Virus record (IMG/VR): IMGVR_UViG_2713896779_000023 | Source: a virus | Taxonomy: Duplodnaviria; Heunggongvirae; Uroviricota; Caudoviricetes | DNA: 9,351 nt | Strand: one strand, 5' to 3' | In this document: positions 1 to 9,351 of the stretch, in pieces | Layout of the letters: every line of letters begins with the position of its first letter | How positions within the stretch are numbered: position 1 is the stretch's first letter | The notes under the pieces: model-generated | What the model was told of the DNA's origin: nothing | The model's database searches: none | The model's input: the letters and a program-made list of their open reading frames with translations, nothing else | Made by a program: the position numbers and the translations under genes

Positions 1-326
1 AGGGCGTTGCAGCGGGGTTGTCACTTAAGCGTATGGTCAACCTGACAACCCGGTGTCCTCAATGGGGAAGGAATAACCCCGCCATACTTACCGCCGCGCC
101 ATTTCGCGGAGTGCCACAACCGGAAGCGCACGTTCGAAGAAATCTAACGACAAGCCTTCTAAGGGAAAGAGCTTCGCCGTACGCTTTCGCGTTATGCACT
201 GACTTTTCAGGGAAATATCCTTTCAGTAAACTGTCAGTACCGGATTCTTATCCGTGTCCGGCGCACGACCACACGTGACAGCGTGTTGGTCTCCATTTTT
301 AACCCAGAACCTCAATGGAGGATAAA

Positions 327-536
327 ATGCCAAACAAAAAAAGAAATCCGCTTATTGAAAAACAGATTGAATGCCTGGTAAATCAACTCAGGCAATCAGG
401 GTTATTAAAAACTCATTCAGAGTTGAGGCTCACAGAATCAGCATTCGACGATAAATTAAATAATGTCCTTTATAATGGCATTATTGATTTTAATCGTTCT
501 GTTGGTCGCCGCGGCCCTGCTGGTGTTTCCTTATAA
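327..536 (+). CDS. hypothetical small protein, 69 aa from the second ATG (ORF-track start is 315)
   Basis: GGAGG at 317-321 lies 5 nt before ATG 327. The gene is AT-rich, and its TAA stop (534-536) directly abuts the stop of the convergent minus-strand gene (TAATTA). No recognisable motif. Confidence 0.4.
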   Translation: MPNKKRNPLIEKQIECLVNQLRQSGLLKTHSELRLTESAFDDKLNNVLYNGIIDFNRSVGRRGPAGVSL

Positions 537-1175
537 TTACCAGTCAATCCAGAGTGGACCGTGTTCAGCGTAAATATAACTGTACACATCCAGATTATAT
601 TTGTGGTCTGTTAAGAACAGGCCGCAAATACATGCCGAAGCTTCCAGTGCAGCGGCTCTGTTACTGAATAACCATGTAGCAACATTCCAGCGTTTTTCTG
701 CATCCCAGTCTTTCTCAAGGCCTGATACCATGAAGAAACCGTTAGTGTTGCCATCAAATAATTCTGTTTCCAAATTTTTAAGCAATGCCTGATGGACTCT
801 TGCCAGGTATTCCGCCGGAATTTCGCCACGAATTCTGATGAGATTGTCATAAACAAACATGTTCCCCGCATATGGCGATTTTTCTTTCTTGTTTTTTAAA
901 CCAGCATCATGAGCAAACTGATCAATTTCTTCTTCCGTTGGTTTCGTATTGATGTTTTGCGCTGTCGTTTCTGCAATTTTATTTGCCACACTCTCTGAGT
1001 CGTGTTTATTTATAGACGCACAGAAATACAATCCGGTAAACGCATCGCGCACATTACGAGCCATATTATCAGTGTCTTTTTTCGTTACCGATTCCAATTC
1101 AAGTTCGTTCAGACGATGACGAAGTGTGTGTGCTGCAATCTCCTGGATTGAAGGAGGTAAATCTTTAAATTCCAT
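537..1175 (-). CDS. hypothetical protein Y, 212 aa (216 aa if the upstream ATG at 1187 is used); second gene of a two-gene module downstream of the cI-like repressor
   Basis: Long minus-strand ORF in the track. GAGG at 1182-1185 sits 6 nt before the ATG at 1175. The translation is protein-like (mixed charged and hydrophobic) but I recognise no family. Composition is AT-rich relative to the replication genes. Confidence 0.65.
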   Translation of the reverse strand: MEFKDLPPSIQEIAAHTLRHRLNELELESVTKKDTDNMARNVRDAFTGLYFCASINKHDSESVANKIAETTAQNINTKPTEEEIDQFAHDAGLKNKKEKSPYAGNMFVYDNLIRIRGEIPAEYLARVHQALLKNLETELFDGNTNGFFMVSGLEKDWDAEKRWNVATWLFSNRAAALEASACICGLFLTDHKYNLDVYSYIYAEHGPLWIDW

Positions 1176-1186
1176 CGTCAACCTCA

Positions 1187-1411
1187 TCAGTCAGTGTTTC
1201 TGGCTAACCAGCGACGCGCGCCAGCTTCAGTTTTAAACGTTTTGCTTTTGGTATACGTCATCGCGGTGAACGTACCGTCCTGGTTGGGGAACACGCCACA
1301 TACCAGAGATTCGTTGTTGCCAAGATTGAGCGTATCCATGTTGACCTCATTTCCCCTTAACGCCGGGGTAGCGGAACAAAAACCTGCTGCATAGTTATTA
1401 AAGTTGAACCC
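1187..1411 (-). CDS. hypothetical protein X, partial (5' end lies in or beyond the N run 1412-1461); first gene of the module
   Basis: The minus-strand frame is open from the gap edge (1411) to TGA at 1187-1189, which overlaps the ATG at 1185-1187 of the next gene (TGATG). Hand translation gives ...GFNFNNYAAGFCSATPALRGNEVNMDTLNLGNNESLVCGVFPNQDGTFTAMTYTKSKTFKTEAGARRWLARNTD. There is an internal ATG at 1337-1339 with GAGG 5 nt upstream. It is absent from the ORF track only because it is short or interrupted. Confidence 0.45.
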   Translation of the reverse strand, partial: GFNFNNYAAGFCSATPALRGNEVNMDTLNLGNNESLVCGVFPNQDGTFTAMTYTKSKTFKTEAGARRWLARNTD

Positions 1412-1461
1412 NNNNNNNNNNNNNNNNNNNNNNNNNNNNNNNNNNNNNNNNNNNNNNNNNN
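1412..1461. other. run of 50 N (masked or unresolved sequence)
   Basis: Literal n characters; interrupts gene X. Confidence 1.
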
Positions 1462-1667
1462 TACGCCTCGGGCTGGCTACTTAACCCCTGACCACTGCCT
1501 GGTAACTCGAAGTATTGCCCTGCATTCTGTGGGGCGGGGTGAGGGAATGAATGAAGTTTAGAAAAACGAACATTTAAGGTCAATGTTTTTTTATCAAAAC
1601 ATTTTAAGCAGGCAGCTGTTACGCCATCACTACGATGGCATACAGTTAATCAAATAGATGAGGTTGG

Positions 1668-2306
1668 TTAAATATCTTGTTGAATTTTAAAGCATACTCC
1701 CAATATGCAAGATAGATCATCCAGCATAATTGAAGGGTAGCGAGGATTCGTGGGGACTAAAAGAATATCCGGCCCTTCTATCTCCAGTTTGCGAATGACA
1801 GGCGTTGTGGTCCCTTTGGGTAAGGCAAGGACAATATTTCCTGGTTGTACGATTCGATCGGGATCAACAAAAACTGTTGAACCATTTGGGATGGAAACTC
1901 CACCACCAGATGTCGACATACTGTCACTCTCTAGAACAACAGCAAAGGTATTGGCCGGGATTTCTCCGACAAGCTGCACACAAGAGGTTATTGAGGAATT
2001 TTTCATATAATCACTCCAGCTTGCTGCCTGCTGAAGTGATAGTAGCGGAACCGTTTTTATCGGCGGTAAAGATAGATCAAGCGAATCACCTGTATTTAAC
2101 TCTCCTCCATTAAGAAGCCAATTTTCGTTTACTTTCAATATCTTTGCCAGTGAACTTATGTAACGCGAGGACGGCGCTCCTCCACCGTTCATCCATTGAC
2201 TTACGGAGCCTTTTGATGCGCCAGTGGCATTGACAAGGTCTTTGCCTTTCAAGTTTAGCGCATGCATACGTTGGGTTATGCGTTCAGATATTGTTTGCTT
2301 GTTCAT
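1668..2306 (-). CDS. cI-like prophage repressor (N-terminal XRE-type HTH, C-terminal S24 LexA-like autopeptidase)
   Basis: 212-aa ORF. The N-terminus has an HTH pattern (GKDLVNATGASKGSVSQWMNG). The C-terminus has the Ser...Lys signature of S24 peptidases (ESDSMS ... PVIRKL). It is transcribed divergently from a cro-like gene. No SD precedes the ATG at 2306, consistent with a leaderless PRM-type transcript. Confidence 0.85.
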   Translation of the reverse strand: MNKQTISERITQRMHALNLKGKDLVNATGASKGSVSQWMNGGGAPSSRYISSLAKILKVNENWLLNGGELNTGDSLDLSLPPIKTVPLLSLQQAASWSDYMKNSSITSCVQLVGEIPANTFAVVLESDSMSTSGGGVSIPNGSTVFVDPDRIVQPGNIVLALPKGTTTPVIRKLEIEGPDILLVPTNPRYPSIMLDDLSCILGVCFKIQQDI

Positions 2307-2397
2307 GTTTTGATTTTAAAACACAGATGGTTTTGTTTCTTGACTTTCTTTGGTTTTGATTATTAAACTTTTGGCGTTCAGTTTTATGGAGCGACTC
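2307..2397. promoter_or_regulatory. divergent promoter/operator region between the cI-like and cro-like genes
   Basis: Three direct repeats (TGTTTTG at 2306-2312, GGTTTTG at 2329-2335 and 2352-2358) spaced about 23 bp apart. Inverted repeat TGTTTT-N6-AAAACA at 2306-2323. Rightward -35 TTGACT at 2340-2345 with AT-rich -10-like hexamers (TATTAA/TAAACT) at 2361-2369. Leftward -10-like TAAAAT (minus strand, 2318-2313) ends 6 nt before the cI ATG. Confidence 0.5.
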
Positions 2398-2640
2398 ATG
2401 AAAAAATCAGAAGTATTAGGCTATTTTGGCGGAGTTGTTAAAACAGCCGCCGCTCTAGGAACGTCAAAAACCACAGTCAGCATGTGGGGGGAAGACGTTC
2501 CGTGGAAATGGGCGTTGCTAATTCAGGCAGTCACTGCCGGGGCGCTCAAATATGAGTTACACATACCGACGGTTGTCATTCCCGATTCTGATCATAATCC
2601 GCCTTCTAACCAAGGGGGGATTCATGAAAATCAAGCATGA
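2398..2640 (+). CDS. Cro/YdaS-like small HTH regulator (80 aa from ATG 2398; ORF-track start 2350 is probably too far upstream)
   Basis: GGAG at 2388-2391 lies 6 nt before ATG 2398. HTH-like segment VVKTAAALGTSKTTVSMW. Position and orientation match cro. Overlaps the next gene by 17 nt. Confidence 0.7.
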   Translation: MKKSEVLGYFGGVVKTAAALGTSKTTVSMWGEDVPWKWALLIQAVTAGALKYELHIPTVVIPDSDHNPPSNQGGIHENQA

Positions 2641-3049
2641 ACACATCCGCATGGCGATGAATGCCTGGGCGCGTCCTGATGGCGAAAAAGTTCCGGCAGC
2701 TGGAATAACCCAGGCTTATTTTGAGTTGGGTATGACGTTTCCTGAACTGTACGACGACAGCCATCCGGAAGCCCTGGCTCGCAATACCCAGAAAATTTTC
2801 CGCTGGATAGAGAAAGACACCCCTGATGCAGTTGAAAAAATGCAGGCTCTGTTACCGGCGATCGAAAAGGCAATGCCGCCTCTGCTGGTGGCCCGTATGC
2901 GCAGTCACAGCTCTGAATATTACCGTGAGATCGTCGAACGGAGGGATCGGCTGGTGAAAGATGTGGATGATTTTGTCGCAGCGGCGATCGCCTGGGGCAC
3001 CCTGACTAACAGTGGGGGGCAGCCTGGTAATGCTGTTGTCGTGCATTGA
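2624..3049 (+). CDS. YdaT-like protein at the cII position (141 aa)
   Basis: AGGGGGG at 2612-2618 precedes ATG 2624. The N-terminus MKIKHEHI matches my recollection of the Rac prophage YdaT family. It follows a YdaS/Cro-like gene. Confidence 0.6.
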   Translation: MKIKHEHIRMAMNAWARPDGEKVPAAGITQAYFELGMTFPELYDDSHPEALARNTQKIFRWIEKDTPDAVEKMQALLPAIEKAMPPLLVARMRSHSSEYYREIVERRDRLVKDVDDFVAAAIAWGTLTNSGGQPGNAVVVH

Positions 3050-3117
3050 CCAACAATATTCATGCCGGATTTCTTCCGGATGTTCGAGGGTAAAGTTCGG
3101 TATCAGAAGAGGTGAGT

Positions 3118-4185
3118 ATGGCTAATGCCTGGCTCAGATTGTGGCATGACATGCCAAATGACCCCAAGTGGCGAACGATTGCCAGGGTATCAGGACAGCC
3201 AATCGCAACAGTGATGGCAGTGTATATCCATCTTCTGGTGAGTGCGTCACGAAATGTCACGACATGTCACGGCGTGTCACTACGTGGTCACATTGATGTC
3301 ACGACGGAAGATTTAGCAAGTGCGCTTGATGTGACGGAAGACGTAATTGATTCAATTTTGCATGCAATGCAGGGGCGGGTTCTGGATGGTGACCTTATTT
3401 CCGGATGGGAAAAACGTCAGGTGCTGAAAGAGGACAATGGTAACGTTTCGCAAACGGCAAAATCCCCGGCAGAGCGCAAGAGAGCGCAGCGGGAGCGGGA
3501 AAAGCTGCGGAAACATAATGCTGATTGTCACGATGAGTCACGACGTGTCACGCATCTGTCACGACAAGTCACGACAGATAAAGATACAGATAAAGATACA
3601 GATAAAGATACAGATAAAGATACAGATACAGAATTAAACCCCACACATAACGCGCGCGAGAGTATTCCGACCAGTGAGTCGAATGGTGCGCCGTTGCAGA
3701 CAGCCGAACCTGAATACCTGGACGGCCTGAGCGAACCGATCGGGAAATTTCCGATGACTACTGTCTGGCAGCCGTCGCCGGATTTTCGACAACGGGCAGC
3801 AGTGTGGGGTATGGCTCTGCCTGAGCCGGAATTTACACCTGCTGAGCTTGCCGCATTCCGGGATTACTGGATGGCGGAGGGGAAGGTTTTCACGCAGGTT
3901 CAGTGGGAGCAGAAATTTGCCCGCCACGTGCAGCACGTCAGGGCACAGGTAAAACCAGTCAGCAAGGGGGGAAGCCATGCAGCATCAGGTGGCACGGCAT
4001 CACGGGCAGTTCAGGAAATCCGGGCTGCACGCGAACAGTGGGAACGTGACAACGGATTTATCAGCAACGGAAACGGCCTGGAAGCTGTGGGAGCTCATGG
4101 GGGAGGTGTATTCGAACCGCTGGACTCAGAAGAACGGGGCCGCACCTTCGAAGCTCTGGATTGCCCAGATTGGTGCGATGACTGA
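3118..4185 (+). CDS. replication initiator (lambda-O-like role) with internal iterons and a (DKDT)n linker
   Basis: GAGG at 3109-3112 lies 5 nt before ATG 3118. The gene sits immediately upstream of a P-like gene. It contains two clusters of about 10-bp-periodic GTCACGAC repeats and a 12-bp tandem repeat, an architecture like ori-lambda inside O. The N-terminal sequence is not obviously lambda O, so the family is uncertain. Confidence 0.7.
   Translation: MANAWLRLWHDMPNDPKWRTIARVSGQPIATVMAVYIHLLVSASRNVTTCHGVSLRGHIDVTTEDLASALDVTEDVIDSILHAMQGRVLDGDLISGWEKRQVLKEDNGNVSQTAKSPAERKRAQREREKLRKHNADCHDESRRVTHLSRQVTTDKDTDKDTDKDTDKDTDTELNPTHNARESIPTSESNGAPLQTAEPEYLDGLSEPIGKFPMTTVWQPSPDFRQRAAVWGMALPEPEFTPAELAAFRDYWMAEGKVFTQVQWEQKFARHVQHVRAQVKPVSKGGSHAASGGTASRAVQEIRAAREQWERDNGFISNGNGLEAVGAHGGGVFEPLDSEERGRTFEALDCPDWCDD
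3244..3308. repeat. iteron cluster 1: about 6 copies of (T)GTCACGAC-like motif at roughly 10-bp spacing
   Basis: cgtcacga 3245-3252, tgtcacgac 3255-3263, tgtcacgg 3265-3272, tgtcact 3275-3281, ggtcaca 3285-3291, tgtcacgac 3298-3306. Confidence 0.6.
3526..3576. repeat. iteron cluster 2: 5 copies of (T)GTCACGAC at 10-11-bp spacing; candidate replication origin
   Basis: tgtcacga 3527-3534, gtcacgac 3538-3545, tgtcacg 3547-3553, tgtcacgac 3557-3565, gtcacgac 3568-3575; immediately followed by an A-rich tandem repeat. Confidence 0.65.
3577..3630. repeat. perfect 12-bp tandem repeat GATAAAGATACA x4 plus a partial GATACA
   Basis: Read directly from the sequence; encodes DKDTDKDTDKDTDKDTDT inside the initiator gene. 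Confidence 0.9.
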
Positions 4186-4639
4186 ACAGCAAATCCGTCT
4201 GGTGTGCCGTCAGTGCATGGACCGCTGCCGGGCGGGTGAAACGTGGCCCCCGGACCTGGCTGAGTTTGTTGCGCTGATTTCGGAGAGTGGGGCAAATCCA
4301 TTTGGTCTTACGGTGGATGCCGTGATGGAAGAGTACCGGCGCTGGCGCAATGAATCCTGGCGATACGACGGGAGTGATAAATACCCGTGGCCACAGCCTG
4401 TGCTGTACCACATCTGCCTCGAAATGCGTACCAGAGGGATTGAGCGCCAGATGACGCAAGGTGAGTTAAAACGACTTGCGGAACGGCAACTGACGAAATG
4501 GGCAAAGCATGTTGGTAACGGGATGAGTGTTCCGCCAGTGCGACGACAACTGGAAGGGGCGAAACACCCGCAAGGGCCAACGCCAATTGAACGGCTGAAA
4601 CAGGAATACGAACGCCGGAAGGCAGCTGGTTTTATTTGA
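3977..4639 (+). CDS. lambda-P-like replication protein (helicase loader); start uncertain (3977, 4097 or 4178)
   Basis: By-eye similarity to lambda P in several blocks (ETWPPDLAEFVAL, YPWPQPVLYHICLEMRTRG, GELKRLAERQLTKWAKHVGNG). AAGGGGGG at 3964-3971 lies 5 nt before ATG 3977. Overlaps the initiator gene in a different frame. Confidence 0.7.
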   Translation: MQHQVARHHGQFRKSGLHANSGNVTTDLSATETAWKLWELMGEVYSNRWTQKNGAAPSKLWIAQIGAMTEQQIRLVCRQCMDRCRAGETWPPDLAEFVALISESGANPFGLTVDAVMEEYRRWRNESWRYDGSDKYPWPQPVLYHICLEMRTRGIERQMTQGELKRLAERQLTKWAKHVGNGMSVPPVRRQLEGAKHPQGPTPIERLKQEYERRKAAGFI

Positions 4640-4672
4640 ATCTGAGAAACGATTTTGTCGGAGGAAATATTA

Positions 4673-5389
4673 ATGGAAACCGTATTTGACGCACTGAAAG
4701 CACTGAAAAAAGCCTCTTCACAGGTAGTGGCATCGCGCCTTGGAATCAGCCGCGAAGATGCTGTCAACGAACTGTGGAAACTGAAGCGCCGTGGTGAAGC
4801 GGATAACAAGGGGTCGATGTGGTGGCTGACTCAGACTGGTGAAAGTGAACCAGTGTCACCGGTACCGAAAGTGACAGCGCAAATGCTGACTGAGGCGATT
4901 GAACATCATGGCCCACAAACGGCGGATGAGCTGGCACTGATGTTCGGGATTACCTCCCGCCGGGCGAATTCATCACTGGCCATGGCAATCAGCAAAGGGC
5001 GTCTGATTCGCGTGAATCAGGGCGGTAAATTTCGGTACTGCATACCGGGCGCTGATTTACCGGCAGAGCCGAAAGCCGCATCCATAACGGAAACGGATGG
5101 TAAAGCCTTTCCTCAGCCAGCAGGTGTTGCGTTACCAGTCGGGGAAGCGGAAACACAGGAAGAAATAAAAACGGAAAGTGTGGCGGTCACAGTGCAGTCA
5201 CAGCCGTCGTTCACCAGAAAGCATCCGGATGGTCTGATTTTACCATCGCTGCATGTGGCTAACCGCGAGCTGCGCCGGGCAAAAGGTCAGGTTCAGAAGT
5301 GGGAGCGAGTCTGCGCCGCGCTGCGGGAGCTGAACAAGTGCCGGGATATTCTCCGGGATATTACCGCCACCAGAGAACAGCAGCGGTGA
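4673..5389 (+). CDS. hypothetical protein with two winged-helix-like segments (238 aa from ATG 4673; ORF-track start 4655 is TTG)
   Basis: GGAGG at 4659-4663 lies 9 nt before ATG 4673. HTH-like segments [17 protein letters not shown] and [19 protein letters not shown]. Function unknown. Confidence 0.6.
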
Positions 5390-5703
5390 GTGGGTGGAAG
5401 ACGTGGTGCCGGGCGGAAATCATGATACTCCGGCAGTGTGCGGGAACGATGAAGGTAAAAAGCGTTGGCGCACTTATCGGACGAACTGAAGCGGCAGTGA
5501 GAACGAAGGCACGGGAGCTGGGCATCAGCATGATGTTACGTGGTGATTTTCACCCGTCGGCAAAATATTCTCAGCGTGATATTGAGCTGGCGCGGCAACT
5601 GCATCAGAGAGGCATGCAAAGAAGGGAAATTGCCAGAAAATTAGGCATGCCGCTGCGCATAGTGAATAACTACGTTTATTTCGACAGGAGGGTGTCTGCG
5701 TGA
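5386..5703 (+). CDS. small HTH DNA-binding protein; start ambiguous (GTG 5386, ATG 5422 or ATG 5449)
   Basis: GTG 5386 overlaps the upstream stop (GTGA). HTH-like segment [19 protein letters not shown]. All candidate starts have weak SD sequences. Confidence 0.5.
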
Positions 5704-5927
5704 AAATCCTGTATCAGGATTACGGCCCGGTGGGGCAGGTGGTTATCAGCAGTACTGTAATGGAGTTTCGGAAGCATAACCGTGTGGTGGATGCTGTGCT
5801 GTTAACCTGTCCGGGGATATCGGCGAGTCGTGCAGGTGTGTTTATTATGAAGACGAAATTATATGGCAGTAAGGCGTGGATAAAGAAGGCGTATCGTGTA
5901 GCGTTGCAGGAGGTTAACAGTGAGTGA
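5700..5927 (+). CDS. hypothetical protein (75 aa)
   Basis: GTG start at 5700 overlaps the upstream stop (GTGA), suggesting translational coupling. No recognised motif. Confidence 0.5.
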   Translation: MKILYQDYGPVGQVVISSTVMEFRKHNRVVDAVLLTCPGISASRAGVFIMKTKLYGSKAWIKKAYRVALQEVNSE

Positions 5928-6231
5928 AATTAAAGAAATGCCGGTAGTTCGTGACGGATATGGCTACTGGACACATCCTGAATATGAAAAATTCTGTGAT
6001 GGTCGGGAATATATTTCAACGGAAGAGTTTAACGCCTGGATGGAGGAAAATAATCTTCAATACGTCCTCTGCTTCAGAGATGAAGGATGTGCTGACCTTG
6101 ATGCGTGTGATGCTGATATTTCTGCATGGGAACCGGAACGACCAGAGGGCGATGGCTGGTTTATTGGTTCCATTCATGATACGGAAGATGGCCCGGTTTG
6201 TGTCTGGTTGCGAAATAAGGCTGAAGCATAA
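5920..6231 (+). CDS. hypothetical acidic protein (103 aa)
   Basis: AGGAGG at 5907-5912 lies 7 nt before GTG 5920; overlaps the upstream stop; acidic, Trp-rich; no recognised motif. Confidence 0.6.
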   Translation: MSEIKEMPVVRDGYGYWTHPEYEKFCDGREYISTEEFNAWMEENNLQYVLCFRDEGCADLDACDADISAWEPERPEGDGWFIGSIHDTEDGPVCVWLRNKAEA

Positions 6232-6335
6232 AGGCGATAAACCAACTAACAACTAAATACTGAAGATTTAAATCAGAAACGATTTTTATTAAATCCTTAA
6301 CCGGAGGGATTCCTGCACCCTCAGAACATCAGGAG

Positions 6336-6353
6336 GCCGCCCGAAAGGGCGGT
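6336..6353 (+). promoter_or_regulatory. GC hairpin with GAAA tetraloop placed between the SD and the start codon of the next gene
   Basis: CCGCCC (6337-6342), GAAA loop, GGGCGG (6347-6352). AGGAGG at 6331-6336 and ATG at 6359, so the linear spacing of 22 nt would shrink to a functional distance if the hairpin forms. Confidence 0.4.
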
Positions 6354-6358
6354 AAGAA

Positions 6359-6577
6359 ATGAAACATTATTTAGAAAAAAATTACCCACGAAAGAGCAGA
6401 ACAACAGAGTTTCTGTTTTTCATTCTGTTTATAGTGTTGATGATACCGATATCCCCGCTATTACTGGTCTGGATAATTGGAAGGACATTTGAACCAGTTA
6501 TTGAGCTATATACCGATGTGACATGGGAATCATTCAGCGCACTGCACAATAAAATTAATCCGTATAAGGAAAACTGA
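6359..6577 (+). CDS. small membrane protein (72 aa, one predicted TM helix)
   Basis: Hydrophobic stretch FLFFILFIVLMIPISPLLLVWIIG. The stop is followed 1 nt later by the ATG of the next gene. Confidence 0.5.
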   Translation: MKHYLEKNYPRKSRTTEFLFFILFIVLMIPISPLLLVWIIGRTFEPVIELYTDVTWESFSALHNKINPYKEN

Positions 6578-6578
6578 T

Positions 6579-7136
6579 ATGAGCACTATTACCAGAGAAC
6601 GCGCGGAGATTAAATCATACATCACAGGCTTCCTGAGCGACTCGGCGCACGATAACAAGTCTTCAGACAGCCTGCTGGCTAATGTGTTTCGTATCGCGCT
6701 GGCATCACTGGAAGCAGAGCCGATAGCAATGGTAGTGCCTGATGAAATGGATTTGCTTACCTGCCATCTCGACGGTGTAACTAAAACATATGCTGATGGC
6801 TGGAACGCCTGCCGCGTCGCCATGCTTCAGGCCGGAAACTTTCGGGAAAATAAGAATTCGTCAACCAACAATTTTCGGGAAATCTCGGAAACGTCAACCA
6901 GATCTCCGATAACTCTGGATGGCTGGATAAGCTGTACTGAGCGAATGCCTGAAAAGAGCCAGAACGTGCTTATTTCGATGAATATCGATAGCGAGGCTGG
7001 GCCATTAATATATTCCGCACGCTATCTCGGAGGCACGTTCCGGCGCGGAGGTATAGCAGTTAGTCCGGGTAATGATCTTAGGCAAGCAACCCACTGGATG
7101 TCGCGACCAGAACCGCCGCAGGAGGTGAATCAATGA
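6579..7136 (+). CDS. DUF551-like prophage protein (185 aa)
   Basis: C-terminal pattern DGWIS...ERMPEK...THWMSRPEPP matches my recollection of the DUF551 conserved region. AAGGA precedes the ATG. Contains an internal imperfect tandem duplication. Confidence 0.6.
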   Translation: MSTITRERAEIKSYITGFLSDSAHDNKSSDSLLANVFRIALASLEAEPIAMVVPDEMDLLTCHLDGVTKTYADGWNACRVAMLQAGNFRENKNSSTNNFREISETSTRSPITLDGWISCTERMPEKSQNVLISMNIDSEAGPLIYSARYLGGTFRRGGIAVSPGNDLRQATHWMSRPEPPQEVNQ

Positions 7137-7216
7137 CCTGGCCTGAAGCATTCACAACGGTAGGAATTGCGATGGCGGTGGCGCTGGTGGTGTATTCGAT
7201 TTGCCGCTGGGGATAA
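7133..7216 (+). CDS. candidate 27-aa hydrophobic micro-protein (MTWPEAFTTVGIAMAVALVVYSICRWG)
   Basis: ATG 7133-7135 overlaps the upstream stop TGA 7134-7136 (ATGA). Single hydrophobic helix. Below the ORF-track length cut-off. Confidence 0.35.
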   Translation: MTWPEAFTTVGIAMAVALVVYSICRWG

Positions 7217-7314
7217 AAACGGTTTGCGGGAAAAGGATAGTTAAGTAGAATTGCTGCGGGTGCTTGAGGCTATCTGCCTCGGGCATGAACACCAACGGCA
7301 GATAGAGAAAAGCC

Positions 7315-7364
7315 NNNNNNNNNNNNNNNNNNNNNNNNNNNNNNNNNNNNNNNNNNNNNNNNNN
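7315..7364. other. run of 50 N (masked or unresolved sequence)
   Basis: Literal n characters. Confidence 1.
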
Positions 7365-7606
7365 ATCGTCATCTGTTTAACCGTCATAGTGACGGCACTG
7401 GTAACGAGGAAAGACCTCTGCGAGGTGCGAATCCGAACCGGTCAGACGGAGGTCGCTGTCTTCGTAGACTACGAATCTGAGAAGTAAGAGACCAGGCGGG
7501 GGAGTAATCTCCCGCCACCTCTGATGTGTCAGGCATCCTCAACGCACCCGCGCTTTACCATACTGAAAATGCTGTTTGAATGTTCATCTCTGAAAGAGGA
7601 CTATGA

Positions 7607-7951
7607 ATGAAAAAGGTATTGATTGCAGCACTTATTTCCGGTGTGTCTTTTGGCGCTTTTGCACAGCAGGGTGGTTTCCAGGGGCCAGAAGCAGAGCGTT
7701 CAACAGTAGCGCAGGCAAAAGAACTGAAGGATGATGCATGGGTTATCCTTGAAGGGAGCATCGTTAAAAAAGTGGGTGATGAACGTTATGAGTTTCGTGA
7801 CAATAGCGGGACAATTGTCACGGATATTGATGACAGCGTATGGGCCGGGCAGAATGTTTCTCCGAAAGACAAAGTAAGAATTGAGGGTGAAATTGATAAA
7901 GACCTGAGCAGTGTTGAAGTTGATGTAAAGGCACTGAAATTATTAAAGTAA
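7607..7951 (+). CDS. YgiW/YdeI (BOF, bacterial OB-fold) family periplasmic protein; moron-like
   Basis: Signal peptide MKKVLIAALISGVSFGAFA followed by QQGGF. Family-typical motifs TVAQAKELKDDAWVILEGSIVKKVGDERYEFRDNSGTI and VRIEGEIDKD. AAAGAGGA precedes the ATG. Own terminator downstream. Confidence 0.8.
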   Translation: MKKVLIAALISGVSFGAFAQQGGFQGPEAERSTVAQAKELKDDAWVILEGSIVKKVGDERYEFRDNSGTIVTDIDDSVWAGQNVSPKDKVRIEGEIDKDLSSVEVDVKALKLLK

Positions 7952-7968
7952 CCGCCCCTGCTTGTTAA

Positions 7969-7998
7969 GCCCGTCTTACTGACGGGTTTTCTGTTTGT
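7969..7998 (+). terminator. rho-independent terminator
   Basis: Stem GCCCGTC (7969-7975), loop TTACT, stem GACGGGT (7981-7987), then TTTTCTGTTT; 18 nt after the stop of the BOF gene. Confidence 0.7.
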
Positions 7999-8072
7999 AC
8001 ATTCCGGCGTATTGCCTTACAATTCGCGCAGTCAGCCTGAACAACTGACACCTGCTGTCACCGGAGAATCCG

Positions 8073-8305
8073 ATGACACAACACATAAAATCCCACAATT
8101 CTGAAGCCGACCCGGAAATTAAGCAGGGGAGGCGTTTTCGTGCGCCTCAGTATGGCTGGTTTCACTATCTGTTCTGTACGATCGATGAGGCAGATATGCT
8201 TCAAGAGGCGTATCTGCGTCGCGGTGTCCGTGTGGAGCGGAGTCTGAACGCTGATCGTCTGACCTGGACCGTTTCTGTATATCTTCCTGTTCGTGCACAT
8301 CTGCC
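8073..8305 (+). CDS. N-terminal fragment of a CDS truncated by the N run; may be the start of the DUF968-like gene
   Basis: GGAG 6 nt before ATG 8073. Protein-like translation MTQHIKSHNSEADPEIKQGRRFRAPQYGWFHYLFCTIDEADMLQEAYLRRGVRVERSLNADRLTWTVSVYLPVRAHL up to the gap edge. Confidence 0.45.
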
Positions 8306-8355
8306 NNNNNNNNNNNNNNNNNNNNNNNNNNNNNNNNNNNNNNNNNNNNNNNNNN
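8306..8355. other. run of 50 N (masked or unresolved sequence)
   Basis: Literal n characters; the frame relation across it is undefined. Confidence 1.
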
Positions 8356-8356
8356 A

Positions 8357-9351
8357 GGTAATGTGCGGGTATTACTTCGACCTGTTCTGGTTCCGGAACT
8401 CGGGCTGGTGGTCCTTAAGCCCGGTCGTGAATCATTGCCAGTTTTTCATCGCGGCAGGGTGCTGGTGGAGCCGGAACCGAAAAACATGCGGGCGCTGCCA
8501 TCTGGAGCGGTTCCTGCTGTTCGCCAGCCGCTGGCGGAAGATAAATCACTGCTGCCATTTTTCAGCGATGAGCGGGTGATTCGTGCAGCTGGCGGCGCTG
8601 GTGCACTGTCTGACTGGTTATTACGTCACGTGAAATCCTGCCAGTGGCCACACGGCGATTATCATCACAGCGAAACCGTTATTCACAGTTACGGTGCTGG
8701 CGCAATGGTGTTGTGCTGGCACTGCGACAACCAGCTGCGCGACCAGACCTCCGAATCACTTGAGCAACTTACTCAACAAAATCTGACAGCCTGGATGATT
8801 GACGTCATACGCCATGTAATGAATGGCACGCAGGAGCGGGAATTATCGCTGGCTGAATTATCCTGGTGGGCAGTCTGCAATCAGGTGGTGGACGCATTAC
8901 CTGAGGCAGTATCGCGTCGTTCTCTGGGATTACCGGCGGAAAAAATCCGCTCCGTATACCGTGAAAGCGACATCATACCGGGAGAACAGACCGCCACCAG
9001 CATACTGAAGCAGCGCACAAAAAATATTGCGCTACCGCCTCACACCCACCAGCAACAGAACCCACCACAGGAAAAGACGGTGGTCAGCATTGCCGTTGAT
9101 CCGGAGTCTCCGGAATCCTTCATGAAACGACCTAAACGTCGCCGCTGGGTAAATGAGAAATACACACGCTGGGTAAAGACACAGCCGTGTGCGTGTTGTG
9201 GTAAGCCAGCGGACGATCCTCATCATCTGATTGGTCATGGTCAGGGTGGAATGGGAACAAAATCCCACGATATTTTCACGCTACCGCTGTGTCGGGAGCA
9301 TCACAACGAGCTTCATGCGGATCCGCTGGCGTTCGAAGAAAAGCATGGTTC
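8357..9351 (+). CDS. DUF968-like protein with C-terminal Cys/His (HNH-like) motif; partial at both ends (gap upstream, window end downstream)
   Basis: Hand translation of the frame starting at 8357 is stop-free to the window end and ends ...RPKRRRWVNEKYTRWVKTQPCACCGKPADDPHHLIGHGQGGMGTKSHDIFTLPLCREHHNELHADPLAFEEKHG. It is missing from the ORF track because it has no in-window stop. The track ORF 8073..8579 continues in the wrong frame after the gap. Confidence 0.7.

What the first reader, a model, noticed from the sequence alone, without database searches (positions are those of the whole stretch)
315..545. Small convergent gene whose stop codon abuts the stop of gene Y
A 69-aa plus-strand ORF with a canonical GGAGG SD ends at TAA 534-536, immediately followed by the reverse-complement stop of gene Y (TTA 537-539). 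The two convergent genes therefore have zero intergenic distance and no terminator between them, so their transcripts must overlap at the 3' ends. This could mean antisense interference or a third component of the module, or the small ORF could be spurious.
Basis: partly seen in the sequence, partly recalled or inferred. Interest (0 to 1): 0.45.

Follow-up and report, generated by a model that had tools for sequence, protein, structure and literature searches.

The report
Small prophage gene paired tail-to-tail
The 69-codon reading frame is a real, conserved gene that sits backwards inside a prophage's repressed early operon, is kept tail-to-tail with the end domain of its neighbour Y even in unrelated mobile elements, and is probably a partner or inhibitor of that domain, though its function is untested.

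Summary
There is a GGAGG at 317-321, an ATG at 327 and a TAA at 534-536, and this stop directly abuts the stop of Y (TTA 537-539). No terminator is predicted.

The ORF is a real gene (RefSeq WP_001133037.1, phrog_4274):
- dN/dS is about 0.2 in its own frame only.
- Variable sites split 16/14/36 by codon position across 23 alleles.
- Homologues at 43-53% identity exist.
- The AlphaFold model is a confident helical hairpin.

The window is a Qin/DicB-type lambdoid prophage of E. coli O157:H7. dicF lies 12 nt left of base 1, so the whole gene lies antisense inside the long untranslated stretch of the repressor-controlled dicBF early operon, not just at Y's 3' end.

The gene follows a conserved 90-nt leader with three hairpins, the last of which covers the Shine-Dalgarno sequence. 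In six of seven unrelated upstream contexts a -10-like hexamer precedes the leader at a fixed offset. The same leader and ATG drive at least six unrelated small ORFs, each next to a different Y C-terminal type.

This family stays tail-to-tail with the Y C-domain down to about 32% identity, under four different N-terminal architectures. Two distant homologues lack the Y C-domain.

Best reading (inferred): a self-promoted, lysogen-expressed partner or inhibitor of Y's C-domain, arranged like the immunity gene of pore-forming colicins. The function is unproven.

The parts
204..232 (+). Putative sigma-70 promoter of the small gene: -35-like TTTTCA at 204-209, a 17-nt spacer, and -10-like TAAACT at 227-232. 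The -10 ends 7 nt before the first hairpin.
   Evidence: Inferred. It scores below the scan threshold. However, in 6 of 7 non-homologous upstream contexts a hexamer matching TATAAT at 4/6 or better ends 6-7 nt before hairpin H1. Phage phiP27 has TTGAGA-17-GATAAT at that place.
240..261 (+). Leader hairpin H1 (CCGGAT..GTCCGG), the left edge of the conserved leader and probably the 5' end of the mRNA.
   Evidence: Predicted in all 8 leaders folded singly and in the consensus fold. All six stem pairs are unchanged in the 13 sequences, apart from one G-G at the closing pair, so there is no covariation. It is also retained in K-12 Qin, which lacks the cassette.
268..290 (+). Leader hairpin H2 (ACCACACG / loop TGACAG / CGTGTTGGT).
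   Evidence: The stem sequence is entirely different in L142, L143 and L147 but sits at the same position. There is a G-C to U.G to U-A series, and the loop is inverted in some alleles.
291..320 (+). Leader hairpin H3: CTCCAT (291-296) pairs with ATGGAG (315-320), occluding the Shine-Dalgarno sequence. An alternative pairing, CAUUUU with AAAAUG, occludes the start codon.
   Evidence: It is part of the consensus structure, with stem columns invariant in 13 sequences and loops that vary in length and sequence. In single folds H3 is the minimum-energy structure in 3 of 8 leaders and the start-codon-occluding alternative in another 3 of 8.
317..321 (+). Shine-Dalgarno GGAGG, 5 nt upstream of the ATG.
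   Evidence: Read directly from the sequence.
327..536 (+). Small gene of 69 aa (WP_001133037.1, phrog_4274). The predicted protein has helix 8-24, a loop, helix 37-59, and a flexible Gly/Pro/Arg tail GRRGPAGVSL.
336..342 (+). A7 tract in codons 4-6 of the small gene; a frameshift hot spot.
   Evidence: An A6 allele (17-aa product) occurs in 8 of 80 loci. Y is intact in 5 of them, and a sixth has an intact Y start at a contig end.
537..1187 (-). Gene Y (216 aa from the ATG at 1187, or 212 aa as annotated from 1175; phrog_2151). It has an N-terminal helical domain beginning 'MEFKDLP' (about residues 1-50) that is shared with other families, and a C-terminal alpha/beta domain (about residues 97-212, window about 540-890) that is the conserved partner of the small gene.
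1187..1339 (-). Gene X, DUF1391/YdfA-like, 50 aa. Its stop overlaps the Y start (ATGA at 1185-1189). It belongs to the operon but not to the conserved pair.
   Evidence: The pair occurs without a called DUF1391 gene in L140 and L142.
1..267 (-). Upstream spacer of dicF within the dicBF early operon. It is 92% identical to the ydfC-dicF spacer of K-12 Qin. dicF itself begins 12 nt left of window base 1.
   Evidence: operon structure from PMC5069750.

Best explanation
The 69-aa ORF is a genuine protein-coding gene. It has its own promoter and a structured 5' leader that masks the ribosome-binding site. It is inserted backwards in the untranslated stretch between gene Y and dicF of the repressor-controlled early-left (dicBF) operon of a lambdoid prophage.

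Its product is a small soluble helical hairpin with a conserved Gly/Pro/Arg tail. It is the cognate partner, most likely a binding inhibitor or modulator ('immunity-like'), of the C-terminal alpha/beta domain of Y.

Because the two genes converge with no gap and no terminator, their expression should be mutually exclusive. In the lysogen the early operon is repressed and only the small gene is transcribed. After induction, or in an incoming phage, strong early transcription runs antisense across the small gene and its leader. That would silence it through promoter occlusion, polymerase collision and duplex RNA, and so free Y.

Shown here:
- The gene is real.
- It is nested antisense in the operon.
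- The leader structure is conserved.
- The pairing with the Y C-domain is conserved.

Inferred:
- The promoter and lysogenic expression.
- Physical interaction with Y.
- The switch logic.
For: (1) Coding. dN/dS is 0.18-0.29 only in the annotated frame. Variable sites are 16/14/36 by codon position over 23 alleles. A profile search of 1.84 billion proteins found homologues of 64-78 aa at 43-53% identity, and two of them keep the C-terminal GRRGPAGV-L-type tail. The AlphaFold2 model has pLDDT 82, above 90 in the two helices.

(2) Nesting. DicF (75 bits) lies 12 nt left of the window, with dicB beyond it. Window 1-267 is 92% identical to the K-12 ydfC-dicF spacer. The operon is polycistronic with a long UTR (PMC5069750).

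(3) Own expression platform.
- The leader has three hairpins, with covariation in H2 and an H3 stem that covers the SD.
- The sequence upstream of H1 is non-homologous in 7 contexts.
- In 6 of the 7 a -10-like hexamer ends 6-7 nt before H1. In phiP27 this is the near-consensus TTGAGA-17-GATAAT.
- The same leader and ATG precede at least six unrelated ORF families of 59-101 aa.

(4) Pairing. All loci where Y was found and both genes are intact have a gap of 0 (62 of 72). The pair recurs in several forms:
- In a Salmonella integrative element (Y at 70% identity, small gene at 77%).
- With a Y that has lost its N-domain.
- With 220-aa and 294-307-aa proteins that share only the C-domain (32-41% identity, E 2e-15 to 4e-13), next to 64-aa homologues. 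These are always tail-to-tail, overlapping by 11-53 nt, in Cox/integrase elements.

(5) Each small-ORF family is linked to its own Y C-terminal type (212, 186, 122, 112, 65 or 52 aa) with no mixing in about 135 loci.

(6) The geometry matches pore-forming colicin operons, where the immunity gene lies on the opposite strand with its own promoter (PMC9517006).
Against: - No transcript, translation or interaction data exist. The promoter in this window is weak by consensus (8/12) and was not reported by the scan.
- Linkage between the small ORF and the Y C-domain could be mere adjacency, because zero gap leaves no room for recombination.
- Two distant homologues (P0158, P0160) occur without any Y C-domain nearby. 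One small-ORF family (C61) sits next to a Y that has only the N-domain.
- The small gene is lost more often than Y. The A6 frameshift is in 8 of 80 loci, and four Y clusters end in WFKG, the ending of the one locus examined (L138), where window 329-490 is deleted and Y is intact. So it is dispensable for carrying Y.
- The Y model is only moderately confident (pLDDT 64).
Confidence: 0.45

Rival explanations
1. Independent 'moron'. The small gene is a self-promoted lysogenic-conversion or exclusion gene whose function has nothing to do with Y. It sits in a recombination slot bounded by the conserved leader on one side and the conserved 5' part of Y on the other, so it merely hitch-hikes with whatever Y C-terminus is adjacent.
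For: The slot holds at least six unrelated small ORFs behind one common leader. The variable segment is flanked by conserved sequence on both sides. Homologues P0158 and P0160 exist without a Y C-domain. Family C61 accompanies a Y with no C-domain. The small gene can be lost while Y stays intact.
Against: The pair persists down to about 32-45% identity in elements of a different type. Meanwhile Y's N-terminal part has been exchanged, deleted or expanded with an HTH insert. Recombination has therefore repeatedly cut inside Y but never between the Y C-domain and this small gene. The tail-to-tail overlap is kept in every case.
Confidence: 0.3
2. The effect is mainly at the RNA or transcription level. 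The convergent unit acts as a brake on leaky read-through from the early promoter into the toxic downstream genes dicF, dicB and ydfD, and/or as a cis-antisense RNA against Y mRNA. The encoded peptide would be of secondary importance.
For: The unit is fully nested antisense between Y and dicF, with no terminator. The leader is more conserved than the coding sequence. Unrelated ORFs are interchangeable behind it. The downstream genes are known division inhibitors (PMC5069750).
Against: There is clear purifying selection on the protein, and likewise on family B64. The protein tail motif is conserved at long range. K-12 Qin carries dicF and dicB without the cassette. The pair also occurs in elements with no dicB gene called in the stretches examined.
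Confidence: 0.15
3. A classical toxin-antitoxin pair. Either type II, with Y as toxin and the small protein as antitoxin, or type I, with the 36-aa hydrophobic ORF 463-573 as toxin.
For: There are two adjacent small genes on a mobile element. A hydrophobic 36-aa frame (MSFIMALLILIVLLVAAALLVF...) overlaps the 3' end.
Against: - The genes are convergent and not co-transcribed.
- Y's start overlaps the stop of X inside a repressed operon, and no separate promoter for Y is evident.
- The putative antitoxin is repeatedly lost while Y stays intact.
- There are no TA, PADLOC or Pfam hits.
- The hydrophobic frame shows dN/dS of 0.64 to 5 (above 1 in 5 of 6 allele pairs), so it is not conserved as coding.
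Confidence: 0.05
4. A spurious ORF in a non-coding spacer.
For: Many ORFs of similar length in the window are spurious. Apart from PHROGs, no curated family matches, and tblastn finds nothing in 50,697 phage records.
Against: argue against this: frame-specific purifying selection, distant homologues and a confident fold. In addition, an ORF of at least 59 codons starts at the same conserved ATG in all six cassette types.
Confidence: 0.02

Closest known systems
Immunity genes of pore-forming (ionophoric) colicin operons (cxa - cxi on the opposite strand - cxl)
   Same: - A small partner gene lies on the opposite strand, immediately after the 3' end of the inducible structural gene and before the downstream lethal genes. 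Here those are dicF, dicB and the lysis-protein gene ydfD; in colicin operons it is the lysis gene.
- The partner gene has its own promoter, so the induced operon transcript is antisense to it (PMC9517006; geometry).
- The structural protein has a conserved N-terminal part and a variable C-terminal domain that co-varies with the partner gene.
   Different: - Y is not a colicin. It has no receptor or translocation domains and no pore-forming or nuclease domain.
- The small protein is a soluble helical hairpin with no transmembrane segment, whereas pore-former immunity proteins are integral membrane proteins.
- Control is by a prophage repressor, not shown to be LexA.
- Toxicity of Y is unknown.
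Excludon and other convergent-transcription switches (Listeria excludons; face-to-face pR/pL of coliphage 186) - from my own knowledge
   Same: Two oppositely oriented units overlap, so that transcription of one is antisense to the other. This predicts mutually exclusive expression states.
   Different: No transcript maps are available here. The overlap partner is a protein-coding gene nested inside an operon's UTR, not a long 5' or 3' UTR spanning a neighbouring gene.
Polymorphic toxin / immunity cassettes (CdiA-CT/CdiI, Rhs)
   Same: There is a conserved N-terminal region, swappable C-terminal domains, and an adjacent small gene that co-varies. Cassettes can be stacked in tandem.
   Different: Immunity genes in those systems follow on the same strand. 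No secretion or delivery domain and no known toxin fold is present. Y is small (52-307 aa) and intracellular, and sits in a phage early operon.
Lambdoid 'morons' and lysogen-expressed exclusion genes (for example lambda rexAB and sieB) - from my own knowledge
   Same: A small accessory gene with an autonomous promoter is embedded in a prophage transcription unit that is silent in the lysogen. The position is highly mosaic.
   Different: Classical morons carry their own terminator and are not kept in a fixed tail-to-tail pair with a particular domain of the neighbouring gene. No terminator is predicted here.
dicBF operon of the Qin prophage (ydfA-ydfB-ydfC-dicF-dicB-ydfD)
   Same: The window is the same operon type: DUF1391/YdfA (X), then a variable gene, a long spacer, dicF and dicB.
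   Different: K-12 has ydfC in place of Y. It has no plus-strand gene and keeps only hairpin H1 of the leader. The published descriptions I read do not mention an antisense gene in the spacer (PMC5069750).

Membership tests
PHROG phrog_4274 (69-aa phage protein, unknown function) | Full-length match to the family profile. | tested here: met
   E 1.2e-51, residues 1-69 against profile positions 1-69 of 69.
Type II toxin-antitoxin system | Toxin and antitoxin are co-transcribed from one autoregulated promoter. | tested here: not met
   The genes are convergent. Y's start overlaps the stop of X inside the early operon.
Type II toxin-antitoxin system | Recognisable toxin or antitoxin domains. | tested here: not met
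   No Pfam, PADLOC or PDB sequence hits were found. The fold searches were uninformative.
Type II toxin-antitoxin system | The antitoxin cannot be lost while the toxin stays intact. | tested here: not met
   Frameshift and deletion alleles of the small gene occur with Y intact.
Type I toxin-antitoxin system (small hydrophobic toxin plus antisense RNA) | A conserved small hydrophobic ORF. | tested here: not met
   The 36-aa ORF 463-573 lies in frame +1, where dN/dS is 0.64-5 and above 1 in 5 of 6 allele pairs.
Pore-forming colicin immunity arrangement | The partner gene lies on the opposite strand between the structural gene and the downstream lethal or lysis genes. | tested here: met
   The order is Y (-), small gene (+), dicF/dicB/DUF1482-ydfD (-). 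The rule is from PMC9517006.
Pore-forming colicin immunity arrangement | The partner gene has its own constitutive promoter. | tested here: inconclusive
   A -10-like hexamer sits at a fixed offset in 6 of 7 contexts, and phiP27 has a near-consensus promoter. The window's own match is weak and no transcript data exist.
Pore-forming colicin immunity arrangement | The structural gene encodes a colicin and the immunity protein is an inner-membrane protein. | tested here: not met
   Y has no colicin domains. The small protein is predicted to be a soluble two-helix hairpin.
Polymorphic toxin system | A conserved N-terminal region with variable C-terminal domains. | tested here: met
   The N-terminus (residues 5-55 to 5-79, depending on family) matches five PHROG families. 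Six C-terminal types were seen.
Polymorphic toxin system | A known toxin domain, with the immunity gene downstream on the same strand. | tested here: not met
   No toxin domain or fold was found. The partner gene is convergent.
Excludon | An experimentally mapped long antisense transcript covering the opposing gene. | not testable with these tools
   This needs strand-specific RNA-seq. Only the absence of predicted terminators is known.
Any Rfam family (for the leader) | A covariance-model match. | tested here: not met
   No hit in 200-330 at E <= 1. An anti-hemB match over the coding start at 338-410 on the minus strand is chance level (E 0.2).

The most novel reading that the evidence does not exclude
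The slot between Y and dicF holds a family of exchangeable two-gene cassettes, each made of a variable early-protein C-domain and a cognate inhibitor. The inhibitor is expressed in the lysogen from a shared riboregulated leader.

The resident prophage would use the small protein to neutralise the matching early protein of incoming heteroimmune relatives, giving type-specific superinfection exclusion. It would switch off its own copy by convergent early transcription when it is induced. This would be a phage-against-phage 'effector/immunity' system built into the early operon, organised like colicin immunity.
Probability: 0.2. Interest if true: 0.75.

Novelty: new variant of a known kind. Interest (0 to 1): 0.55.

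Why it matters
The dicBF early operon of Qin-type prophages is present in most E. coli genomes. Parts of the first 1410 bases of this window matched 4375 of the 5426 complete genomes searched, and the operon is studied for DicF and DicB. Its spacer has been treated as untranslated.

This work shows that in many prophages, including several in O157:H7 and other STEC, the spacer carries a backwards, self-contained gene on a common structured leader. It also shows that this gene and the end domain of the preceding early gene form an exchangeable cassette.

If the pairing is functional, it defines a new and easily testable class of phage early-protein/inhibitor pairs. These could underlie type-specific exclusion or a safety catch on early-gene leakage. 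It would also provide a natural example of a convergent-transcription switch.

It further flags a conserved leader that masks the ribosome-binding site as a candidate riboregulator, shared by at least seven unrelated small genes.

Tried and rejected
- Hydrophobic 36-aa ORF 463-573 as a type I toxin. Rejected: no purifying selection in that frame.
- Pfam, PADLOC and PDB sequence searches for the small protein, Y and five sister cassettes. Nothing significant.
- Two scans of one-genome-per-species contigs, one by protein pattern and one by leader pattern, found nothing. tblastn of the small protein against 50,697 phage records also found nothing. The family is confined to Escherichia/Salmonella prophages and a few Stx phages.
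- Rfam has no family for the leader.
- Hairpin H2 plus the U-run as a plus-strand terminator. Rejected: 5 nt intervene, and the L142-type leaders have no U-run.
- Literature searches for the accessions, 'ybl81', DUF1391, and dicF with antisense or TSS terms gave no description of this gene.
Full report
**Observation**

The plus strand has GGAGG at 317-321, ATG at 327 and TAA at 534-536. The next three bases, TTA at 537-539, are the stop of the minus-strand ORF 537-1187, gene Y. No terminator-like site is predicted on either strand in 1-1700. The description is therefore accurate. An ORF of 69-73 codons is not remarkable in itself: the window lists 68 ORFs of at least 40 aa, mostly spurious. 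The question is whether the ORF is conserved as a coding sequence.

**Where the window comes from**

Bases 1-1410 are 100% identical to prophage DNA in many E. coli O157:H7, O121 and other STEC chromosomes. In strain TR01, RefSeq annotates these genes:
- 327-536 as hypothetical protein WP_001133037.1.
- Y as hypothetical WP_000394548.1.
- The upstream 50-aa gene X (1187-1339) as DUF1391.
- To the left, dicB, a DUF1482 (YdfD-like) gene and a truncated recE.

A DicF RNA gene (Rfam, 75 bits) ends 12 nt to the left of window base 1. Window 1-267 is 92% identical to the ydfC-dicF spacer of the K-12 Qin prophage. [quoted passage not shown]

The minus strand of this window is therefore the early-left operon: a repressor-side promoter, X, Y, the spacer, then dicF and dicB. 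The small plus-strand gene and its leader lie entirely inside that transcription unit, antisense to it.

**Is it a gene?**

1. The protein matches phrog_4274 end to end (E 1e-51) but has no Pfam or PADLOC family.
2. A word-indexed search found only Escherichia and Salmonella relatives at 77-100% identity, plus a frameshifted variant (56% identity by BLASTP) and a few truncated entries.
3. Among four alleles, including Salmonella, dN/dS is 0.18-0.29 in the annotated frame and 0.6-6 in the other two plus-strand frames. Between E. coli and Salmonella, 23 of 40 differences are at third positions.
4. Over 23 distinct alleles from IMG/VR and other loci, variable sites are 16/14/36 by codon position, and the most divergent pair gives dN/dS 0.22.
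5. A profile search of 1.84 billion representative proteins added four small proteins of 64-78 aa at 43-53% identity. These share the core pattern (QIECL..QL.QSGLLK.PS.L....F..KL...GI..FN). Two of them also share the C-terminal GRRGPAGV-L-type tail.
6. AlphaFold2 on this alignment gives a confident helical hairpin: helices 8-24 and 37-59, pLDDT above 90 in the core and a mean of 82, with a disordered tail.

I conclude with high confidence that the ORF is a real gene. A 36-aa hydrophobic frame (463-573) that looked like a type I toxin is not conserved as coding.

**A shared leader**

Aligning the E. coli and Salmonella loci showed that the 90 nt before the ATG are more conserved than the gene itself. 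A blastn search of 230-560 against complete E. coli genomes showed two things. Full-length matches (at least 80% of the query) occur in 596 of the 1271 genomes with any match. Other records match only the first 100 nt or so, that is, the leader up to the ATG.

In those genomes, behind the same leader, Shine-Dalgarno sequence and ATG, there is a different ORF. A pattern scan of IMG/VR with the leader end returned 120 loci. Together with loci fetched earlier, this gave 137 matches. These contain six unrelated ORF families starting at that ATG:
- A69, the family of this finding.
- B64.
- C61.
- C2-59.
- D100.
- E80, which is zinc-ribbon-like.

Phage phiP27 adds a seventh.

The leader folds into three hairpins.
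- H1 (240-261) is nearly invariant.
- H2 (268-290) has a completely different stem sequence at the same position in the distant L142, L143 and L147 leaders. It also shows a G-C to U.G to U-A series, which is tolerated only on the plus-strand RNA, and a flipped loop in some alleles.
- H3 pairs CTCCAT (291-296) with ATGGAG (315-320). It thereby sequesters the Shine-Dalgarno sequence, or alternatively the AUG.

Single-sequence folds have z-scores of -2.5 to -4.0 in seven of eight leaders and -1.6 in the eighth. There is no Rfam match.

Upstream of H1 the sequence is non-homologous in seven contexts. Yet in six of them a hexamer matching TATAAT at four or more positions ends 6-7 nt before H1:
- TAAACT (this window).
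- TATAAC.
- TAAAAT.
- TGA-TATATC.
- TGA-TATAGG.
- GATAAT.

phiP27 has TTGAGA-17-GATAAT at that place. By my estimate this is very unlikely by chance (roughly 1e-5). It suggests that the conserved block begins at the transcription start. This is an inference: the window's own promoter is weak and was not reported by the scan.

**The pairing with Y**

Y's N-terminal 50-75 residues (MEFKDLP...) match five PHROG families, whereas its C-terminus is specific to phrog_2151. In the IMG/VR set each small-ORF family goes with one Y type, always tail-to-tail:

| Small-ORF family | Y length | Junction |
|---|---|---|
| A69 | 212 aa | gap 0 in all loci where Y was found and both genes are intact |
| B64 | 112 aa | 12-nt overlap |
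| D100 | 122 aa | 77-nt overlap |
| E80 | 186 aa | 44-nt overlap |
| C2-59 | 65 aa | 68- or 120-nt overlap |
| C61 | 52 aa (N-domain only) | 29-nt overlap in 9 of 11 loci |

Adjacency alone could explain this linkage, so I looked for deeper cases.

1. A Salmonella integrative element with no dicB gene called in the stretch examined carries a 200-aa Y (70% identity) abutting a 69-aa homologue (77% identity).
2. Other Salmonella copies have a Y that has lost residues about 6-95 but keeps the C-domain and the abutting small gene. They also carry a second, stacked cassette of the B64 type.
3. The 64-aa homologues P0159 and P0161 lie in Cox/integrase elements. They converge on, and overlap by 53 or 11 nt, proteins of 220 or 294-307 aa. 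The N-terminal parts of those proteins are unrelated to Y, and one has an HTH_3 insert. Their C-domains are homologous to Y's (32-41% identity, E 2e-15 to 4e-13).

Four different architectures therefore share only the C-domain, and each faces an A-family small gene. Recombination has cut within Y repeatedly but has not separated the C-domain from the small gene.

There are counter-examples. P0158 and P0160 (50% and 43% identity, lacking the GRRGPAGV tail) have no Y C-domain within the contig.

The small gene is also dispensable. An A6 slip in the A7 tract (336-342) truncates it in 8 of 80 loci, with Y intact in five of them and a sixth showing an intact Y start at a contig end. In L138, window 329-490 is deleted while Y stays intact. 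The four Y clusters ending in WFKG probably share that deletion, but only L138 was examined.

**What Y is**

**Mechanism**

The best-supported picture has five parts.
1. It is a real, separately promoted gene.
2. Its mRNA begins with a stabilising 5' hairpin and has its ribosome-binding site masked.
3. It is nested antisense in a repressed early operon.
4. It encodes a small soluble protein that is the cognate partner of Y's C-domain.
5. The convergent, terminator-less layout makes expression of the two mutually exclusive.

Parts 1 and 3 are shown here, together with the conserved leader structure of part 2. The stabilising role of H1, part 4 and part 5 are inferred. The arrangement is that of pore-forming colicin operons, where the immunity gene lies on the opposite strand with its own promoter, ahead of the lysis gene (PMC9517006). 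It also resembles excludon-type switches (my own knowledge).

It is not a member of those families. Y is not a colicin, the small protein is not a membrane protein, and no toxin domain is present. A classical type II TA is disfavoured, because the genes are convergent, Y sits in a repressed operon, and the 'antitoxin' is lost first.

The main rival is an independent moron in a recombination slot. A second rival is a chiefly RNA-level brake on read-through into dicF and dicB.

**Novelty and verdict**

The gene is already annotated as hypothetical, and PHROGs lists it. I found no paper describing any of the following:
- Its nesting in the dicBF spacer.
- The shared structured leader.
- The cassette behaviour.
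- The conserved pairing with the Y C-domain.

I rate it a new variant of a known kind of arrangement, with a sound observation and an unproven function. Interest is 0.55.

Noticed in passing
window 7251-7487 (+): A hok/sok-type type I toxin-antitoxin locus. The ORF ends ...CEVRIRTGQTEVAVFVDYESEK. There is a partial Rfam sok hit at 7260-7314 (41.8 bits, below the gathering score of 59). TR01 annotates a Hok/Gef family protein here. The locus is interrupted by a masked N run.
   Followed up: partly
window 1412-1461, 7315-7364, 8306-8355: Three masked runs of exactly 50 N. The first lies just upstream of gene X, where the early promoter and operator region would be expected, so the early promoter could not be examined in the window.
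   Followed up: partly
window 463-573 (+): A 36-aa strongly hydrophobic ORF (MSFIMALLILIVLLVAAALLVFPYNYQSIQSGPCSA) lies in frame +1 of the small gene and runs 37 nt into the 3' end of Y. It looks like a type I toxin, but dN/dS in that frame is 0.64-5, above 1 in 5 of 6 allele pairs.
   Followed up: yes
window 268-290 (+): Hairpin H2 of the leader has its 6-nt loop inverted in some alleles (TGACAG versus CTGTCA). A small hairpin-mediated inversion of this kind is unusual to see in phage DNA.
   Followed up: partly
window 336-342 (+): An A7 tract in codons 4-6 of the small gene. An A6 frameshift allele occurs in 8 of 80 loci, on at least three different allele backgrounds. This could be a mutational hot spot or on/off switching.
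   Followed up: partly
window 1185-1189 (-): The stop of X (TGA) and the start of Y (ATG) share one base (ATGA), which suggests translational coupling. RefSeq starts Y 12 nt further in, although MRLTM is conserved in other loci.
   Followed up: partly
L002-L004 (Salmonella enterica contigs), about 5900-7000 in L002: Two cassettes are stacked in tandem: a B64-type small ORF facing a 119-aa Y, then an A69-type small ORF facing a Y that has only the C-domain. They sit in an integrase/methylase element rather than a dicB-type prophage.
   Followed up: partly
L150 = phage phiP27 NC_003356.1, 5091-5285: A functional Stx2e phage carries the same three-hairpin leader behind a near-consensus promoter (TTGAGA-17-GATAAT). 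It is followed by a 35-aa ORF containing an A8 run. The record instead annotates a different frame, starting at a GTG inside the leader (L09).
   Followed up: partly
L001 8937-8988 (-), 12 nt left of window base 1; window 1-267: The DicF sRNA gene lies just outside the window. The window's first 267 bases are the conserved pre-dicF spacer. Hairpin H1 is retained even in K-12 Qin, which has no plus-strand gene, which suggests that K-12 lost a cassette.
   Followed up: partly
window 1668-2306 (-) versus TR01 locus L001 10632-10970: The window's repressor-like ORF is 212 aa (HTH plus S24 peptidase-like). At the corresponding place TR01 annotates a 112-aa LexA-family protein in another register. 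The match to TR01 was tested only for 1-1410, so the immunity region may be mosaic or different.
   Followed up: no

Follow-up and report, generated by a model that had tools for sequence, protein, structure and literature searches.

A probable OR region with three 18-bp operator sites for a cI-like repressor in a lambdoid prophage of Escherichia coli O157:H7

Introduction

How does a phage repressor read the DNA between its own gene and a divergent cro-like gene when the most visible feature of that DNA is a row of evenly spaced direct repeats? The repressors of lambda, 434 and P22 bind dyad operators as symmetric dimers; repressors of the P2 C type are small proteins devoid of an S24 domain and bind head-to-tail sites without dyad symmetry. 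The question was raised by positions 2306-2397 of a 9,351-nucleotide viral DNA (Caudoviricetes; IMG/VR record IMGVR_UViG_2713896779_000023), which as a whole is called the window in the following. We analyzed the region, the genes on either side and their relatives in order to define the sites present there, their symmetry and the likely start of the repressor mRNA.

Results

The immunity module and its genes

The region separates two divergent genes. On the minus strand, positions 1668-2306 encode a cI-like repressor of 212 aa consisting of an N-terminal HTH_3 domain (PF01381) and a C-terminal S24 peptidase domain (PF00717, E = 8e-13), and the protein matched the chains of the lambda cI, 434 and P22 c2 repressors. 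On the plus strand, a cro-like gene of 80 aa (2398-2640; P22_Cro, PF14549, E = 1e-15; PDB 1rzs, P22 Cro, E = 3e-8) starts after an intergenic region of 91 bp and shows a Shine-Dalgarno (SD) sequence, GGAG at 2388-2391, 6 nt before its ATG at 2398. The third gene of the switch, at 2624-3049 on the same strand, encodes a YdaT-like protein (PF06254; PDB 8bt1, CP-933P YdaT, E = 2e-79, about 90% identity), which is the functional equivalent of CII, and is followed by an O-like gene with a DnaT domain and by a lambda-P-like gene. The O-like replication gene contains two arrays of the 10-bp unit GTCACGAC(A/G)T (among 3246-3291, 3527-3575 and 3574-3632) and 4.9 copies of the 12-bp unit ACAGATAAAGAT, which encodes a DKDT repeat; these repeats look like origin iterons located within the initiator gene, as in lambda.

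The N-terminal sequence M-x-K-x-T-[IL]-x-[ED]-R-I was kept among the cI relatives, thus fixing the ATG at 2306 as the start of the repressor. In the RefSeq O157:H7 record, only the C-terminal 112 aa of the intact 212-aa reading frame are annotated, as a "LexA family protein", while phage records start the same repressor at Met14 (199 aa), and gene callers seem to be misled at this start by the missing ribosome-binding site. Residues S129 and K173 were invariant in the cI family and were aligned, by reading, with the SM and KL catalytic motifs of lambda cI. Since the S24 domain appears to retain this Ser/Lys dyad, SOS-triggered self-cleavage of the repressor would be plausible; the scissile position, however, which aligns with the Ala-Gly of lambda, is Ala94-Ala95 in the window and, among relatives, A-E, A-V or A-G.

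Positions 1462-2700 were 100% identical to a defective lambdoid prophage of E. coli O157:H7 strain TR01, which adjoins nleG7 and carries a damaged integrase gene and a damaged recE. Of 5426 complete E. coli genomes, 1041, O157:H7 included, contain the immunity module from cI to ydaT over 80% or more of its length, and three induced, unstudied E. coli phages carry a matching immunity region. A tblastn search of 50,697 phage records with the cI DNA-binding domain returned no studied phage with a shared immunity, the matches being three uncharacterised E. coli phages and relatives of 35-49% identity in Acinetobacter and Pseudomonas phages. The literature search found nothing on the repressor family of the window and, as regards transcription-start data for its prophage, only the analogues CP-933P, Rac and PY54; there appears to be no earlier study of this immunity module. 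Parts of the window are masked by runs of N (1412-1461, near 7300 and near 8310). Where the window has 50 N at 1412-1461, the identical O157:H7 record has just 14 bases (tgccgtcatgttct), so that coordinates to the left of 1462 are offset with respect to the real genome.

Three sites between the cI-like and cro-like genes

A sequence-only reading of the locus had reported three evenly spaced repeats between the divergent genes, and GTTTTG was indeed found at 2307, 2330 and 2353, exactly 23 bp apart, as part of the heptamer [T/G]GTTTTG at 2306-2312, 2329-2335 and 2352-2358. Triplets of a 6-mer at equal spacing (15-30 bp) occur at only two places in the 9,351-base window, one of which is this. 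Each repeat opens an 18-bp site. Putative operator A (OR3-like, 2306-2323) is the perfect palindrome TGTTTTGATTTTAAAACA, putative operator B (OR2-like, 2329-2346) reads GGTTTTGTTTCTTGACTT and putative operator C (OR1-like, 2352-2369) reads GGTTTTGATTATTAAACT. The inverted repeat TGTTTT-N6-AAAACA that had been described as overlapping the cI start proved to be site A itself, whose first base complements the A of the ATG (CAT at 2304-2306) and which lies over the putative -10 and start point of PRM.

A promoter scan detected PR on the plus strand as TTGACT-18-TAAACT, with the -35 at 2340-2345 and the -10 at 2364-2369 (TAAACT or TAAAAT in relatives). The right half of A is AAAACA; that of C is TAAACT, in which the half-site TAAAC preserves the core and doubles as the PR -10; that of B is TTGACTT, in which the core is lost to the PR -35, the left half-site being conserved. 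Sites A and C are 88% identical over 16 nt, C having two mismatches to TGTTT-N8-AAACA, and the consensus can be written as TGTTTTG-N5-TAAAC(A/T), a pseudo-palindrome with a GTTT/AAAC core and centres 23 bp apart. The region thus shows the layout of an OR, namely three related sites about two helical turns apart with the PR -35 in B, the PR -10 in C and a -10-like hexamer in A.

The sites were then compared among variants and distant relatives. In variants with an 83-89% identical cI, the intergenic length of 91 bp was kept and A, B and C were essentially invariant, the substitutions being located between A and B (2325-2328) or beyond C on its downstream side. The distant comparison comprised seven lineages, i.e. 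the window and six relatives (Symbiopectobacterium, Regiella, Phlomobacter, Arsenophonus and two metagenomes) with a cI of 43-53% identity and a recognition helix, SKG[SAT]VSQW, common to all. The layout A-5-B-4/5-C was present in all six relatives: the dyad TGTTTW-N6-WAAACA begins at the T of CAT, xGTTTTG...TTGA(CT/TC) follows 5 nt past A, with TTGACT or TTGATC as the PR -35, and xGTTTTG...TAAA(C/A)T comes after a further 4-5 nt. As the seven lineages are related, this recurrence does not count as independent evidence. The genome-contig scan led to one relative only, and a scan of viral contigs with the Symbiopectobacterium cI gave no match.

The retention of the repeats in diverged variants and distant relatives, together with the variation of the short spacers between them, supports the assignment of 2306-2397 as an operator/promoter region made in the sequence-only reading. 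The repeats are very probably repressor-binding elements, and the same sites are probably also bound by the P22_Cro-like protein.

A second pair of sites at a leftward promoter

A second cluster of sites of the same type was found downstream of cI at a leftward promoter, as expected for OL/PL. The promoter scan located the putative PL on the minus strand at 1555-1583 (TTGACC at 1583-1578, 17 nt, TAAACT at 1560-1555). An OL1-like operator (1555-1572; reverse complement TGTTCGTTTTTCTAAACT) covers its -10 with two mismatches to the dyad pattern, while an OL2-like operator (1584-1601), the perfect palindrome TGTTTTTTTATCAAAACA and an exact match to the dyad, abuts its -35. PR and PL were each detected by the scan and each is overlaid by sites in equal register; four of the six matches to the dyad at up to two mismatches in the window lie at the OR and PL regions. 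Among 80 IMG/VR loci, OR and the OL2 dyad were almost invariant, OL2 being altered in a single locus at a base of the central spacer. The relatives, whose OL sites were put in register by eye, also have a TTGACx promoter downstream of cI, with a C-type site over its -10 and another dyad located 0-5 bp ahead of its -35; OL2 is palindromic in most of them, and in several an N_peptide gene comes next after PL. On these grounds we consider 2306-2397 to be, in all probability, the OR of an E. coli O157:H7 lambdoid prophage, with three 18-bp operators for the cI-like repressor.

About 3700 E. coli genomes, that of K-12 with its Rac prophage included, share an 80-nt block (1462-1541) just leftward of the putative PL. 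The core of the block, CGCCTCGGGCTGGCTACTTA, can still be made out in the relatives from Arsenophonus, Regiella and Symbiopectobacterium, in several of which it lies upstream of an N_peptide gene. The block may represent a nutL-like or other leader element. The conserved block 1462-1554 folded as RNA returned z = -0.12, with no sign of structure, and an Rfam scan of the window gave zero matches.

Symmetry of the sites

The sequence-only reading had further proposed that the operators are direct repeats instead of lambda-type palindromes and had taken this as a hint of a different geometry of repressor binding. This part found no support in the analysis: of the five site classes, A, C, OL1 and OL2 have an inverted GTTT core, and the centres of lambda OR3, OR2 and OR1 are themselves 23 and 24 bp apart. 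Averaged over the seven lineages, the inverted half matched the core at 3.7-3.9 of 4 bases in each of A, C, OL1 and OL2 but at 1.6 of 4 in B; dyad symmetry was thus found in the first four and not in B, which has no inverted half-site in any lineage. In our reading each of the three "direct repeats" is the left half of an 18-bp site; the impression of direct repetition comes from B and C, whose promoter-side halves also serve as the PR -35 (TTGACT) and -10 (TAAACT). Since the right halves of C and OL1 are at the same time -10 hexamers, a role in the promoter might by itself account for their conservation, and two lineages have TAAAAT at the -10, by which the C of the core is lost. An unbiased count of 18-bp dyads, performed lineage by lineage, was not significant alone because the DNA is A+T-rich. 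An "everted" dyad, AACA-N10-TGTT at 2319-2336 (right half of A plus left half of B), recurs in four lineages; it was rejected as the true register since the isolated OL2 shows only the TGTTT..AAACA register, and it is most simply taken as a by-product of two adjacent dyad sites.

Two other explanations of the repeats were weighed against dyad operators. Chance occurrence in A+T-rich intergenic DNA, or generic promoter elements bound by no specific protein, would be in keeping with the T-richness of the region and with the loose versions of the motif (two or more mismatches), which are not enriched across the window. The strict versions behave differently: any equally spaced triplet arose in just 23 of 20000 mononucleotide shuffles of 2300-2400, the exact TGTTT-N8-AAACA core has two copies in the window where 0.01 would be expected (none in 300 random sequences), and the register is held down to a cI of 43% identity while the spacers vary, which makes this explanation hardly credible. 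Somewhat more weight, but still little, is due to a repressor that would read the three GTTTTG head-to-tail about two turns apart, in the manner of P2 C, with the dyad at the cI start being incidental. In its favour, all seven lineages strictly keep GTTTTG, in equal orientation, in the left half of both B and C, and B does lack the inverted partner. Site A speaks against it, as the relatives drop GTTTTG there (GTTTAT, GTTCGT, GTTTGT, GTCTAT) yet retain the dyad TGTTTW-N6-WAAACA, the opposite of what direct repeats predict. Moreover, OL2, which is outside any promoter hexamer, is a perfect or near-perfect palindrome, and the protein is related to the lambda, 434 and P22 repressors: dyads in four of five site classes and an HTH_3 plus S24 repressor of 212 aa do not fit the P2 C type. 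Head-to-tail reading is therefore judged very unlikely, and dyad operators are retained as the preferred interpretation.

The start of the cI mRNA

The cI ATG had been described as lacking an SD and preceded by a -10-like hexamer, and both observations were borne out. The 20 nt before the ATG (TGTGTTTTAAAATCAAAAC) contain no SD, and TAAAAT, the reverse complement of 2313-2318, is located 6 nt from the ATG as the -10 of a putative PRM on the minus strand, the cI start reading TAAAAT-CAAAAC-ATG; the putative PRM -35, AAGAAA, is poor. In all seven lineages an SD is absent before cI, and a -10-like hexamer (NAWAAT, in the forms TAAAAT, AATAAT, AAAAAT and GATAAT), always with A as its second and T as its sixth base, is separated from the ATG by exactly 6 nt. 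The cI mRNA is likely to start at the A of the ATG, and thus to be leaderless. The lambda cI mRNA transcribed from PRM has been shown experimentally to be so. The same holds for the paaR2 mRNA of CP-933P, as demonstrated by 5' RACE, N-terminal sequencing and mass spectrometry (PMC8630535), and a leaderless cI mRNA is documented for PY54 (PMC4488713); in both, an operator is situated at the start codon or over it.

Alternatively, the mRNA might start upstream, for example at AATAAT (2364-2359, minus strand) or TTAACA-18-AATACT (2441-2412, minus strand), and carry an SD-less leader, TAAAAT being kept merely as the A+T-rich centre of operator A. Lambda cI is also expressed via a leadered transcript, from PRE; in this case, however, an added PRE-type upstream promoter would be compatible with a leaderless PRM. 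The promoter scan reported the minus-strand site at 2441-2412 and missed the TAAAAT promoter, which went unreported because its -35 is poor. Operator centres usually vary, whereas the critical -10 positions stay 6 nt from the ATG in seven of seven lineages; the identical geometry is found in lambda and CP-933P, whose starts are proven leaderless, and an SD by which a leadered transcript could be translated is absent. On the other side, only one of the three racR promoters of Rac, the strongest, is leaderless, with operator O3 overlapping the ATG (PMC9638921). On balance a leadered mRNA appears rather unlikely, although it is the most serious of the competing explanations considered here, and a leaderless start remains our preferred reading.

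Proposed switch mechanism

A mechanism for the switch can be proposed, as a whole by analogy, in which the observed sequences, spacing, conservation and recurrence at PL are combined with inferred protein binding, order of occupancy, cooperativity and transcription start. Sites C and B would cover the -10 (TAAACT) and -35 (TTGACT) of PR, which would drive cro, ydaT and the replication genes, and a repressor dimer at C, aided cooperatively by a neighbour at the half-degenerate B, would turn PR off. Site A, the best dyad, would lie over the -10 and start of the cI promoter, whose mRNA would most likely be leaderless with the A of the ATG as its 5' end; Cro or excess repressor bound there would turn cI off. 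Occupation of OL1 and OL2 (1555-1572 and 1584-1601) would block PL likewise.

Assuming a start at 2306, A spans +1 to -17, while B and C are centred at -31.5 and -54.5 respectively. As lambda OR2 is centred at -42, activation in the lambda style would not be obviously possible from B. Repressor at B might instead occlude the cI promoter, resulting in a switch without positive autoregulation, and specific contacts would be made there by a single subunit of the dimer. The half-sites come in two strictly conserved forms, GTTTTG in B, C and OL1 and, in most lineages, GTTTA in both halves of A, and these forms might allow cI and Cro to fill the sites in opposite order. That the switch is wired differently from that of lambda in spite of the similar layout is, in our opinion, unlikely.

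Discussion

The locus is an uncharacterised immunity type of a well-known kind, i.e. an ordinary switch with no new mode of DNA binding, and the general picture of lambdoid switches is left unchanged. Once known, its operators and probable promoters may help in predicting prophage cross-immunity and induction in EHEC, and the annotation of a repressor gene with an SD-less start could be corrected.

The spacing of the lambda OR and the geometry of its PRM were checked on J02459, in which OR3, OR2 and OR1 are annotated. As in lambda, divergent genes for an HTH plus S24 repressor and a Cro protein flank three similar dyad sites (23-24 bp apart in lambda, 23 and 23 bp in the window) that extend over both promoters, and a second operator set is present at PL. 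The SD-less lambda cI start, TAGATT-TAACGT-ATG, has the same arrangement of -10, 6 nt and ATG. However, the lambda operators are 17 bp long (TATCACCGC..) and unrelated in sequence to the 18-bp TGTTTT..AAAACA operators of the window, and the window set is shifted by about 10 bp, approximately one helical turn, towards the cI start, with A centred near -8.5 against -19 for OR3 and B near -31.5 against -42 for OR2. Moreover, only two OL sites are evident in the window, Cro is a member of the P22_Cro family and the CII equivalent is YdaT.

The Cro family is shared with P22, and the N-terminal domain of the cI-like protein aligns end to end with the DNA-binding domains of P22 c2 and 434. Similarity is low (E about 1e-4 for the N-terminal domain) and the recognition helix differs. 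The operators of P22 are likewise 18 bp long and are expected to differ in sequence from those of the window.

A further parallel, in the same host, is the PaaR2/YdaS/YdaT switch of CP-933P from E. coli O157:H7 (Jurenas et al. 2021, PMC8630535; Prolic-Kalinsek et al. 2023, PMC9986795). Its region was recovered via a primer match, since the supplementary tables of PMC8630535 give primers and no operator sequences. Both are Rac-like lambdoid modules with YdaT proteins of about 90% identity, identical PR hexamers (TTGACT/TAAACT), short intergenic regions (97 bp in CP-933P, 91 bp in the window) and 18-bp palindromes with a GTTTA-type half-site, some of which lack one half; a PL with matching operators is also shared. 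The paaR2 start, GATAAT-TACCAC-ATG, has the geometry of the window cI and is leaderless by experiment (PMC8630535), and its authors noted a balance of direct and inverted repeats. In contrast to the window repressor, PaaR2 is a protein of 123 aa without an S24 domain, followed by a toxin-antitoxin pair, and YdaS is of the XRE/YdaS type, unlike the window proteins. BLASTP of the window cI against PaaR2 gave no alignment, so that the CP-933P footprint data are not transferable by homology. Four palindromes, about 19 bp apart by our own reading, are described in CP-933P, while the window has three at 23 bp with a half-site other than GTTTAGTAA, and only YdaT is common to both. As the repressors are not detectably homologous and the sites differ in number and spacing, the window represents a different immunity type.

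Sequences resembling YdaT sites are also present in the window. Operators A and C each contain a copy of the YdaT half-site TTGATT (2310-2315 and 2356-2361), the two copies being 46 bp apart and in the same orientation. YdaT binding at OR was considered and rejected, as no full TTGATT-N6-AATCAA is present there and TTGATT is not kept in distant relatives, some of which are without YdaT; its occurrence in A and C is therefore probably coincidental. GGGATTCATGAAAATCAA at 2617-2634 overlaps the ydaT start codon and has two mismatches to the CP-933P YdaT operator TTGATT-N6-AATCAA, an operator that CP-933P carries where ydaS ends, close to a PRE-like promoter. It can be regarded as a candidate YdaT site; at two mismatches the pattern has six matches in the window against 6.0 expected by chance.

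Finally, the racR-ydaS region of Rac carries three inverted-repeat operators, O1-O3, between a divergent repressor gene and ydaS (Wisniewska et al. 2022, PMC9638921). O3 overlaps the repressor ATG, as site A does here, and the strongest racR promoter is leaderless (PMC9638921). The flanking DNA is common to the window as well, i.e. the 80-nt block at 1462-1541 and the start of ydaT. RacR, however, is a different protein with the operator WTAGGC-N3-GCCTAW, and Rac is thus of a different immunity type.

Follow-up and report, generated by a model that had tools for sequence, protein, structure and literature searches.

Casjens reportedly argued in 2003, from gene context, that the phage proteins YdaS and YdaT are equivalents of Cro and CII and not a toxin-antitoxin (TA) pair. 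Gene context led Jobling (2018; PMC5917428) to the same reading. Jurenas et al. (2021; PMC8630535) showed that, in the cryptic prophage CP-933P, the repressor PaaR2 and YdaS cross-regulate the PR and PRM promoters; YdaT was not toxic there, and PRE933P, a leftward promoter where ydaS meets ydaT, was silent unless YdaT activated it. The structure of YdaT combines a POU-like helix-turn-helix (HTH) domain with a four-helix-bundle tetramer, and its site was identified as TTGATT-N6-AATCAA by footprint and ITC (Prolic-Kalinsek et al., 2023; PMC9986795). The corresponding Rac box, ATGATTCATGAAAATCAA (ATGATT-N6-AATCAA), lies across the ydaT start codon; YdaT-dependent leftward activation there reaches up to 29-fold and raises racR expression, Rac and CP-933P YdaT cross-activate, and Rac YdaT is toxic when over-expressed, through rcsA (Wons et al., 2025; PMC11879457). 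A Cro/CII-analogue reading is already published for near-identical relatives of the locus described here.

This locus lies in a viral DNA of 9,351 nucleotides (Caudoviricetes; IMG/VR record IMGVR_UViG_2713896779_000023), which we call the window. A first-pass annotation had described a YdaS/YdaT-like pair at the cro/cII position and had favored a role in the lysis-lysogeny decision over a TA role. Comparison by blastn indicates that the whole window is colinear (99.5-100%) with prophage Sp11 of O157:H7 Sakai (ECs_2207, ECs_2208, ECs_2209), and also with a prophage of strain 493/89 in which int, xis, and exo are intact. Over positions 1600-3110, it matches chromosomal prophages of E. coli O121 and O157:H7 at 100% identity; of 5426 complete E. 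coli genomes, 1034 contain at least 80% of this 1.5-kb query. The block of repressor gene, cro, and ydaT is also found, at 93% DNA identity, in isolated phages such as vB_EcoS-640R1, where ydaT is labelled "activator protein cII." By analogy with characterized homologues, the two genes very probably encode the switch regulators of a lambda-like prophage of pathogenic E. coli, one of the Cro type and the other of the CII type (YdaT), and not a TA pair.

The immunity region and its first two rightward genes

In its gene, operator, and promoter content, the window contains a complete lambdoid immunity region, composed of the following features:

1583 to 1555, leftward: PL-like promoter from the promoter scan, TTGACC-17-TAAACT, overlapping the OL-type operator
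1585-1600: OL-type operator, GTTTTTTTATCAAAAC, left (downstream) of the repressor gene; exact GTTTT-N6-AAAAC, of a repeat family shared with the OR copy
1668-2306 (-): cI-type repressor gene, 212 aa; N-terminal HTH and C-terminal S24 self-cleaving peptidase domain (PF00717, 8e-13, and HTH_3)
2307-2322: OR3-type operator, GTTTTGATTTTAAAAC, abutting the cI start codon; exact GTTTT-N6-AAAAC
2331-2346: weaker middle operator copy at the OR2 position, GTTTTGTTTCTTGACT, overlapping the PR -35; direct repeat with a spacing of about 23 nt (22-24)
2340-2369 (+): PR-like promoter, TTGACT-18-TAAACT, 9/12 in the consensus scan, overlapping the middle and right operators
2353-2368: OR1-type operator, GTTTTGATTATTAAAC, overlapping the PR -10; repeat copy with one mismatch to GTTTT-N6-AAAAC
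2398-2640 (+): cro, 80 aa, ATG to TGA, MKKSEVLGYF...; GGAG 6 nt upstream
2624-3049 (+): ydaT, 141 aa, ATG to TGA, MKIKHEHIRMAM...; G-run Shine-Dalgarno upstream
3112-4185 (+): O-like replication initiator gene; DnaT-type domain PF17948 (1.6e-17), phrog_1408, internal iteron-like repeats
4178-4639 (+): P-like helicase loader gene; PF06992 (1.3e-15), phrog_109; start equivalent to that in RefSeq

The order on the window is therefore a lambda-CI-like repressor gene, operators, cro, ydaT, and then O/P-like replication genes. The repressor gene is divergent and its product bears an S24 self-cleavage domain; operators are repeated between cI and cro and to the left of cI, accompanied by PR and PL promoters; and the replication genes lie immediately 3′ of the cII position. 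All six annotated phage genomes that were compared (a seventh fetched record carried no annotation) share the repressor (-), cro (+), ydaT (+), replication (+) synteny, and several of them name the second rightward gene cII. The longest open reading frame for the P-like gene would begin at 3977. The repressor and its lambda counterpart (3bdn) align from end to end (E 4.9e-10), and the catalytic dyad is conserved, with Ser (ESDSM) and Lys (IRKL) aligned to those of 3bdn; Ala-Ala occupies the position of the Ala-Gly cleavage site of lambda CI. No cIII-like gene was found in the window, and a scan between ydaT and the O-like gene identified no terminator-like site of an OOP-like antisense RNA. 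Folding of the RNA from 3040-3115 was no better than that of shuffled sequences (z = -0.03), and no Rfam family reached its gathering score anywhere in the window.

A scan of the window for GTTTT-N6-AAAAC at no more than one mismatch returned three matches against 0.42 expected, all flanking cI; in the middle copy at 2331-2346, the left half alone matches the motif. Together with the PR-like promoter, these operators bear out the earlier placement of the pair as the first two rightward genes from the operator region. We infer that the operators are targets of both CI and Cro, for which the two proteins most likely compete. The consensus scan, and the place of the PR-like promoter relative to the operators and cro, point to it as the promoter that drives cro, ydaT, O, and P. 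A leftward TAAAAT at 2318 to 2313, inside OR3, ends 6 nt before the cI ATG and suggests a PRM-like promoter that would give a leaderless cI mRNA; leaderless PRM transcripts are documented in lambda and CP-933P (PMC8630535). Exact TTGATT half-sites are also present within OR3 and OR1.

The two genes overlap by 17 nt (2398-2640 and 2624-3049), as the first-pass annotation had described, and the RefSeq annotation of genomes with 100% identity has both CDSs, overlapping in the same way. A search with the Pfam YdaS and YdaT models, which had been put forward as a check on the pair, separates its members: the 141-aa protein passes the YdaT cut-off, and the small protein fails that for YdaS. With the YdaS family (PF15943), the small protein scores 14.6 bits against a cut-off of 30 (E 0.029); instead, it reaches P22_Cro (PF14549) at 57.7 bits against a cut-off of 30.2, matches the P22 Cro structure 1rzs over residues 1-53 (E 3e-8), and also matches phrog_409. 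Its identity to Rac YdaS is 26% (E 0.004), and BLASTP against CP-933P YdaS returned no alignment. By these profile and structure matches, the small gene is a P22-Cro-type cro, outside the YdaS family. The YdaS-like assignment of the small gene is thereby replaced and, since the protein is a P22_Cro rather than a YdaS, its reading as cro is strengthened. The Cro domain, at residues 1-53, is followed by a 27-aa tail, the coding DNA of which also carries the candidate PRE-like -10 and the YdaT box described below. DicC was considered as an identity for the small gene and rejected, with a score of 31.2 bits against a cut-off of 130 for NCBIfam NF007282, a weak match (E 2e-7) to that model, and an empty BLASTP search against K-12 DicC. 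An alternative TTG start at 2350 appears in the list of open reading frames; because transcription from PR is predicted to begin downstream of that codon, 2398 is preferred for cro.

The assignment of the 141-aa protein to the YdaT family held. This protein reaches PF06254 (YdaT_toxin) at 38.2 bits against a cut-off of 21 (E 2e-9, residues 48-100), matches phrog_163, "CII-like transcriptional activator," over residues 1-125 (E 3.6e-47), and aligns full-length and ungapped with PDB entries 8bt1 (CP-933P YdaT; E 2e-79) and 3c4r (E 1.2e-75). Its homology to 8bt1 (87% identity) predicts a POU-like HTH N-domain and a long C-terminal tetramerising helix. Recognition-helix residues R53, F59, R60, and W61 are conserved in alignment with Sp12/CP-933P YdaT, with R60 and W61 of helix alpha3 invariant across the YdaT alignment, and the helix ALARNTQKIFRW is identical to that of CP-933P. 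A search with the lambda CII family (Pfam Phage_CII) returned no match to the 141-aa protein at E up to 10; position and function make YdaT a CII analogue, though it is neither a detectable homologue nor a member of that family. Its C-terminal GG...VH tail is conserved. Experiments on homologues suggest that the window YdaT would likewise bind DNA, form tetramers, activate a leftward promoter, and lack toxicity.

The YdaT box and the cro-ydaT junction

The junction of the two genes contains a variant of the published YdaT site:

2617-2634: YdaT box variant, GGGATTCATGAAAATCAA, with the ydaT ATG in its spacer; 16/18 against TTGATT-N6-AATCAA (PMC9986795, PMC11879457)

The box covers both the Shine-Dalgarno and the ATG of ydaT. 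Its core, GATTCATGAAAATC, is matched exactly (14/14) at the ydaT ATG and occurs once in the window, against 0.12 occurrences expected; further full boxes at no more than three mismatches were at chance level across the window, including the cI-cro intergenic region (6 found, 6.0 expected). The left half-site, which is the promoter-proximal one, reads GGGATT and so has two mismatches. At half-site position 2, the window and phage 640R1, which share the same cro, have G, while the other 8 of 10 aligned loci have T; T is likewise found in 78 of 90 tabulated loci (80 IMG/VR contigs, the window, and reference loci). Among these 90, the loci with this cro type have the GG variant in 9/9 cases, and the variant is otherwise rare, the combination of GGGATT with the same cro being found in isolated phage vB_EcoS-640R1 and in 8 viral contigs. 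Co-variation of the GG box with YdaT residues H17R, K27G, and K30Q was considered and rejected: 640R1 has a GG box yet retains the common H17, K27, and K30. Incomplete repeats are bound weakly by CP-933P YdaT, with a Kd of about 53 uM (PMC9986795). Positions 2617-2634 are predicted to be a YdaT site by likeness to the sites of homologues, and the GG variant may lower the affinity.

The two mismatches in the promoter-proximal half-site also bear on whether the region is an intact-looking remnant, without a working switch in this element, in which the box has degenerated and the prophage is defective in some hosts. Pseudogenisation of int and exo in Sakai Sp11, and the replacement of Ala-Gly by Ala-Ala at the repressor cleavage site, are consistent with such a remnant. 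However, every open reading frame of the region is intact, with 99.5-100% conservation among many genomes, the box retains its invariant core, the same pairing of cro and GGGATT recurs in vB_EcoS-640R1 and the 8 viral contigs, and strain 493/89 retains intact int, xis, and exo. These data make a remnant very unlikely, though the switch may be vestigial in some hosts, given the int and exo pseudogenes of Sakai Sp11.

The cro-ydaT overlap occupies 2624-2640; across 89 loci, it is 17 nt in 55 and 4 nt in 30. Within ATGAAAATCAAGCATGA, the conserved 5′ end of ydaT, each of the other two frames has a TGA, at nt 2-4 and nt 15-17, so that any cro recombined in front of it would end inside the cassette. 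In a 10-locus alignment, similarity begins abruptly at the box, and the cro sequences upstream of it are unrelated, with their proteins at 17-42% identity. The dicC and ydfX genes of K-12 Qin likewise overlap by 17 nt, YdfX being a truncated YdaT homologue (38% identity, E 9e-9).

This arrangement bears on the proposal that the pair is a type II TA module, with YdaT as toxin, the small HTH protein as DNA-binding antitoxin, and stabilisation of the prophage as the outcome. Two small overlapping genes are found in many TA operons, Pfam and RefSeq retain the name "toxin YdaT," and Rac YdaS and YdaT inhibit growth when derepressed (PMC5700377, PMC5700373, PMC11879457). However, exchange of the YdaT partner among unrelated Cro families (17-42% identity) would be unexpected for a cognate antitoxin, and the partner in the window is a P22-Cro homologue. 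YdaT itself is a tetramer that binds DNA at a specific sequence and has a POU-like HTH fold (8bt1; PMC9986795); the CP-933P protein, 87% identical to that of the window, showed no toxicity (PMC8630535), and the toxicity of Rac YdaT is explained through transcriptional activation of rcsA (PMC11879457). A 2010 test, as cited in PMC5917428, found no TA behavior, and PADLOC returned no defence or TA model for either protein. The TA proposal is largely refuted, and we give it next to no credence. The earlier preference for lysis-lysogeny regulators is upheld by family, context, box, and the experiments on homologues.

A candidate YdaT-dependent leftward promoter

A promoter that YdaT would activate is predicted from a hexamer within the 3′ part of cro:

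2596 to 2591 (-): candidate -10, TATGAT, of a YdaT-dependent PRE-like promoter; predicted start near 2584

When the leftward strand is read from the outer edge of the box (box at index 1-18) over 110 nt, TAnnnT begins at index 39, 40, or 41 in 16/16 representative loci, or 20-22 nt from the box, with 0-2 occurrences at each of the other positions. These 16 representatives comprise roughly nine unrelated cro 3′ ends. The window and Rac share TATGAT as the -10-like hexamer, and CP-933P has TACAAT; in sigma-70 -10 elements, T1, A2, and T6 are the most conserved positions. Taking the start 7 nt downstream of the hexamer places the box centre at -41.5 in the window and Rac and at -42.5 in CP-933P, and a box centre near -41.5 is the classical position for a class-II activator. 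The -35 region is poor (CCCCCC in the window), as would be expected of a promoter that depends on an activator.

On the basis of these spacings, we estimate roughly an even chance that the YdaT box lies at about -41.5 of a leftward PRE-like promoter with a start near 2584. A box-proximal promoter fits the extent of the fragment in the PRE933P reporter: by its primers (Table S3, PMC8630535), this fragment starts immediately to the right of the box and takes in the box and about 75 bp of the ydaS 3′ end. The predicted start differs from the published placements: in CP-933P, the YdaT-dependent start is drawn inside the box/OM (PMC9986795), and in Rac, activation is assigned to PracR4, about 190 bp away (PMC11879457). 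The box-proximal placement of the -10 is an addition of this analysis; the Cro/CII reading is the published view. A leftward TTAACA-18-AATACT at 2441-2412, about 190 bp from the box like PracR4 in Rac, is retained as a weak alternative, because a 9/12 match occurs at chance frequency. A conserved A...TA upstream of the box was considered as a YdaT half-site (OL) and rejected, as the loci share no TGATT-like consensus there, and the leftward TAnnnT alone is shared. Inspection of the sequence before cI showed no Shine-Dalgarno that would serve a PRE-type transcript.

The location of the ydaT Shine-Dalgarno and ATG beneath the box might also indicate that YdaT is mainly a repressor or autoregulator acting on its own ribosome-binding site and start codon, limiting ydaT and O/P without activating repressor synthesis. 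YdaT is termed a "repressor," with its box over a transcription start, in PMC9986795; in Rac, YdaT has a further binding region between racR and ydaS, over PydaST (PMC11879457); and the TTGATT half-sites in OR3 and OR1 of the window are exact. However, expression of ydaT from PydaST in Rac is unchanged by box binding, while leftward expression is up to 29-fold higher (PMC11879457), and CP-933P YdaT leaves PR, PRM, and PL reporters unaffected while activating PRE933P (PMC8630535). In the window, the cI-cro intergenic region has no full box beyond chance, and the -10-like hexamer, conserved at the spacing of a class-II promoter, favors activation. It is therefore very unlikely that YdaT acts mainly as a repressor or autoregulator.

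In the preferred reading, of Cro-type and CII-type switch regulators, the window would contain the rightward half of the immunity switch of an Sp11-type lambda-like prophage. After infection or derepression, PR (2340-2369) would give a transcript of cro, ydaT, O, and P, while the lambda-CI-like repressor and Cro would compete for the operators at OR (2307, 2331, 2353) and OL (1585). YdaT would stand in for lambda CII, binding as a tetramer to the inverted repeat over its own start codon (2617-2634) and recruiting RNA polymerase to the leftward promoter within the cro tail. The resulting leftward RNA, antisense to cro, would cross OR into cI and provide a burst of repressor, by which lysogeny would be established or re-established.

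More broadly, the box, the leftward -10 at 20-22 nt from it, and the first 17 nt of ydaT may together constitute a single portable "establishment cassette," compatible with whichever cro precedes it, with YdaT as a class-II activator, a box centre at -41.5 to -43.5, and a box-proximal promoter in all members, including Rac and CP-933P. We consider this generalization, with its corollary that one prophage could push another toward lysogeny, to be evenly poised between right and wrong. The 4-6 YdaT-bearing prophages of one O157 genome have a near-identical box; the YdaT of one such prophage could therefore push its neighbors toward lysogeny.

Implications and comparison with known systems

The useful yield of this analysis is the P22-Cro correction, a warning about annotation, and a refined promoter placement. 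The label "toxin YdaT" in RefSeq and Pfam misleads surveys of TA and defence systems, and the conserved -10 position is a concrete prediction for the start of the YdaT-dependent promoter. The same YdaT establishment module is combined with many unrelated cro and repressor genes, and an enterohaemorrhagic E. coli genome has several copies of it, some of them beside prophages with type III effectors; this recurrence within genomes makes cross-talk of co-resident prophages at lysogeny establishment plausible.

The YdaT of CP-933P/Sakai Sp12 (8bt1) is 87% identical to that of the window over its full length, and its recognition helix differs in the last two residues, which are L62/D63 there and I62/E63 here; in the YdaT alignment, the window protein alone has the substitutions H17R, K27G, and K30Q. 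The CP-933P ydaT gene also follows cro and precedes replication genes, with its box likewise across the start codon and a TAnnnT hexamer 20-21 nt leftward of the box. However, its repressor is PaaR2, which has no peptidase domain and is followed by the paaA2-parE2 TA genes, whereas that of the window is a lambda-CI-like S24 repressor. Similarly, the CP-933P cro is of the YdaS type with a 4-nt overlap and its box half-site is TTGATT, in contrast with the P22-Cro-type cro, 17-nt overlap, and GGGATT half-site of the window.

Rac of K-12 has the same gene order for YdaS and YdaT as the window, the box ATGATTCATGAAAATCAA, and the same TATGAT 20 nt leftward of that box; both YdaT proteins are CII analogues, though at only about 31-32% identity. 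Rac YdaS belongs to a different Cro family from the window Cro, its gene is separated from ydaT by a 22-nt gap in place of the 17-nt overlap, RacR is unrelated to the window repressor, and Rac YdaT is toxic via rcsA. The 17-nt overlap is shared with dicC-ydfX of Qin. P22 Cro matches residues 1-53 of the window Cro and lacks the 27-aa C-terminal tail.

Several features set the window apart from lambda. Lambda CII reads a direct TTGC-N6-TTGC repeat, whereas YdaT reads an inverted repeat with 222 symmetry (PMC9986795). The window is without nutR/tR1 between cro and ydaT, as these genes overlap, and no equivalent of cIII or OOP was seen in it. The likeness to lambda lies in the arrangement of the switch: in both, the second rightward gene would encode a tetrameric HTH activator of a leftward promoter at the cro-cII junction, with the activator site overlapping the -35 region and the transcript running antisense to cro and into cI.

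Repressor annotation and protein tails

1668-2306 (-): repressor ORF of 212 aa with an HTH and an S24 peptidase domain
about 2018-2023 (-): repressor residues 'QQAAS', with Ala-Ala at the self-cleavage position
3010-3049: YdaT C-terminal tail, after the tetramerisation helix
2560-2640: Cro tail, residues 54-80, 27 aa, Pro-rich, beyond the P22-Cro domain

The repressor's DNA-binding domain is unannotated in both RefSeq (WP_001416688.1) and the Sakai genome (ECs_2209), because just the C-terminal 112 aa of the 212-aa protein were called. Alignment with lambda repressor indicates that the Ser/Lys dyad is retained, whereas the Ala-Gly self-cleavage site of the lambda protein is replaced by Ala-Ala; SOS inducibility might differ.

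The YdaT tail is variable in sequence, yet its GG and terminal His (...VVH) are invariant in an alignment including homologues down to 31% identity. Lambda CII carries an FtsH signal at its C-terminus; by analogy, and speculatively, the YdaT tail may act as a protease degron. Within the DNA encoding the Cro tail lie the YdaT box (the inverted repeat across the ydaT start codon) and the PRE-like -10; the sequence of this tail is probably set by regulatory DNA rather than by protein function.

Repeats in the O-like gene and N-runs

3246-3291, 3527-3575 and 3574-3632: repeat stretches in the O-like gene
1412-1461, 7315-7364 and 8306-8355: N-runs, each exactly 50 N

The O-like replication initiator gene contains iteron-like 10-bp GTCACGAC(A/G)T repeats in two clusters, a placement comparable to that of the lambda ori within O, as well as a 12-bp ACAGATAAAGAT array of 4.9 copies that codes for (DKDT)n. 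Within 1462-7314, the window and the colinear reference locus L001 show one length difference, of 24 nt, which probably falls in the 12-bp array; the indel itself was not located. The three N-runs stand for 14, 145 and 34 nt of sequence in Sp11 and 493/89, which are elsewhere colinear with the window. The 145-nt stretch lies directly upstream of the Hok/Gef CDS and extends into its start.

YdaT in co-resident prophages, Qin and Rac

L012 2847-3351: dicC-ydfX, E. coli K-12 Qin prophage, 17-nt overlap
L002 about 3145-3150: leftward TATGAT in Rac, with the YdaT box 20 nt to its right
1187-1339 (-): DUF1391 (YdfA/YdaF-like) gene, first in the leftward operon
537-1187 (-): 216-aa protein of unknown function, phrog_2151, leftward operon

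Parts of a 1.5-kb query matched four to six places per E. coli O157:H7 genome. In Sakai, the adjacent prophages Sp11 and Sp12 each encode one YdaT (87% identical) and carry near-identical boxes; cross-activation between such co-resident O157 prophages is therefore plausible, by analogy with that demonstrated for Rac and CP-933P YdaT (PMC11879457).

The 17-nt overlap of dicC and ydfX in Qin is the same as that of cro and ydaT in the window, and YdfX, an uncharacterised protein of 96 aa, is homologous to YdaT (38% identity, E 9e-9) but truncated. In Rac, the leftward TATGAT and its distance to the YdaT box are identical to those in the window; YdaT activation in Rac has been assigned to PracR4, about 190 bp away (PMC11879457). 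In the complete prophage, dicB lies further left of the DUF1391 and phrog_2151 genes, and these two genes likewise begin the leftward operon in both Qin and Rac.

What the first reader, a model, noticed from the sequence alone, without database searches (positions are those of the whole stretch)
3244..3308. First iteron-like array inside the replication initiator gene
Six GTCAC(G)-centred repeats recur with about 10-bp (one helical turn) periodicity within the 5' third of the initiator coding sequence. The same core motif reappears about 280 bp downstream in a second array. Two separate arrays are unusual compared with the single four-iteron ori of lambda. One array may be the origin and the other an autoregulatory or handcuffing site, or they may reflect a duplication.
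Basis: partly seen in the sequence, partly recalled or inferred. Interest (0 to 1): 0.55.

Follow-up and report, generated by a model that had tools for sequence, protein, structure and literature searches.

The report
Split iteron origin inside phage initiator
The six GTCAC repeats are real and selected at the DNA level: they look like the upstream half of a two-part set of initiator-binding sites built into a prophage replication gene, a layout shared by related genes in many bacterial genera but not described in the papers I could search.

Summary
GTCAC starts at 3246, 3256, 3266, 3276, 3287 and 3298. A second array of five GTCACG lies at 3527-3573. In 1000 simulated windows no 5-mer made a chain longer than 3.

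The window is a lambdoid prophage of E. coli O121 RM8352. The gene (3118-4185) encodes a predicted winged-helix N-domain, a linker and a DnaT-like C-domain, and a lambda-P-like gene follows.

The two-array layout is ancestral, not a local duplication. In 35 of 56 homologous genes, from gamma-, beta- and alpha-proteobacteria and beyond, both sites carry at least three phased copies of the same motif. The motif differs between subfamilies (GTCACG, GTAACG, CGAACGC, GTGACGC).

Synonymous positions inside the repeat cores are frozen in hosts of 34-69% GC. The 10/11-bp period puts the motif in all three reading frames, so it is not a peptide repeat.

Array 2 always abuts an AT-rich, purine-rich tract and is most likely the origin core. 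Array 1 encodes a surface loop and is most likely an auxiliary initiator-binding cluster. Whether it stimulates or restrains initiation is not resolved, and binding is inferred, not shown.

I rate it a new variant of a known kind.

The parts
3118..4185 (+). Replication initiator gene (355 aa). It has a predicted winged-helix N-domain (aa 1-~99), a disordered linker and a DnaT-like C-domain. RefSeq names it 'DnaT-like ssDNA-binding domain-containing protein'; other sources use 'phage replisome organizer' or 'replication protein O'.
   Evidence: ORF and translation. Pfam DnaT domain, E = 1.6e-17 at aa 211-277. PHROG replication-initiation families. RefSeq annotation of the identical locus.
3246..3303 (+). 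Array 1, the finding. Six direct GTCAC(G/T/A) units start at 3246, 3256, 3266, 3276, 3287 and 3298. They encode aa 43-62 (ASRNVTTCHGVSLRGHIDVT), the end of helix 3 plus the loop before the helix-turn-helix.
   Evidence: Sequence and statistics. Frozen synonymous sites in 21 orthologous loci. Structure model. The 4-copy form in phage Evi and most homologs.
3330..3335 (-). Single inverted copy of the iteron (CGTGAC on the + strand, in the Asp-Val-Thr codons), 32 bp after the last direct unit.
   Evidence: Present at the equivalent position in 19 of 23 GTCAC-class loci. The Val codon is GTG wherever Val is present. It changes to CGTTAC in GTAAC-class locus L105.
3527..3573 (+). Array 2. Five direct GTCACG units start at 3527, 3537, 3547, 3558 and 3568, in the disordered interdomain linker (aa 137-152). 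This is the proposed origin core.
   Evidence: Present in every related locus that has arrays. The units are read in different frames in different loci. pLDDT is below 50 here.
3574..3632 (+). AT-rich, purine-rich tract: ACAGATAAAGAT x 4.9, encoding the peptide (DKDT)n. This is the proposed DNA unwinding element, and it is also the mosaic joint between N- and C-terminal modules.
   Evidence: TRF score 111. GC 0.30 and AT skew +0.57. The equivalent 36 nt has mean GC 0.30 against locus GC 0.55 in 47 loci (lower in 46), with 78% purine. Copy number is 2-9 hexamers among close relatives. Rac-SA53 YdaU shares sequence from here on.
3748..3948 (+). DnaT-like ssDNA-binding domain of the initiator (aa 211-277).
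   Evidence: Pfam PF17948, 63.4 bits against a cutoff of 25. The NCBIfam DnaT equivalog scores 93.7, below its cutoff of 201, so this is not a DnaT orthologue.
4178..4639 (+). Lambda-P-like helicase-loader gene (153 aa). Its start overlaps the initiator stop (ATGACTGA).
   Evidence: Pfam Phage_lambda_P, E = 1.3e-15. RefSeq 'replication protein P' at the same coordinates in the identical locus. Same arrangement in Rac-SA53.

Best explanation
Array 1 is a genuine, selected cluster of binding sites (iterons) for the initiator's own N-terminal winged-helix domain. It is the upstream half of a bipartite replication origin embedded in the initiator gene.

The origin core is array 2 (3527-3573) plus the adjoining AT-rich, purine-rich tract (3574-3632), where the duplex would open. 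The DnaT-like C-domain and the downstream P-like protein would then bring in host DnaB.

Array 1 lies 229 bp upstream, in the same orientation, followed by one inverted copy. It most likely acts as an auxiliary loading or enhancer cluster. It would raise the local initiator concentration, or join array 2 in one higher-order nucleoprotein complex.

Because the units are 10-11 bp apart, bound monomers would line up on one face of the helix. The array sits in coding DNA for a surface loop that tolerates length changes. This is why this allele could grow from 4 to 6 units by an in-frame 21-bp (10+11) gain.

Shown here: the existence, non-randomness, conservation, motif co-variation and synonymous-site constraint of both arrays; the AT-rich tract next to array 2; and the predicted structural location.

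Inferred: binding by the N-domain, the unwinding site, helicase recruitment, and the positive role of array 1.
For: 1. Non-random phased arrays.

2. The same two-site layout recurs in homologous genes. Each region was searched independently for the best 9-12-bp-spaced 5-mer chain. In 35 of 56 genes both regions had at least 3 copies with the same top 5-mer. Nine genes had only site 2, and none had only site 1.

3. The motif is the same in both arrays of a locus but differs between subfamilies: GTCACG, GTAACG, CGAACGC, GTGACGC and CTACG.

4. Selection acts on the DNA itself. In 21 loci from hosts of 34-69% GC, the codons in the iteron cores are fixed:
- Ser TCA in 20 of 21
- Val GTC in 21 of 21, at both Val positions
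- Thr ACG in 21 of 21 and 20 of 21
- Gly GGT in 21 of 21
- His CAC in 20 of 20
Other invariant 4- to 6-fold residues show 1.4-2.3 bits of codon entropy. The spacer Arg codon inside the array shows 1.76 bits.

5. The array-2 motif is kept although it is read in different frames in different loci.

6. Array 2 abuts an AT-rich tract. The tract GC is below the locus GC in 46 of 47 loci, and it averages 78% purine on the coding strand. [quoted passage not shown]

8. The gene sits in the lambda-O position directly upstream of a P-like gene.

9. Precedent: the extra iterons of Stx phages lengthen O by 13 aa and are needed for efficient replication (PMC7466680).
Against: - No binding, unwinding or replication data exist for this family in anything I could search.
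- The distance between the arrays is not kept in helical phase. The last array-1 unit to the last array-2 unit is 249-270 bp, varying in 9-10-bp steps. This argues against a rigid phase-dependent loop.
- Some family members lack array 1 altogether (L119, L128, L131, L136, L139). It is therefore not universally required.
- Outside the iteron-encoded loop, the N-domain is almost identical in subfamilies with different motifs. What sets specificity is unclear, and the protein may read only the shared ACG.
- Concerted evolution between the arrays by gene conversion could contribute to the shared motif.
Confidence: 0.6

Rival explanations
1. Array 1 is bound by the initiator but acts negatively. 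It could be a titration or handcuffing site, as incA is for plasmid P1. It could also be an intragenic roadblock by which the initiator limits its own expression or over-initiation. The terminal inverted copy could serve as a dimer-binding operator-like site, as in iteron plasmids.
For: The conservation, co-variation and synonymous-site evidence is the same as for the main explanation. Array 1 has no adjacent AT-rich tract; GC is about 0.42-0.52 at 3270-3359. A conserved inverted copy follows the direct units. In iteron plasmids, Rep dimers bound to inverted repeats repress (established knowledge). Ectopic ori-lambda iterons do inhibit lambdoid replication (PMC3349717 and PMC4488673, abstracts). 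E. coli genomes carry up to 4 copies of this allele, so cross-titration is plausible.
Against: A lytic-phase phage origin has little obvious need for copy-number restraint. The array lies about 900 bp downstream of the only promoter-like site near the gene start (2340), so it is not an operator. In Stx phages, extra iterons stimulate rather than restrain replication (PMC7466680). No data discriminate directly.
Confidence: 0.2
2. Array 1 is the primary origin or an equal second origin, and array 2 is the accessory element.
For: Array 1 has the larger number of units in this allele (6 against 5), and its cores are the most strictly conserved.
Against: The AT-rich tract follows array 2, not array 1. 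Nine family members have only site 2 at the 3-copy threshold, and none has only site 1.
Confidence: 0.08
3. The repeats are recognised by a protein other than the initiator, such as a host factor, a partition-like protein or a regulator. Alternatively they act at the RNA level.
For: Ten- to 11-bp iterons in two clusters also occur in plasmid centromeres such as R1 parC (my own knowledge). Binding by the initiator has not been shown.
Against: The motif class tracks the initiator gene across unrelated hosts and different downstream modules. Outside the two arrays, GTCACG occurs in the window only at the chance level: 6 scattered copies against about 4 expected. Rfam found no RNA family. Direct repeats do not form hairpins.
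Confidence: 0.07
4. The array has no DNA-level function. It would be a recent local duplication of array 2, or a side effect of a repeated or conserved peptide.
For: The encoded peptide (SRNVT...RGH..VT) is itself invariant among homologs. On its face this could suggest a constraint on the protein.
Against: The period of 10/11 bp is not a multiple of 3, and the motif is read in three frames. Synonymous positions are frozen against host codon bias, for example GGT and TCA in hosts of 60-69% GC. The peptide changes together with the motif of array 2 in other subfamilies, for example NATERGRTQ with CGAACGC. Both arrays are present in dozens of genera.
Confidence: 0.02

Closest known systems
Ori-lambda inside gene O of phage lambda, and the six-iteron variants of Stx phages 933W and P27
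   Same: The origin lies inside the initiator gene. Direct repeats are followed by an AT-rich region that codes for the interdomain linker. The initiator gene is followed by a P-type loader gene. Adding iterons lengthens the protein: +13 aa in Stx O (PMC7466680) and +7 aa here. Lambda anatomy is taken from PMC6022878.
   Different: The N-domain shows no Pfam match to lambda O. The units are short (6-bp core, 10-11-bp period) and have no internal dyad, whereas lambda has 18-19-bp inverted-repeat iterons bound by dimers. There are two separated arrays, one of them inside the DNA-binding domain's coding region. The C-domain is DnaT-like.
Replisome-organizer and DnaD-like initiators of Gram-positive phages (such as SPP1 G38P) and the pSK41-type RepA
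   Same: The N-terminal domain is a predicted winged helix of the DnaD-NTD type. PHROG 'replisome organizer' and 'DnaD-like helicase loader' families match. NCBI names many homologs 'phage replisome organizer'. In SPP1 the origin (oriL) also lies in the organizer gene (my own knowledge).
Bipartite iteron origins: phage P4 ori plus crr, SaPI ori (two iteron sets flanking an AT-rich region), and plasmid P1 incC/incA
   Same: Two separate clusters of the same initiator-binding repeat belong to one replicon. One cluster lies next to the opening site and the other is auxiliary (P4 crr) or regulatory (P1 incA). This comparison rests on my own knowledge of those systems.
   Different: Those clusters are intergenic or lie kilobases apart, and the proteins are unrelated. 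Here both clusters lie 229 bp apart inside the initiator's reading frame. No functional test exists.
Rac-prophage YdaU ('primosomal protein I') and the YdaV replication module
   Same: From the AT-rich joint onward, the C-terminal DnaT-like module and the P-like gene are 86-87% identical in DNA to the window.
   Different: Rac-SA53 YdaU has an unrelated N-terminal module and no GTCAC arrays. The iterons travel with the N-domain, not with the DnaT-like module.

Membership tests
Iteron-type replication origin | Three or more direct repeats of one motif, phased with the DNA helix | tested here: met
   Six units (array 1) and five units (array 2) at 10-11 bp. The simulated maximum chain length is 3.
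Iteron-type replication origin | An adjacent AT-rich DNA unwinding element | tested here: met
   Met for array 2: GC is 0.30 at 3570-3629 and the tract is conserved in 46 of 47 loci. NOT met for array 1 itself, which has no AT-rich flank.
Iteron-type replication origin | The repeats co-vary with their cognate initiator | tested here: met
   The motif class changes with the initiator subfamily and is the same in both arrays of a locus. Caveat: part of the protein difference is encoded by the iterons themselves.
Iteron-type replication origin | Specific binding by the initiator, and origin activity | not testable with these tools
   This needs EMSA or footprinting and a mini-replicon or origin-mapping experiment.
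Iteron-type replication origin | DnaA boxes next to the iterons (common in plasmid origins, not obligatory in phages) | tested here: not met
   No TTATNCACA match with up to 1 mismatch lies between 2971 and 5253. The window-wide count is at the chance level.
Lambda O protein family (Pfam Phage_rep_O) | Sequence match of the N-terminal iteron-binding domain to the family profile | tested here: not met
   The Pfam scan of the 355-aa protein at E <= 0.01 returned only the DnaT domain.
Phage replisome organizer, N-terminal domain (DnaD-NTD-like winged helix) | Profile match and a winged-helix fold of the DnaD-NTD type | tested here: inconclusive
DnaT (primosomal protein I) | The DnaT C-terminal ssDNA-binding domain | tested here: met
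   PF17948, E = 1.6e-17, 63.4 bits against a cutoff of 25, at aa 211-277.
DnaT (primosomal protein I) | Full-length equivalence to host DnaT | tested here: not met
   The NCBIfam DnaT equivalog scores 93.7 bits, below its cutoff of 201, and only profile positions 82-156 of 179 match. The protein has a DnaT-like domain but is not DnaT.

The most novel reading that the evidence does not exclude
The upstream iteron array and the initiator's specificity could be written in the same nucleotides. Array 1 encodes the loop just before the helix-turn-helix. This loop is the only part of the N-domain that differs consistently between subfamilies with different iteron motifs.

That would give a self-specifying origin module able to shift replicon specificity (incompatibility) in one step. 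It would also explain how GTCACG, GTAACG, CGAACGC and GTGACGC classes arose on an otherwise nearly identical protein scaffold.
Probability: 0.12. Interest if true: 0.8.

Novelty: new variant of a known kind. Interest (0 to 1): 0.58.

Why it matters
It would define the origin architecture of a very widespread but unstudied class of temperate-phage initiators. This allele alone is in 660 of 5426 complete E. coli genomes, with up to four copies per genome, including O157, O26 and O121 STEC. Relatives occur in Pseudomonas, Bordetella, Serratia, Sphingomonads and beyond.

It offers a clean natural case of dual coding. Protein-coding DNA here is under strong nucleotide-level selection as a protein-binding array, visible as frozen synonymous sites against host codon bias.

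Practically:
- It predicts which co-resident prophages share initiator specificity, and so could cross-activate or titrate each other.
- It explains why contigs and gene calls often break in this gene.
- It gives simple sequence rules (motif class plus AT tract) for annotating origins that genome pipelines currently leave unmarked.

Tried and rejected
- **Peptide-repeat explanation:** rejected. The period is 10/11 bp, the motif falls in three reading frames, and synonymous sites are frozen.
- **Recent local duplication:** rejected. Both arrays are conserved across genera.
- **Lambda-O membership:** no Pfam hit.
- **DnaA boxes:** none near the arrays.
- **Promoter or terminator signals around the arrays:** the counts are at the chance level. 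The one promoter-like hit inside array 2 is on the minus strand and scores 9 of 12. I did not pursue it.
- **RNA families:** none in the window.
- **Specificity residues outside the iteron-encoded loop:** I looked for them by aligning 48 N-domains grouped by motif class and found none obvious.
- **Strict helical phasing between the arrays:** not conserved.
- **Literature:** seven searches found no description of this family's origin. The held library lacks most subscription-journal papers, so an older description cannot be excluded.
- **Technical failures:** my first shuffle script timed out. A second was corrupted by the three N runs in the window and was redone without N. A first attempt to delimit the AT tract by a peptide pattern mis-located it in many loci. 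I replaced it with a fixed 36-nt window after the last iteron.

Full report
**1. The observation**

The + strand at 3244-3308 reads gcGTCACGaaatGTCACGacatGTCACGgcgtGTCACTacgtgGTCACAttgatGTCACGacgg. GTCAC starts at 3246, 3256, 3266, 3276, 3287 and 3298, with spacing 10, 10, 10, 11, 11.

A second array of five perfect GTCACG units starts at 3527, 3537, 3547, 3558 and 3568. GTCACG occurs 15 times in the window against 4.1 +/- 2.1 expected, and 0 of 200 shuffles reached 15.

As a motif-blind test, I asked for the longest chain of any 5-mer at 10-11-bp spacing. In 1000 first-order Markov simulations of the window the longest chain was 2 (971 runs) or 3 (29 runs). The real window gives 6 and 5.

One inverted copy (CGTGAC, 3330-3335) follows array 1.

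**2. Context**

The stretch searched (window 3100-3700) is 100% identical to a prophage in the chromosome of E. coli O121 str. RM8352, and the RefSeq genes there map onto the window's ORFs. The gene order is:

| Window coordinates | Strand | Gene |
|---|---|---|
| 1668-2306 | - | CI-like repressor |
| 2350-2640 | + | Cro |
| 2552-3049 | + | YdaT-family protein |
| 3118-4185 | + | the gene carrying the arrays |
| 4178-4639 | + | lambda-P-like gene, start overlapping as ATGACTGA |
| 4655-5389 | + | DUF1627 |

The gene therefore sits where lambda has O.

The protein has no Pfam match to lambda O. Its only Pfam domain is the DnaT ssDNA-binding domain at aa 211-277 (E = 1.6e-17). It scores below the cutoff for the true DnaT equivalog. 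PHROG places it in replication-initiation families and, weakly, in replisome-organizer and DnaD-like families.

The gene is mosaic. Its 5' 500 nt resemble phage Evi and relatives. Everything from the AT-rich repeat at about 3574 onward resembles Rac-SA53 ydaU-ydaV. Rac-SA53 YdaU has a different N-terminal module, no GTCAC arrays, and the same AT-rich joint. The iterons therefore belong with the N-terminal module.

**3. It is not a peptide repeat**

The period is 10/11 bp, so successive units fall in different reading frames. GTCAC is read as (A)SR, VT, CH, VS and GH in array 1, and as CH, SR, VT, SR and VT in array 2. The 12-bp repeat at 3574-3632 (DKDT) is the only true in-frame peptide repeat.

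**4. Comparative evidence**

The N-terminal ~105 aa (WLRLWHDMPNDPKWRT...) has at least 600 database relatives. It was found in 59 genome loci. These come from Enterobacterales, Pseudomonas, Bordetella, Chromobacterium, Acidovorax, Janthinobacterium, Sphingomonads, Acidobacteria and a Gemmataceae MAG.

The commonest 6-mer in the first 800 nt of these genes falls into classes:
- GTCACG, in this window's subfamily
- GTAACG
- CGAACG(C)
- GTGACG
- ACTACG

The copies sit in two clusters at the same gene positions as here: nt ~129-160 and nt ~350-430, with 10-11-bp spacing and the same orientation.

I searched each of the two regions independently for its best phased 5-mer chain. In 35 of 56 genes both regions had at least 3 copies with the same top 5-mer. 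Nine genes had only the downstream site, and none had only the upstream site.

In one distant member (L132) the upstream array sits at another place in the gene, nt 194-234. So the two-array layout is ancestral in this family and the two arrays change motif together. That is expected if one protein reads both. It excludes a recent duplication in this window.

**5. Selection acts on the DNA**

I compared 21 GTCAC-class loci whose hosts range from 34% to 69% GC. The codons that make up the iteron cores are essentially fixed:

| Residue | Codon | Loci |
|---|---|---|
| Ala | GCG | 19 of 21 |
| Ser | TCA | 20 of 21 |
| Val | GTC | 21 of 21 (both Val positions) |
| Thr | ACG | 21 of 21 and 20 of 21 |
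| Gly | GGT | 21 of 21 |
| His | CAC | 20 of 20 |

Other invariant residues of the same protein with 4-6 synonymous codons show 1.4-2.3 bits of codon entropy. The Arg codon in the spacer between two units shows 1.76 bits.

The Val codon of the inverted copy is GTG wherever Val is present. The inverted copy becomes CGTTAC in a GTAAC-class locus.

In array 2 the motif is kept even though it is read in different frames in different loci. The invariance of the peptide SRNVT-RGH--VT is thus a consequence of the DNA constraint. In the CGAACGC class the same loop reads NATERGRTQ.

**6. Where the arrays lie in the protein**

An AlphaFold2 model of aa 1-161 (46-sequence alignment, mean pLDDT 69, about 85-90 for the N-domain core) has these elements:
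- helices at 4-14, 16-25 and 29-45
- an irregular segment at 46-62
- helices at 63-70 and 74-84
- a beta hairpin
- disorder at 100-114 and 137-161

Array 1 (aa 43-62) therefore encodes the end of helix 3 and the loop before the helix-turn-helix. The 7 residues peculiar to this allele (TCHGVSL) coincide with the pLDDT < 50 stretch at 49-53. Array 2 (aa 137-152) and the DKDT repeat lie in the disordered linker.

**7. Which array is the origin core**

Array 2 runs straight into ACAGATAAAGAT x 4.9 (GC 0.30, AT skew +0.57).

Across 47 related loci, the 36 nt after the last downstream iteron average 30% GC against 55% for the locus, and are lower in 46 of 47. They average 78% purine on the coding strand. 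They usually begin AGATAAAGATA, even in hosts of 60-69% GC.

[quoted passage not shown] Array 1 has no such flank. No DnaA box lies near either array. I therefore take array 2 plus the tract as the origin core and array 1 as an accessory cluster.

**8. Copy-number dynamics**

Most family members, including phage Evi, have 4 units in array 1. This allele has 6, and the difference is 21 bp (one 10-bp unit plus one 11-bp unit), which keeps the frame.

Among the 80 closest viral contigs:
- Array 1 is always 6 units and array 2 varies from 4 to 6.
- The two contigs with a sixth 10-bp unit in array 2 (L024, L041) are frameshifted and stop at codon 157.
- The AT tract varies from 2 to 9 hexamers.

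Unit gain and loss therefore happens, and the reading frame filters it.

**9. Mechanism and its limits**

The most likely reading is as follows.
- Monomers of the N-domain bind the units on one face of the helix at both arrays.
- The array-2 complex opens the adjoining AT tract.
- The DnaT-like domain and the P-like protein load DnaB.
- Array 1 raises local initiator concentration or joins the complex. This was proposed for the extra iterons of Stx phages, which are needed for efficient replication (PMC7466680).

None of these steps has been tested.

Points against a simple looping model:
- The inter-array distance is not kept in helical phase.
- Several members lack array 1.

A negative role (titration, handcuffing or a roadblock) remains a serious rival. 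The conserved inverted copy fits that idea as well as any other.

An open puzzle is that the N-domain outside the iteron-encoded loop is nearly identical in subfamilies with different motifs. Either the protein reads mainly the shared ACG, or the loop itself contributes to specificity. The second possibility is the novel case.

**10. Novelty**

Iterons inside an initiator gene are a known kind of thing. The following features I could not find described:
- a conserved split into two arrays
- one array embedded in the coding sequence of the DNA-binding domain itself
- motif classes that switch in both arrays together
- a shared purine-rich AT tract that doubles as the module joint

RefSeq annotates no origin feature at this locus. 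The held library omits most subscription-journal papers, so prior description cannot be ruled out. I rate it a new variant of a known kind, with interest 0.58.

Noticed in passing
window 3574-3632: The 12-bp tandem repeat ACAGATAAAGAT (peptide DKDT) varies from 2 to 9 hexamer units among near-identical alleles. It is also the exact point where similarity switches from Evi-like to Rac-SA53-like DNA. The proposed unwinding tract therefore also acts as the recombination joint between the N- and C-terminal modules.
   Followed up: partly
L024 and L041 (viral contigs), gene nt ~461: A sixth 10-bp iteron in array 2 shifts the frame and ends the initiator at codon 157. These are probably inactivated copies, or assembly errors, produced by slippage of a single unit.
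   Followed up: partly
window 1412-1461, 7315-7364, 8306-8355: There are three runs of exactly 50 N (masked sequence). They corrupted one simulation until I removed them.
   Followed up: no
window 1668-2306 (-): An intact 212-aa CI-like ORF (HTH plus S24 peptidase) is present and is identical in E. coli O121 RM8352. RefSeq annotates only its C-terminal 112 aa as 'LexA family protein', leaving about 390 bp unannotated. This looks like an under-called start.
   Followed up: partly
window 3977-4639 (+): The mechanical ORF for the P-like gene is over-extended by 201 nt into the initiator gene. The real start is the ATG at 4178, which overlaps the initiator stop as ATGACTGA. This matches the RefSeq and Rac-SA53 annotations.
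   Followed up: yes
protein hits P0001-P0030: Most database copies of this initiator are labelled 'partial' (150-266 aa), with clusters of hundreds to more than 1000 members. This suggests that draft assemblies often break inside this gene, perhaps because several prophages per genome share it or because of the repeats.
   Followed up: no
L132 (Gemmataceae MAG), gene nt 194-234: In this distant member, the upstream array of five GAACG units lies in the helix-turn-helix coding region instead of the loop before it. This looks like an independent placement of an upstream array.
   Followed up: partly
L108 (Pseudomonas sp. JAI111), gene nt ~149-218: The array-1 region carries a long insertion that mixes direct GTCAC units with three inverted GTGAC units at 9-bp spacing (peptide HVDGITCHDMSRENVTNVTFVTCHE). 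This is a much more elaborate upstream cluster than elsewhere.
   Followed up: no
window 7796-7801 (-) and 7817-7822 (+): Two GTCACG copies form an inverted pair 21 bp apart, inside the NirD/YgiW/YdeI-family gene. The total count of the motif outside the arrays is at the chance level, so this is probably coincidence.
   Followed up: no
E. coli complete genomes: This initiator and array allele occurs in 660 of 5426 complete genomes, with up to 4 places per genome (3 in several O157:H7 strains). Co-resident prophages may therefore share initiator specificity.
   Followed up: no

Follow-up and report, generated by a model that had tools for sequence, protein, structure and literature searches.

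A probable replication origin with two iteron arrays inside the initiator gene of a lambdoid Escherichia coli prophage

Does the block of short repeats in the middle of a prophage replication gene act as an origin of replication, or do these nucleotides encode a protein linker and nothing else? We addressed this question for IMG/VR virus record IMGVR_UViG_2713896779_000023, of which a stretch of 9,351 nucleotides, here called the window, was analysed. Based on gene content, as assigned with Pfam and PHROG, the window represents the part of a lambdoid E. coli prophage that carries its immunity and replication genes. It contains a cI-like repressor gene (1668–2306, minus strand), cro (about 2401–2640), a cII/YdaT-like gene (2552–3049), a gene encoding a protein of 355 amino acids (3118..4185, plus strand) and a lambda-P-like helicase loader gene (4178..4639, plus strand, with the RefSeq start), followed by DUF1627 and other early genes. 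The loader gene was recognized by Pfam (Phage_lambda_P, 1.3e-15) and by PHROG (109, 'P-like helicase loader'), and is named 'replication protein P' in RefSeq; its reading frame is open from 3977, so that translation may actually begin at 4097 or 3977. From its place upstream of the lambda-P-like loader gene, in an operon of the order cI-cro-cII-like-initiator-P, the gene at 3118–4185 is identified as the replication initiator gene, in agreement with the original prediction that the repeats lie within an initiator gene. A CDS of E. coli O121 RM8352 matches the gene at 100% identity, and prophage copies of O157:H7 match it at 97.6%, with a 24-bp gap included. Matches of the initiator type were detected in 1227 of 5426 complete E. 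coli genomes (approximately a fifth), including O157:H7 and O121 prophages, and often in several copies per genome. RefSeq labels the product 'DnaT-like ssDNA-binding domain-containing protein', and its annotation contains no origin feature.

The hexamer GTCACG was observed 15 times in the window, compared with 4.1 ± 2.1 expected, and none of 200 shuffles reached 15. Nine of the 15 are on the plus strand, in two clusters. The upstream cluster, iteron array 1 (3246..3305, plus strand), consists of six units at spacings of 10, 10, 10, 11 and 11 bp, namely, GTCACG at 3246, 3256 and 3266, GTCACT at 3276, GTCACA at 3287 and GTCACG at 3298. The downstream cluster, iteron array 2 (3527..3575, plus strand), consists of five units in a single orientation, with GTCACG cores at 3527, 3537, 3547, 3558 and 3568; the spacings of 10, 10, 11 and 10 bp correspond to approximately one unit per helical turn. 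For array 2, five 8-mer repeats at 10–11-bp spacing had been proposed. The number and spacing hold for the GTCACG cores, but only the units at 3537, 3558 and 3568 match the 8-mer GTCACGAC over its whole length, the two deviating units being GTCACGAT at 3527 and GTCACGCA at 3547.

A single base, A at position 3576, separates array 2 from an A-rich hexamer tract (3577..3630, plus strand), which consists of four copies of GATAAAGATACA (3577–3624) and a half unit, GATACA (3625–3630). The four perfect 12-bp copies expected directly after the iterons were therefore found one base downstream of array 2, and Tandem Repeats Finder reported a period of 12, with 4.9 copies and 97% matches over 3574–3632. 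In units of six, the tract comprises nine GATAMA hexamers and encodes a (DKDT)n linker. The GC content is 0.25 at 3580–3639, and a 40-bp segment of the tract gave a dG of −42.4 kcal/mol compared with a window mean of −56.5 ± 4.4. No other such duplex in the gene is less stable, and only one in the 9.35-kb window is. These properties suggest the hexamer tract as a candidate DNA-unwinding element. The tract is followed by a conserved junction, GAATTAAACCCCACACATAACGCGCGC (3631..3657, plus strand), which is the start of the C-terminal module of the protein and the point at which other N-terminal modules are joined.

Both arrays are located within the reading frame of the initiator. Array 2 and the tandem repeat together are read as ...CHDESRRVTHLSRQVTT-DKDTDKDTDKDTDKDTDT-E... 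in the ORF 3118–4185, where the core is translated alternately as V-T, S-R and C-H (CHDESRRVTHLSRQVTT), that is, in all three frames, because the period of 10–11 bp is not a multiple of three. The variability of array 2 was assessed in 52 distinct close alleles from 86 loci, which contained seven distinct array-2 strings; these strings were analysed by unit, because diversity values over 3508–3597 are inflated by alignment shifts and gaps. Position 1 of the core was conserved in 34 of 35 units and positions 2–6 in 35 of 35, while positions 7–10 varied freely. Diversity at third codon positions was 0.008–0.012 over array 1 (3268–3327) and 0.000–0.004 over 3598–3657, compared with about 0.06–0.26 elsewhere in the N-terminal half. 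Since one core is read in three frames, and an invariant core alternates with variable spacers, a peptide-repeat reading of the iterons was ruled out, and the pattern of variation indicates that the iterons are under selection as DNA. In this respect, the claim that the repeat is a feature at the DNA level, in addition to providing linker codons, was borne out.

Repeat number was compared across 89 related loci. The number of GATAMA units per allele was 2, 3, 4, 5 or 9, with three in most loci, and nine units were detected only in two loci identical to the window. The four-copy allele is considered rare because, of 1231 E. coli records with a match, no more than 13 show an identity of ≥99% over the gene. 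In the most common allele, with three hexamers, the tract likewise holds the 40-mer of lowest stability in the gene (dG of −47.5). By this comparison of alleles, the perfect repeat of four 12-bp copies is a rare allele that arose through replication slippage, as an expansion of a tract normally of 18 bp, and the perfect 12-bp repeat as such would thus not be required. Array 2 contains five units almost everywhere among the related loci. In alleles that have a sixth unit (+10 bp), the reading frame is shifted and the ORF ends at nt 474 in three IMG/VR loci; an allele of the same kind in strain SCU-104 is flagged 'frameshifted' by RefSeq. In one further allele, array 1 is shorter by 21 bp, with the frame kept. 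Because alleles vary both in the hexamer tract and in the iteron arrays, slippage appears to act on both repeat types, with the protein apparently tolerating multiples of three at both. The predicted variation of copy number between isolates was therefore observed, and an invariant repeat number coupled with poor conservation of the DNA, which had been named as evidence against an origin, is contradicted by a number that varies and a DNA conservation that is high. The repeats are also a likely explanation of the many 'partial' and frameshifted calls of the initiator gene.

The initiator protein was divided into an N-terminal winged-helix domain (about residues 12–100), a disordered linker (about residues 105–200) and a C-terminal DnaT-like domain (residues 211–277; Pfam DnaT, 1.6e-17). 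DnaT, in the C-terminal part, was the sole family detected in a Pfam scan of the whole protein. The N-terminal 136 amino acids gave zero matches against Pfam even at E ≤ 10; the initiator had no significant match to Pfam RepA_N or Phage_rep_org_N, the NCBIfam scan gave nothing beyond a sub-threshold DnaT match, and a profile search of PDB sequences gave no relevant match. Against PHROG, the N-domain matched 'replication initiation protein' families strongly and replisome-organizer and DnaD-like families weakly (E 1.7e-9 to 2.9e-5). Close relatives of the initiator are named 'phage replisome organizer' by NCBI, and the N-domain family comprises at least 1346 clusters at 50% identity (E ≤ 1e-3). 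In an AlphaFold model using 63 homologues, residues 12–100 adopted a winged-helix arrangement with a pLDDT of 86–98, apart from a dip to ~75 over residues 41–60; residues 43–63, encoded by array 1, formed the end of a helix and a hairpin (pLDDT about 75). The model suggests that the N-domain is a DnaD/RepA-like winged helix to which no Pfam family corresponds, the backing for membership of the DnaD/RepA_N group being at the level of the fold. Residues 137–171, encoded by array 2 and the tandem repeat, had a pLDDT below 50. Together with the length polymorphism tolerated in this segment, this finding is in line with the proposal that the repeat encodes a (DKDT)n linker. The acidic D/K/T linker is possibly favoured at the protein level as well, in which case part of the A-richness may have a double role.

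Next to these close alleles, we compared the DNA of homologues with 33–90% protein identity, taken from metagenomes, read assemblies, isolated phages and viral genome records. The set included six metagenome or read-assembly loci (L090, L091, L092, L093, L094 and L095) and the phage or viral records of Ralstonia phage Firinga, spring-water virus MW202785, Aeromonas phage pAEv1818, Escherichia phage Tritos, Pseudomonas phage PACT201 and Microcystis phage Mwe-JY25. The protein of L092 is listed under Pseudomonas aeruginosa by NCBI and UniRef. In 12 of 13 genes, the most repeated hexamer was a motif of 10-bp period present in two arrays, the array-bearing homologues showing 37–90% identity. Array 1 was located at about nt 130–165 of the gene, where gene starts are comparable, and array 2 about 180–280 bp downstream, followed by an A-rich tract. 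Both arrays were confirmed in four isolated phages of the initiator type, Tritos, pAEv1818, PACT201 and Firinga. No iterons were found in the gene of the Microcystis phage Mwe-JY25 homologue (33% identity), so that the two-array layout does not extend to every homologue at this largest divergence. The idea of a constant helical phase from one array to the other was rejected, the distances of 181–281 bp having no common remainder.

The iteron motif was identical in the two arrays within a genome, but different between lineages. Four classes were distinguished: GTCACG (the window, Tritos, pAEv1818, PACT201 and L092), CGAACGC (L090, L091, L093, L095 and MW202785), GTAACGC (L094) and GCAACG (Firinga). 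Likewise, the segments encoded at the two array positions shared 1.92 tripeptides in 132 family representatives, whereas 200 permutations of the partners gave 1.20 ± 0.09 and never more than 1.42. This concerted change of two separated arrays with the N-domain lineage is what would be expected for the binding sites of that domain. The A-rich tract was similarly retained. In 10 of 11 genomes (GC 0.42–0.61), the lowest-GC 30-mer of the gene was directly after array 2, and in those ten it had a GC content of 0.17–0.30, with 57–67% A and 73–90% purine on the coding strand. A-richness was kept even where the surrounding locus is 59–61% GC, with the codons GAT AAA GAT ACA retained, and GATAAAGATA recurred in L090, L091, L092, L094, pAEv1818 and Tritos. 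The proposal of an A-rich unwinding tract is thus supported on both counts, the low stability within the gene and the A-richness kept in homologues from hosts of ~60% GC.

The two halves of the initiator were found in different combinations. The DnaT-like C-module (from ...TAAACCCCACACATAAC on) is also joined to at least two other N-domains, of the DUF1376 (Rac YdaU) and HTH types, and these initiators carry the common junction ...TAAACCCCACACATA(A/G)C.... Their linkers contain other repeats, TGTTCAAACA at 33-bp spacing and ACCCAAAAAC, and each is followed by a P-like gene. Conversely, the N-domain occurs elsewhere with other C-termini, followed by DnaB-like helicase genes in L090, L091, L092 and Firinga, and by a DnaC-like loader gene in pAEv1818. 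In E. coli genomes with other N-domains, the matches start at query positions 497–518, corresponding to 3614–3635 of the window, and from these breakpoints the A-rich tract at 3614–3635 is the point of module exchange. Because the N-domain and the C-module each occur with different partners, the N-module and its own iterons appear to form an origin-recognition unit and the C-module a loader-recruitment unit, as established for lambda O.

These results suggest that the segment 3527–3657, together with the upstream array at 3246–3305, is probably the replication origin of the prophage, situated inside its own initiator gene. No DnaA boxes were found within or near 3200–3700, and the region contains no cluster of GATC, the single GATC inside the gene being at 3738. 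A promoter and terminator scan gave no more hits than shuffles. Two of its hits are on the minus strand, namely, a weak promoter-like match (3551–3524) formed by the complements of the iterons, and a hairpin followed by a T run (3661–3639), which relies on G-T pairs; neither was given weight. In the literature searched, we found no report of binding, unwinding or autonomous replication for any member of the N-domain family.

From the anatomy of the locus, the selection at the DNA level, the covariation of the arrays and the gene contexts, we infer a sequence of binding, looping, unwinding and recruitment as follows. After induction, the initiator would be made by rightward early transcription, and its N-domain would bind cooperatively to the iterons, GTCACG(AC), whose spacing of one helical turn would place them all on the same face of the helix. 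Array 1, 281 bp upstream of array 2, would probably be bound too, with the intervening DNA looped or wrapped to give an O-some-like complex. Array 2, which adjoins the unwinding element, is proposed to be essential and array 1 auxiliary; the role of array 1 may be that of an origin part, an enhancer or a copy-control element. Stress from the complex would open the adjacent A-rich tract, from 3577 to about 3640, and the bubble would then receive the P-like loader, together with host DnaB, through the C-terminal DnaT-like domain, which may in addition hold the single strand. The origin DNA would dictate the codons of the linker (CHDESRRVTHLSRQVTT-(DKDT)n), with a disordered and length-tolerant spacer as their product, and expansion of the 12-bp repeat would lengthen the unwinding element and the linker alike.

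An alternative, which we consider unlikely, is that the arrays are initiator sites for control, through an autoregulatory roadblock, titration or handcuffing, and that replication truly starts at another site, such as one downstream of the P-like gene. The presence of two separated arrays is consistent with such a role, as is the weak minus-strand promoter-like match formed by the reverse complements of the iterons, and iteron plasmids use extra iterons for control. In Stx phages, the two extra iterons are only weakly bound (PMC7466680). However, although the GC content of the hosts differs widely, array 2 always directly abuts the A-rich tract in which the GC content of the gene is lowest, and this pairing is the signature of an initiation site and not of an operator. 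Furthermore, the replication genes contain no other repeat cluster and no segment of comparable instability. Control and initiation are also compatible, in that array 1 could control while array 2 initiates.

It is less probable still that the feature is a low-complexity acidic linker, maintained at the protein level, plus a recombination joint, with the nucleotide repeats as by-products of slippage that have no role in cis. Such an explanation accommodates the module-exchange breakpoints at 3614–3635, the predicted disorder of the segment (pLDDT below 50), the D/K/T-rich runs in which the family is rich, and the drift in copy number, in which iteron slippage even yields frameshifted pseudogenes. 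It leaves unexplained the 10–11-bp period that passes through three frames, the invariant 6-bp core with variable spacers and the loss of synonymous diversity. It also fails to account for the concerted motif change in arrays 180–280 bp apart, in four specificity classes, and for the AT-rich codons GAT AAA GAT ACA that are kept in loci of 59–61% GC. Equally improbable is binding of the iterons by another factor, such as a host protein or the cII/YdaT-like or P-like product: the neighbouring genes do encode DNA-binding proteins, but the iteron class tracks the N-domain lineage while these neighbours change (P-like loader, DnaB-like helicases or DnaC-like loader), DnaA boxes are absent nearby, and all known precedents use a self-encoded initiator (PMC7466680, PMC5703833).

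The assignment of an origin to the initiator gene would give prophage replication in pathogenic E. coli a concrete cis element, and would explain the odd, length-polymorphic codons of the linker. It predicts that co-resident prophages with a common origin specificity are able to cross-activate or compete. With at least 1346 clusters and four iteron classes that change in concert, the family represents a natural data set on how a winged-helix initiator changes its DNA specificity. Within a limited literature search on oriJ/Rac, DnaT, replisome organizers and RepA_N, we found no description of this prophage origin or of the two-array layout, the conserved arrangement thus being a feature without description in that literature. 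As a speculation to which we give little weight, the two-part intragenic origin may be family-wide, with array 1 in the codons of a surface hairpin of the DNA-binding domain and array 2 in those of the linker; a change of specificity would then rewrite the protein that reads it, protein and site co-evolving from the same nucleotides. The (GATAMA)n tract would in this case be an unwinding element tunable by slippage, a contingency locus that sets the efficiency of origin firing or prophage induction among otherwise identical prophages.

Finally, we compared the proposed origin with known systems. The iterons of lambda are units of about 19 bp with internal dyad symmetry, and the AT-rich region of lambda is purine- and A-rich on the O-coding strand, as is the A-tract of the prophage on its own coding strand. 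In lambda ori, iterons and an AT-rich tract are located in the middle of gene O, and the number of iterons varies between phages, changing the length of the protein (PMC7466680). The locus analysed here resembles lambda ori in the position of the origin mid-way in the initiator gene, in the codons that link a DNA-binding N-domain with a loader-recruiting C-domain, in the AT-rich tract (3577–3640, GC 0.25) that flanks an iteron array on one side, and in the P-type loader gene immediately downstream. Iteron number likewise differs between related phages, as it does in lambda and Stx phages. The arrangement modelled on ori-lambda in the original prediction is therefore present, with iterons and an A-rich tract inside an initiator gene, but the initiator is not a lambda O homologue: its N-domain is unrelated in sequence to that of lambda O, with zero Pfam hits and no Phage_rep_O, and membership of the lambda O family was rejected on both the N-domain and the form of the iterons. 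In contrast to lambda, the iterons of the prophage are asymmetric GTCACG(AC) cores of 6–8 bp, repeated every 10–11 bp in one orientation, and a second array of the same iterons is located about 280 bp upstream, in the codons of the DNA-binding domain. Moreover, the C-domain is DnaT-like and the AT-rich tract is a hexamer microsatellite.

The Rac prophage, in which oriJ is reported to be active as an origin (PMC3945230), shares the DnaT-like C-module and the downstream P-like gene, as YdaU-YdaV. The 3′ half of the initiator gene showed 87.7% DNA identity to ydaU of Rac-SA53, and the junction ...AAAGATACAGAT...GAATTAAACCCCACACAT... is common to both. The N-domain of Rac YdaU is DUF1376, unlike that of the prophage initiator, and its linker repeats are of the TGTTCAAACA type, 33 bp apart, not GTCACG.

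In the RepA_N plasmid pSK41, four Rep boxes are located centrally in rep, the gene of its initiator Rep, and the linker encoded by the origin is dispensable for the protein (PMC5703833). The prophage initiator is alike in that the repeats are central in its own gene and the origin DNA encodes the central linker, while the NCBI naming and the weak PHROG matches point to a likeness to phage replisome organizers (SPP1 G38P at oriL, DnaD-like). It differs from both in giving no significant match to Pfam RepA_N or Phage_rep_org_N, in its proteobacterial hosts and lambda-P-like loader as partner, and in an origin composed of two arrays and a conserved GATAAAGATA-type tract. The locus is very probably a replication origin of the design known from lambda ori and pSK41, in an unrelated and uncharacterised initiator family.

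The array 2 iterons, the five GTCACG-core repeats within the initiator gene, were found to differ in copy number among related loci. A sixth iteron of this array (+10 bp), equivalent to window positions 3568-3577, was detected in L005, a related locus in NZ_CP053284, and in three IMG/VR loci. This additional iteron shifts the initiator reading frame: the initiator ORF ends at nt 474 in the three IMG/VR loci, and the NZ_CP053284 copy is marked 'frameshifted' in RefSeq. In some prophages, the initiator gene is thus inactivated by iteron slippage.

Array 1 (3246-3305), the upstream iteron array of the same gene, carries in the window lineage an extra 21 bp, corresponding to two iterons and coding for TCHGVSL. 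This insert is absent from nearly all homologues, and query residues 1-105 were aligned with residues 1-98 of most family representatives; the E. coli allele L009 likewise lacks the insert. In the predicted winged-helix domain, the inserted residues are modelled in a hairpin or loop. The sequence TTGATGTGACGGAAGA at 3326-3341, located 30 bp past array 1, is a near-copy of TTGATGTCACGACGGAAGA at 3293-3311, and may represent a degenerate seventh iteron (GTGACG).

Just past the A-rich region that follows array 2, an alternating purine-pyrimidine tract, CACACATAACGCGCGCGAGA, was observed at 3642-3661. This tract contains a 6-bp indel polymorphism between alleles (ACGC------GCG versus ACGCGCGCATGCG or ACGCGCGCGTGCG), and a weak hairpin with a run of T behind it is scored on its minus strand.

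The reading frame of the P-like gene, encoding the putative helicase loader, is open from 3977, allowing an overlap of up to 209 nt with the 3' end of the initiator gene. The Pfam Phage_lambda_P match starts before the P start given in RefSeq (4178), at nt 4148, which corresponds to residue 58 of the ORF, and PHROG profile 15931 (482 positions) covers the initiator and P together. Probably, the true P start is at 4097 or 3977, or the initiator and P are fused in some relatives.

Masked sequence is present in the window as three N runs of 50 bases each (1412-1461, 7315-7364 and 8306-8355), the second of which probably lies within a hok/sok locus. In the related prophage L001, an Rfam sok match (113.5 bits) was detected, the end of which extends over the beginning of a gene of the Hok/Gef family; the transfer of its coordinates to the window is approximate, since the two are colinear only in the initiator gene. 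GATC is strongly depleted in the whole window (18 sites versus 37.9 ± 5.7 expected), and 4 of the 18 sites are grouped shortly before the initiator gene, at 2860-2989 in the 3'-terminal part of the cII/YdaT-like gene.

Initiators with other N-domains and the same DnaT-like C-module possess linker repeats of their own. The DUF1376/YdaU-type genes of L096 and L097 contain TGTTCA(A/G)... units at 33-bp spacing, together with an inverted copy, at gene nt 300-420, while the HTH-type gene of L098 contains ACCCAAAAAC units at nt 290-490. Candidate iterons for origins of the Rac type, oriJ among them, are provided by all these repeats, which are located just upstream of a common ...TAAACCCCACACATA(A/G)C junction.

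Follow-up and report, generated by a model that had tools for sequence, protein, structure and literature searches.

The long out-of-frame overlap between a replication initiator gene and a P-like helicase-loader gene in an E. coli prophage is real and conserved, and is not a sequencing error. In the window (the whole stretch of DNA analysed, 9,351 nucleotides), the two genes lie on the + strand and share 209 nt (3977-4185), with the P-like frame at +1 relative to that of the initiator, and this position and frame relation are kept in 37 homologous loci. The arrangement is probably a true co-directional overlap, kept up by evolution, between two genes of a lambdoid replication module that are each translated separately. 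Ribosomes on the initiator message would read on to the TGA at 4183-4185, and separate ribosomes would initiate at ATG 3977, by means of AAGGGGGG (3964-3971), to produce a lambda P-like loader of 220 aa.

The two genes and their products

The initiator gene runs from ATG 3118 to TGA 4183-4185 and specifies 355 aa, as given by the ORF list and translation, with identical coordinates in RefSeq. Re-examination of the ORF and its translation confirmed the original prediction that this frame stays open to that stop. Open from 3953, the P-like frame contains ATG codons at 3977, 4097 and 4178, corresponding to proteins of 220, 180 and 153 aa, respectively. The first of these stands five bases beyond a G6 run (3966-3971) that lies inside AAGGGGGG, and the gene in its proposed full length (220 aa and stop) occupies 3977-4639. 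Both the G run ahead of ATG 3977 and the overlap of 209 nt had been recognized correctly beforehand, as had the fact that even the latest start, ATG 4178 in ATGACTGA (4178-4185), overlaps the initiator stop. That TGA arises from the P codons ACT-GAA.

The initiator consists of a putative origin-binding N-terminal part, a DnaT-like ssDNA-binding domain, a linker, one conserved helix and a disordered tail. In profile searches it matched PHROG replication-initiator families, and its DnaT-like domain (residues 211-277; nt 3748-3948) matched PF17948 (E=1.6e-17), with solved DnaT C-terminal domains matching residues 207-276 at E values of about 1e-20. In an AlphaFold model of the C-terminal 161 aa, the DnaT-like domain had a pLDDT of about 91 and was followed by a helix at residues 102-117 of the model (about residues 295-312 of the initiator; approximately nt 4003-4050), while the tail (pLDDT <50), with the sequences GVFEPLDSEER and TFEALDCPDWCDD, was predicted to be disordered. 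The initiator gene also carries GTCACG repeats with 10-nt spacing in two clusters (3246-3305 and 3527-3583), which are candidate iterons by their sequence, and after these a 12-nt tandem array (3574-3633). No experimental work on this initiator family was found in the literature searched.

The P-like protein scored 57.9 bits against PF06992 (cut-off 26; E=1.3e-15), which places it in the lambda P-type helicase loader family, and PHROG 109 was matched over residues 18-220 (E=1.5e-62). A profile of its family also matched the lambda P chains 8v9t (E=2.4e-6) and 8v9s (E=5.4e-6), and BLASTP aligned residues 85-192 with lambda P 94-202, so that R85 corresponds to lambda R94. By family membership it is a putative lambda P-like helicase loader, and loading of DnaB is predicted. 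The expectation that P homology begins upstream of 4185 was borne out, since the matches to PF06992 and PHROG 109 begin at residues 58 and 18 of the 220-aa form.

Conservation of the overlap and the start of P

Homologous loci were compared in a sample of 37 that were distinct and non-identical, from about 20 enterobacterial genera (Escherichia, Salmonella, Citrobacter, Enterobacter, Klebsiella, Pluralibacter, Kluyvera, Pectobacterium, Serratia, Yersinia, Rahnella, Rouxiella, Erwinia, Samsonia and others); these represent 12-24 well-diverged lineages, with 24 clusters at ≥40% third-position divergence. In all 37, the initiator stop falls 46-94 nt ahead of the codons for the P motif WPPDLAEF, and a distal ATG in the P frame is found 240 to 273 nt upstream of the same motif, at most loci with a strong Shine-Dalgarno (SD) sequence. 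The overlap measures about 190-215 nt in every intact homologue, and both ORFs and their lengths are conserved among these divergent orthologues. A genuine overlap was one of the alternatives originally put forward, and its presence across about 20 genera was the outcome named in advance as refuting an error. The module is also common, as it or a part of it matched 2610 of 5426 complete E. coli genomes (with 657 of them matching ≥80% of the 1.8-kb query), including the Stx-phage-rich O157 and O121 lineages.

The start of P is annotated inconsistently. RefSeq/PGAP places it at ATG 4178 (Met68 of the long form) in all E. coli genomes inspected, giving a 'replication protein P' of 153 aa, and other records show lengths of 140, 180 or 220-223 aa. 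The true length of P is most likely 220 aa, the form favoured because homology, conservation and predicted fold all start upstream of ATG 4178. Residues R48, W49, K52, N53, G54, P57 and W61 are each at least 90% conserved among homologues down to 45% overall identity, and AlphaFold predicted helices at residues 24-45, 47-53 and 59-67 (pLDDT about 85). Homologues of 215-223 aa occur in many genera, and it is only in its 220-aa form that the protein is colinear with lambda P (233 aa), which has 78 residues ahead of the Met68 equivalent. Standard annotation, in avoiding the overlap, drops 67 loader residues and is a systematic annotation error. Short P models omit an N-terminal region that is required for function in lambda P, which is non-functional with residues 9-86 deleted (PMC3640518).

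The distal ATG carries its own start signal within the upstream gene. The putative SD site, AAGGGGGGA (3964-3972), lies inside the initiator coding sequence and contains the G6 run; its duplex with the anti-SD sequence has an energy of -11.0 kcal/mol. Across the 37 loci, the mean at the distal ATG was -9.6 kcal/mol against a background of -2.95, with 81% of values below the background 5th percentile, and the means at Met41 and Met68 were -5.2 and -3.6 kcal/mol. The purine-rich motif is retained even though the initiator residues that it encodes vary (KGG, KGV, TGG, ARG, NEV, QGE), and the octamer AAGGGGGG recurs ahead of the YdaT/cII-like gene, whose annotated start is at 2624. From its sequence, the G6 run is best interpreted as the SD site of P; because it changes by substitution and never by indel, it appears to serve in ribosome binding and to be neither slippery nor erroneous. 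No RNA structure able to hide this site was detected, as the fold of 3925-4035 (z = -1.19) was indistinguishable from shuffles, and an Rfam scan of the whole window gave no match.

The alternative that survives best, although it is unlikely, is a shorter overlap of 89 nt, with P beginning at the internal ATG 4097-4099 (Met41, 180 aa) and the ATG at 3977 unused. This start is annotated in Salmonella, Citrobacter and Klebsiella, its ATG is retained at 36 of the 37 loci, a weakly SD-like TGGGAG (W-E codons) lies just upstream, and P residues 1 to ~30 evolve neutrally and are predicted to be disordered. However, the conserved residues A34, W35 and W38 lie upstream of it and are present in orphan P genes too, the first predicted helix begins at residue 24, one locus (L025) reads CTG in place of the ATG, and SD energies at this position are near background while the distal site averages -9.6 kcal/mol and is conserved across genera. 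The P frame, moreover, stays open downstream of the distal ATG at every one of the 37 loci, where 0.50 per locus would be expected. As Met41 is nearly invariant, it may serve as a second start.

Far less probable is the RefSeq model, in which a P of 153 aa starts at ATG 4178 and is coupled to the initiator stop through the 8-nt overlap at ATGACTGA. It is the choice of PGAP in every E. coli genome inspected, and stop/start junctions of the ATGA type are the classical form of coupling, lambda O-P being an example, but this ATG is missing in 8 of the 37 loci and is without an SD sequence. The model also forfeits three predicted helices and 33 strongly conserved P-frame residues, over which the P-frame dN/dS is 0.11; lambda P, with its 78 residues ahead of this point, is inactivated when residues 9-86 are deleted. 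In the E. coli lineage, a short 153-aa isoform from ATGACTGA might be made besides the long P.

Selection in the two frames

The frame under selection changes along the overlap. In segment A (3988-4056), the initiator (O) frame had a dN/dS of 0.19 [0.07-0.37] and the P frame about 1 (1.1-1.5), whereas in segment B (4081-4182) the P frame had 0.11 [0.05-0.19] and the O frame about 1 (0.95-1.05); these are OLGenie-style estimates from a simplified implementation of our own over 23-34 codons, with wide intervals for the frame near 1. Variability pointed the same way, with its peak at the initiator-frame wobble position in segment A (0.587 versus 0.40 and 0.34) and at the P-frame wobble position in segment B. 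Segment A contains the initiator motif ASRAVQEIRAAREQWER and the predicted helix, and encodes P residues ~4-27 as an unconstrained leader, AlphaFold giving P residues 1-25 a pLDDT below 50. Segment B specifies AWKLWELMGEVYSNRWTQKNGAAPSKLWIAQIGAM and P-fold helices, and its P motif is retained in two orphan P genes without an overlapping initiator (L034 and L043). Between them is a linker (4057-4080) whose sequence and length vary in both frames in the 37-locus alignment, where the dominant frame switches and where all indels are multiples of three.

Amino-acid-level selection is, then, partitioned between the frames and not simultaneous, and neither segment A nor segment B showed purifying selection on the two frames together. 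Of the suggestion that the genes are dual-coding over about 209 nt, the part concerning open frames stands, as both are open throughout, while per-frame dN/dS does not bear out selection on both proteins at once. The only signal from the second frame in the overlap is stop avoidance. It was open in all 37 loci in both halves, and after synonymous codon shuffling it stayed open in 50% of trials per locus for the P frame in the upstream half and in 26% for the initiator frame in the downstream half, probabilities that are not those of independent trials, the loci being phylogenetically related. The third frame was open in only 7 and 13 of the 37, and the flanking single-coding parts held 4.1-5.5 alternative-frame stops per 100 codons. 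None of 128 at-risk codon pairs in segment B had the T that would give an initiator-frame stop, compared to 29% downstream. The overlap exceeds chance expectation.

Since stops are avoided and the SD, the ATG and the ORFs are conserved, we infer that two stretches with dN/dS of ~1, P residues 1 to ~30 (the leader) and the last ~35 residues of the initiator (its tail), are probably translated. P-synonymous divergence in segment B was only 6-24% below that of neighbouring non-overlapping P codons, using sequence pairs chosen on an independent segment, and any constraint imposed by the initiator tail is therefore weak; amino-acid-level selection on that tail is not claimed.

The switch at 4057-4080 could also be expected of programmed +1 ribosomal frameshifting, or of recoding there or at the initiator stop, giving an initiator-P fusion, and PHROG 15931 (482 positions), matched by the initiator at 1-347 and by P at 279-482, looks as if it includes a fused member. 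Such recoding, and with it the O-P arrangement needing slippage in the original prediction, is nevertheless highly improbable: P has a conserved SD and ATG of its own, no conserved slippery motif was found in the variable switch zone, RNA structure is unremarkable (z = -1.2), and the initiator frame stays open past the switch, which a fusion would not need. When the C-terminal 161 aa of the initiator were searched against the protein collection, mostly partial proteins were returned and no common initiator-P fusions were found; the sole hybrid, P0106, is a singleton that arose by deletion. P0148 is likewise a singleton deletion product, and P0160 is a singleton truncated just after the SD region.

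A frameshift at the G6 run, also among the alternatives originally put forward, can be dismissed almost entirely, whether it was introduced in sequencing or assembly or by recent mutation, and whether it extended the initiator ORF or split an ancestral arrangement with an initiator stop near 3976: homopolymer runs do often suffer indel errors, but the window matches a complete genome at 100% identity (with 32 records at ≥99% identity), the run is G5T, G6 or G7 in relatives with segment length unchanged, and the initiator ends at the equivalent place in every genus, never near 3976 in any homologue aligned. Both proteins have the lengths of their orthologues, and shared gene length is how a survey recognized real overlaps (Palleja et al. 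2008, PMC2478687). A TAA shuts the P frame two codons before the distal ATG in close relatives, which leaves no open P frame upstream from which a shift could occur.

Division of constraint and relationship to known systems

With two separately translated genes as the preferred reading, the overlap would be tolerable because the constraints on initiator and P do not collide. In its first ~80 nt, the conserved helix of the initiator would lie over a P leader that is disordered and free to evolve, and in its last ~100 nt the first P-fold helices would lie over an initiator tail of the same kind. This offers a route by which long overlaps may persist, the structured, selected part of each protein lying over the disordered terminus of the other.

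The initiator tail appears to vary with the loader that accompanies it. Tails of the window type are paired with the P family of the window, and a lambda-like tail (TDWI.GV) with lambda-type P, in lambda and in locus L050. In L046, the tail EPD.EIPPGFRG, which we take to resemble the DnaT C-terminus, is found with a DnaC-like loader. Although drawn from few examples, and together with what is known of lambda O/P, this co-variation points to the short C-terminal helix of the initiator as a candidate loader-recruiting element in phage replication.

The overlap may prevent mosaic recombination from separating the initiator tail from the N-terminus of its cognate loader, and the placing of the P start within a translated gene may hold down output of a potentially toxic loader. 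That the overlap is such a functional device (co-inherited surfaces, throttled loader), and not a tolerated accident, is a tentative proposal, and rather doubtful. Were it true, the recruiting helix and the first loader helices would be inherited as one unbreakable unit when lambdoid modules are swapped, and ribosomes elongating the initiator would cross the loader ribosome-binding site, throttle a toxic, DnaB-sequestering protein and set the initiator:loader ratio.

Phage genes that overlap out of frame ('overprinted' genes) are exemplified by Rz/Rz1 of lambda, where, as in the window, two proteins are specified by one DNA stretch in different frames of one strand. The window pair differs in overlapping at its termini only, with selection partitioned.

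A close parallel is lambda O-P. Both have the gene order of a cII-like gene, an initiator gene containing origin repeats (putative ones in the window), and a P-type loader; the P protein of the window is homologous in sequence to lambda P (PF06992; 8v9t), and the loader start overlaps the initiator end out of frame. However, the overlap in lambda is 4 nt (ATGA) against 209 nt, the window initiator has a DnaT-like domain and a distinct C-terminal tail, and the N-terminal region of its P is distinct and was not aligned to lambda P by BLASTP. An early report, as cited in PMC3640518, described a longer lambda O' product made by read-through into the 5' part of P; the O-frame extension into P in lambda has no likeness by eye to the initiator tail of the window. 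The pair DopC/DopE similarly combines an O-like initiator ending in a DnaT C-terminal domain with a P-family protein (Brezellec et al. 2017, PMC5509034), but, according to that description, with which the comparison was made, it is a chromosomal, domesticated pair of other bacterial orders, and the word overlap is absent from the paper.

A search for published descriptions of an initiator/P overlap found none, which is weak evidence, as most subscription journals lay outside the search. The longest genuine co-directional case in 338 prokaryotic genomes was holD-rimI, at 32-56 bp, and genuine co-directional overlaps of more than 60 bp were absent (Palleja et al. 2008, PMC2478687). Like the prophage pair, holD-rimI is a conserved co-directional terminal overlap that was called real because orthologues share it, but the prophage overlap extends over about 190-215 bp, and so represents a well-supported genuine co-directional overlap of about 200 bp, a length at which such cases are rare.

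The initiator/P overlap and its conservation

The window corresponds to the early-right region of a lambdoid prophage, in which a cI-like repressor gene on the minus strand is followed, on the plus strand, by a Cro/YdaS-like ORF (2350-2640), a YdaT/cII-like gene (2624-3049), the replication initiator gene (3118-4185, 355 aa), the P-like helicase loader gene and, directly 3' of P, a DUF1627 gene (4670-5389; PF07789, E=8e-79). A 2026 preprint includes DUF1627 genes in its list of genes conserved next to the prophage sRNAs PasA and PasC; an Rfam scan of the window gave no family matches. Three runs of 50 N (1412-1461, 7315-7364, 8306-8355) represent masked or unknown bases, and ORF calls spanning them are unreliable.

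The original prediction had described the junction correctly. The initiator frame is open from ATG 3118 to the TGA at 4183-4185, and the P-like frame, +1 relative to it, is open from 3953, with ATGs at 3977, 4097 (Met41) and 4178 (Met68). The first of these follows the G run, with AAGGGGGG (3964-3971) five bases 5' of it, and gives the expected overlap of 209 nt (3977-4185), while even a start at 4178 would overlap the initiator stop by 8 nt (ATGACTGA). Homology to P does extend upstream of 4185, as PF06992 matches from residue 58 and PHROG 109 from residue 18 of the 220-aa form. Residues 211-277 of the initiator form a DnaT-like ssDNA-binding domain (PF17948, E=1.6e-17; solved DnaT chains, E about 1e-20). 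The octamer AAGGGGGG also occurs at 2612-2619, 4 nt 5' of ATG 2624, where the YdaT/cII-like gene is annotated to begin; this start sits 17 nt within the upstream Cro/YdaS-like ORF, a second, shorter overlap of like build.

An alignment of 26 P homologues was used to retrieve 37 loci from one-genome-per-species contigs; once E. coli and phage loci had been added, there were 37 arrangements that were intact and non-identical. The exceptions were L034 and L043, which are orphan P genes, and two decayed copies, one with an indel (L042) and one with stops (L045). In all 37 the upstream initiator ORF occupied the same relative frame and stopped 46-94 nt 5' of the invariant P motif WPPDLAEF (61 nt in the window), and the P frame was open, with an ATG 240-273 nt 5' of that motif. 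In none did the initiator end near the equivalent of 3976. Judged by these comparisons, the overlap is genuine and conserved, being kept in every intact homologous locus. The orphan genes, both from Erwinia spp., are intact, stand-alone P-like genes in chromosomal contexts (L034 2926-3552, 208 aa; L043 2974-3543, 189 aa) with the initiator ORF absent immediately upstream in the 6-kb loci examined and a PTS-transporter-like ORF adjoining one of them; each may be a helicase-loader gene that is orphan or has been domesticated.

The start of P and its annotation

Among close relatives the G run reads AAGGGGGTAAGCC, AAGGGGGGAAGCC or AAGGGGGGGAACC (G5T, G6, G7) within a segment of constant length, so that it varies by substitution and never by indel. 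At the equivalent position other genera carry CCGGAGGTAAC, ACGGGAGGTAC, AACGGAGGTTC or CGAGGGGGAAA, with an ATG 5-9 nt later. The mean anti-Shine-Dalgarno duplex energy was -9.6 kcal/mol at the distal ATG (3977 or its equivalent) against a background of -2.95, compared with -5.2 at Met41 and -3.6 at Met68, and 81% of the distal sites lay below the 5th percentile of the background; the two weakest (L031, L037) were scored at the first ATG in range, a GGAGGT-preceded ATG lying 12-15 nt beyond. Since the initiator residues read from this motif differ among loci (KGG, KGV, TGG, ARG, NEV, QGE), it is the nucleotides that are conserved and not the initiator protein. By these patterns the G run is most probably the ribosome-binding (Shine-Dalgarno) site of a 220-aa P.

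One rival reading was a programmed frameshift, an initiator-P fusion or an O-P arrangement needing slippage. PHROG 15931 (482 positions), which the initiator matches at 1-347 and the P-frame protein at 279-482, suggests that one or more members of this family are fused initiator-P ORFs, or else that the family is a misaligned mixture. Outside it no common fusion was found, and the sole initiator-P hybrid in the protein collection searched (P0106) is a singleton deletion product. The locus alignment contained no conserved slippery motif at the frame switch, and no RNA structure stood out. The P frame of most E. coli relatives is closed by a TAA two codons 5' of the distal ATG, so the upstream sequence cannot be joined to P by slippage. 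Two further grounds for rejecting this reading are the separate start signal of P and an initiator frame that remains open beyond the switch. A sequencing or assembly error, or any frameshift at the G run, is ruled out by the 100% identity of 3000-4800 to E. coli O121 RM8352, whose genome is complete, and by retention of the overlap across genera. The same bases find matches in 2610 of the 5426 complete genomes of E. coli.

A separate start signal for P bears in practice on its annotation, the length of P differing among databases by up to 80 residues. RefSeq/PGAP places the start of 'replication protein P' at ATG 4178 (153 aa, 8-nt overlap) in every E. coli genome inspected, a set of Stx-phage records further downstream (140 aa, zero overlap), and P is usually modelled as 180 aa (ATG 4097) in Salmonella, Citrobacter and Klebsiella; proteins of 215-223 aa appear in many records and metagenomic gene calls. 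Met68 is missing in 8 of the 37 loci and Met41 in one, leaving the distal ATG as the only universal start. Seven residues before Met68 (R48, W49, K52, N53, G54, P57, W61) stay at least 90% conserved even where overall identity falls to 45%, and the consensus of this segment in the 26-homologue alignment is AWxxWxxMGEIYSNRWTxKNGxAPSxLWIAQIG. Both orphan P genes retain it without an overlapping initiator, which indicates conservation for the sake of P. AlphaFold predicted helices at residues 24-45, 47-53 and 59-67 (pLDDT about 85) of the 220-aa form, residues 1-25 scoring below 50. R85 aligned opposite lambda R94, lambda P has 78 residues before the Met68 equivalent, and deletion of its residues 9-86 abolishes replication function (PMC3640518). 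The universal distal ATG, the upstream conservation, the predicted helices and the colinearity with lambda together mean that the 153-aa and 140-aa models are truncated; the 180-aa model lacks conserved residues and half a helix.

Selection within the overlap

The initiator-tail alignment was back-translated and variability measured by codon phase. The initiator wobble position was most variable in the initiator-only part (0.42 vs 0.17) and in segment A, 3988-4056 (0.59 vs 0.40 and 0.34), and the P wobble position in segment B, both at 4081-4140 (0.40 vs 0.26 and 0.21) and 4141-4182 (0.52 vs 0.34 and 0.26), and in the P-only part (0.59 vs 0.30 and 0.25). A simplified OLGenie-type estimator written for this analysis, which sorted changes into synonymous and nonsynonymous ones frame by frame, with codon-bootstrap intervals, gave dN/dS values in segment A of 0.19 [0.07-0.37] for the initiator frame and 1.1-1.5 (interval including 1) for the P frame, and in segment B of 0.95-1.05 (interval including 1) and 0.11 [0.05-0.19], respectively. 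Dual coding over some 209 nt, as originally raised for a start at 3977, thus holds in that both frames are open, but not as simultaneous amino-acid selection: dN/dS is low in only one frame per segment. The dominant frame changes over at 4057-4080, in a linker of variable length. Structure models agree with such a hand-over. The initiator is predicted to have a disordered linker above the P Shine-Dalgarno sequence and ATG; in segment A it forms a single helix (RAVQEIRAAREQWERD, residues about 296-311), and its tail, read from segment B, stays below a pLDDT of 50.

When synonymous codons were shuffled with the selected frame held, the P frame stayed open in 50% of trials per locus in segment A and the initiator frame in 26% in segment B; in the observed sequences both frames were open in 37/37 loci, and the third frame in 7 and 13. 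Segment B has 128 codon pairs at which T at the end of the P codon, though synonymous for P, would produce a stop in the initiator frame; T occurred at none of them, against 29% of equivalent pairs downstream in P. The loci are well diverged (24 clusters at ≥40% third-position divergence, 12 at ≥50%), so that shared ancestry is not the whole explanation, but the trials are not independent. This is indirect indication that the P leader and the initiator tail are still translated. P-synonymous divergence in segment B was only 6-24% lower than in adjacent P-only codons, so that any further constraint from the initiator tail is weak.

Initiator tails, the origin and known systems

Every one of the 37 loci had the segment-A helix, among them six with initiators that are without the DnaT-like segment. 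At L046 (828-1898, E. coli 2013C-4974) the initiator shares its N-terminal, origin-binding part with that of the window but has another C-terminal half, indicating a mosaic junction in mid gene; it ends in EPDTEIPPGFRG, which resembles the C-terminus of E. coli DnaT. The gene after it, which it does not overlap, codes for a DnaC-like 'ATP-binding protein' and is frameshifted. DnaT-domain initiators with the lambda-like tail DWNNTDWIEGV precede a P of lambda type, whose N-terminus is also lambda-like, and overlap it by only 29 nt, as at L050 (2501-4079; lambda-O-like tail, 258-aa P, 29-nt called overlap). Initiator tail type thus appears to co-vary with loader type, which makes the segment-A helix a good candidate for a loader-recruiting element, one that the overlap would physically couple to the N-terminus of its cognate P. 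Starting P within a translated gene may also limit its synthesis; lambda P is toxic (PMC3640518, PMC4926192).

Two clusters of (T)GTCACG repeats with 10-nt spacing lie inside the initiator gene (3246-3305 and 3527-3583), as does a 12-nt tandem array at 3574-3633 (ACAGATAAAGAT, about 4.5 copies, coding DKDT repeats). These are probably the phage origin, the iterons of lambda likewise lying within the initiator gene O.

Phages are known to have long out-of-frame overlaps. A survey covering 338 prokaryotic genomes reported none above 60 bp among genuine co-directional overlaps; the longest that it judged real, in holD-rimI, measures 56 bp (PMC2478687). No published account of the present overlap was found in the literature searched, and the DopC/DopE paper, which deals with the same domain pairing as here, speaks of no overlap. 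For lambda, a read-through product, O', reaching into P was reported early, as cited in PMC3640518. The lambda O and P genes overlap by 4 nt, compared with 209 nt in the window, and the overlap described here is a new form of the lambda-type initiator-loader junction.

Follow-up and report, generated by a model that had tools for sequence, protein, structure and literature searches.

The stretch of DNA analyzed here (the window; 9,351 nucleotides) comes from a lambdoid, Rac/Qin-like prophage of Escherichia coli. A cI-like repressor gene on the minus strand lies beside a pR-like promoter, rightward of which are found ydaS/ydaT-like, replication, DUF1627, and DUF977 genes that overlap or abut one another. 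This run of overlapping early-right-operon genes is closed by an open reading frame (ORF) of 103 amino acids, after which come an untranslated gap of 127 nt (6232-6358), the first long one in the rightward operon, and then a DUF4014 gene, a DUF551-domain gene, hok, and a BOF/YgiW-family gene (Table 1). Promoter and terminator scans around the leader, carried out in two contexts, found none of either. Runs of N, which appear as X in the ORF translations, mask the window at ~1400-1460, 7300-7360, and 8300-8360, one of them next to the hok-like ORF. A reading made earlier from the letters of the window (the sequence-only reading) had placed a small membrane protein with coupled genes behind it downstream of the gap, and the gene content agrees: the 72-aa ORF has one long hydrophobic stretch, and the DUF551 gene is probably translationally coupled to DUF4014, because it begins one base past the DUF4014 stop with the sequence AAGGA 9 nt upstream.

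Table 1. Features of the early-right region of the prophage, with emphasis on the leader of the DUF4014 gene
Feature	Position	Strand	Remarks
cI-like repressor gene	1668-2306	-	
pR-like promoter	2340-2369		
103-aa ORF (PHROG 1372)	5920-6231	+	function unknown
Conserved portable leader cassette	6288-6358	+	71 nt; 5' domain, Shine-Dalgarno sequence, and hairpin
Nearly invariant 5' domain	6292-6311	+	AAAUCCUUAACCGGAGGGAUUU
Second stem of the sequence-only reading	6304-6322	+	GAGGG 6304-6308 with CCCUC 6318-6322; 9-nt loop
Shine-Dalgarno sequence AGGAGG	6331-6336	+	-9.7 kcal/mol with the 16S rRNA 3' end; abuts the hairpin
Hairpin	6336-6353	+	6 G-C pairs, G6336:U6353 wobble, and GAAA tetraloop; -14.4 kcal/mol; pair probability ~1.0
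A-rich spacer UAAGAA	6353-6358	+	6 nt; no SD-like sequence
DUF4014 gene	6359-6577	+	72 aa; one hydrophobic segment
DUF551-domain gene	6579-7136	+	start 1 nt past the DUF4014 stop

The untranslated gap ends in a strong Shine-Dalgarno (SD) sequence that is separated from the ATG at 6359-6361 by 22 nt (6337-6358), most of which are occupied by a GC-rich hairpin. All of the elements on which the sequence-only reading was built, namely AGGAGG, a 6-bp GC stem, a GAAA loop, the ATG, and the 22-nt gap, were recovered where it had placed them. The arms of the stem are CCGCCC (6337-6342) and GGGCGG (6347-6352), the loop occupies 6343-6346, and a G6336:U6353 wobble is a possible seventh stem pair, so that the hairpin has a folding energy of -12.4 kcal/mol with 6 bp and -14.4 kcal/mol with 7 bp. 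It was present in all minimum-free-energy and centroid folds computed. The segment from 6325 to 6370 folds at -16.4 kcal/mol (z = -4.05), with only 1 of 200 shuffled sequences folding as well, and the expected number of chance matches to the hairpin 16-mer with up to three mismatches is 0.06 per window. Between the stem and the ATG, 5 to 6 nt are left. When hybridized with the 3' end of 16S rRNA (ACCUCCUUA), this spacer yields -1.2 kcal/mol, compared with -9.7 kcal/mol for AGGAGG. The 3' arm of the stem, GGGCGG, could pair with the anti-SD sequence at -6.6 kcal/mol but is locked inside the stem.

The stem is followed by UAAGAAAUG on the plus strand and by CCUCCUGAUG on the minus strand. As neither is a U-tract, the hairpin is not an intrinsic (Rho-independent) terminator, and nothing terminator-like was detected between 5800 and 7300 on either strand. 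A search of Rfam 15 gave no match at gathering thresholds, and a permissive E-value search returned chance-level hits only.

The geometry at this site depends on where translation starts, and the sequence-only reading had allowed that the true start might lie elsewhere. The evidence from sequence securely identifies ATG 6359 as the authentic start codon. Upstream of it, the frame is interrupted by the stop codon UAA (6353-6355), the Pfam DUF4014 and PHROG 1832 profiles both align with residues 1 to 72 of the 72-residue product, and nearly all DUF4014 homologues are 72 aa long with a conserved N terminus. Six DUF4014 loci that are devoid of the hairpin use the same ATG, which in these is preceded by an ordinary GGAG 4 to 6 nt upstream and overlaps the stop of the preceding gene. 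The complete profile coverage and the use of the same ATG by the homologues without a hairpin confirm the assignment.

DUF4014 itself is confined to Escherichia, Shigella, and Salmonella, and a scan of GTDB species representatives returned only two loci (E. coli and Shigella). Our literature search found nothing on DUF4014 or on the hairpin 16-mer. About a fifth of the IMG/VR copies of the gene (27 of 122) have A6 in place of the A7 run at 6375-6381 (codons 6 to 8), which truncates the product to 24 to 26 aa; the variant occurs on two allele backgrounds and could reflect recurrent homopolymer slippage, pseudogenization, or sequencing error. Many 54-aa "DUF4014" calls are present in RefSeq.

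Initiation sites in which a folded structure lies between the SD sequence and the start codon have been termed noncontiguous or split (PMC7297116). In phage T4, such structures shorten the SD-to-AUG distance from 22 to 5 nt in gene 38 (PMC3014915) and, as outlined in the same article, from 27 to 11 nt in gene 25; mutations that destabilize the intervening structure of either gene lower initiation (PMC3014915, PMC7297116). At the site in the window, the distance of the SD from the authentic start likewise exceeds about 13 nt, the stem-loop would cut the spacing to the range of about 5 to 11 nt, and there is no alternative SD at a canonical distance from ATG 6359. When we folded the T4 gene 38 site, which consists of AAGGAG, a GC-rich stem of 8 bp capped by UUCG, 4 nt, and AUG, we obtained -16.7 kcal/mol, against -16.4 kcal/mol for window positions 6325 to 6370. 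Both sites have a strong SD at the base of a GC-rich tetraloop hairpin, a gap of 22 nt, and 4 to 6 nt between the stem and the AUG. In contrast, their sequences are unrelated, and UUCG on 8 bp in T4 is replaced by GAAA on 6 to 7 bp in the window. The T4 site also serves one gene of a lytic phage and has an experimentally described function, whereas the element in the window is known from its sequence and belongs to a cassette that is repeated before several genes of temperate prophages.

T4 gene 25 resembles the window in that a hairpin shortens the SD-AUG distance, and its 11 nt equals the upper end of the spacings that we found behind the cassette (that of the antiterminator Q family, described below). 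The structure in gene 25, which is supported by reporter assays and dimethyl sulfate (DMS) probing (Nivinskas 1999; Malys and Nivinskas 2009, as cited in PMC3014915), is also, according to that summary, conserved among close relatives only, as is the one described here. The gene 25 stem differs from the window stem in being weaker and AU rich (-7.4 kcal/mol for the centroid) and in lying at the overlapping junction of genes 26 and 25.

The leader that carries this hairpin is widely shared, a finding that goes beyond the sequence-only reading. In a BLAST search with a 369-nt query around the leader, 2,447 of 5,426 complete E. coli genomes had at least a partial match, with up to six matching places per genome. 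Many of the matches span only query positions 57 to 130, which correspond to 6288-6361 of the window, and matches from other contexts start at 6288 and stop either at the stem or at the ATG. The Rac and Qin prophages of K-12 do not contain the cassette, so K-12 omics data are unusable for its study. Sampling of IMG/VR anchored on proteins, and therefore independent of the leader sequence, found the SD-hairpin unit in 76 of 82 DUF4014 loci and in 78 of 79 loci of a second family, DUF7167 (154 of 161 overall).

Targeted scans revealed the unit in front of six ORF families with unrelated N termini, in each of which the start codon lies 6 to 11 nt past the stem. These are DUF4014 (72 aa; 6 nt), DUF7167 (60 aa; 7 nt), an unannotated ORF of 43 aa beginning MLTLKHFI (8 nt), MTELTKEQ proteins of 135 aa or longer with an ATG or GTG start (8 to 9 nt), MQEIKENI proteins of 158 to 196 aa (9 nt), and the antiterminator Q family (~173 aa; 11 nt). 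The spacers UAAGAA, UAAUGA, UAGUGAA, AACAGAUA, UAAUGAAAA, and UAACAAAUA hybridize with the anti-SD sequence at -1.2 kcal/mol or more weakly, and in five of the six families the spacer lacks an SD of its own. The spacer of antiterminator Q, UGGAGAUAAUA, has its own GGAG at a normal distance, and the unit can thus sit where the spacing does not need it. A scan of the sampled loci for an SD with an adjacent GC hairpin, 4 to 11 SD-free nucleotides, and the initiation codon of an ORF with 40 aa or more returned the cassette and the T4 gene 38 control; it otherwise gave few hits, which are likely due to chance.

Several of these loci carry features of their own. The 43-aa ORF (MLTLKHFIDIPTWLAVIAFVK...) lies in the segment 1304-1460 of locus L293 (E. 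coli GmM062; NZ_CM183653.1), 8 nt past the hairpin variant CCGUCU/GGGCGG; it encodes a hydrophobic segment, has no RefSeq annotation, and was found in ~25 IMG/VR loci. At loci L300 and L301 and at ~26 other IMG/VR loci, the full leader is directly upstream of antiterminator Q (Pfam Phage_antitermQ; E = 2.6e-30), and because of this position the cassette may influence late-gene timing. A putative seventh family (MVTTGYNR) was rejected. At locus L411 (positions 11440 to 11490 of an IMG/VR metagenome contig), an identical 23-mer, CAGGAGGCCGCCCGAAAGGGCGG, with similar flanks (ACATC... and ...AATGAAA) forms part of the coding sequence for the conserved N terminus of a P2-like small terminase, where it encodes QEAARKGG and has an in-frame ATG 10 nt downstream. 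Since alignments with terminase homologues begin at residue 1, the 23-mer is coding there; its presence may be due to chance or gene conversion or may mark an internal start.

The unit occurs in two contexts, one with the full leader and the other with the SD and hairpin alone, 4 nt past the stop of a 70-aa ORF. Similarity between the contexts ends right after the stem, and the mosaic junctions therefore coincide with its 3' edge. At seven loci of a further type, represented by L412, no start codon comes after the hairpin, and convergent genes have been inserted there instead. At L412 itself (12055 to 13550), two convergent low-GC ORFs, one of 184 aa that is membrane-like and one of 310 aa, take the place of the downstream genes directly behind the hairpin; the insert looks like an accessory or defense-like module that is joined at the edge of the stem. 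The unit can also be duplicated within one prophage. Paired direct copies ~1 kb apart precede DUF4014 and DUF7167 at L005 (1504-1524 and 2568-2588) and at L126 (3615 and 4881). Such repeated copies could drive deletions or gene swaps.

We used sequence variation to ask how far pairing in the stem is maintained. The hairpin is 94.6% paired across 37 unique full leaders. A double change from G:C to A:U was observed at a single pair only, in two unique sequences (seven loci), and the same pair has an uncompensated A.C mismatch in seven unique leaders. Pairing and covariation in the hairpin did not exceed column shuffles, and neither these nor slide controls showed a significant signal over that expected from sequence identity among the 37 leaders, which come from a narrow family (Escherichia, Shigella, and Salmonella). 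Changes from G to A, which break a stem pair, are about as frequent as changes from C to U, which keep a wobble, and in a random-mutant test the observed stem substitutions were no less destabilizing than random ones. In the DUF7167 set, the stem shows no extra conservation, its nucleotide diversity (pi, 0.09 to 0.18) being similar to that at third codon positions (0.11), and in the DUF4014 set the stem is invariant, with pi of 0.22 at third codon positions. The hairpin retains -11.7 kcal/mol or better in 141 of the 153 sampled loci, destabilized variants being rare (12 of 153), and these frequencies point towards selection. Loop variants GGCA and UAAA occur. Two arguments from variation were abandoned. 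An early sample had suggested a strand asymmetry in the stem, with C-to-U changes only, and this was dropped since the protein-anchored sample contains G-to-A mismatches too. An apparent compensatory change in the first stem (GAGTG/CACTC) was aligned as a U.U mismatch.

The 5' domain of the leader, at 6292-6311, is its most conserved part and in the DUF7167 set exceeds the SD-proximal hairpin in conservation. It holds an anti-SD-like UCCU (6294-6297) together with an SD-like GGAGGG, and its UCCUUA, which is the same as the terminal six bases at the 16S rRNA 3' end, can pair with GGAGGG or with the real SD. The second stem proposed in the sequence-only reading just upstream of the SD exists, with -5.8 kcal/mol on its own, and is seen in short-context folds; it competes with an alternative hairpin of the 5' domain, in which 6292-6298 pairs with 6305-6311 around an AACCGG loop. 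The two are mutually exclusive, and neither received significant covariation support in the alignment of unique leaders. The alternative fold frees CCUC (6319-6322) to pair with GAGG (6333-6336) within the SD, and the fold of the leader varies with the length of context, the predicted SD partner being either UCCU (6294-6297) or CCUC (6319-6322). For the full leader, folding predicts an SD that is paired ~98% and free ~2% of the time, with an opening cost of 2.4 kcal/mol that is far below the gain from SD:anti-SD pairing. According to these models, masking by the 5' domain may act as a mild attenuator or as a switch.

Carried further, these folds suggest that the whole leader (6288-6358) might function in E. 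coli prophages as a modular riboregulator not described before, one that masks or exposes the SD in two folds, a possibility to which we give a small chance of being right. The decoy SD GGAGGG and two anti-SD-like tracts may drive the toggle in such a model, some factor, upstream translation, or co-transcriptional kinetics may trigger it, and the hairpin-split ribosome binding site may be its context-independent output. If this were true, genes recombined behind the leader, including antiterminator Q, would inherit the same control.

Three other accounts of the hairpin have to be weighed. It might mainly be an mRNA stability, processing, or insulating element that blocks 3'-5' exonucleases for the upstream segment, defines or protects a processed 5' end by the AU-rich spacer, or acts as a pause site, with its position between SD and AUG tolerated rather than required. 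Such a role could account for finding a GNRA hairpin of this high stability where a polycistronic operon has its first long untranslated gap, for its retention 12 nt past the stop of the upstream gene in the short context, and also where no start follows (L412) or where a normal SD follows (Q), and for the weak selection on exact pairing. It leaves unexplained, however, why AGGAGG always abuts the stem and why the starts lie 6 to 11 nt past it in six families, five of them without another SD. The lack of a U-tract argues against termination, and processing by RNase III would require a longer stem. We consider this account possible but unlikely. A slim chance falls to the view that the leader is a DNA-level boundary sequence for recombination between mosaic modules, with the palindrome and its position being incidental. 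The loss of similarity directly behind the stem or at the ATG, the presence of at least two copies ~1 kb apart in one prophage, the near identity of the leader between differing flanks, and the insignificant covariation would all fit. Boundary (linker) sequences that provide recombination homology have been discussed for lambdoid phages (Susskind and Botstein 1978 and Clark et al. 2001, as cited in PMC3029335). As portrayed there, they resemble the cassette in being short, conserved, and noncoding, in being shared by different modules, and in having mosaic junctions at their edge; the cassette differs in having a full ribosome-binding-site anatomy with an embedded stable hairpin. A linker would need no strong SD fused to a tetraloop hairpin of -14 kcal/mol, nor would it hold every downstream start at 6 to 11 nt, and the rarity of destabilized stems (12 of 153 loci) is not accounted for. 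A boundary role is nevertheless compatible with a split initiation site and is probably true as well.

The GAAA-capped stem also invites comparison with an operator for an RNA-binding protein, either a boxB-like site for an N-type antiterminator or the site of a translational repressor. Lambda boxB, which is found on an early phage transcript, consists of a short GC stem and a GNRA-type loop, and the hairpin in the window shares this general shape, lies in a nin-like region (in some prophages just upstream of antiterminator Q), and is conserved in sequence and not in pairing alone. The window hairpin differs from boxB in having a true tetraloop, not a pentaloop, and in forming one unit with an SD and a start codon. 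A search for boxA near 6300-6336 on the plus strand was negative, and the hairpin is located ~4 kb downstream of the pR-like promoter, after the replication genes. None of the eight window proteins scanned matches the N family, the first leftward gene being DUF1391. The absence of an Rfam match and the occurrence of the GGCA and UAAA loops likewise speak against an operator, which we regard as very unlikely. A lambda-type nut site in particular was rejected on the basis of the missing boxA, the lack of an N-family match among these proteins, and the wrong operon position.

On balance, we think that 6331-6361 is probably a split (noncontiguous) translation initiation region of the T4 gene 38 type, a judgment that draws on sequence features and on analogy. 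In this mechanism, the 3' end of 16S rRNA would be bound by AGGAGG, and the GAAA-capped hairpin, which starts at the very next base, would stay folded and loop out 16 to 18 nt, which would bring the SD to an effective distance of 5 to 6 nt from AUG 6359 instead of 22. DUF4014 translation would thereby initiate de novo past the 127-nt untranslated gap of the early-right operon, with the DUF551 gene following by coupling. The sequence-only reading is upheld in part, and its main claim, that the hairpin brings a distant SD to ATG 6359, is the best supported of the accounts considered. The confirmed start, the lack of an SD in the spacer, the match with the geometry of T4 gene 38, and the reuse of the unit argue for this claim. 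Against it stand the insignificant covariation, the normal SD that follows the hairpin in the antiterminator Q family, the L412-type loci with a hairpin and no start, and the SD being mostly paired in predictions for the full leader. The anatomy, the start codon, the conservation and reuse of the unit, and the geometric match with T4 gene 38 are observed; we infer that the hairpin remains folded on the ribosome and that efficient initiation requires it. By analogy, the element is probably a further example of a known mechanism rather than a new one.

The best reading of the leader as a whole is that of a split ribosome binding site that doubles as a recombination linker. In E. coli prophages of the Rac/Qin-like and Stx kinds, the segment at 6288-6358 would be both a portable cassette for initiation and a stretch of homology for recombination, so that different genes could be plugged in just 3' of the stem. 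It may work before many genes because the always-folded hairpin separates an AU-rich start region from upstream sequence, and the cassette is possibly a natural "insulated" ribosome binding site that could be of use in synthetic biology.

Very few split ribosome binding sites have been studied experimentally, chiefly those of T4 genes 38 and 25. If the interpretation is correct, the cassette, which is carried by ~45% of the complete E. coli genomes, O157:H7 among them, and by Stx phages, would be a widespread natural example, and the mechanism would not be a T-even oddity. Start-codon predictors that need an SD 5 to 10 nt upstream are expected to score the cassette starts poorly. For phage evolution, the cassette offers a concrete conserved boundary sequence at mosaic junctions. 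HNH endonuclease genes were observed directly 3' of cassette-led genes at L294 (1679-2044) and L295 (1792-2157), with the Stx phage ArgO145 among the carriers.

Follow-up and report, generated by a model that had tools for sequence, protein, structure and literature searches.

In a 9,351-nucleotide stretch of DNA from a virus of the class Caudoviricetes (IMG/VR record IMGVR_UViG_2713896779_000023; the whole stretch is hereafter called the window), we identified the ORF at positions 7133-7216 as a genuine protein-coding micro-gene and not a chance ORF, as judged from the substitution pattern among its relatives. By its motif, size and hydrophobicity the product is a member of a family of phage micro-proteins, 21-31 amino acid residues long, that had not been described before, and comparison of the family loci showed that the ORF and its Shine-Dalgarno (SD) sequence behave together as an independent mosaic module, carried as the distal cistron of early phage operons. 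As the best joint explanation, to which we assign a probability of about 60%, we propose that this coding micro-gene is translated by coupling to the upstream gene, and that its product inserts into the inner membrane with the N terminus outside and the C terminus inside, where it would pack against a partner protein.

Reading frame and translation signals of the micro-gene

The features of the micro-gene and its surroundings are listed in Table 1. An earlier reading of this DNA, made from the sequence alone (the sequence-only reading), had described an ORF of 27 codons with the start codon overlapping the upstream stop codon; both points were confirmed, and the peptide was identical to that given there. 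The termination site of the upstream gene is the start site of the micro-ORF, and the overlap of the two co-directional cistrons falls within the 1-4 nt expected of a translationally coupled pair. The upstream protein carries the DUF551 domain at residues 115-181 (Pfam match, E=7e-18).

Table 1. Features of the micro-gene and its flanking sequences in window coordinates
Feature	Position	Strand	Description
Upstream cistron, modular Ea22-like protein with C-terminal DUF551 domain	6579..7136	+	185 aa
Shine-Dalgarno AGGAGGTGA	7120..7128	+	Perfect 9-nt match; 4 nt before the micro-ORF ATG
Micro-protein gene	7133..7216	+	ATG start, 27 codons plus TAA; product MTWPEAFTTVGIAMAVALVVYSICRWG
ATGA start/stop overlap	7133..7136	+	Micro-ORF ATG 7133-7135; DUF551-gene TGA 7134-7136
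N-terminal motif M-x-W-P-E-A-F-x-x-V-G	7133..7165	+	Codons 1-11; window copy MTWPEAFTTVG
Predicted transmembrane helix FTTVGIAMAVALVVYSIC	7151..7204	+	Codons 7-24; Kyte-Doolittle mean 2.13
Putative hok promoter and 5' end of hok/sok RNA element	7223..7260	+	Downstream module boundary, outside the micro-gene

The SD sequence, which is absent from the sequence-only reading, falls inside the final codons of the upstream gene (Q-E-V-N), with a gap of 7 nt between its GGAGG core and the micro-ORF ATG. The window ORF lies inside the nin region, with P on one side and DUF968/RusA on the other, and combines the SD, the overlap and the early-region position that are characteristic of the family. A consensus scan near the micro-ORF detected neither a promoter nor a terminator of its own.

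These translation signals are shared throughout the family. A GGAGG-type SD is present about 6-10 nt before the ATG in nearly all loci, regardless of the upstream gene, and at 130 of 132 loci the start codon and the stop of the preceding gene overlap, as ATGA in 99 and as TGATG/TAATG in 31. The base at position +4 is A in 96 of 106 alleles, and codons beginning with A are favoured as codon 2, serine at this codon being encoded by AGY 21 times and by TCN once among the family alleles.

Purifying selection on the micro-ORF

For identification of family members, we employed degenerate DNA patterns, in which the motif residues were fixed and their wobble bases and the remaining ORF were left free, together with a 40-aa query extended in frame upstream. 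Of 126 IMG/VR pattern matches, 112 carried an ORF of exactly 27 codons, and the window sequence was the most frequent allele among the IMG/VR phage loci. Using a set of 50 distinct 27-codon DNA alleles, we determined the variability of codons 12-27, the part left free by the search pattern. The entropy of the first, second and third codon positions in this part was 6.6, 4.6 and 10.8, respectively. Tree-based parsimony on the micro-ORF gave 33, 26 and 66 changes at the three positions (chi-square p=1.8e-5). The pN/pS ratio for codons 12-27 was 0.45 in the coding frame, whereas the two other sense frames gave 1.2-1.6; since the antisense frame that shares the wobble positions gave a similar value (0.39), pN/pS alone does not fix the strand, and the strand assignment rests on the ATG, the SD, the stop codon and the hydrophobic product. 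By parsimony the stop codon switched between TAA and TGA six times and never to a sense codon. The codons of the motif likewise vary while the residues stay the same (CCT/CCG/CCC, GAA/GAG, GCN and TTY) in genomes of 33-71% GC. Taken at the level of substitution patterns, the frame of the micro-ORF is under purifying selection.

The sequence-only reading had considered that the ORF may equally be non-functional, and had suggested conservation of the frame in related loci as a check. Frame, start and stop turned out to be kept across many contexts with codon-periodic substitutions, and the conservation extends from E. coli prophages to phage contigs of 33-71% GC; the verdict of equal odds is not supported. 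Chance alone often produces ORFs of 27 codons, this one is not called by RefSeq, and the sequence sits exactly at a mosaic junction, all of which would fit a chance or decaying ORF, or conservation at the DNA or RNA level as a recombination linker, an upstream element of the hok promoter or an RNA structure. Such a reading is, however, largely refuted and in our estimate extremely improbable: substitutions follow a three-base periodicity in the micro-ORF frame, the stop is maintained through the TAA/TGA switches, the motif is conserved as protein with differing codons in unrelated phage backgrounds, and the micro-ORF occurs with or without hok downstream. The candidate of an RNA-structure element was rejected, as the fold was not significant (z-score -0.53) and the sole Rfam match begins 42 nt downstream.

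The codon variation bears also on the possibility that the act of translation is what matters and not the peptide, for instance by preventing Rho-dependent polarity or by modulating read-through into the downstream sequence. The strict coupling to the upstream stop agrees with this idea, as does the frequent location of the ORF as the last cistron before a terminator-like hairpin (recognized by eye) or a separately promoted module; yet the amino acids are conserved while the codons vary across genomes of 33-71% GC, and hydrophobicity and charge pattern are retained with pN/pS below 1, leaving this role very unlikely. An arrest or leader peptide was rejected by reasoning: the conserved part keeps its place with respect to the N terminus and not the stop codon, members range in length from 21 to 31 residues, and the downstream context is variable.

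Family motif, hydrophobic helix and predicted topology

Family members share the N-terminal MxWPEAFxxVG, invariant or near-invariant in the family alignment, and a single hydrophobic helix; most also have an aromatic residue near position 21 and a basic C-terminal end. The window peptide carries the motif from residue 1 and, with 27 residues, one helix and R25, agrees with the family in length and C-terminal charge. The pattern search for the motif retrieved almost exclusively small hydrophobic ORFs, and W3, P4, E5, A6 and G11 were near-invariant also in protein sets that had not been chosen by the pattern.

The description of the peptide as essentially a single hydrophobic helix was borne out: when the bases of the ORF were shuffled, only two of 6441 stop-free versions reached its Kyte-Doolittle mean over residues 7-24. 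The helix FTTVGIAMAVALVVYSIC is predicted to be hydrophobic enough to span the membrane, but its summed Hessa dG of only about 0 to 0.1 kcal/mol counts against the proposed insertion. On a helical wheel the small residues form two faces, P4/G11/A15/S22 and A6/A13/A17/C24. Across the family, residues 1-8 carry on average a net charge of -1 and the last seven residues one of +0.9; K or R is present at the C-terminal end in 64 of 74 peptides, and within residues 1-18 in only two. In size the peptide is in line with the small membrane regulatory proteins (50 aa or less, single helix).

Natural in-frame fusions of the micro-ORF to an upstream Ea22-like protein were found, rarely, in one lineage of the ea-region (P0100, with 143 aa and found on 6 contigs of at least 3 samples; P0102, 206 aa), and these would require the opposite, N-in orientation.

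Distribution among phages and bacterial genomes

Of 5426 complete E. coli genomes, 1739 (about a third) carry the micro-ORF, with up to 8 copies each; of the 3445 occurrences in total, 164 are plasmid-borne. GenBank phages with the micro-ORF number 94, the virulent Vequintavirinae phage Av-05 among them. Motif matches with a proline codon other than CCT corresponded to short hydrophobic ORFs in all 13 cases from IMG/VR and in 46 of 50 from metagenomes (42 of these 50 were complete and not longer than 35 aa, and three more were cut by contig ends), on contigs of 33-71% GC. The early regions that host the micro-gene are the pL/ea-region or the pR/nin-region. Lambda carries no such ORF after ea22, and in E. 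coli K-12 it is absent after yfdS/yfdT and from Rac, Qin and DLP12; with these four cryptic prophages lacking the micro-ORF, ribosome profiling of K-12 is uninformative on it.

Upstream genes and the proposed link to DUF551

The sequence-only reading had described the ORF as coupled to the DUF551-like gene. The overlap in the window bears out the coupling itself, but the micro-gene is not a DUF551 accessory, being an independent module found behind unrelated genes of at least five types. Upstream genes of the enteric loci were DUF551 (63), the KLPDKAMDYL family (28), the Ea22 coiled-coil (11) and two more families, to which non-enteric phages add DHH and DUF669 genes. A modular Ea22-like gene lies upstream in about 80% of the enteric loci, and some family loci carry no overlapping upstream ORF.

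This spectrum of upstream genes is relevant to the idea of a membrane tether, in which the peptide would bind the Ea22-like/DUF551 protein, or carry it through occasional fusion or frameshift, as a detachable tail anchor. The near-universal start/stop overlap, the prevalence of modular Ea22-like genes at the enteric loci, the fusions P0100 and P0102, and a weak likeness to the ElaB-type anchor DUF883_C (E=0.042) point in this direction. We consider it nevertheless distinctly unlikely, in view of the mutually unrelated upstream proteins (DUF551, coiled-coil, DHH phosphoesterase, DUF669 and others), the loci that have no overlapping upstream ORF, a charge distribution that predicts N-out and hence the wrong orientation for a tail anchor, the rarity of the fusions relative to the dominant free 27-aa form, and the DUF883_C score of 14 bits against a cut-off of 27. 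The ElaB/YqjD anchors, of the DUF883_C glycine-zipper type, resemble the micro-protein in having a W/P-initiated helix, G/A at i+4 and a basic end, but differ from it in that the micro-protein is free-standing and not the tail of a soluble protein, with the opposite predicted orientation.

Downstream context and the hok/sok locus

The downstream sequences fell into 26 clusters. One of these, found at 22 loci, is that lying upstream of xis-int in VT1-Sakai, and hok/sok was present at 33 of the 132 loci; other contexts included several terminator-like hairpins (by eye) and a ParDE pair. The Sphingobium copy is located directly upstream of YqaJ-exo/RecT, and the neighbours elsewhere are replication and recombination genes. 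Among the non-enteric loci we found no conserved neighbour that would reveal the function; generic early or replication genes appeared, each once.

In the window, hok is a separate downstream gene with a 51-aa product. Hexamers for its putative promoter were read by eye (-35 TTGCGG at 7224-7229, -10 TAGAAT at 7246-7251) and were not called by the consensus promoter scan. The Rfam sok model RF01794 begins at window position 7258-7260 (2859 of locus L001 corresponding to window 7258), 42 nt past the micro-ORF stop. Nothing ties the micro-ORF functionally to hok or to the DUF4014 protein at 6359.

The sequence-only reading had suggested a toxin or a regulator, either of which would be a candidate role here. 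As a membrane-damaging peptide, the micro-protein would oligomerise via its two small-residue faces and, in the manner of a type I toxin, a viroporin or a holin, depolarise the inner membrane or make it permeable, shutting the host down or aborting the infection by competing phages. The type I toxins (Hok/Gef, TisB, Ibs and Ldr) are also small hydrophobic membrane peptides encoded on prophages; a very hydrophobic single helix of 27 residues with GxxxA/AxxxA-type faces on opposite sides could act in this way, the hok locus adjoins the micro-ORF at a quarter of the loci (33/132), and expression, if confined to repressed early operons, would make toxicity tolerable. The micro-ORF, however, lacks the controls of type I toxins, having no antisense RNA, no mok-like leader and no fold-back mRNA, and its SD is perfect and its coupling to an ordinary gene obligate, where a type I toxin would be silenced in translation; the sok element downstream is missing from most loci, the helix is devoid of charged or polar pore-lining residues, the invariant part is the 11-residue N-terminal motif and not an amphipathic pattern, and the peptide matches neither Hok/Gef (no match at E<=1) nor any other toxin family, its 27 residues contrasting with the about 50 of a Hok/Gef toxin. 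Membrane damage is in our judgement unlikely, and hole punching a less likely mode of action than partner packing.

Annotation and database status

That the ORF is unannotated, as the sequence-only reading had stated, proved correct for RefSeq: no feature is annotated between the DUF551 gene and hok at the identical E. coli O121 locus, and the micro-ORF was unannotated at all four RefSeq loci inspected. A few GenBank records carry the exact 27-aa peptide as 'hypothetical' or 'bacteriophage protein' (79 contigs). The NCBI label 'DUF551 domain-containing protein, partial' on fragments of the ORF is wrong, as these are out-of-frame extensions (e.g. GGESMTWPEAF) and the micro-peptide gives no match to DUF551 (PF04448). 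A fusion suggested by a 90% cluster with 121-aa Shigella DUF551 proteins was a clustering artefact, the peptide being absent from them.

No family library recognises the micro-protein family (Pfam, NCBIfam, PHROG, PADLOC, PDB). Scans of the peptide and 18 diverse members against Pfam, NCBIfam, PHROG and PADLOC gave only sub-threshold hydrophobic noise, namely DUF883_C (PF19029; 14 bits against the gathering cut-off of 27), PTR2, KdpF (TIGR02115; E=0.024 and 14.7 bits, where the curated cut-off is 26.85, with no more than 12 residues aligned) and some unnamed PHROGs, and a profile search against PDB sequences gave nothing at E<=10. A full-text literature search for the peptide string retrieved no paper that mentions it, and the peptide was absent from the supplements, possibly incomplete, of EHEC Sakai RIBOseq, an Enterobacteriaceae microproteome preprint and a human-microbiome small-gene study.

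Discussion

According to the preferred explanation, the micro-gene in the window would be transcribed from pR after prophage induction, as we infer from the lack of a detected promoter or terminator between gene P and the micro-ORF. Translation would be carried out by ribosomes terminating on the DUF551 gene, by ribosomes binding directly to the SD, or by both, and the strong SD could also permit initiation independent of DUF551 translation. The probable location of the peptide is the inner membrane, in the N-out/C-in orientation, since its N-terminal end is acidic (E5) and its C-terminal end is basic (R25), and the invariant WPEAFxxVG would then be placed in the periplasmic-leaflet half of the helix. 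The small-residue faces would most likely pack against a conserved inner-membrane protein, the peptide aiding host takeover or having an accessory role; it is the motif conservation and these faces that suggest binding to a membrane target.

AcrZ, MgtS, MgrB, KdpF and CydX represent the small single-pass inner-membrane regulatory proteins of enterobacteria. They resemble the micro-protein in being shorter than 50 residues, in having one helix and no signal peptide, and in having long been missed by annotation, and the packing of their helix on a larger membrane protein is the same action as that proposed here. In contrast to this class, the micro-gene is phage-borne, resides in early operons and encodes an invariant N-terminal motif, and its product has no sequence relationship to them, the best being the sub-threshold match to KdpF.

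The Caulobacter SidA, a membrane protein of 29 aa, inhibits cell division at a late stage. KilR of Rac and DicB of Qin are annotated in the K-12 cryptic prophages, and lambda Kil and T7 gp0.4 are phage early-operon division inhibitors (cited in PMC11323111). All five, like the micro-protein, are tiny products of early or stress-induced operons, and by analogy the micro-protein might plausibly act in host takeover by way of a conserved envelope machine; Kil, KilR, DicB and gp0.4, however, are soluble and directed to FtsZ or MinC, whereas the micro-protein is a predicted membrane helix.

The Entero67K collection assembles clusters of intergenic smORFs that are under purifying selection in Enterobacteriaceae; a sizeable fraction of such ORFs are reported to start no more than 10 nt from the upstream stop or to overlap it (PMC11188072). 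These ORFs are, like the micro-ORF, short, hydrophobic, unannotated and near a gene end. The window peptide was not found in the supplementary files of that study, which are possibly incomplete (PMC11188072), and the micro-protein family differs in its spread far beyond Enterobacteriaceae and in its association with the early regions of phages.

The motif half of the micro-protein is invariant from the lambdoid, P1-like and rV5-like phages of E. coli to soil phages of 33-71% GC. We may speculate, tentatively and at well below even odds, that the MxWPEAFxxVG peptides are widespread and hitherto unrecognised phage effectors of host takeover, of which the invariant half docks into one universally conserved inner-membrane machine to switch it off or re-program it early; candidates would be a glycosyltransferase of the divisome or elongasome, FtsH-HflKC or YidC/SecYEG.

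About one-third of the sequenced E. coli genomes, including Shiga-toxin strains of O157 and O121, carry one to eight copies of the micro-gene. In the P-Q region of Stx prophages, which is transcribed on induction, the micro-protein would join DUF4014 and Hok as a third membrane peptide of small size. Members are readily recognised by the 11-residue signature; a simple profile would let annotation pipelines call the family, and the micro-protein may serve as a compact, synthesisable probe of 27 residues for a conserved membrane process that phages manipulate early in infection.

Identification and surroundings of the micro-ORF

The micro-ORF was found exactly as described in the sequence-only reading, with ATG, 27 codons, TAA stop, the same peptide and the ATGA overlap, by which its ATG lies on the TGA stop of the preceding 185-aa gene; the Shine-Dalgarno (SD) sequence in front of it was absent from that description. 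The Kyte-Doolittle mean of residues 7-24 is 2.13; of 6441 stop-free shuffles made from the bases of the micro-ORF, only 2 reached this value. Small residues form stripes on opposite helix faces (P4/G11/A15/S22 and A6/A13/A17/C24).

Over 6900-7314 the window matches a prophage of E. coli O121 RM8352 at 100% identity; many O157:H7 prophages are near-identical at this locus. The RefSeq gene order at the O121 locus (replication protein P, DUF1627, DNA-binding protein, two hypotheticals, DUF4014, DUF551, Hok/Gef, YgiW-family protein, hypothetical, DUF968, RusA) places the micro-ORF in the nin-type region of a lambdoid, Stx-type prophage, with rightward transcription from pR. The scan of the + strand between 5600 and 7620 gave no promoter-like or terminator-like site except for one weak in-gene promoter-like match. 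No feature is annotated by RefSeq at the micro-ORF site of the loci inspected; the exact 27-aa peptide is named 'hypothetical protein' or 'bacteriophage protein' in a few GenBank submissions (79 contigs), and further variants are also present among protein records.

Features of the window around the micro-ORF, with side observations
Feature	Position	Strand	Remarks
Micro-ORF	7133..7216	+	ATG, 27 codons, TAA; peptide MTWPEAFTTVGIAMAVALVVYSICRWG
Shine-Dalgarno AGGAGGTGA	7120-7128	+	9-nt perfect complement of 16S rRNA 3' end; GGAGG core-ATG gap 7 nt
Upstream gene, 185 aa	6579..7136	+	C-terminal residues 115-181 match DUF551, E=7e-18
Putative hok promoter	7224-7229 (-35), 7246-7251 (-10)	+	TTGCGG, TAGAAT; by eye only
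hok/sok-type locus	7258-7487		complete type I toxin-antitoxin locus, hokW/hokD homologue; masked 7315-7364
YgiW/YdeI-type gene	7607-7951		bacterial OB-fold; after hok; apparent signal peptide MKKVLIAALISGVSFGAFA
GC-rich hairpin GGCCGCCCGAAAGGGCGGT	6334-6352		directly 5' of DUF4014 start (6359)
O-like replication gene	3112-4185		holds the repeat arrays of the next row
Repeat arrays	3246-3291, 3526-3575, 3574-3632		within O-like gene: two arrays of 10-nt unit GTCACGACNT; 12-nt unit ACAGATAAAGAT x4.9, encoding DKDT repeats
Runs of exactly 50 N	1412-1461, 7315-7364, 8306-8355		

Several other features of the window were recorded in passing. The hairpin overlaps the DUF4014 ribosome-binding region and lacks a U-tract, so that the scan did not class it as a terminator. 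The repeat layout within the O-like gene is reminiscent of the lambdoid ori iterons inside gene O, and the hok-ygiW pair is also present in 933W, as hokW-L0136. The second N run replaces 145 real bases (sok, mok start and hok start) of the otherwise identical O121 genome; the runs are fixed-length placeholders, and past each of them the coordinates therefore no longer agree with those of the source.

Relation to known families and annotations

No family match at or near threshold was obtained from Pfam, NCBIfam, PHROG, PADLOC or PDB. The micro-ORF is not part of hok/sok, since the Rfam sok model begins only at 7258-7260; the hok/sok locus itself begins 42 nt past the micro-ORF stop, and at its unmasked twin locus (L001, 2859-3033) the sok model scores 113.5 bits and Hok reads MKQQKAMLIALIVICLTVIVTALVTRKDLCEVRIRTGQTEVAVFVDYESEK. 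The NCBI label 'DUF551 domain-containing protein, partial' on fragments of the type GGESMTWPEAF... was rejected as an out-of-frame artefact without DUF551 sequence; such fragments, including P0012, P0017, P0033, P0034, P0041 and P0047, come from contig edges and are in the micro-ORF's own frame. Likewise spurious is the 90%-identity cluster in which the 27-aa peptide stands together with Shigella DUF551 proteins of 121 aa. The peptide string had no match in a literature full-text search, nor was it found in the supplements of the Sakai RIBOseq, Enterobacteriaceae microproteome and human-microbiome small-gene studies.

Selection on the micro-ORF frame

By tblastn against 50,697 phage records, 94 phages with a 59-100% identical peptide were identified; in ArgO145, vB_EcoM_TH18, 933W and VT1-Sakai the start lies again on the stop of the preceding gene, and the flanking genes differ on both sides. 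A search of IMG/VR with a degenerate DNA pattern for M-x-W-P-E-A-F-x-x-V-G, pooled with the loci already collected, gave at least 126 matches; the 126 listed are all short hydrophobic ORFs, and 112 of them have exactly 27 codons. For the 50 distinct 27-codon DNA alleles among the matches listed, the entropy at codon positions 1/2/3 was 6.6/4.6/10.8 within codons 12-27, which the pattern leaves unconstrained, and pN/pS for these codons was 0.45 in the micro-ORF frame against 1.22 and 1.61 in the two other sense frames. To keep shared ancestry from being counted more than once, changes were placed on a neighbour-joining tree; they numbered 33/26/66 at the three positions (chi-square p=1.8e-5). 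The stop changed six times from TAA to TGA or back, and never to a sense codon. The antisense frame that shares the wobble positions gave, as expected, a similar pN/pS (0.39). This ratio therefore does not decide the strand, which follows instead from the ATG and the SD, from the conservation of the stop and from the hydrophobicity of the product. RNA folding of 7095-7225 was unremarkable (z=-0.53). From these allele comparisons we conclude that the micro-ORF frame is in all probability translated and under selection; the equal odds formerly allowed for non-function are contradicted by the codon-periodic changes, the pN/pS of 0.45 and the kept stop.

Module independence and translational coupling

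Among the 132 loci listed, the overlap is ATGA in 99 and TGATG or TAATG in 31, and a GGAGG-type SD precedes the ATG in nearly all of those listed, encoded by the last codons of whichever gene comes before (...QEVNQ*, ...EQEVNR*, ...VEDILR*, ...RLEVR*, ...GVEVK*). By their C-termini, the upstream genes of the loci listed are of at least five unrelated types, DUF551 (63), 'KLPDKAMDYLKRNGLI' (28), Ea22 coiled-coil (11), 'AVWRLEVR' (5) and 'AGIGVEVK' (3), many of them with a common modular Ea22-like N-terminus; in non-enteric phages a DHH phosphoesterase or DUF669 protein can take this place. Downstream sequences of the loci listed form 26 clusters, including hok/sok (33), a cluster upstream of xis-int in VT1-Sakai (22), several that are terminator-hairpin-like by eye and a convergent ParDE pair, and upstream and downstream types combine freely. 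The SD and micro-ORF together thus appear to be an independent module with coupled translation. Codon 2 begins with A in 96 of 106 alleles, and serine at this residue is encoded by AGY 21 times and by TCN once, a bias suggesting that the ATGA overlap itself is selected for. Frame, start and stop are kept across differing gene contexts in related phages and prophages. The proposal of a small peptide of the membrane whose translation is coupled to that of the preceding gene is upheld; its specific tie to DUF551 is too narrow in view of the diverse upstream genes.

Distribution of the micro-protein family

Of 5426 complete E. coli genomes, 1739 carry the SD and micro-ORF, at 3445 places, with a median of 1 and a maximum of 8 copies per carrying genome; plasmid records account for 164 of the places, and several of these plasmids are about 90-100 kb in size (H107, H108, H115 and H118). 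The virulent Vequintavirinae phage Av-05 also carries the micro-ORF (NC_025830.1, 74413-74493), starting on the preceding gene's stop, and together with the plasmid copies this indicates that it is not restricted to lambdoid prophages or lysogeny. It was not found in the K-12 prophages Rac, Qin and DLP12, in the stretch of CPS-53 inspected or behind ea22 of lambda, which explains why ribosome-profiling studies of these would miss it.

For distant members the pattern was limited to non-CCT proline codons, avoiding E. coli alleles. All 13 IMG/VR matches were hydrophobic peptides (12 of 21-30 aa, one of 50 aa; contigs of 40-71% GC). Short hydrophobic ORFs made up 46 of 50 metagenome matches (contigs of 33-68% GC), 42 being complete and at most 35 aa, one 45 aa and three cut by contig ends; the other four are non-members, close to the few expected by chance. 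Species-representative genomes with the family belong to Escherichia/Shigella, Izhakiella and Sphingobium, and a Pseudobdellovibrionaceae MAG has a longer 65-aa form; two actinobacterial pattern matches were dismissed as chance. Genes near distant copies are of replication, recombination and regulatory kinds (DnaA-like HTH, helicase, PD-(D/E)XK, VRR-NUC, RNase T-like exonuclease, Cro/C1 HTH), with YqaJ-type exonuclease and RecT genes directly 3' of the Sphingobium copy, and no neighbour recurs among these copies. A profile search of 1.84 billion representative proteins gave 55 hits at E<=1e-3, mostly of 24-54 aa; in the longer ones this ORF is extended upstream or fused.

In other E. coli assemblies, the quasi-repeated hexamers GCGATG/GCGGTG of codons 12-17 expand in frame (GIAMAMAMAVAL..., GIAMAMAMAMAMAVAL..., GIAVAVAVAVAL...; P0070, P0072, P0074, P0076, P0078 and P0079), which makes the transmembrane segment 2-8 residues longer; an allele of this kind is present in a 4.86-Mb genome.

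Predicted topology and possible action

Over 74 distinct peptides the mean net charge is -1 for residues 1-8 and +0.9 for the final seven, with K/R at the C-end in 64 and within residues 1-18 in only 2; the few members of greater length owe it to polar, basic tails at the C-end. Given this asymmetry, the positive-inside rule predicts an N-out/C-in orientation.

The predicted orientation is wrong for a general role of the micro-protein as a detachable membrane anchor for the upstream protein, and the upstream genes are too diverse for it. Rare natural in-frame fusions to an Ea22-like protein, which occur in an ea-region lineage upstream of xis-int (P0100, 6 contigs), speak for the anchor role, which we nevertheless hold to be quite improbable. 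In the fusions P0100 and P0102 the Ea22-like protein directly precedes the micro-protein (...DLPPLESNK-MSWPDAFAIAGVAMSIALIVFAICRWG), and the fusion loci on three Logan contigs (L207/L208/L209, 1501-1932) lie in an ea region and are followed by DUF4222, xis and int. Just 5' of the ATG another frame holds two TAA codons, which suggests that the fusion arose through an upstream frameshift.

The data show the micro-ORF to be a coding gene under selection that has a strong SD, start/stop overlap, hydrophobic helix, charge asymmetry, early-operon location and invariant N-terminal motif. After induction, the pR transcript would run through the DUF551 gene into the micro-ORF, to be translated by reinitiation of ribosomes ending DUF551 or by fresh 30S binding at the SD. 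The peptide would enter the inner membrane and leave its N-end, short and acidic, on the outer side; N-terminal tails like this, as in the Pf3 and M13 coat proteins, are a typical mark of YidC-type insertion. In the N-out/C-in orientation the helix would be capped by W3-P4-E5 at the periplasmic interface, its outer-leaflet half would hold the invariant A6-F7-x-x-V10-G11, and Y21/W26/R25 would anchor the cytoplasmic end; the two opposite small-residue stripes would suit tight helix packing. Because phages with widely differing hosts share one and the same invariant part, we favour, at a probability of about 0.4, that the micro-protein may bind a conserved inner-membrane protein, over pore formation, which we consider unlikely.

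The micro-proteins form a recognisable new family among the membrane micro-proteins of phages and bacteria, which are themselves a known kind. Their interest is moderate now, and would be high if the conserved N-terminal motif does address a universal membrane target.

Follow-up and report, generated by a model that had tools for sequence, protein, structure and literature searches.

A YgiW/YdeI-family gene apparently carried as cargo within the hok/sok unit of a lambdoid prophage

A small gene of the YgiW/YdeI (BOF) family was located in a lambdoid prophage and, as judged from sequence comparison, it is cargo in a hok/sok unit, in which it replaces the 5' half of the unit's terminator. The DNA that was analysed is a stretch of 9,351 nucleotides, which is called the window below. 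The reading that we favour, with a confidence a little better than even, is that the BOF gene is co-transcribed from the hok promoter and that its product is exported by the Sec pathway, where we infer both the promoter use and the function. The gene probably borrows the promoter and the terminator of the hok/sok unit. The BOF gene is catalogued already and is widespread in Shiga-toxin-producing E. coli (STEC), and therefore, its presence here is ordinary. For a known gene of a known family, the architectural detail is modestly new. The coordinates of the features are listed in Table 1.

Table 1. Features of the hok/sok-BOF locus, in positions of the window
Feature	Position	Strand	Details
Small ORF, 27-aa hydrophobic peptide MTWPEAFTTVGIAMAVALVVYSICRWG	7133-7216	+	just 5' of the hok promoter; within the block shared with 933W
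Candidate hok promoter, TTGCGG, 16 nt spacer, TAGAAT	7224-7251	+	putative, read from sequence
hok mRNA 5' leader	7256-7314	+	tac element GCGGGTGCTTGAGG at 7256-7269; sok antisense region continues into the N-run
Run of 50 N	7315-7364	.	replaces 145 nt of identical genomes (L001 8855-8999)
hok (hokW-type) toxin CDS, visible 3' part	7365-7487	+	PF01848, E 1.2e-20; PHROG 251
hok 3' UTR hairpin GGCGGGGGA GTAA TCTCCCGCC	7495-7516	+	fold
hok fold-back inhibition (fbi) element CCTCAACGCACCCGC	7537-7551	+	invariant across alleles
Segment absent from BOF-less hok loci	7560-7982	+	leader, BOF ORF, 5' half of terminator
Shine-Dalgarno sequence AAGAGGA of the BOF gene	7594-7600	+	6-7 nt 5' of the ATG at 7607
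BOF / YgiW-YdeI family gene	7607-7951	+	114 aa; RefSeq WP_000756596.1
Intrinsic terminator AAGCCCGTC TTACT GACGGGTTT then TCTGTTTGT	7967-7998	+	ends the cassette and the block shared with 933W

The ORF was confirmed to be a real, exported-type YgiW/YdeI gene, which had been annotated before. Its product matched Pfam PF04076 with an E-value of 1.9e-33 (115.1 bits; cut-off 25.8), NCBIfam NF033674 with 136.8 bits (cut-off 35) and TIGR00156 with 112.3 bits (cut-off 108.15). The initial annotation had assigned the gene to the YgiW/YdeI (BOF) family and had proposed an HMM search as the check, and the assignment was borne out, with all three models above their thresholds. The score against the YdeI equivalog model NF007471 was 64.8 bits, below its cut-off of 179, and therefore, the product is a family member and no YdeI orthologue. 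In a sequence alignment, the product matched the E. coli YgiW structure, PDB 1NNX, with an E-value of 3.5e-29. The AlphaFold2 model, made with 14 homologues, had pLDDT values of more than 90 for residues 31-114 and contained five predicted strands, at residues 45-57, 60-65, 68-73, 89-98 and 103-113. The top Foldseek match of this model was also 1NNX (E 1.9e-11; TM-score of 0.91 normalised to the target). The model is consistent with a single OB-fold domain, the five-strand barrel of the BOF family.

The product had also been described as secreted, and this description, together with the OB fold, agrees with the predictions: the fold is that of the model matching 1NNX, and the N-terminus has a predicted signal peptide of the Sec type. 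Codons 1-19 (7607-7663) encode this peptide, MKKVLIAALISGVSFGAFA, with the predicted cleavage before QQ. It contains two lysines, a hydrophobic core of 16 residues (mean Kyte-Doolittle value, 2.21) and the cleavage motif AFA/QQ, and it aligns with the signal peptides of other family members. The mature protein of 95 aa is acidic, with 20 D+E versus 14 K+R, and has no cysteine. A lipoprotein reading was rejected, as this allele has no cysteine and the cysteine of other alleles lies in a poor lipobox. The BOF protein is thus predicted to be a small periplasmic protein exported by the Sec pathway.

The strong Shine-Dalgarno sequence claimed for the gene was found as AAGAGGA and is invariant across alleles, and the region around it, GAAGAGGAC, was unchanged in all alleles compared. 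A second, out-of-frame ATG at 7603 was missing from the other BOF alleles in the allele alignment. A pairing of the Shine-Dalgarno sequence with CCUCU of the hok 3' tail, present in the minimum-free-energy fold, was set aside, as its z-score was only -1.04 and the adjoining helix is not conserved. The gene occurs as three allelic lineages, with amino-acid identities of 81-83% and dS values of 0.33-0.55. The dN/dS values between the lineages were 0.17-0.25, which indicates that the protein is under purifying selection.

The initial annotation had started this feature at position 7520, which falls within the 3' tail of the hok mRNA, and thus in the neighbouring locus. It had also placed the gene between replication/nin-type genes. 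The nin region of a lambdoid prophage is indeed the setting, but the immediate upstream neighbour is hok/sok, as indicated by the Hok/Gef Pfam match and by Rfam RF01794. The latter matched partially at 7260-7314, and in full, with 113.5 bits, on the unmasked identical locus L001. The N-run in the window masks the sok promoter, the mok start and the hok start codon; in identical genomes, the full Hok protein has 51 aa (RefSeq Hok/Gef family protein WP_000813258.1). The candidate hok promoter, with its -10 hexamer at 7246-7251, ends 4 nt before the 5' sequence of the hok mRNA. The tac sequence of the leader matches primers YO-349 and YO-351, and Takada et al. took it as the 5' end of hokW mRNA (PMC8621323). 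The small ORF upstream of this promoter had no PHROG match, and a different hydrophobic ORF of 34 aa sits at its place in other cassette alleles.

The hok 3' UTR hairpin shows paired changes between alleles (GGCGAGGGAG...CTCCCTCGCC), and by analogy with the hok literature (PMC9841398), it would be the expected stop point of 3' trimming. The fbi element is the reverse complement of tac with one bulged base; tac and fbi are the ends that lock the full-length hok mRNA (PMC9841398). With the Hok peptide, the sok/hok leader RNA and the tac-fbi complementarity, the locus 5' of BOF was identified from its sequence as a hok/sok unit.

The position of the BOF gene relative to hok was the same in all of its relatives, which were drawn from IMG/VR, public assemblies and one plasmid. 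The fbi element lies 53-55 nt 5' of the BOF ATG in all 52 loci with upstream sequence, and these loci cover the three allelic lineages. The leader after fbi is 55 nt here, with the same spacer in 933W, and no terminator was found between fbi and the BOF start in any locus examined. For the hok side, 118 viral-contig hok loci sharing the fbi 20-mer were sampled. In 95 of them, CCCGCTTCGGCGGG and a T-tract follow 3-6 nt after fbi, regardless of the sequence further downstream, and another 15 have degenerate or short loop-insertion copies of this terminator. BOF stands 55 nt after fbi in 8 of the 118 loci, with nothing terminator-like between, and the BOF-linked Hok peptides of the sample are all of one C-terminal type (...VFVDYESEK). 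About 90% of the sampled hok loci carry no BOF. In the window, the terminator is found not directly after fbi, as in the canonical loci, but 415 nt 3' of it, past the BOF ORF.

The boundaries of the extra segment were obtained from BOF-less prophages that have the same flanking genes (hok, the 90-aa gene and DUF968), namely L008, L009 and L114. L008 and L009 have CCCGCTTCGGCGGGTTTTGTTTTTT 4 nt after fbi, L114 has a degenerate form of that hairpin, and all three share what comes next, TTACAAT and then the 90-aa gene. Homology of the window to L008 and L009 is kept through 7559 and is back at 7983, in the pairwise alignment and also in the multiple alignment. The GC content of the segment between these points is 43.7%, with a GC3 of 0.38 (0.377), versus a GC content of 50-57% and a GC3 of 0.52-0.62 in the flanks. 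In these comparisons, the low-GC BOF segment lies where BOF-less loci, some of them in the same nin context, have the hok terminator. The claim that the gene is a moron was partly upheld: an extra gene of atypical GC content lies between conserved neighbours and is followed by a terminator, but it does not form an autonomous unit, with fbi 53-55 nt upstream in every one of the 52 loci. By presence/absence and composition the BOF gene can be called a moron, and the mobile unit is hok/sok plus BOF.

The terminator consists of a 9-bp stem (7967-7975 / 7981-7989) and TTTTCTGTTTGT, which extends to 7998. The hairpin at 7967-7989 had a folding energy of -14.3 kcal/mol (z = -2.9) and was found in all 53 related loci having downstream sequence. 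As a class, terminator-like matches were not commoner in the region than in shuffled sequence (3 found versus 2.5 expected), and the support for this terminator therefore comes from its conservation and position, and not from the terminator scan. In the alignment to BOF-less loci, its 3' arm (CGGG) and T-tract correspond to those of their hok terminator. A conserved hairpin directly 3' of the gene thus agrees with the claim that the gene is closed by its own intrinsic terminator, but the word "own" does not, as position, 3' arm and T-tract are shared with the hok terminator. By position, the terminator 3' of BOF is the terminator of the hok unit.

No sigma-70-like promoter was detected by a consensus scan between the hok stop and the BOF start (7488-7606). 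In a relaxed scan of the same interval in three alleles, no site had 8 or more of 12 matches; the best had 7/12, and the candidate promoter hexamers 5' of BOF differ between alleles. The claim of independent expression of the moron was not supported by these scans, and the unit does not look autonomous. Since the scans were for consensus sites, a promoter that is weak or does not depend on sigma-70 may still lie in the 3' region of hok or within the 55-nt leader. An extended -10 element, TGTTAATTT, present in two alleles, is destroyed here and was rejected for lack of conservation. Also rejected was a promoter-like site in antisense orientation (minus strand, 7968 to 7939; 10/12 matches), which is probably due to chance because its -35 hexamer is missing in other alleles. 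A transcript map of the BOF locus was not found in the literature.

The full BOF gene is present in 549 of 5426 complete E. coli genomes. It corresponds to L0136 of 933W, ECs1244 (H0152) of Sakai Sp5 and Z1498 of EDL933; the 933W allele is UniProt A0A4P8BAV1, and Z1498 was equated with this allele through the accession. The RefSeq name of the protein is 'NirD/YgiW/YdeI family stress tolerance protein'. The block at 7365-7998 has 98% nucleotide identity to 933W, where it is annotated as sokW, mokW, hokW and L0136 ('similar to hypothetical YgiW and YdeI proteins'), and the BOF proteins differ at one amino acid (V78I). VT2-Sakai/Sp5 carries the same block as ECs1245 and ECs1244. Sequence shared with 933W extends over 7118-7998, and that shared with the chromosomal allele extends from 7211 to the hairpin. 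In 933W the cassette adjoins attR on the int strand, whereas here it lies in the nin region, but the hokW neighbour, the 55-nt spacer and the terminator are common to both.

At least five settings of the hok/sok-BOF block were found: the nin region (here and in L007), the vicinity of attR of 933W-like Stx phages, variants of both, a chromosomal site and an IncY phage-plasmid. The chromosomal site is flanked by a cytochrome c peroxidase gene and by mrp-metG. Gene calling gave no phage genes in this locus of 8.3 kb, and its allele (L003-L006) had no high-identity match in complete E. coli genomes. The IncY copy lies between IS5 and IS1, and the cassette is also present in IS-disrupted prophages. 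In the species-representative genomes, solely chromosomal relatives of BOF with identities of up to 51% were found, and within the data that were searched, mobile elements of E. coli are the only carriers of the phage BOF clade. The window itself matches, at 100% identity, a lambdoid prophage present in STEC O121:H19 strains, e.g., RM8352. No stx gene is annotated in that prophage over the stretch that begins at int, includes the lysis genes and reaches the terminase genes, and IS elements lie beside int and xis, within the arm that separates xis from the exonuclease gene. The gene order is dicB, a YdaT-like gene, a DnaT-like initiator and a P-like protein, then DUF1627, DUF4014 and DUF551, then hok and BOF, and downstream of BOF the 90-aa gene, DUF968, RusA and DUF1133.

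In lysogens, the likeliest source of BOF transcripts would be the constitutive hok promoter. Transcription would start there, and because no recognisable intrinsic terminator precedes the one at 7967-7998, hok transcripts should run to that hairpin and carry the BOF ORF, which would be translated from its own conserved Shine-Dalgarno sequence, followed by Sec export of the product. It is known that hokW mRNA is present in uninduced Sp5 lysogens and stays stable after induction (PMC8621323). Upon induction, antiterminated read-through from pR would add BOF transcripts in the nin context, as would induced pL read-through across attP in 933W. The whole block of about 0.8 kb would move between phages, phage-plasmids and one chromosomal site. 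As a counterpoint to co-transcription, a 440-nt 3' extension of the tightly folded hok mRNA might be cleaved off or might end Rho-dependently. The translation of the BOF ORF and the shortness of its leader speak against this.

At the protein level, Z1498 (A0A4P8BAV1) was detected in the EDL933 culture supernatant in a 2026 secretome study, with the SignalP class SPI, and was reduced in a T2SS mutant (PMC12962677). This detection indicates that cells produce the BOF protein and move it out of the cytoplasm. In the same EDL933 supernatants, Stx2B and tail proteins of 933W were detected (PMC12962677), and therefore, the cells producing BOF may include spontaneously induced ones, and the detected protein could stem from these and not from stable lysogens.

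The architecture bears on two published data sets. In the hokW-sokW::kan deletion of Takada et al. (primers YO-351 and YO-352), the hok promoter was removed and BOF was left behind the resistance cassette (PMC8621323), so that the expression of BOF may be altered in this mutant. An Irish case-control GWAS associated 'ygiW_2' and 'group_5720' (mokC-like) with haemolytic uraemic syndrome (HUS) and treated them as two interacting genes (PMC11950266). This pair very probably represents two adjacent genes of the hok-BOF cassette on Stx2a phages, and because of this adjacency, the HUS signal may reflect phage linkage. If the hok promoter drives BOF, a toxin-antitoxin unit on Stx2a and other lambdoid prophages would deliver an exported envelope protein to every lysogenic cell, and STEC would have in this gene a concrete candidate, open to testing, for a tolerance to antimicrobial peptides or oxidants that a prophage provides. 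The same would call for caution with the phenotypes of hokW-sokW deletions (PMC8621323) and with a GWAS that lists adjacent genes as independent (PMC11950266).

A further-reaching form of co-transcription, which we put forward only tentatively and hold to be rather unlikely, is that BOF was captured inside the hok terminator hairpin and that its expression and turnover therefore follow those of the full-length hok mRNA, which is folded and long-lived. If so, a type I toxin mRNA would at the same time serve lysogens as the constitutive mRNA of an exported protein for host fitness, and the 440-nt extension would alter the 3' trimming that activates Hok, by which killing after induction would be retuned. 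The hokW-sokW::kan phenotypes and the HUS association may then partly reflect the BOF protein, which may even be released in a T2SS-dependent manner.

A model in which BOF is a self-contained moron, with a promoter and a terminator to itself, expressed from the repressed prophage without regard to neighbouring genes and causing lysogenic conversion, is unlikely. The presence/absence of the gene between conserved flanks, its low GC and GC3, the conserved Shine-Dalgarno sequence and hairpin, the purifying selection and the detection of the protein in EHEC cultures would all suit such a gene, but the best sigma-70-like match upstream reaches 7/12 and is not conserved between alleles, the fbi element of hok is 55 nt away, none of the 52 loci has BOF without hok, and the position, 3' arm and T-tract of the terminator are common to the hok terminator.

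Another explanation is that BOF is mainly a lytic-cycle gene, which would be expressed in antiterminated early operons after induction and would target the envelope of cells that are infected or dying, e.g., in the timing of lysis together with HokW or in superinfection exclusion through porin binding. The nin position here would be driven by pR, and the 933W copy, on the int strand by attR, would form the last part of the pL operon once the prophage is excised, and not before. In addition, HokW advances lysis and doubles phage release (PMC8621323), homologues of BOF bind porins (PMC6370654), and the protein occurs in supernatants alongside Stx2B and tail proteins. Nevertheless, the cassette is kept under purifying selection at the chromosomal site, on the IncY plasmid and in IS-disrupted prophages, where lytic functions would be useless, and the lytic reading therefore fits poorly and is held to be quite improbable. 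A functional tie to Hok, in which BOF would buffer or potentiate Hok damage from the periplasm as a part of a three-part hok/sok-BOF system, is hardly to be expected: the hok-BOF linkage is invariant across lineages and contexts and all sampled BOF-linked Hok peptides share their C-terminus, but the linkage is expected anyway because the ORF is inserted inside the hok unit, Hok of this type is also present in L114, L165 and L197, which have no BOF, most sampled hok loci do without BOF, and a hokW-sokW clone ending at BOF codon 11 (primers YO-432 and YO-433) is a complete toxin-antitoxin pair (PMC8621323).

Among known systems, YgiW (1NNX), Salmonella YdeI/OmdA and Vibrio cholerae SipA belong to the same PF04076/TIGR00156 family as the phage BOF protein, with a five-strand OB fold and a Sec signal peptide, and the motifs GGFxGP...DDxWV...YxFRD...GExDKD are common to all of them. 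The identities of phage BOF to these characterised homologues are only 50-60%, and it is shorter (114 aa versus 127-134 aa) because it has no counterpart of the linker, about 14-18 residues in length, that follows their signal peptide; from these two differences, its function may differ from theirs. In addition, YgiW, YdeI and SipA are chromosomal and have their own stress-responsive regulation, whereas phage BOF lies within a hok unit. Survival in H2O2 and cadmium requires YgiW and SipA, the porin or outer membrane protein partners are OmpF for YgiW, OmpD for YdeI and OmpA for SipA, and SipA binds antimicrobial peptides (PMC6370654). By analogy with these homologues, phage BOF may have a role in tolerance to stress or antimicrobial peptides, and thus in lysogenic conversion.

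Compared with hokW-sokW, hokD/relF and R1 hok/sok, the upstream part of the locus is canonical, with the 51-aa Hok, the sok/hok leader, the tac-fbi pair and the 3' UTR hairpin. Canonical hok loci end in a UUCG-loop terminator 3-6 nt after fbi, whereas about 420 nt with a translated ORF intervene here. Morons of lambdoid phages (lambda lom and bor, and the HK97 morons, in the sense of Hendrix and Juhala) are promoter-gene-terminator cassettes. The BOF gene resembles them as an extra gene of low GC content between conserved neighbours, with a terminator on its 3' side and an envelope protein as its product that may benefit the host. It differs from them in having no recognisable promoter of its own and in being, as it appears, a passenger inside another accessory unit.

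At some hok loci in IMG/VR (L137 and L179), a UUCG-loop terminator was found just past the fold-back inhibition element (fbi), with 25–35 nt inserted within the hairpin; one example reads CCCGC-CCATCGCTGTGATCTCTCAGCGTT-TCGGCGGG. This hairpin may be a site of repeated insertion in hok units, as it is for the segment carrying the YgiW/YdeI (BOF) family gene.

Comparison with identical genomes showed that the 50 N at positions 7315–7364 stand in for 145 nt. Because this run is shorter than the true interval, the apparent 78-aa 'hok' ORF at 7251–7487 is an artefact, and the coordinates on either side of the run carry a 95-nt offset versus the real locus. Length is also not kept by the N-runs near 1400–1450 and 8300–8350. 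The other features of the window discussed here are listed in the table.

Positions of the small ORF, the initiator gene and the promoter-like sites in the window
Feature	Coordinates	Strand	Remarks
Hydrophobic single-helix ORF, 27 aa	7133-7216	+	overlaps the DUF551 gene stop; immediately 5' of the candidate hok promoter
DnaT-like replication initiator	3112-4185	+	TDKD repeat run around 3590-3640
Promoter-like site TGTACA, 16 nt, TACAAT	7996-8023	+	immediately 3' of the terminator that follows the BOF gene
Antisense promoter-like site TTAACA, 18 nt, AATAAT	7968 to 7939	-	10/12 matches

The small hydrophobic ORF falls within the block common to the window and 933W, and is absent from the RefSeq annotation of the window allele. 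An unrelated 34-aa hydrophobic ORF takes its place in other alleles of the cassette: L003 (chromosomal), L007 (nin region) and the IncY plasmid. Downstream of the BOF gene, the TACAAT hexamer of the plus-strand promoter-like site and the sequence 3' of it are kept in BOF-less relatives, and this candidate promoter could give new transcripts a start ahead of the 90-aa gene, DUF968 and RusA. The antisense site is oriented so as to read into the BOF ORF from its 3' end, and is probably a chance match because its -35 hexamer is missing in the other alleles.

The BOF family is commonly mobile beyond phages. Matches to the family were found on 1118 PLSDB plasmid records in total, and genes with less than 60% identity were present on 1089 records, which were chiefly from Salmonella and Klebsiella and mostly conjugative. 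As for the protein, Z1498, the EDL933 name for the 933W allele, ranked among the ten proteins whose supernatant levels fell most in a T2SS mutant, together with the known T2SS substrate StcE, and was raised in a T3SS mutant when epithelial cells were present (PMC12962677). These shifts may reflect T2SS-dependent release, or merely altered periplasmic leakage.

The source prophage of the window, in O121 strain RM8352 (L203), may be defective. Within 4615–8655 of this locus, an element of the IS3 family lies directly against the annotated xis gene, with a small overlap; an IS600 copy adjoins this element in the interval that separates xis from the exonuclease gene. The annotation describes the product of the cI-like gene as a short protein of the LexA family. 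If the prophage is defective, lysogenic expression would be the sole relevant mode for its accessory genes. In the replication region, the TDKD repeats of the DnaT-like initiator produce a 12-nt tandem repeat at the DNA level, which is reminiscent of the origin iterons located within the O genes of lambdoid phages.
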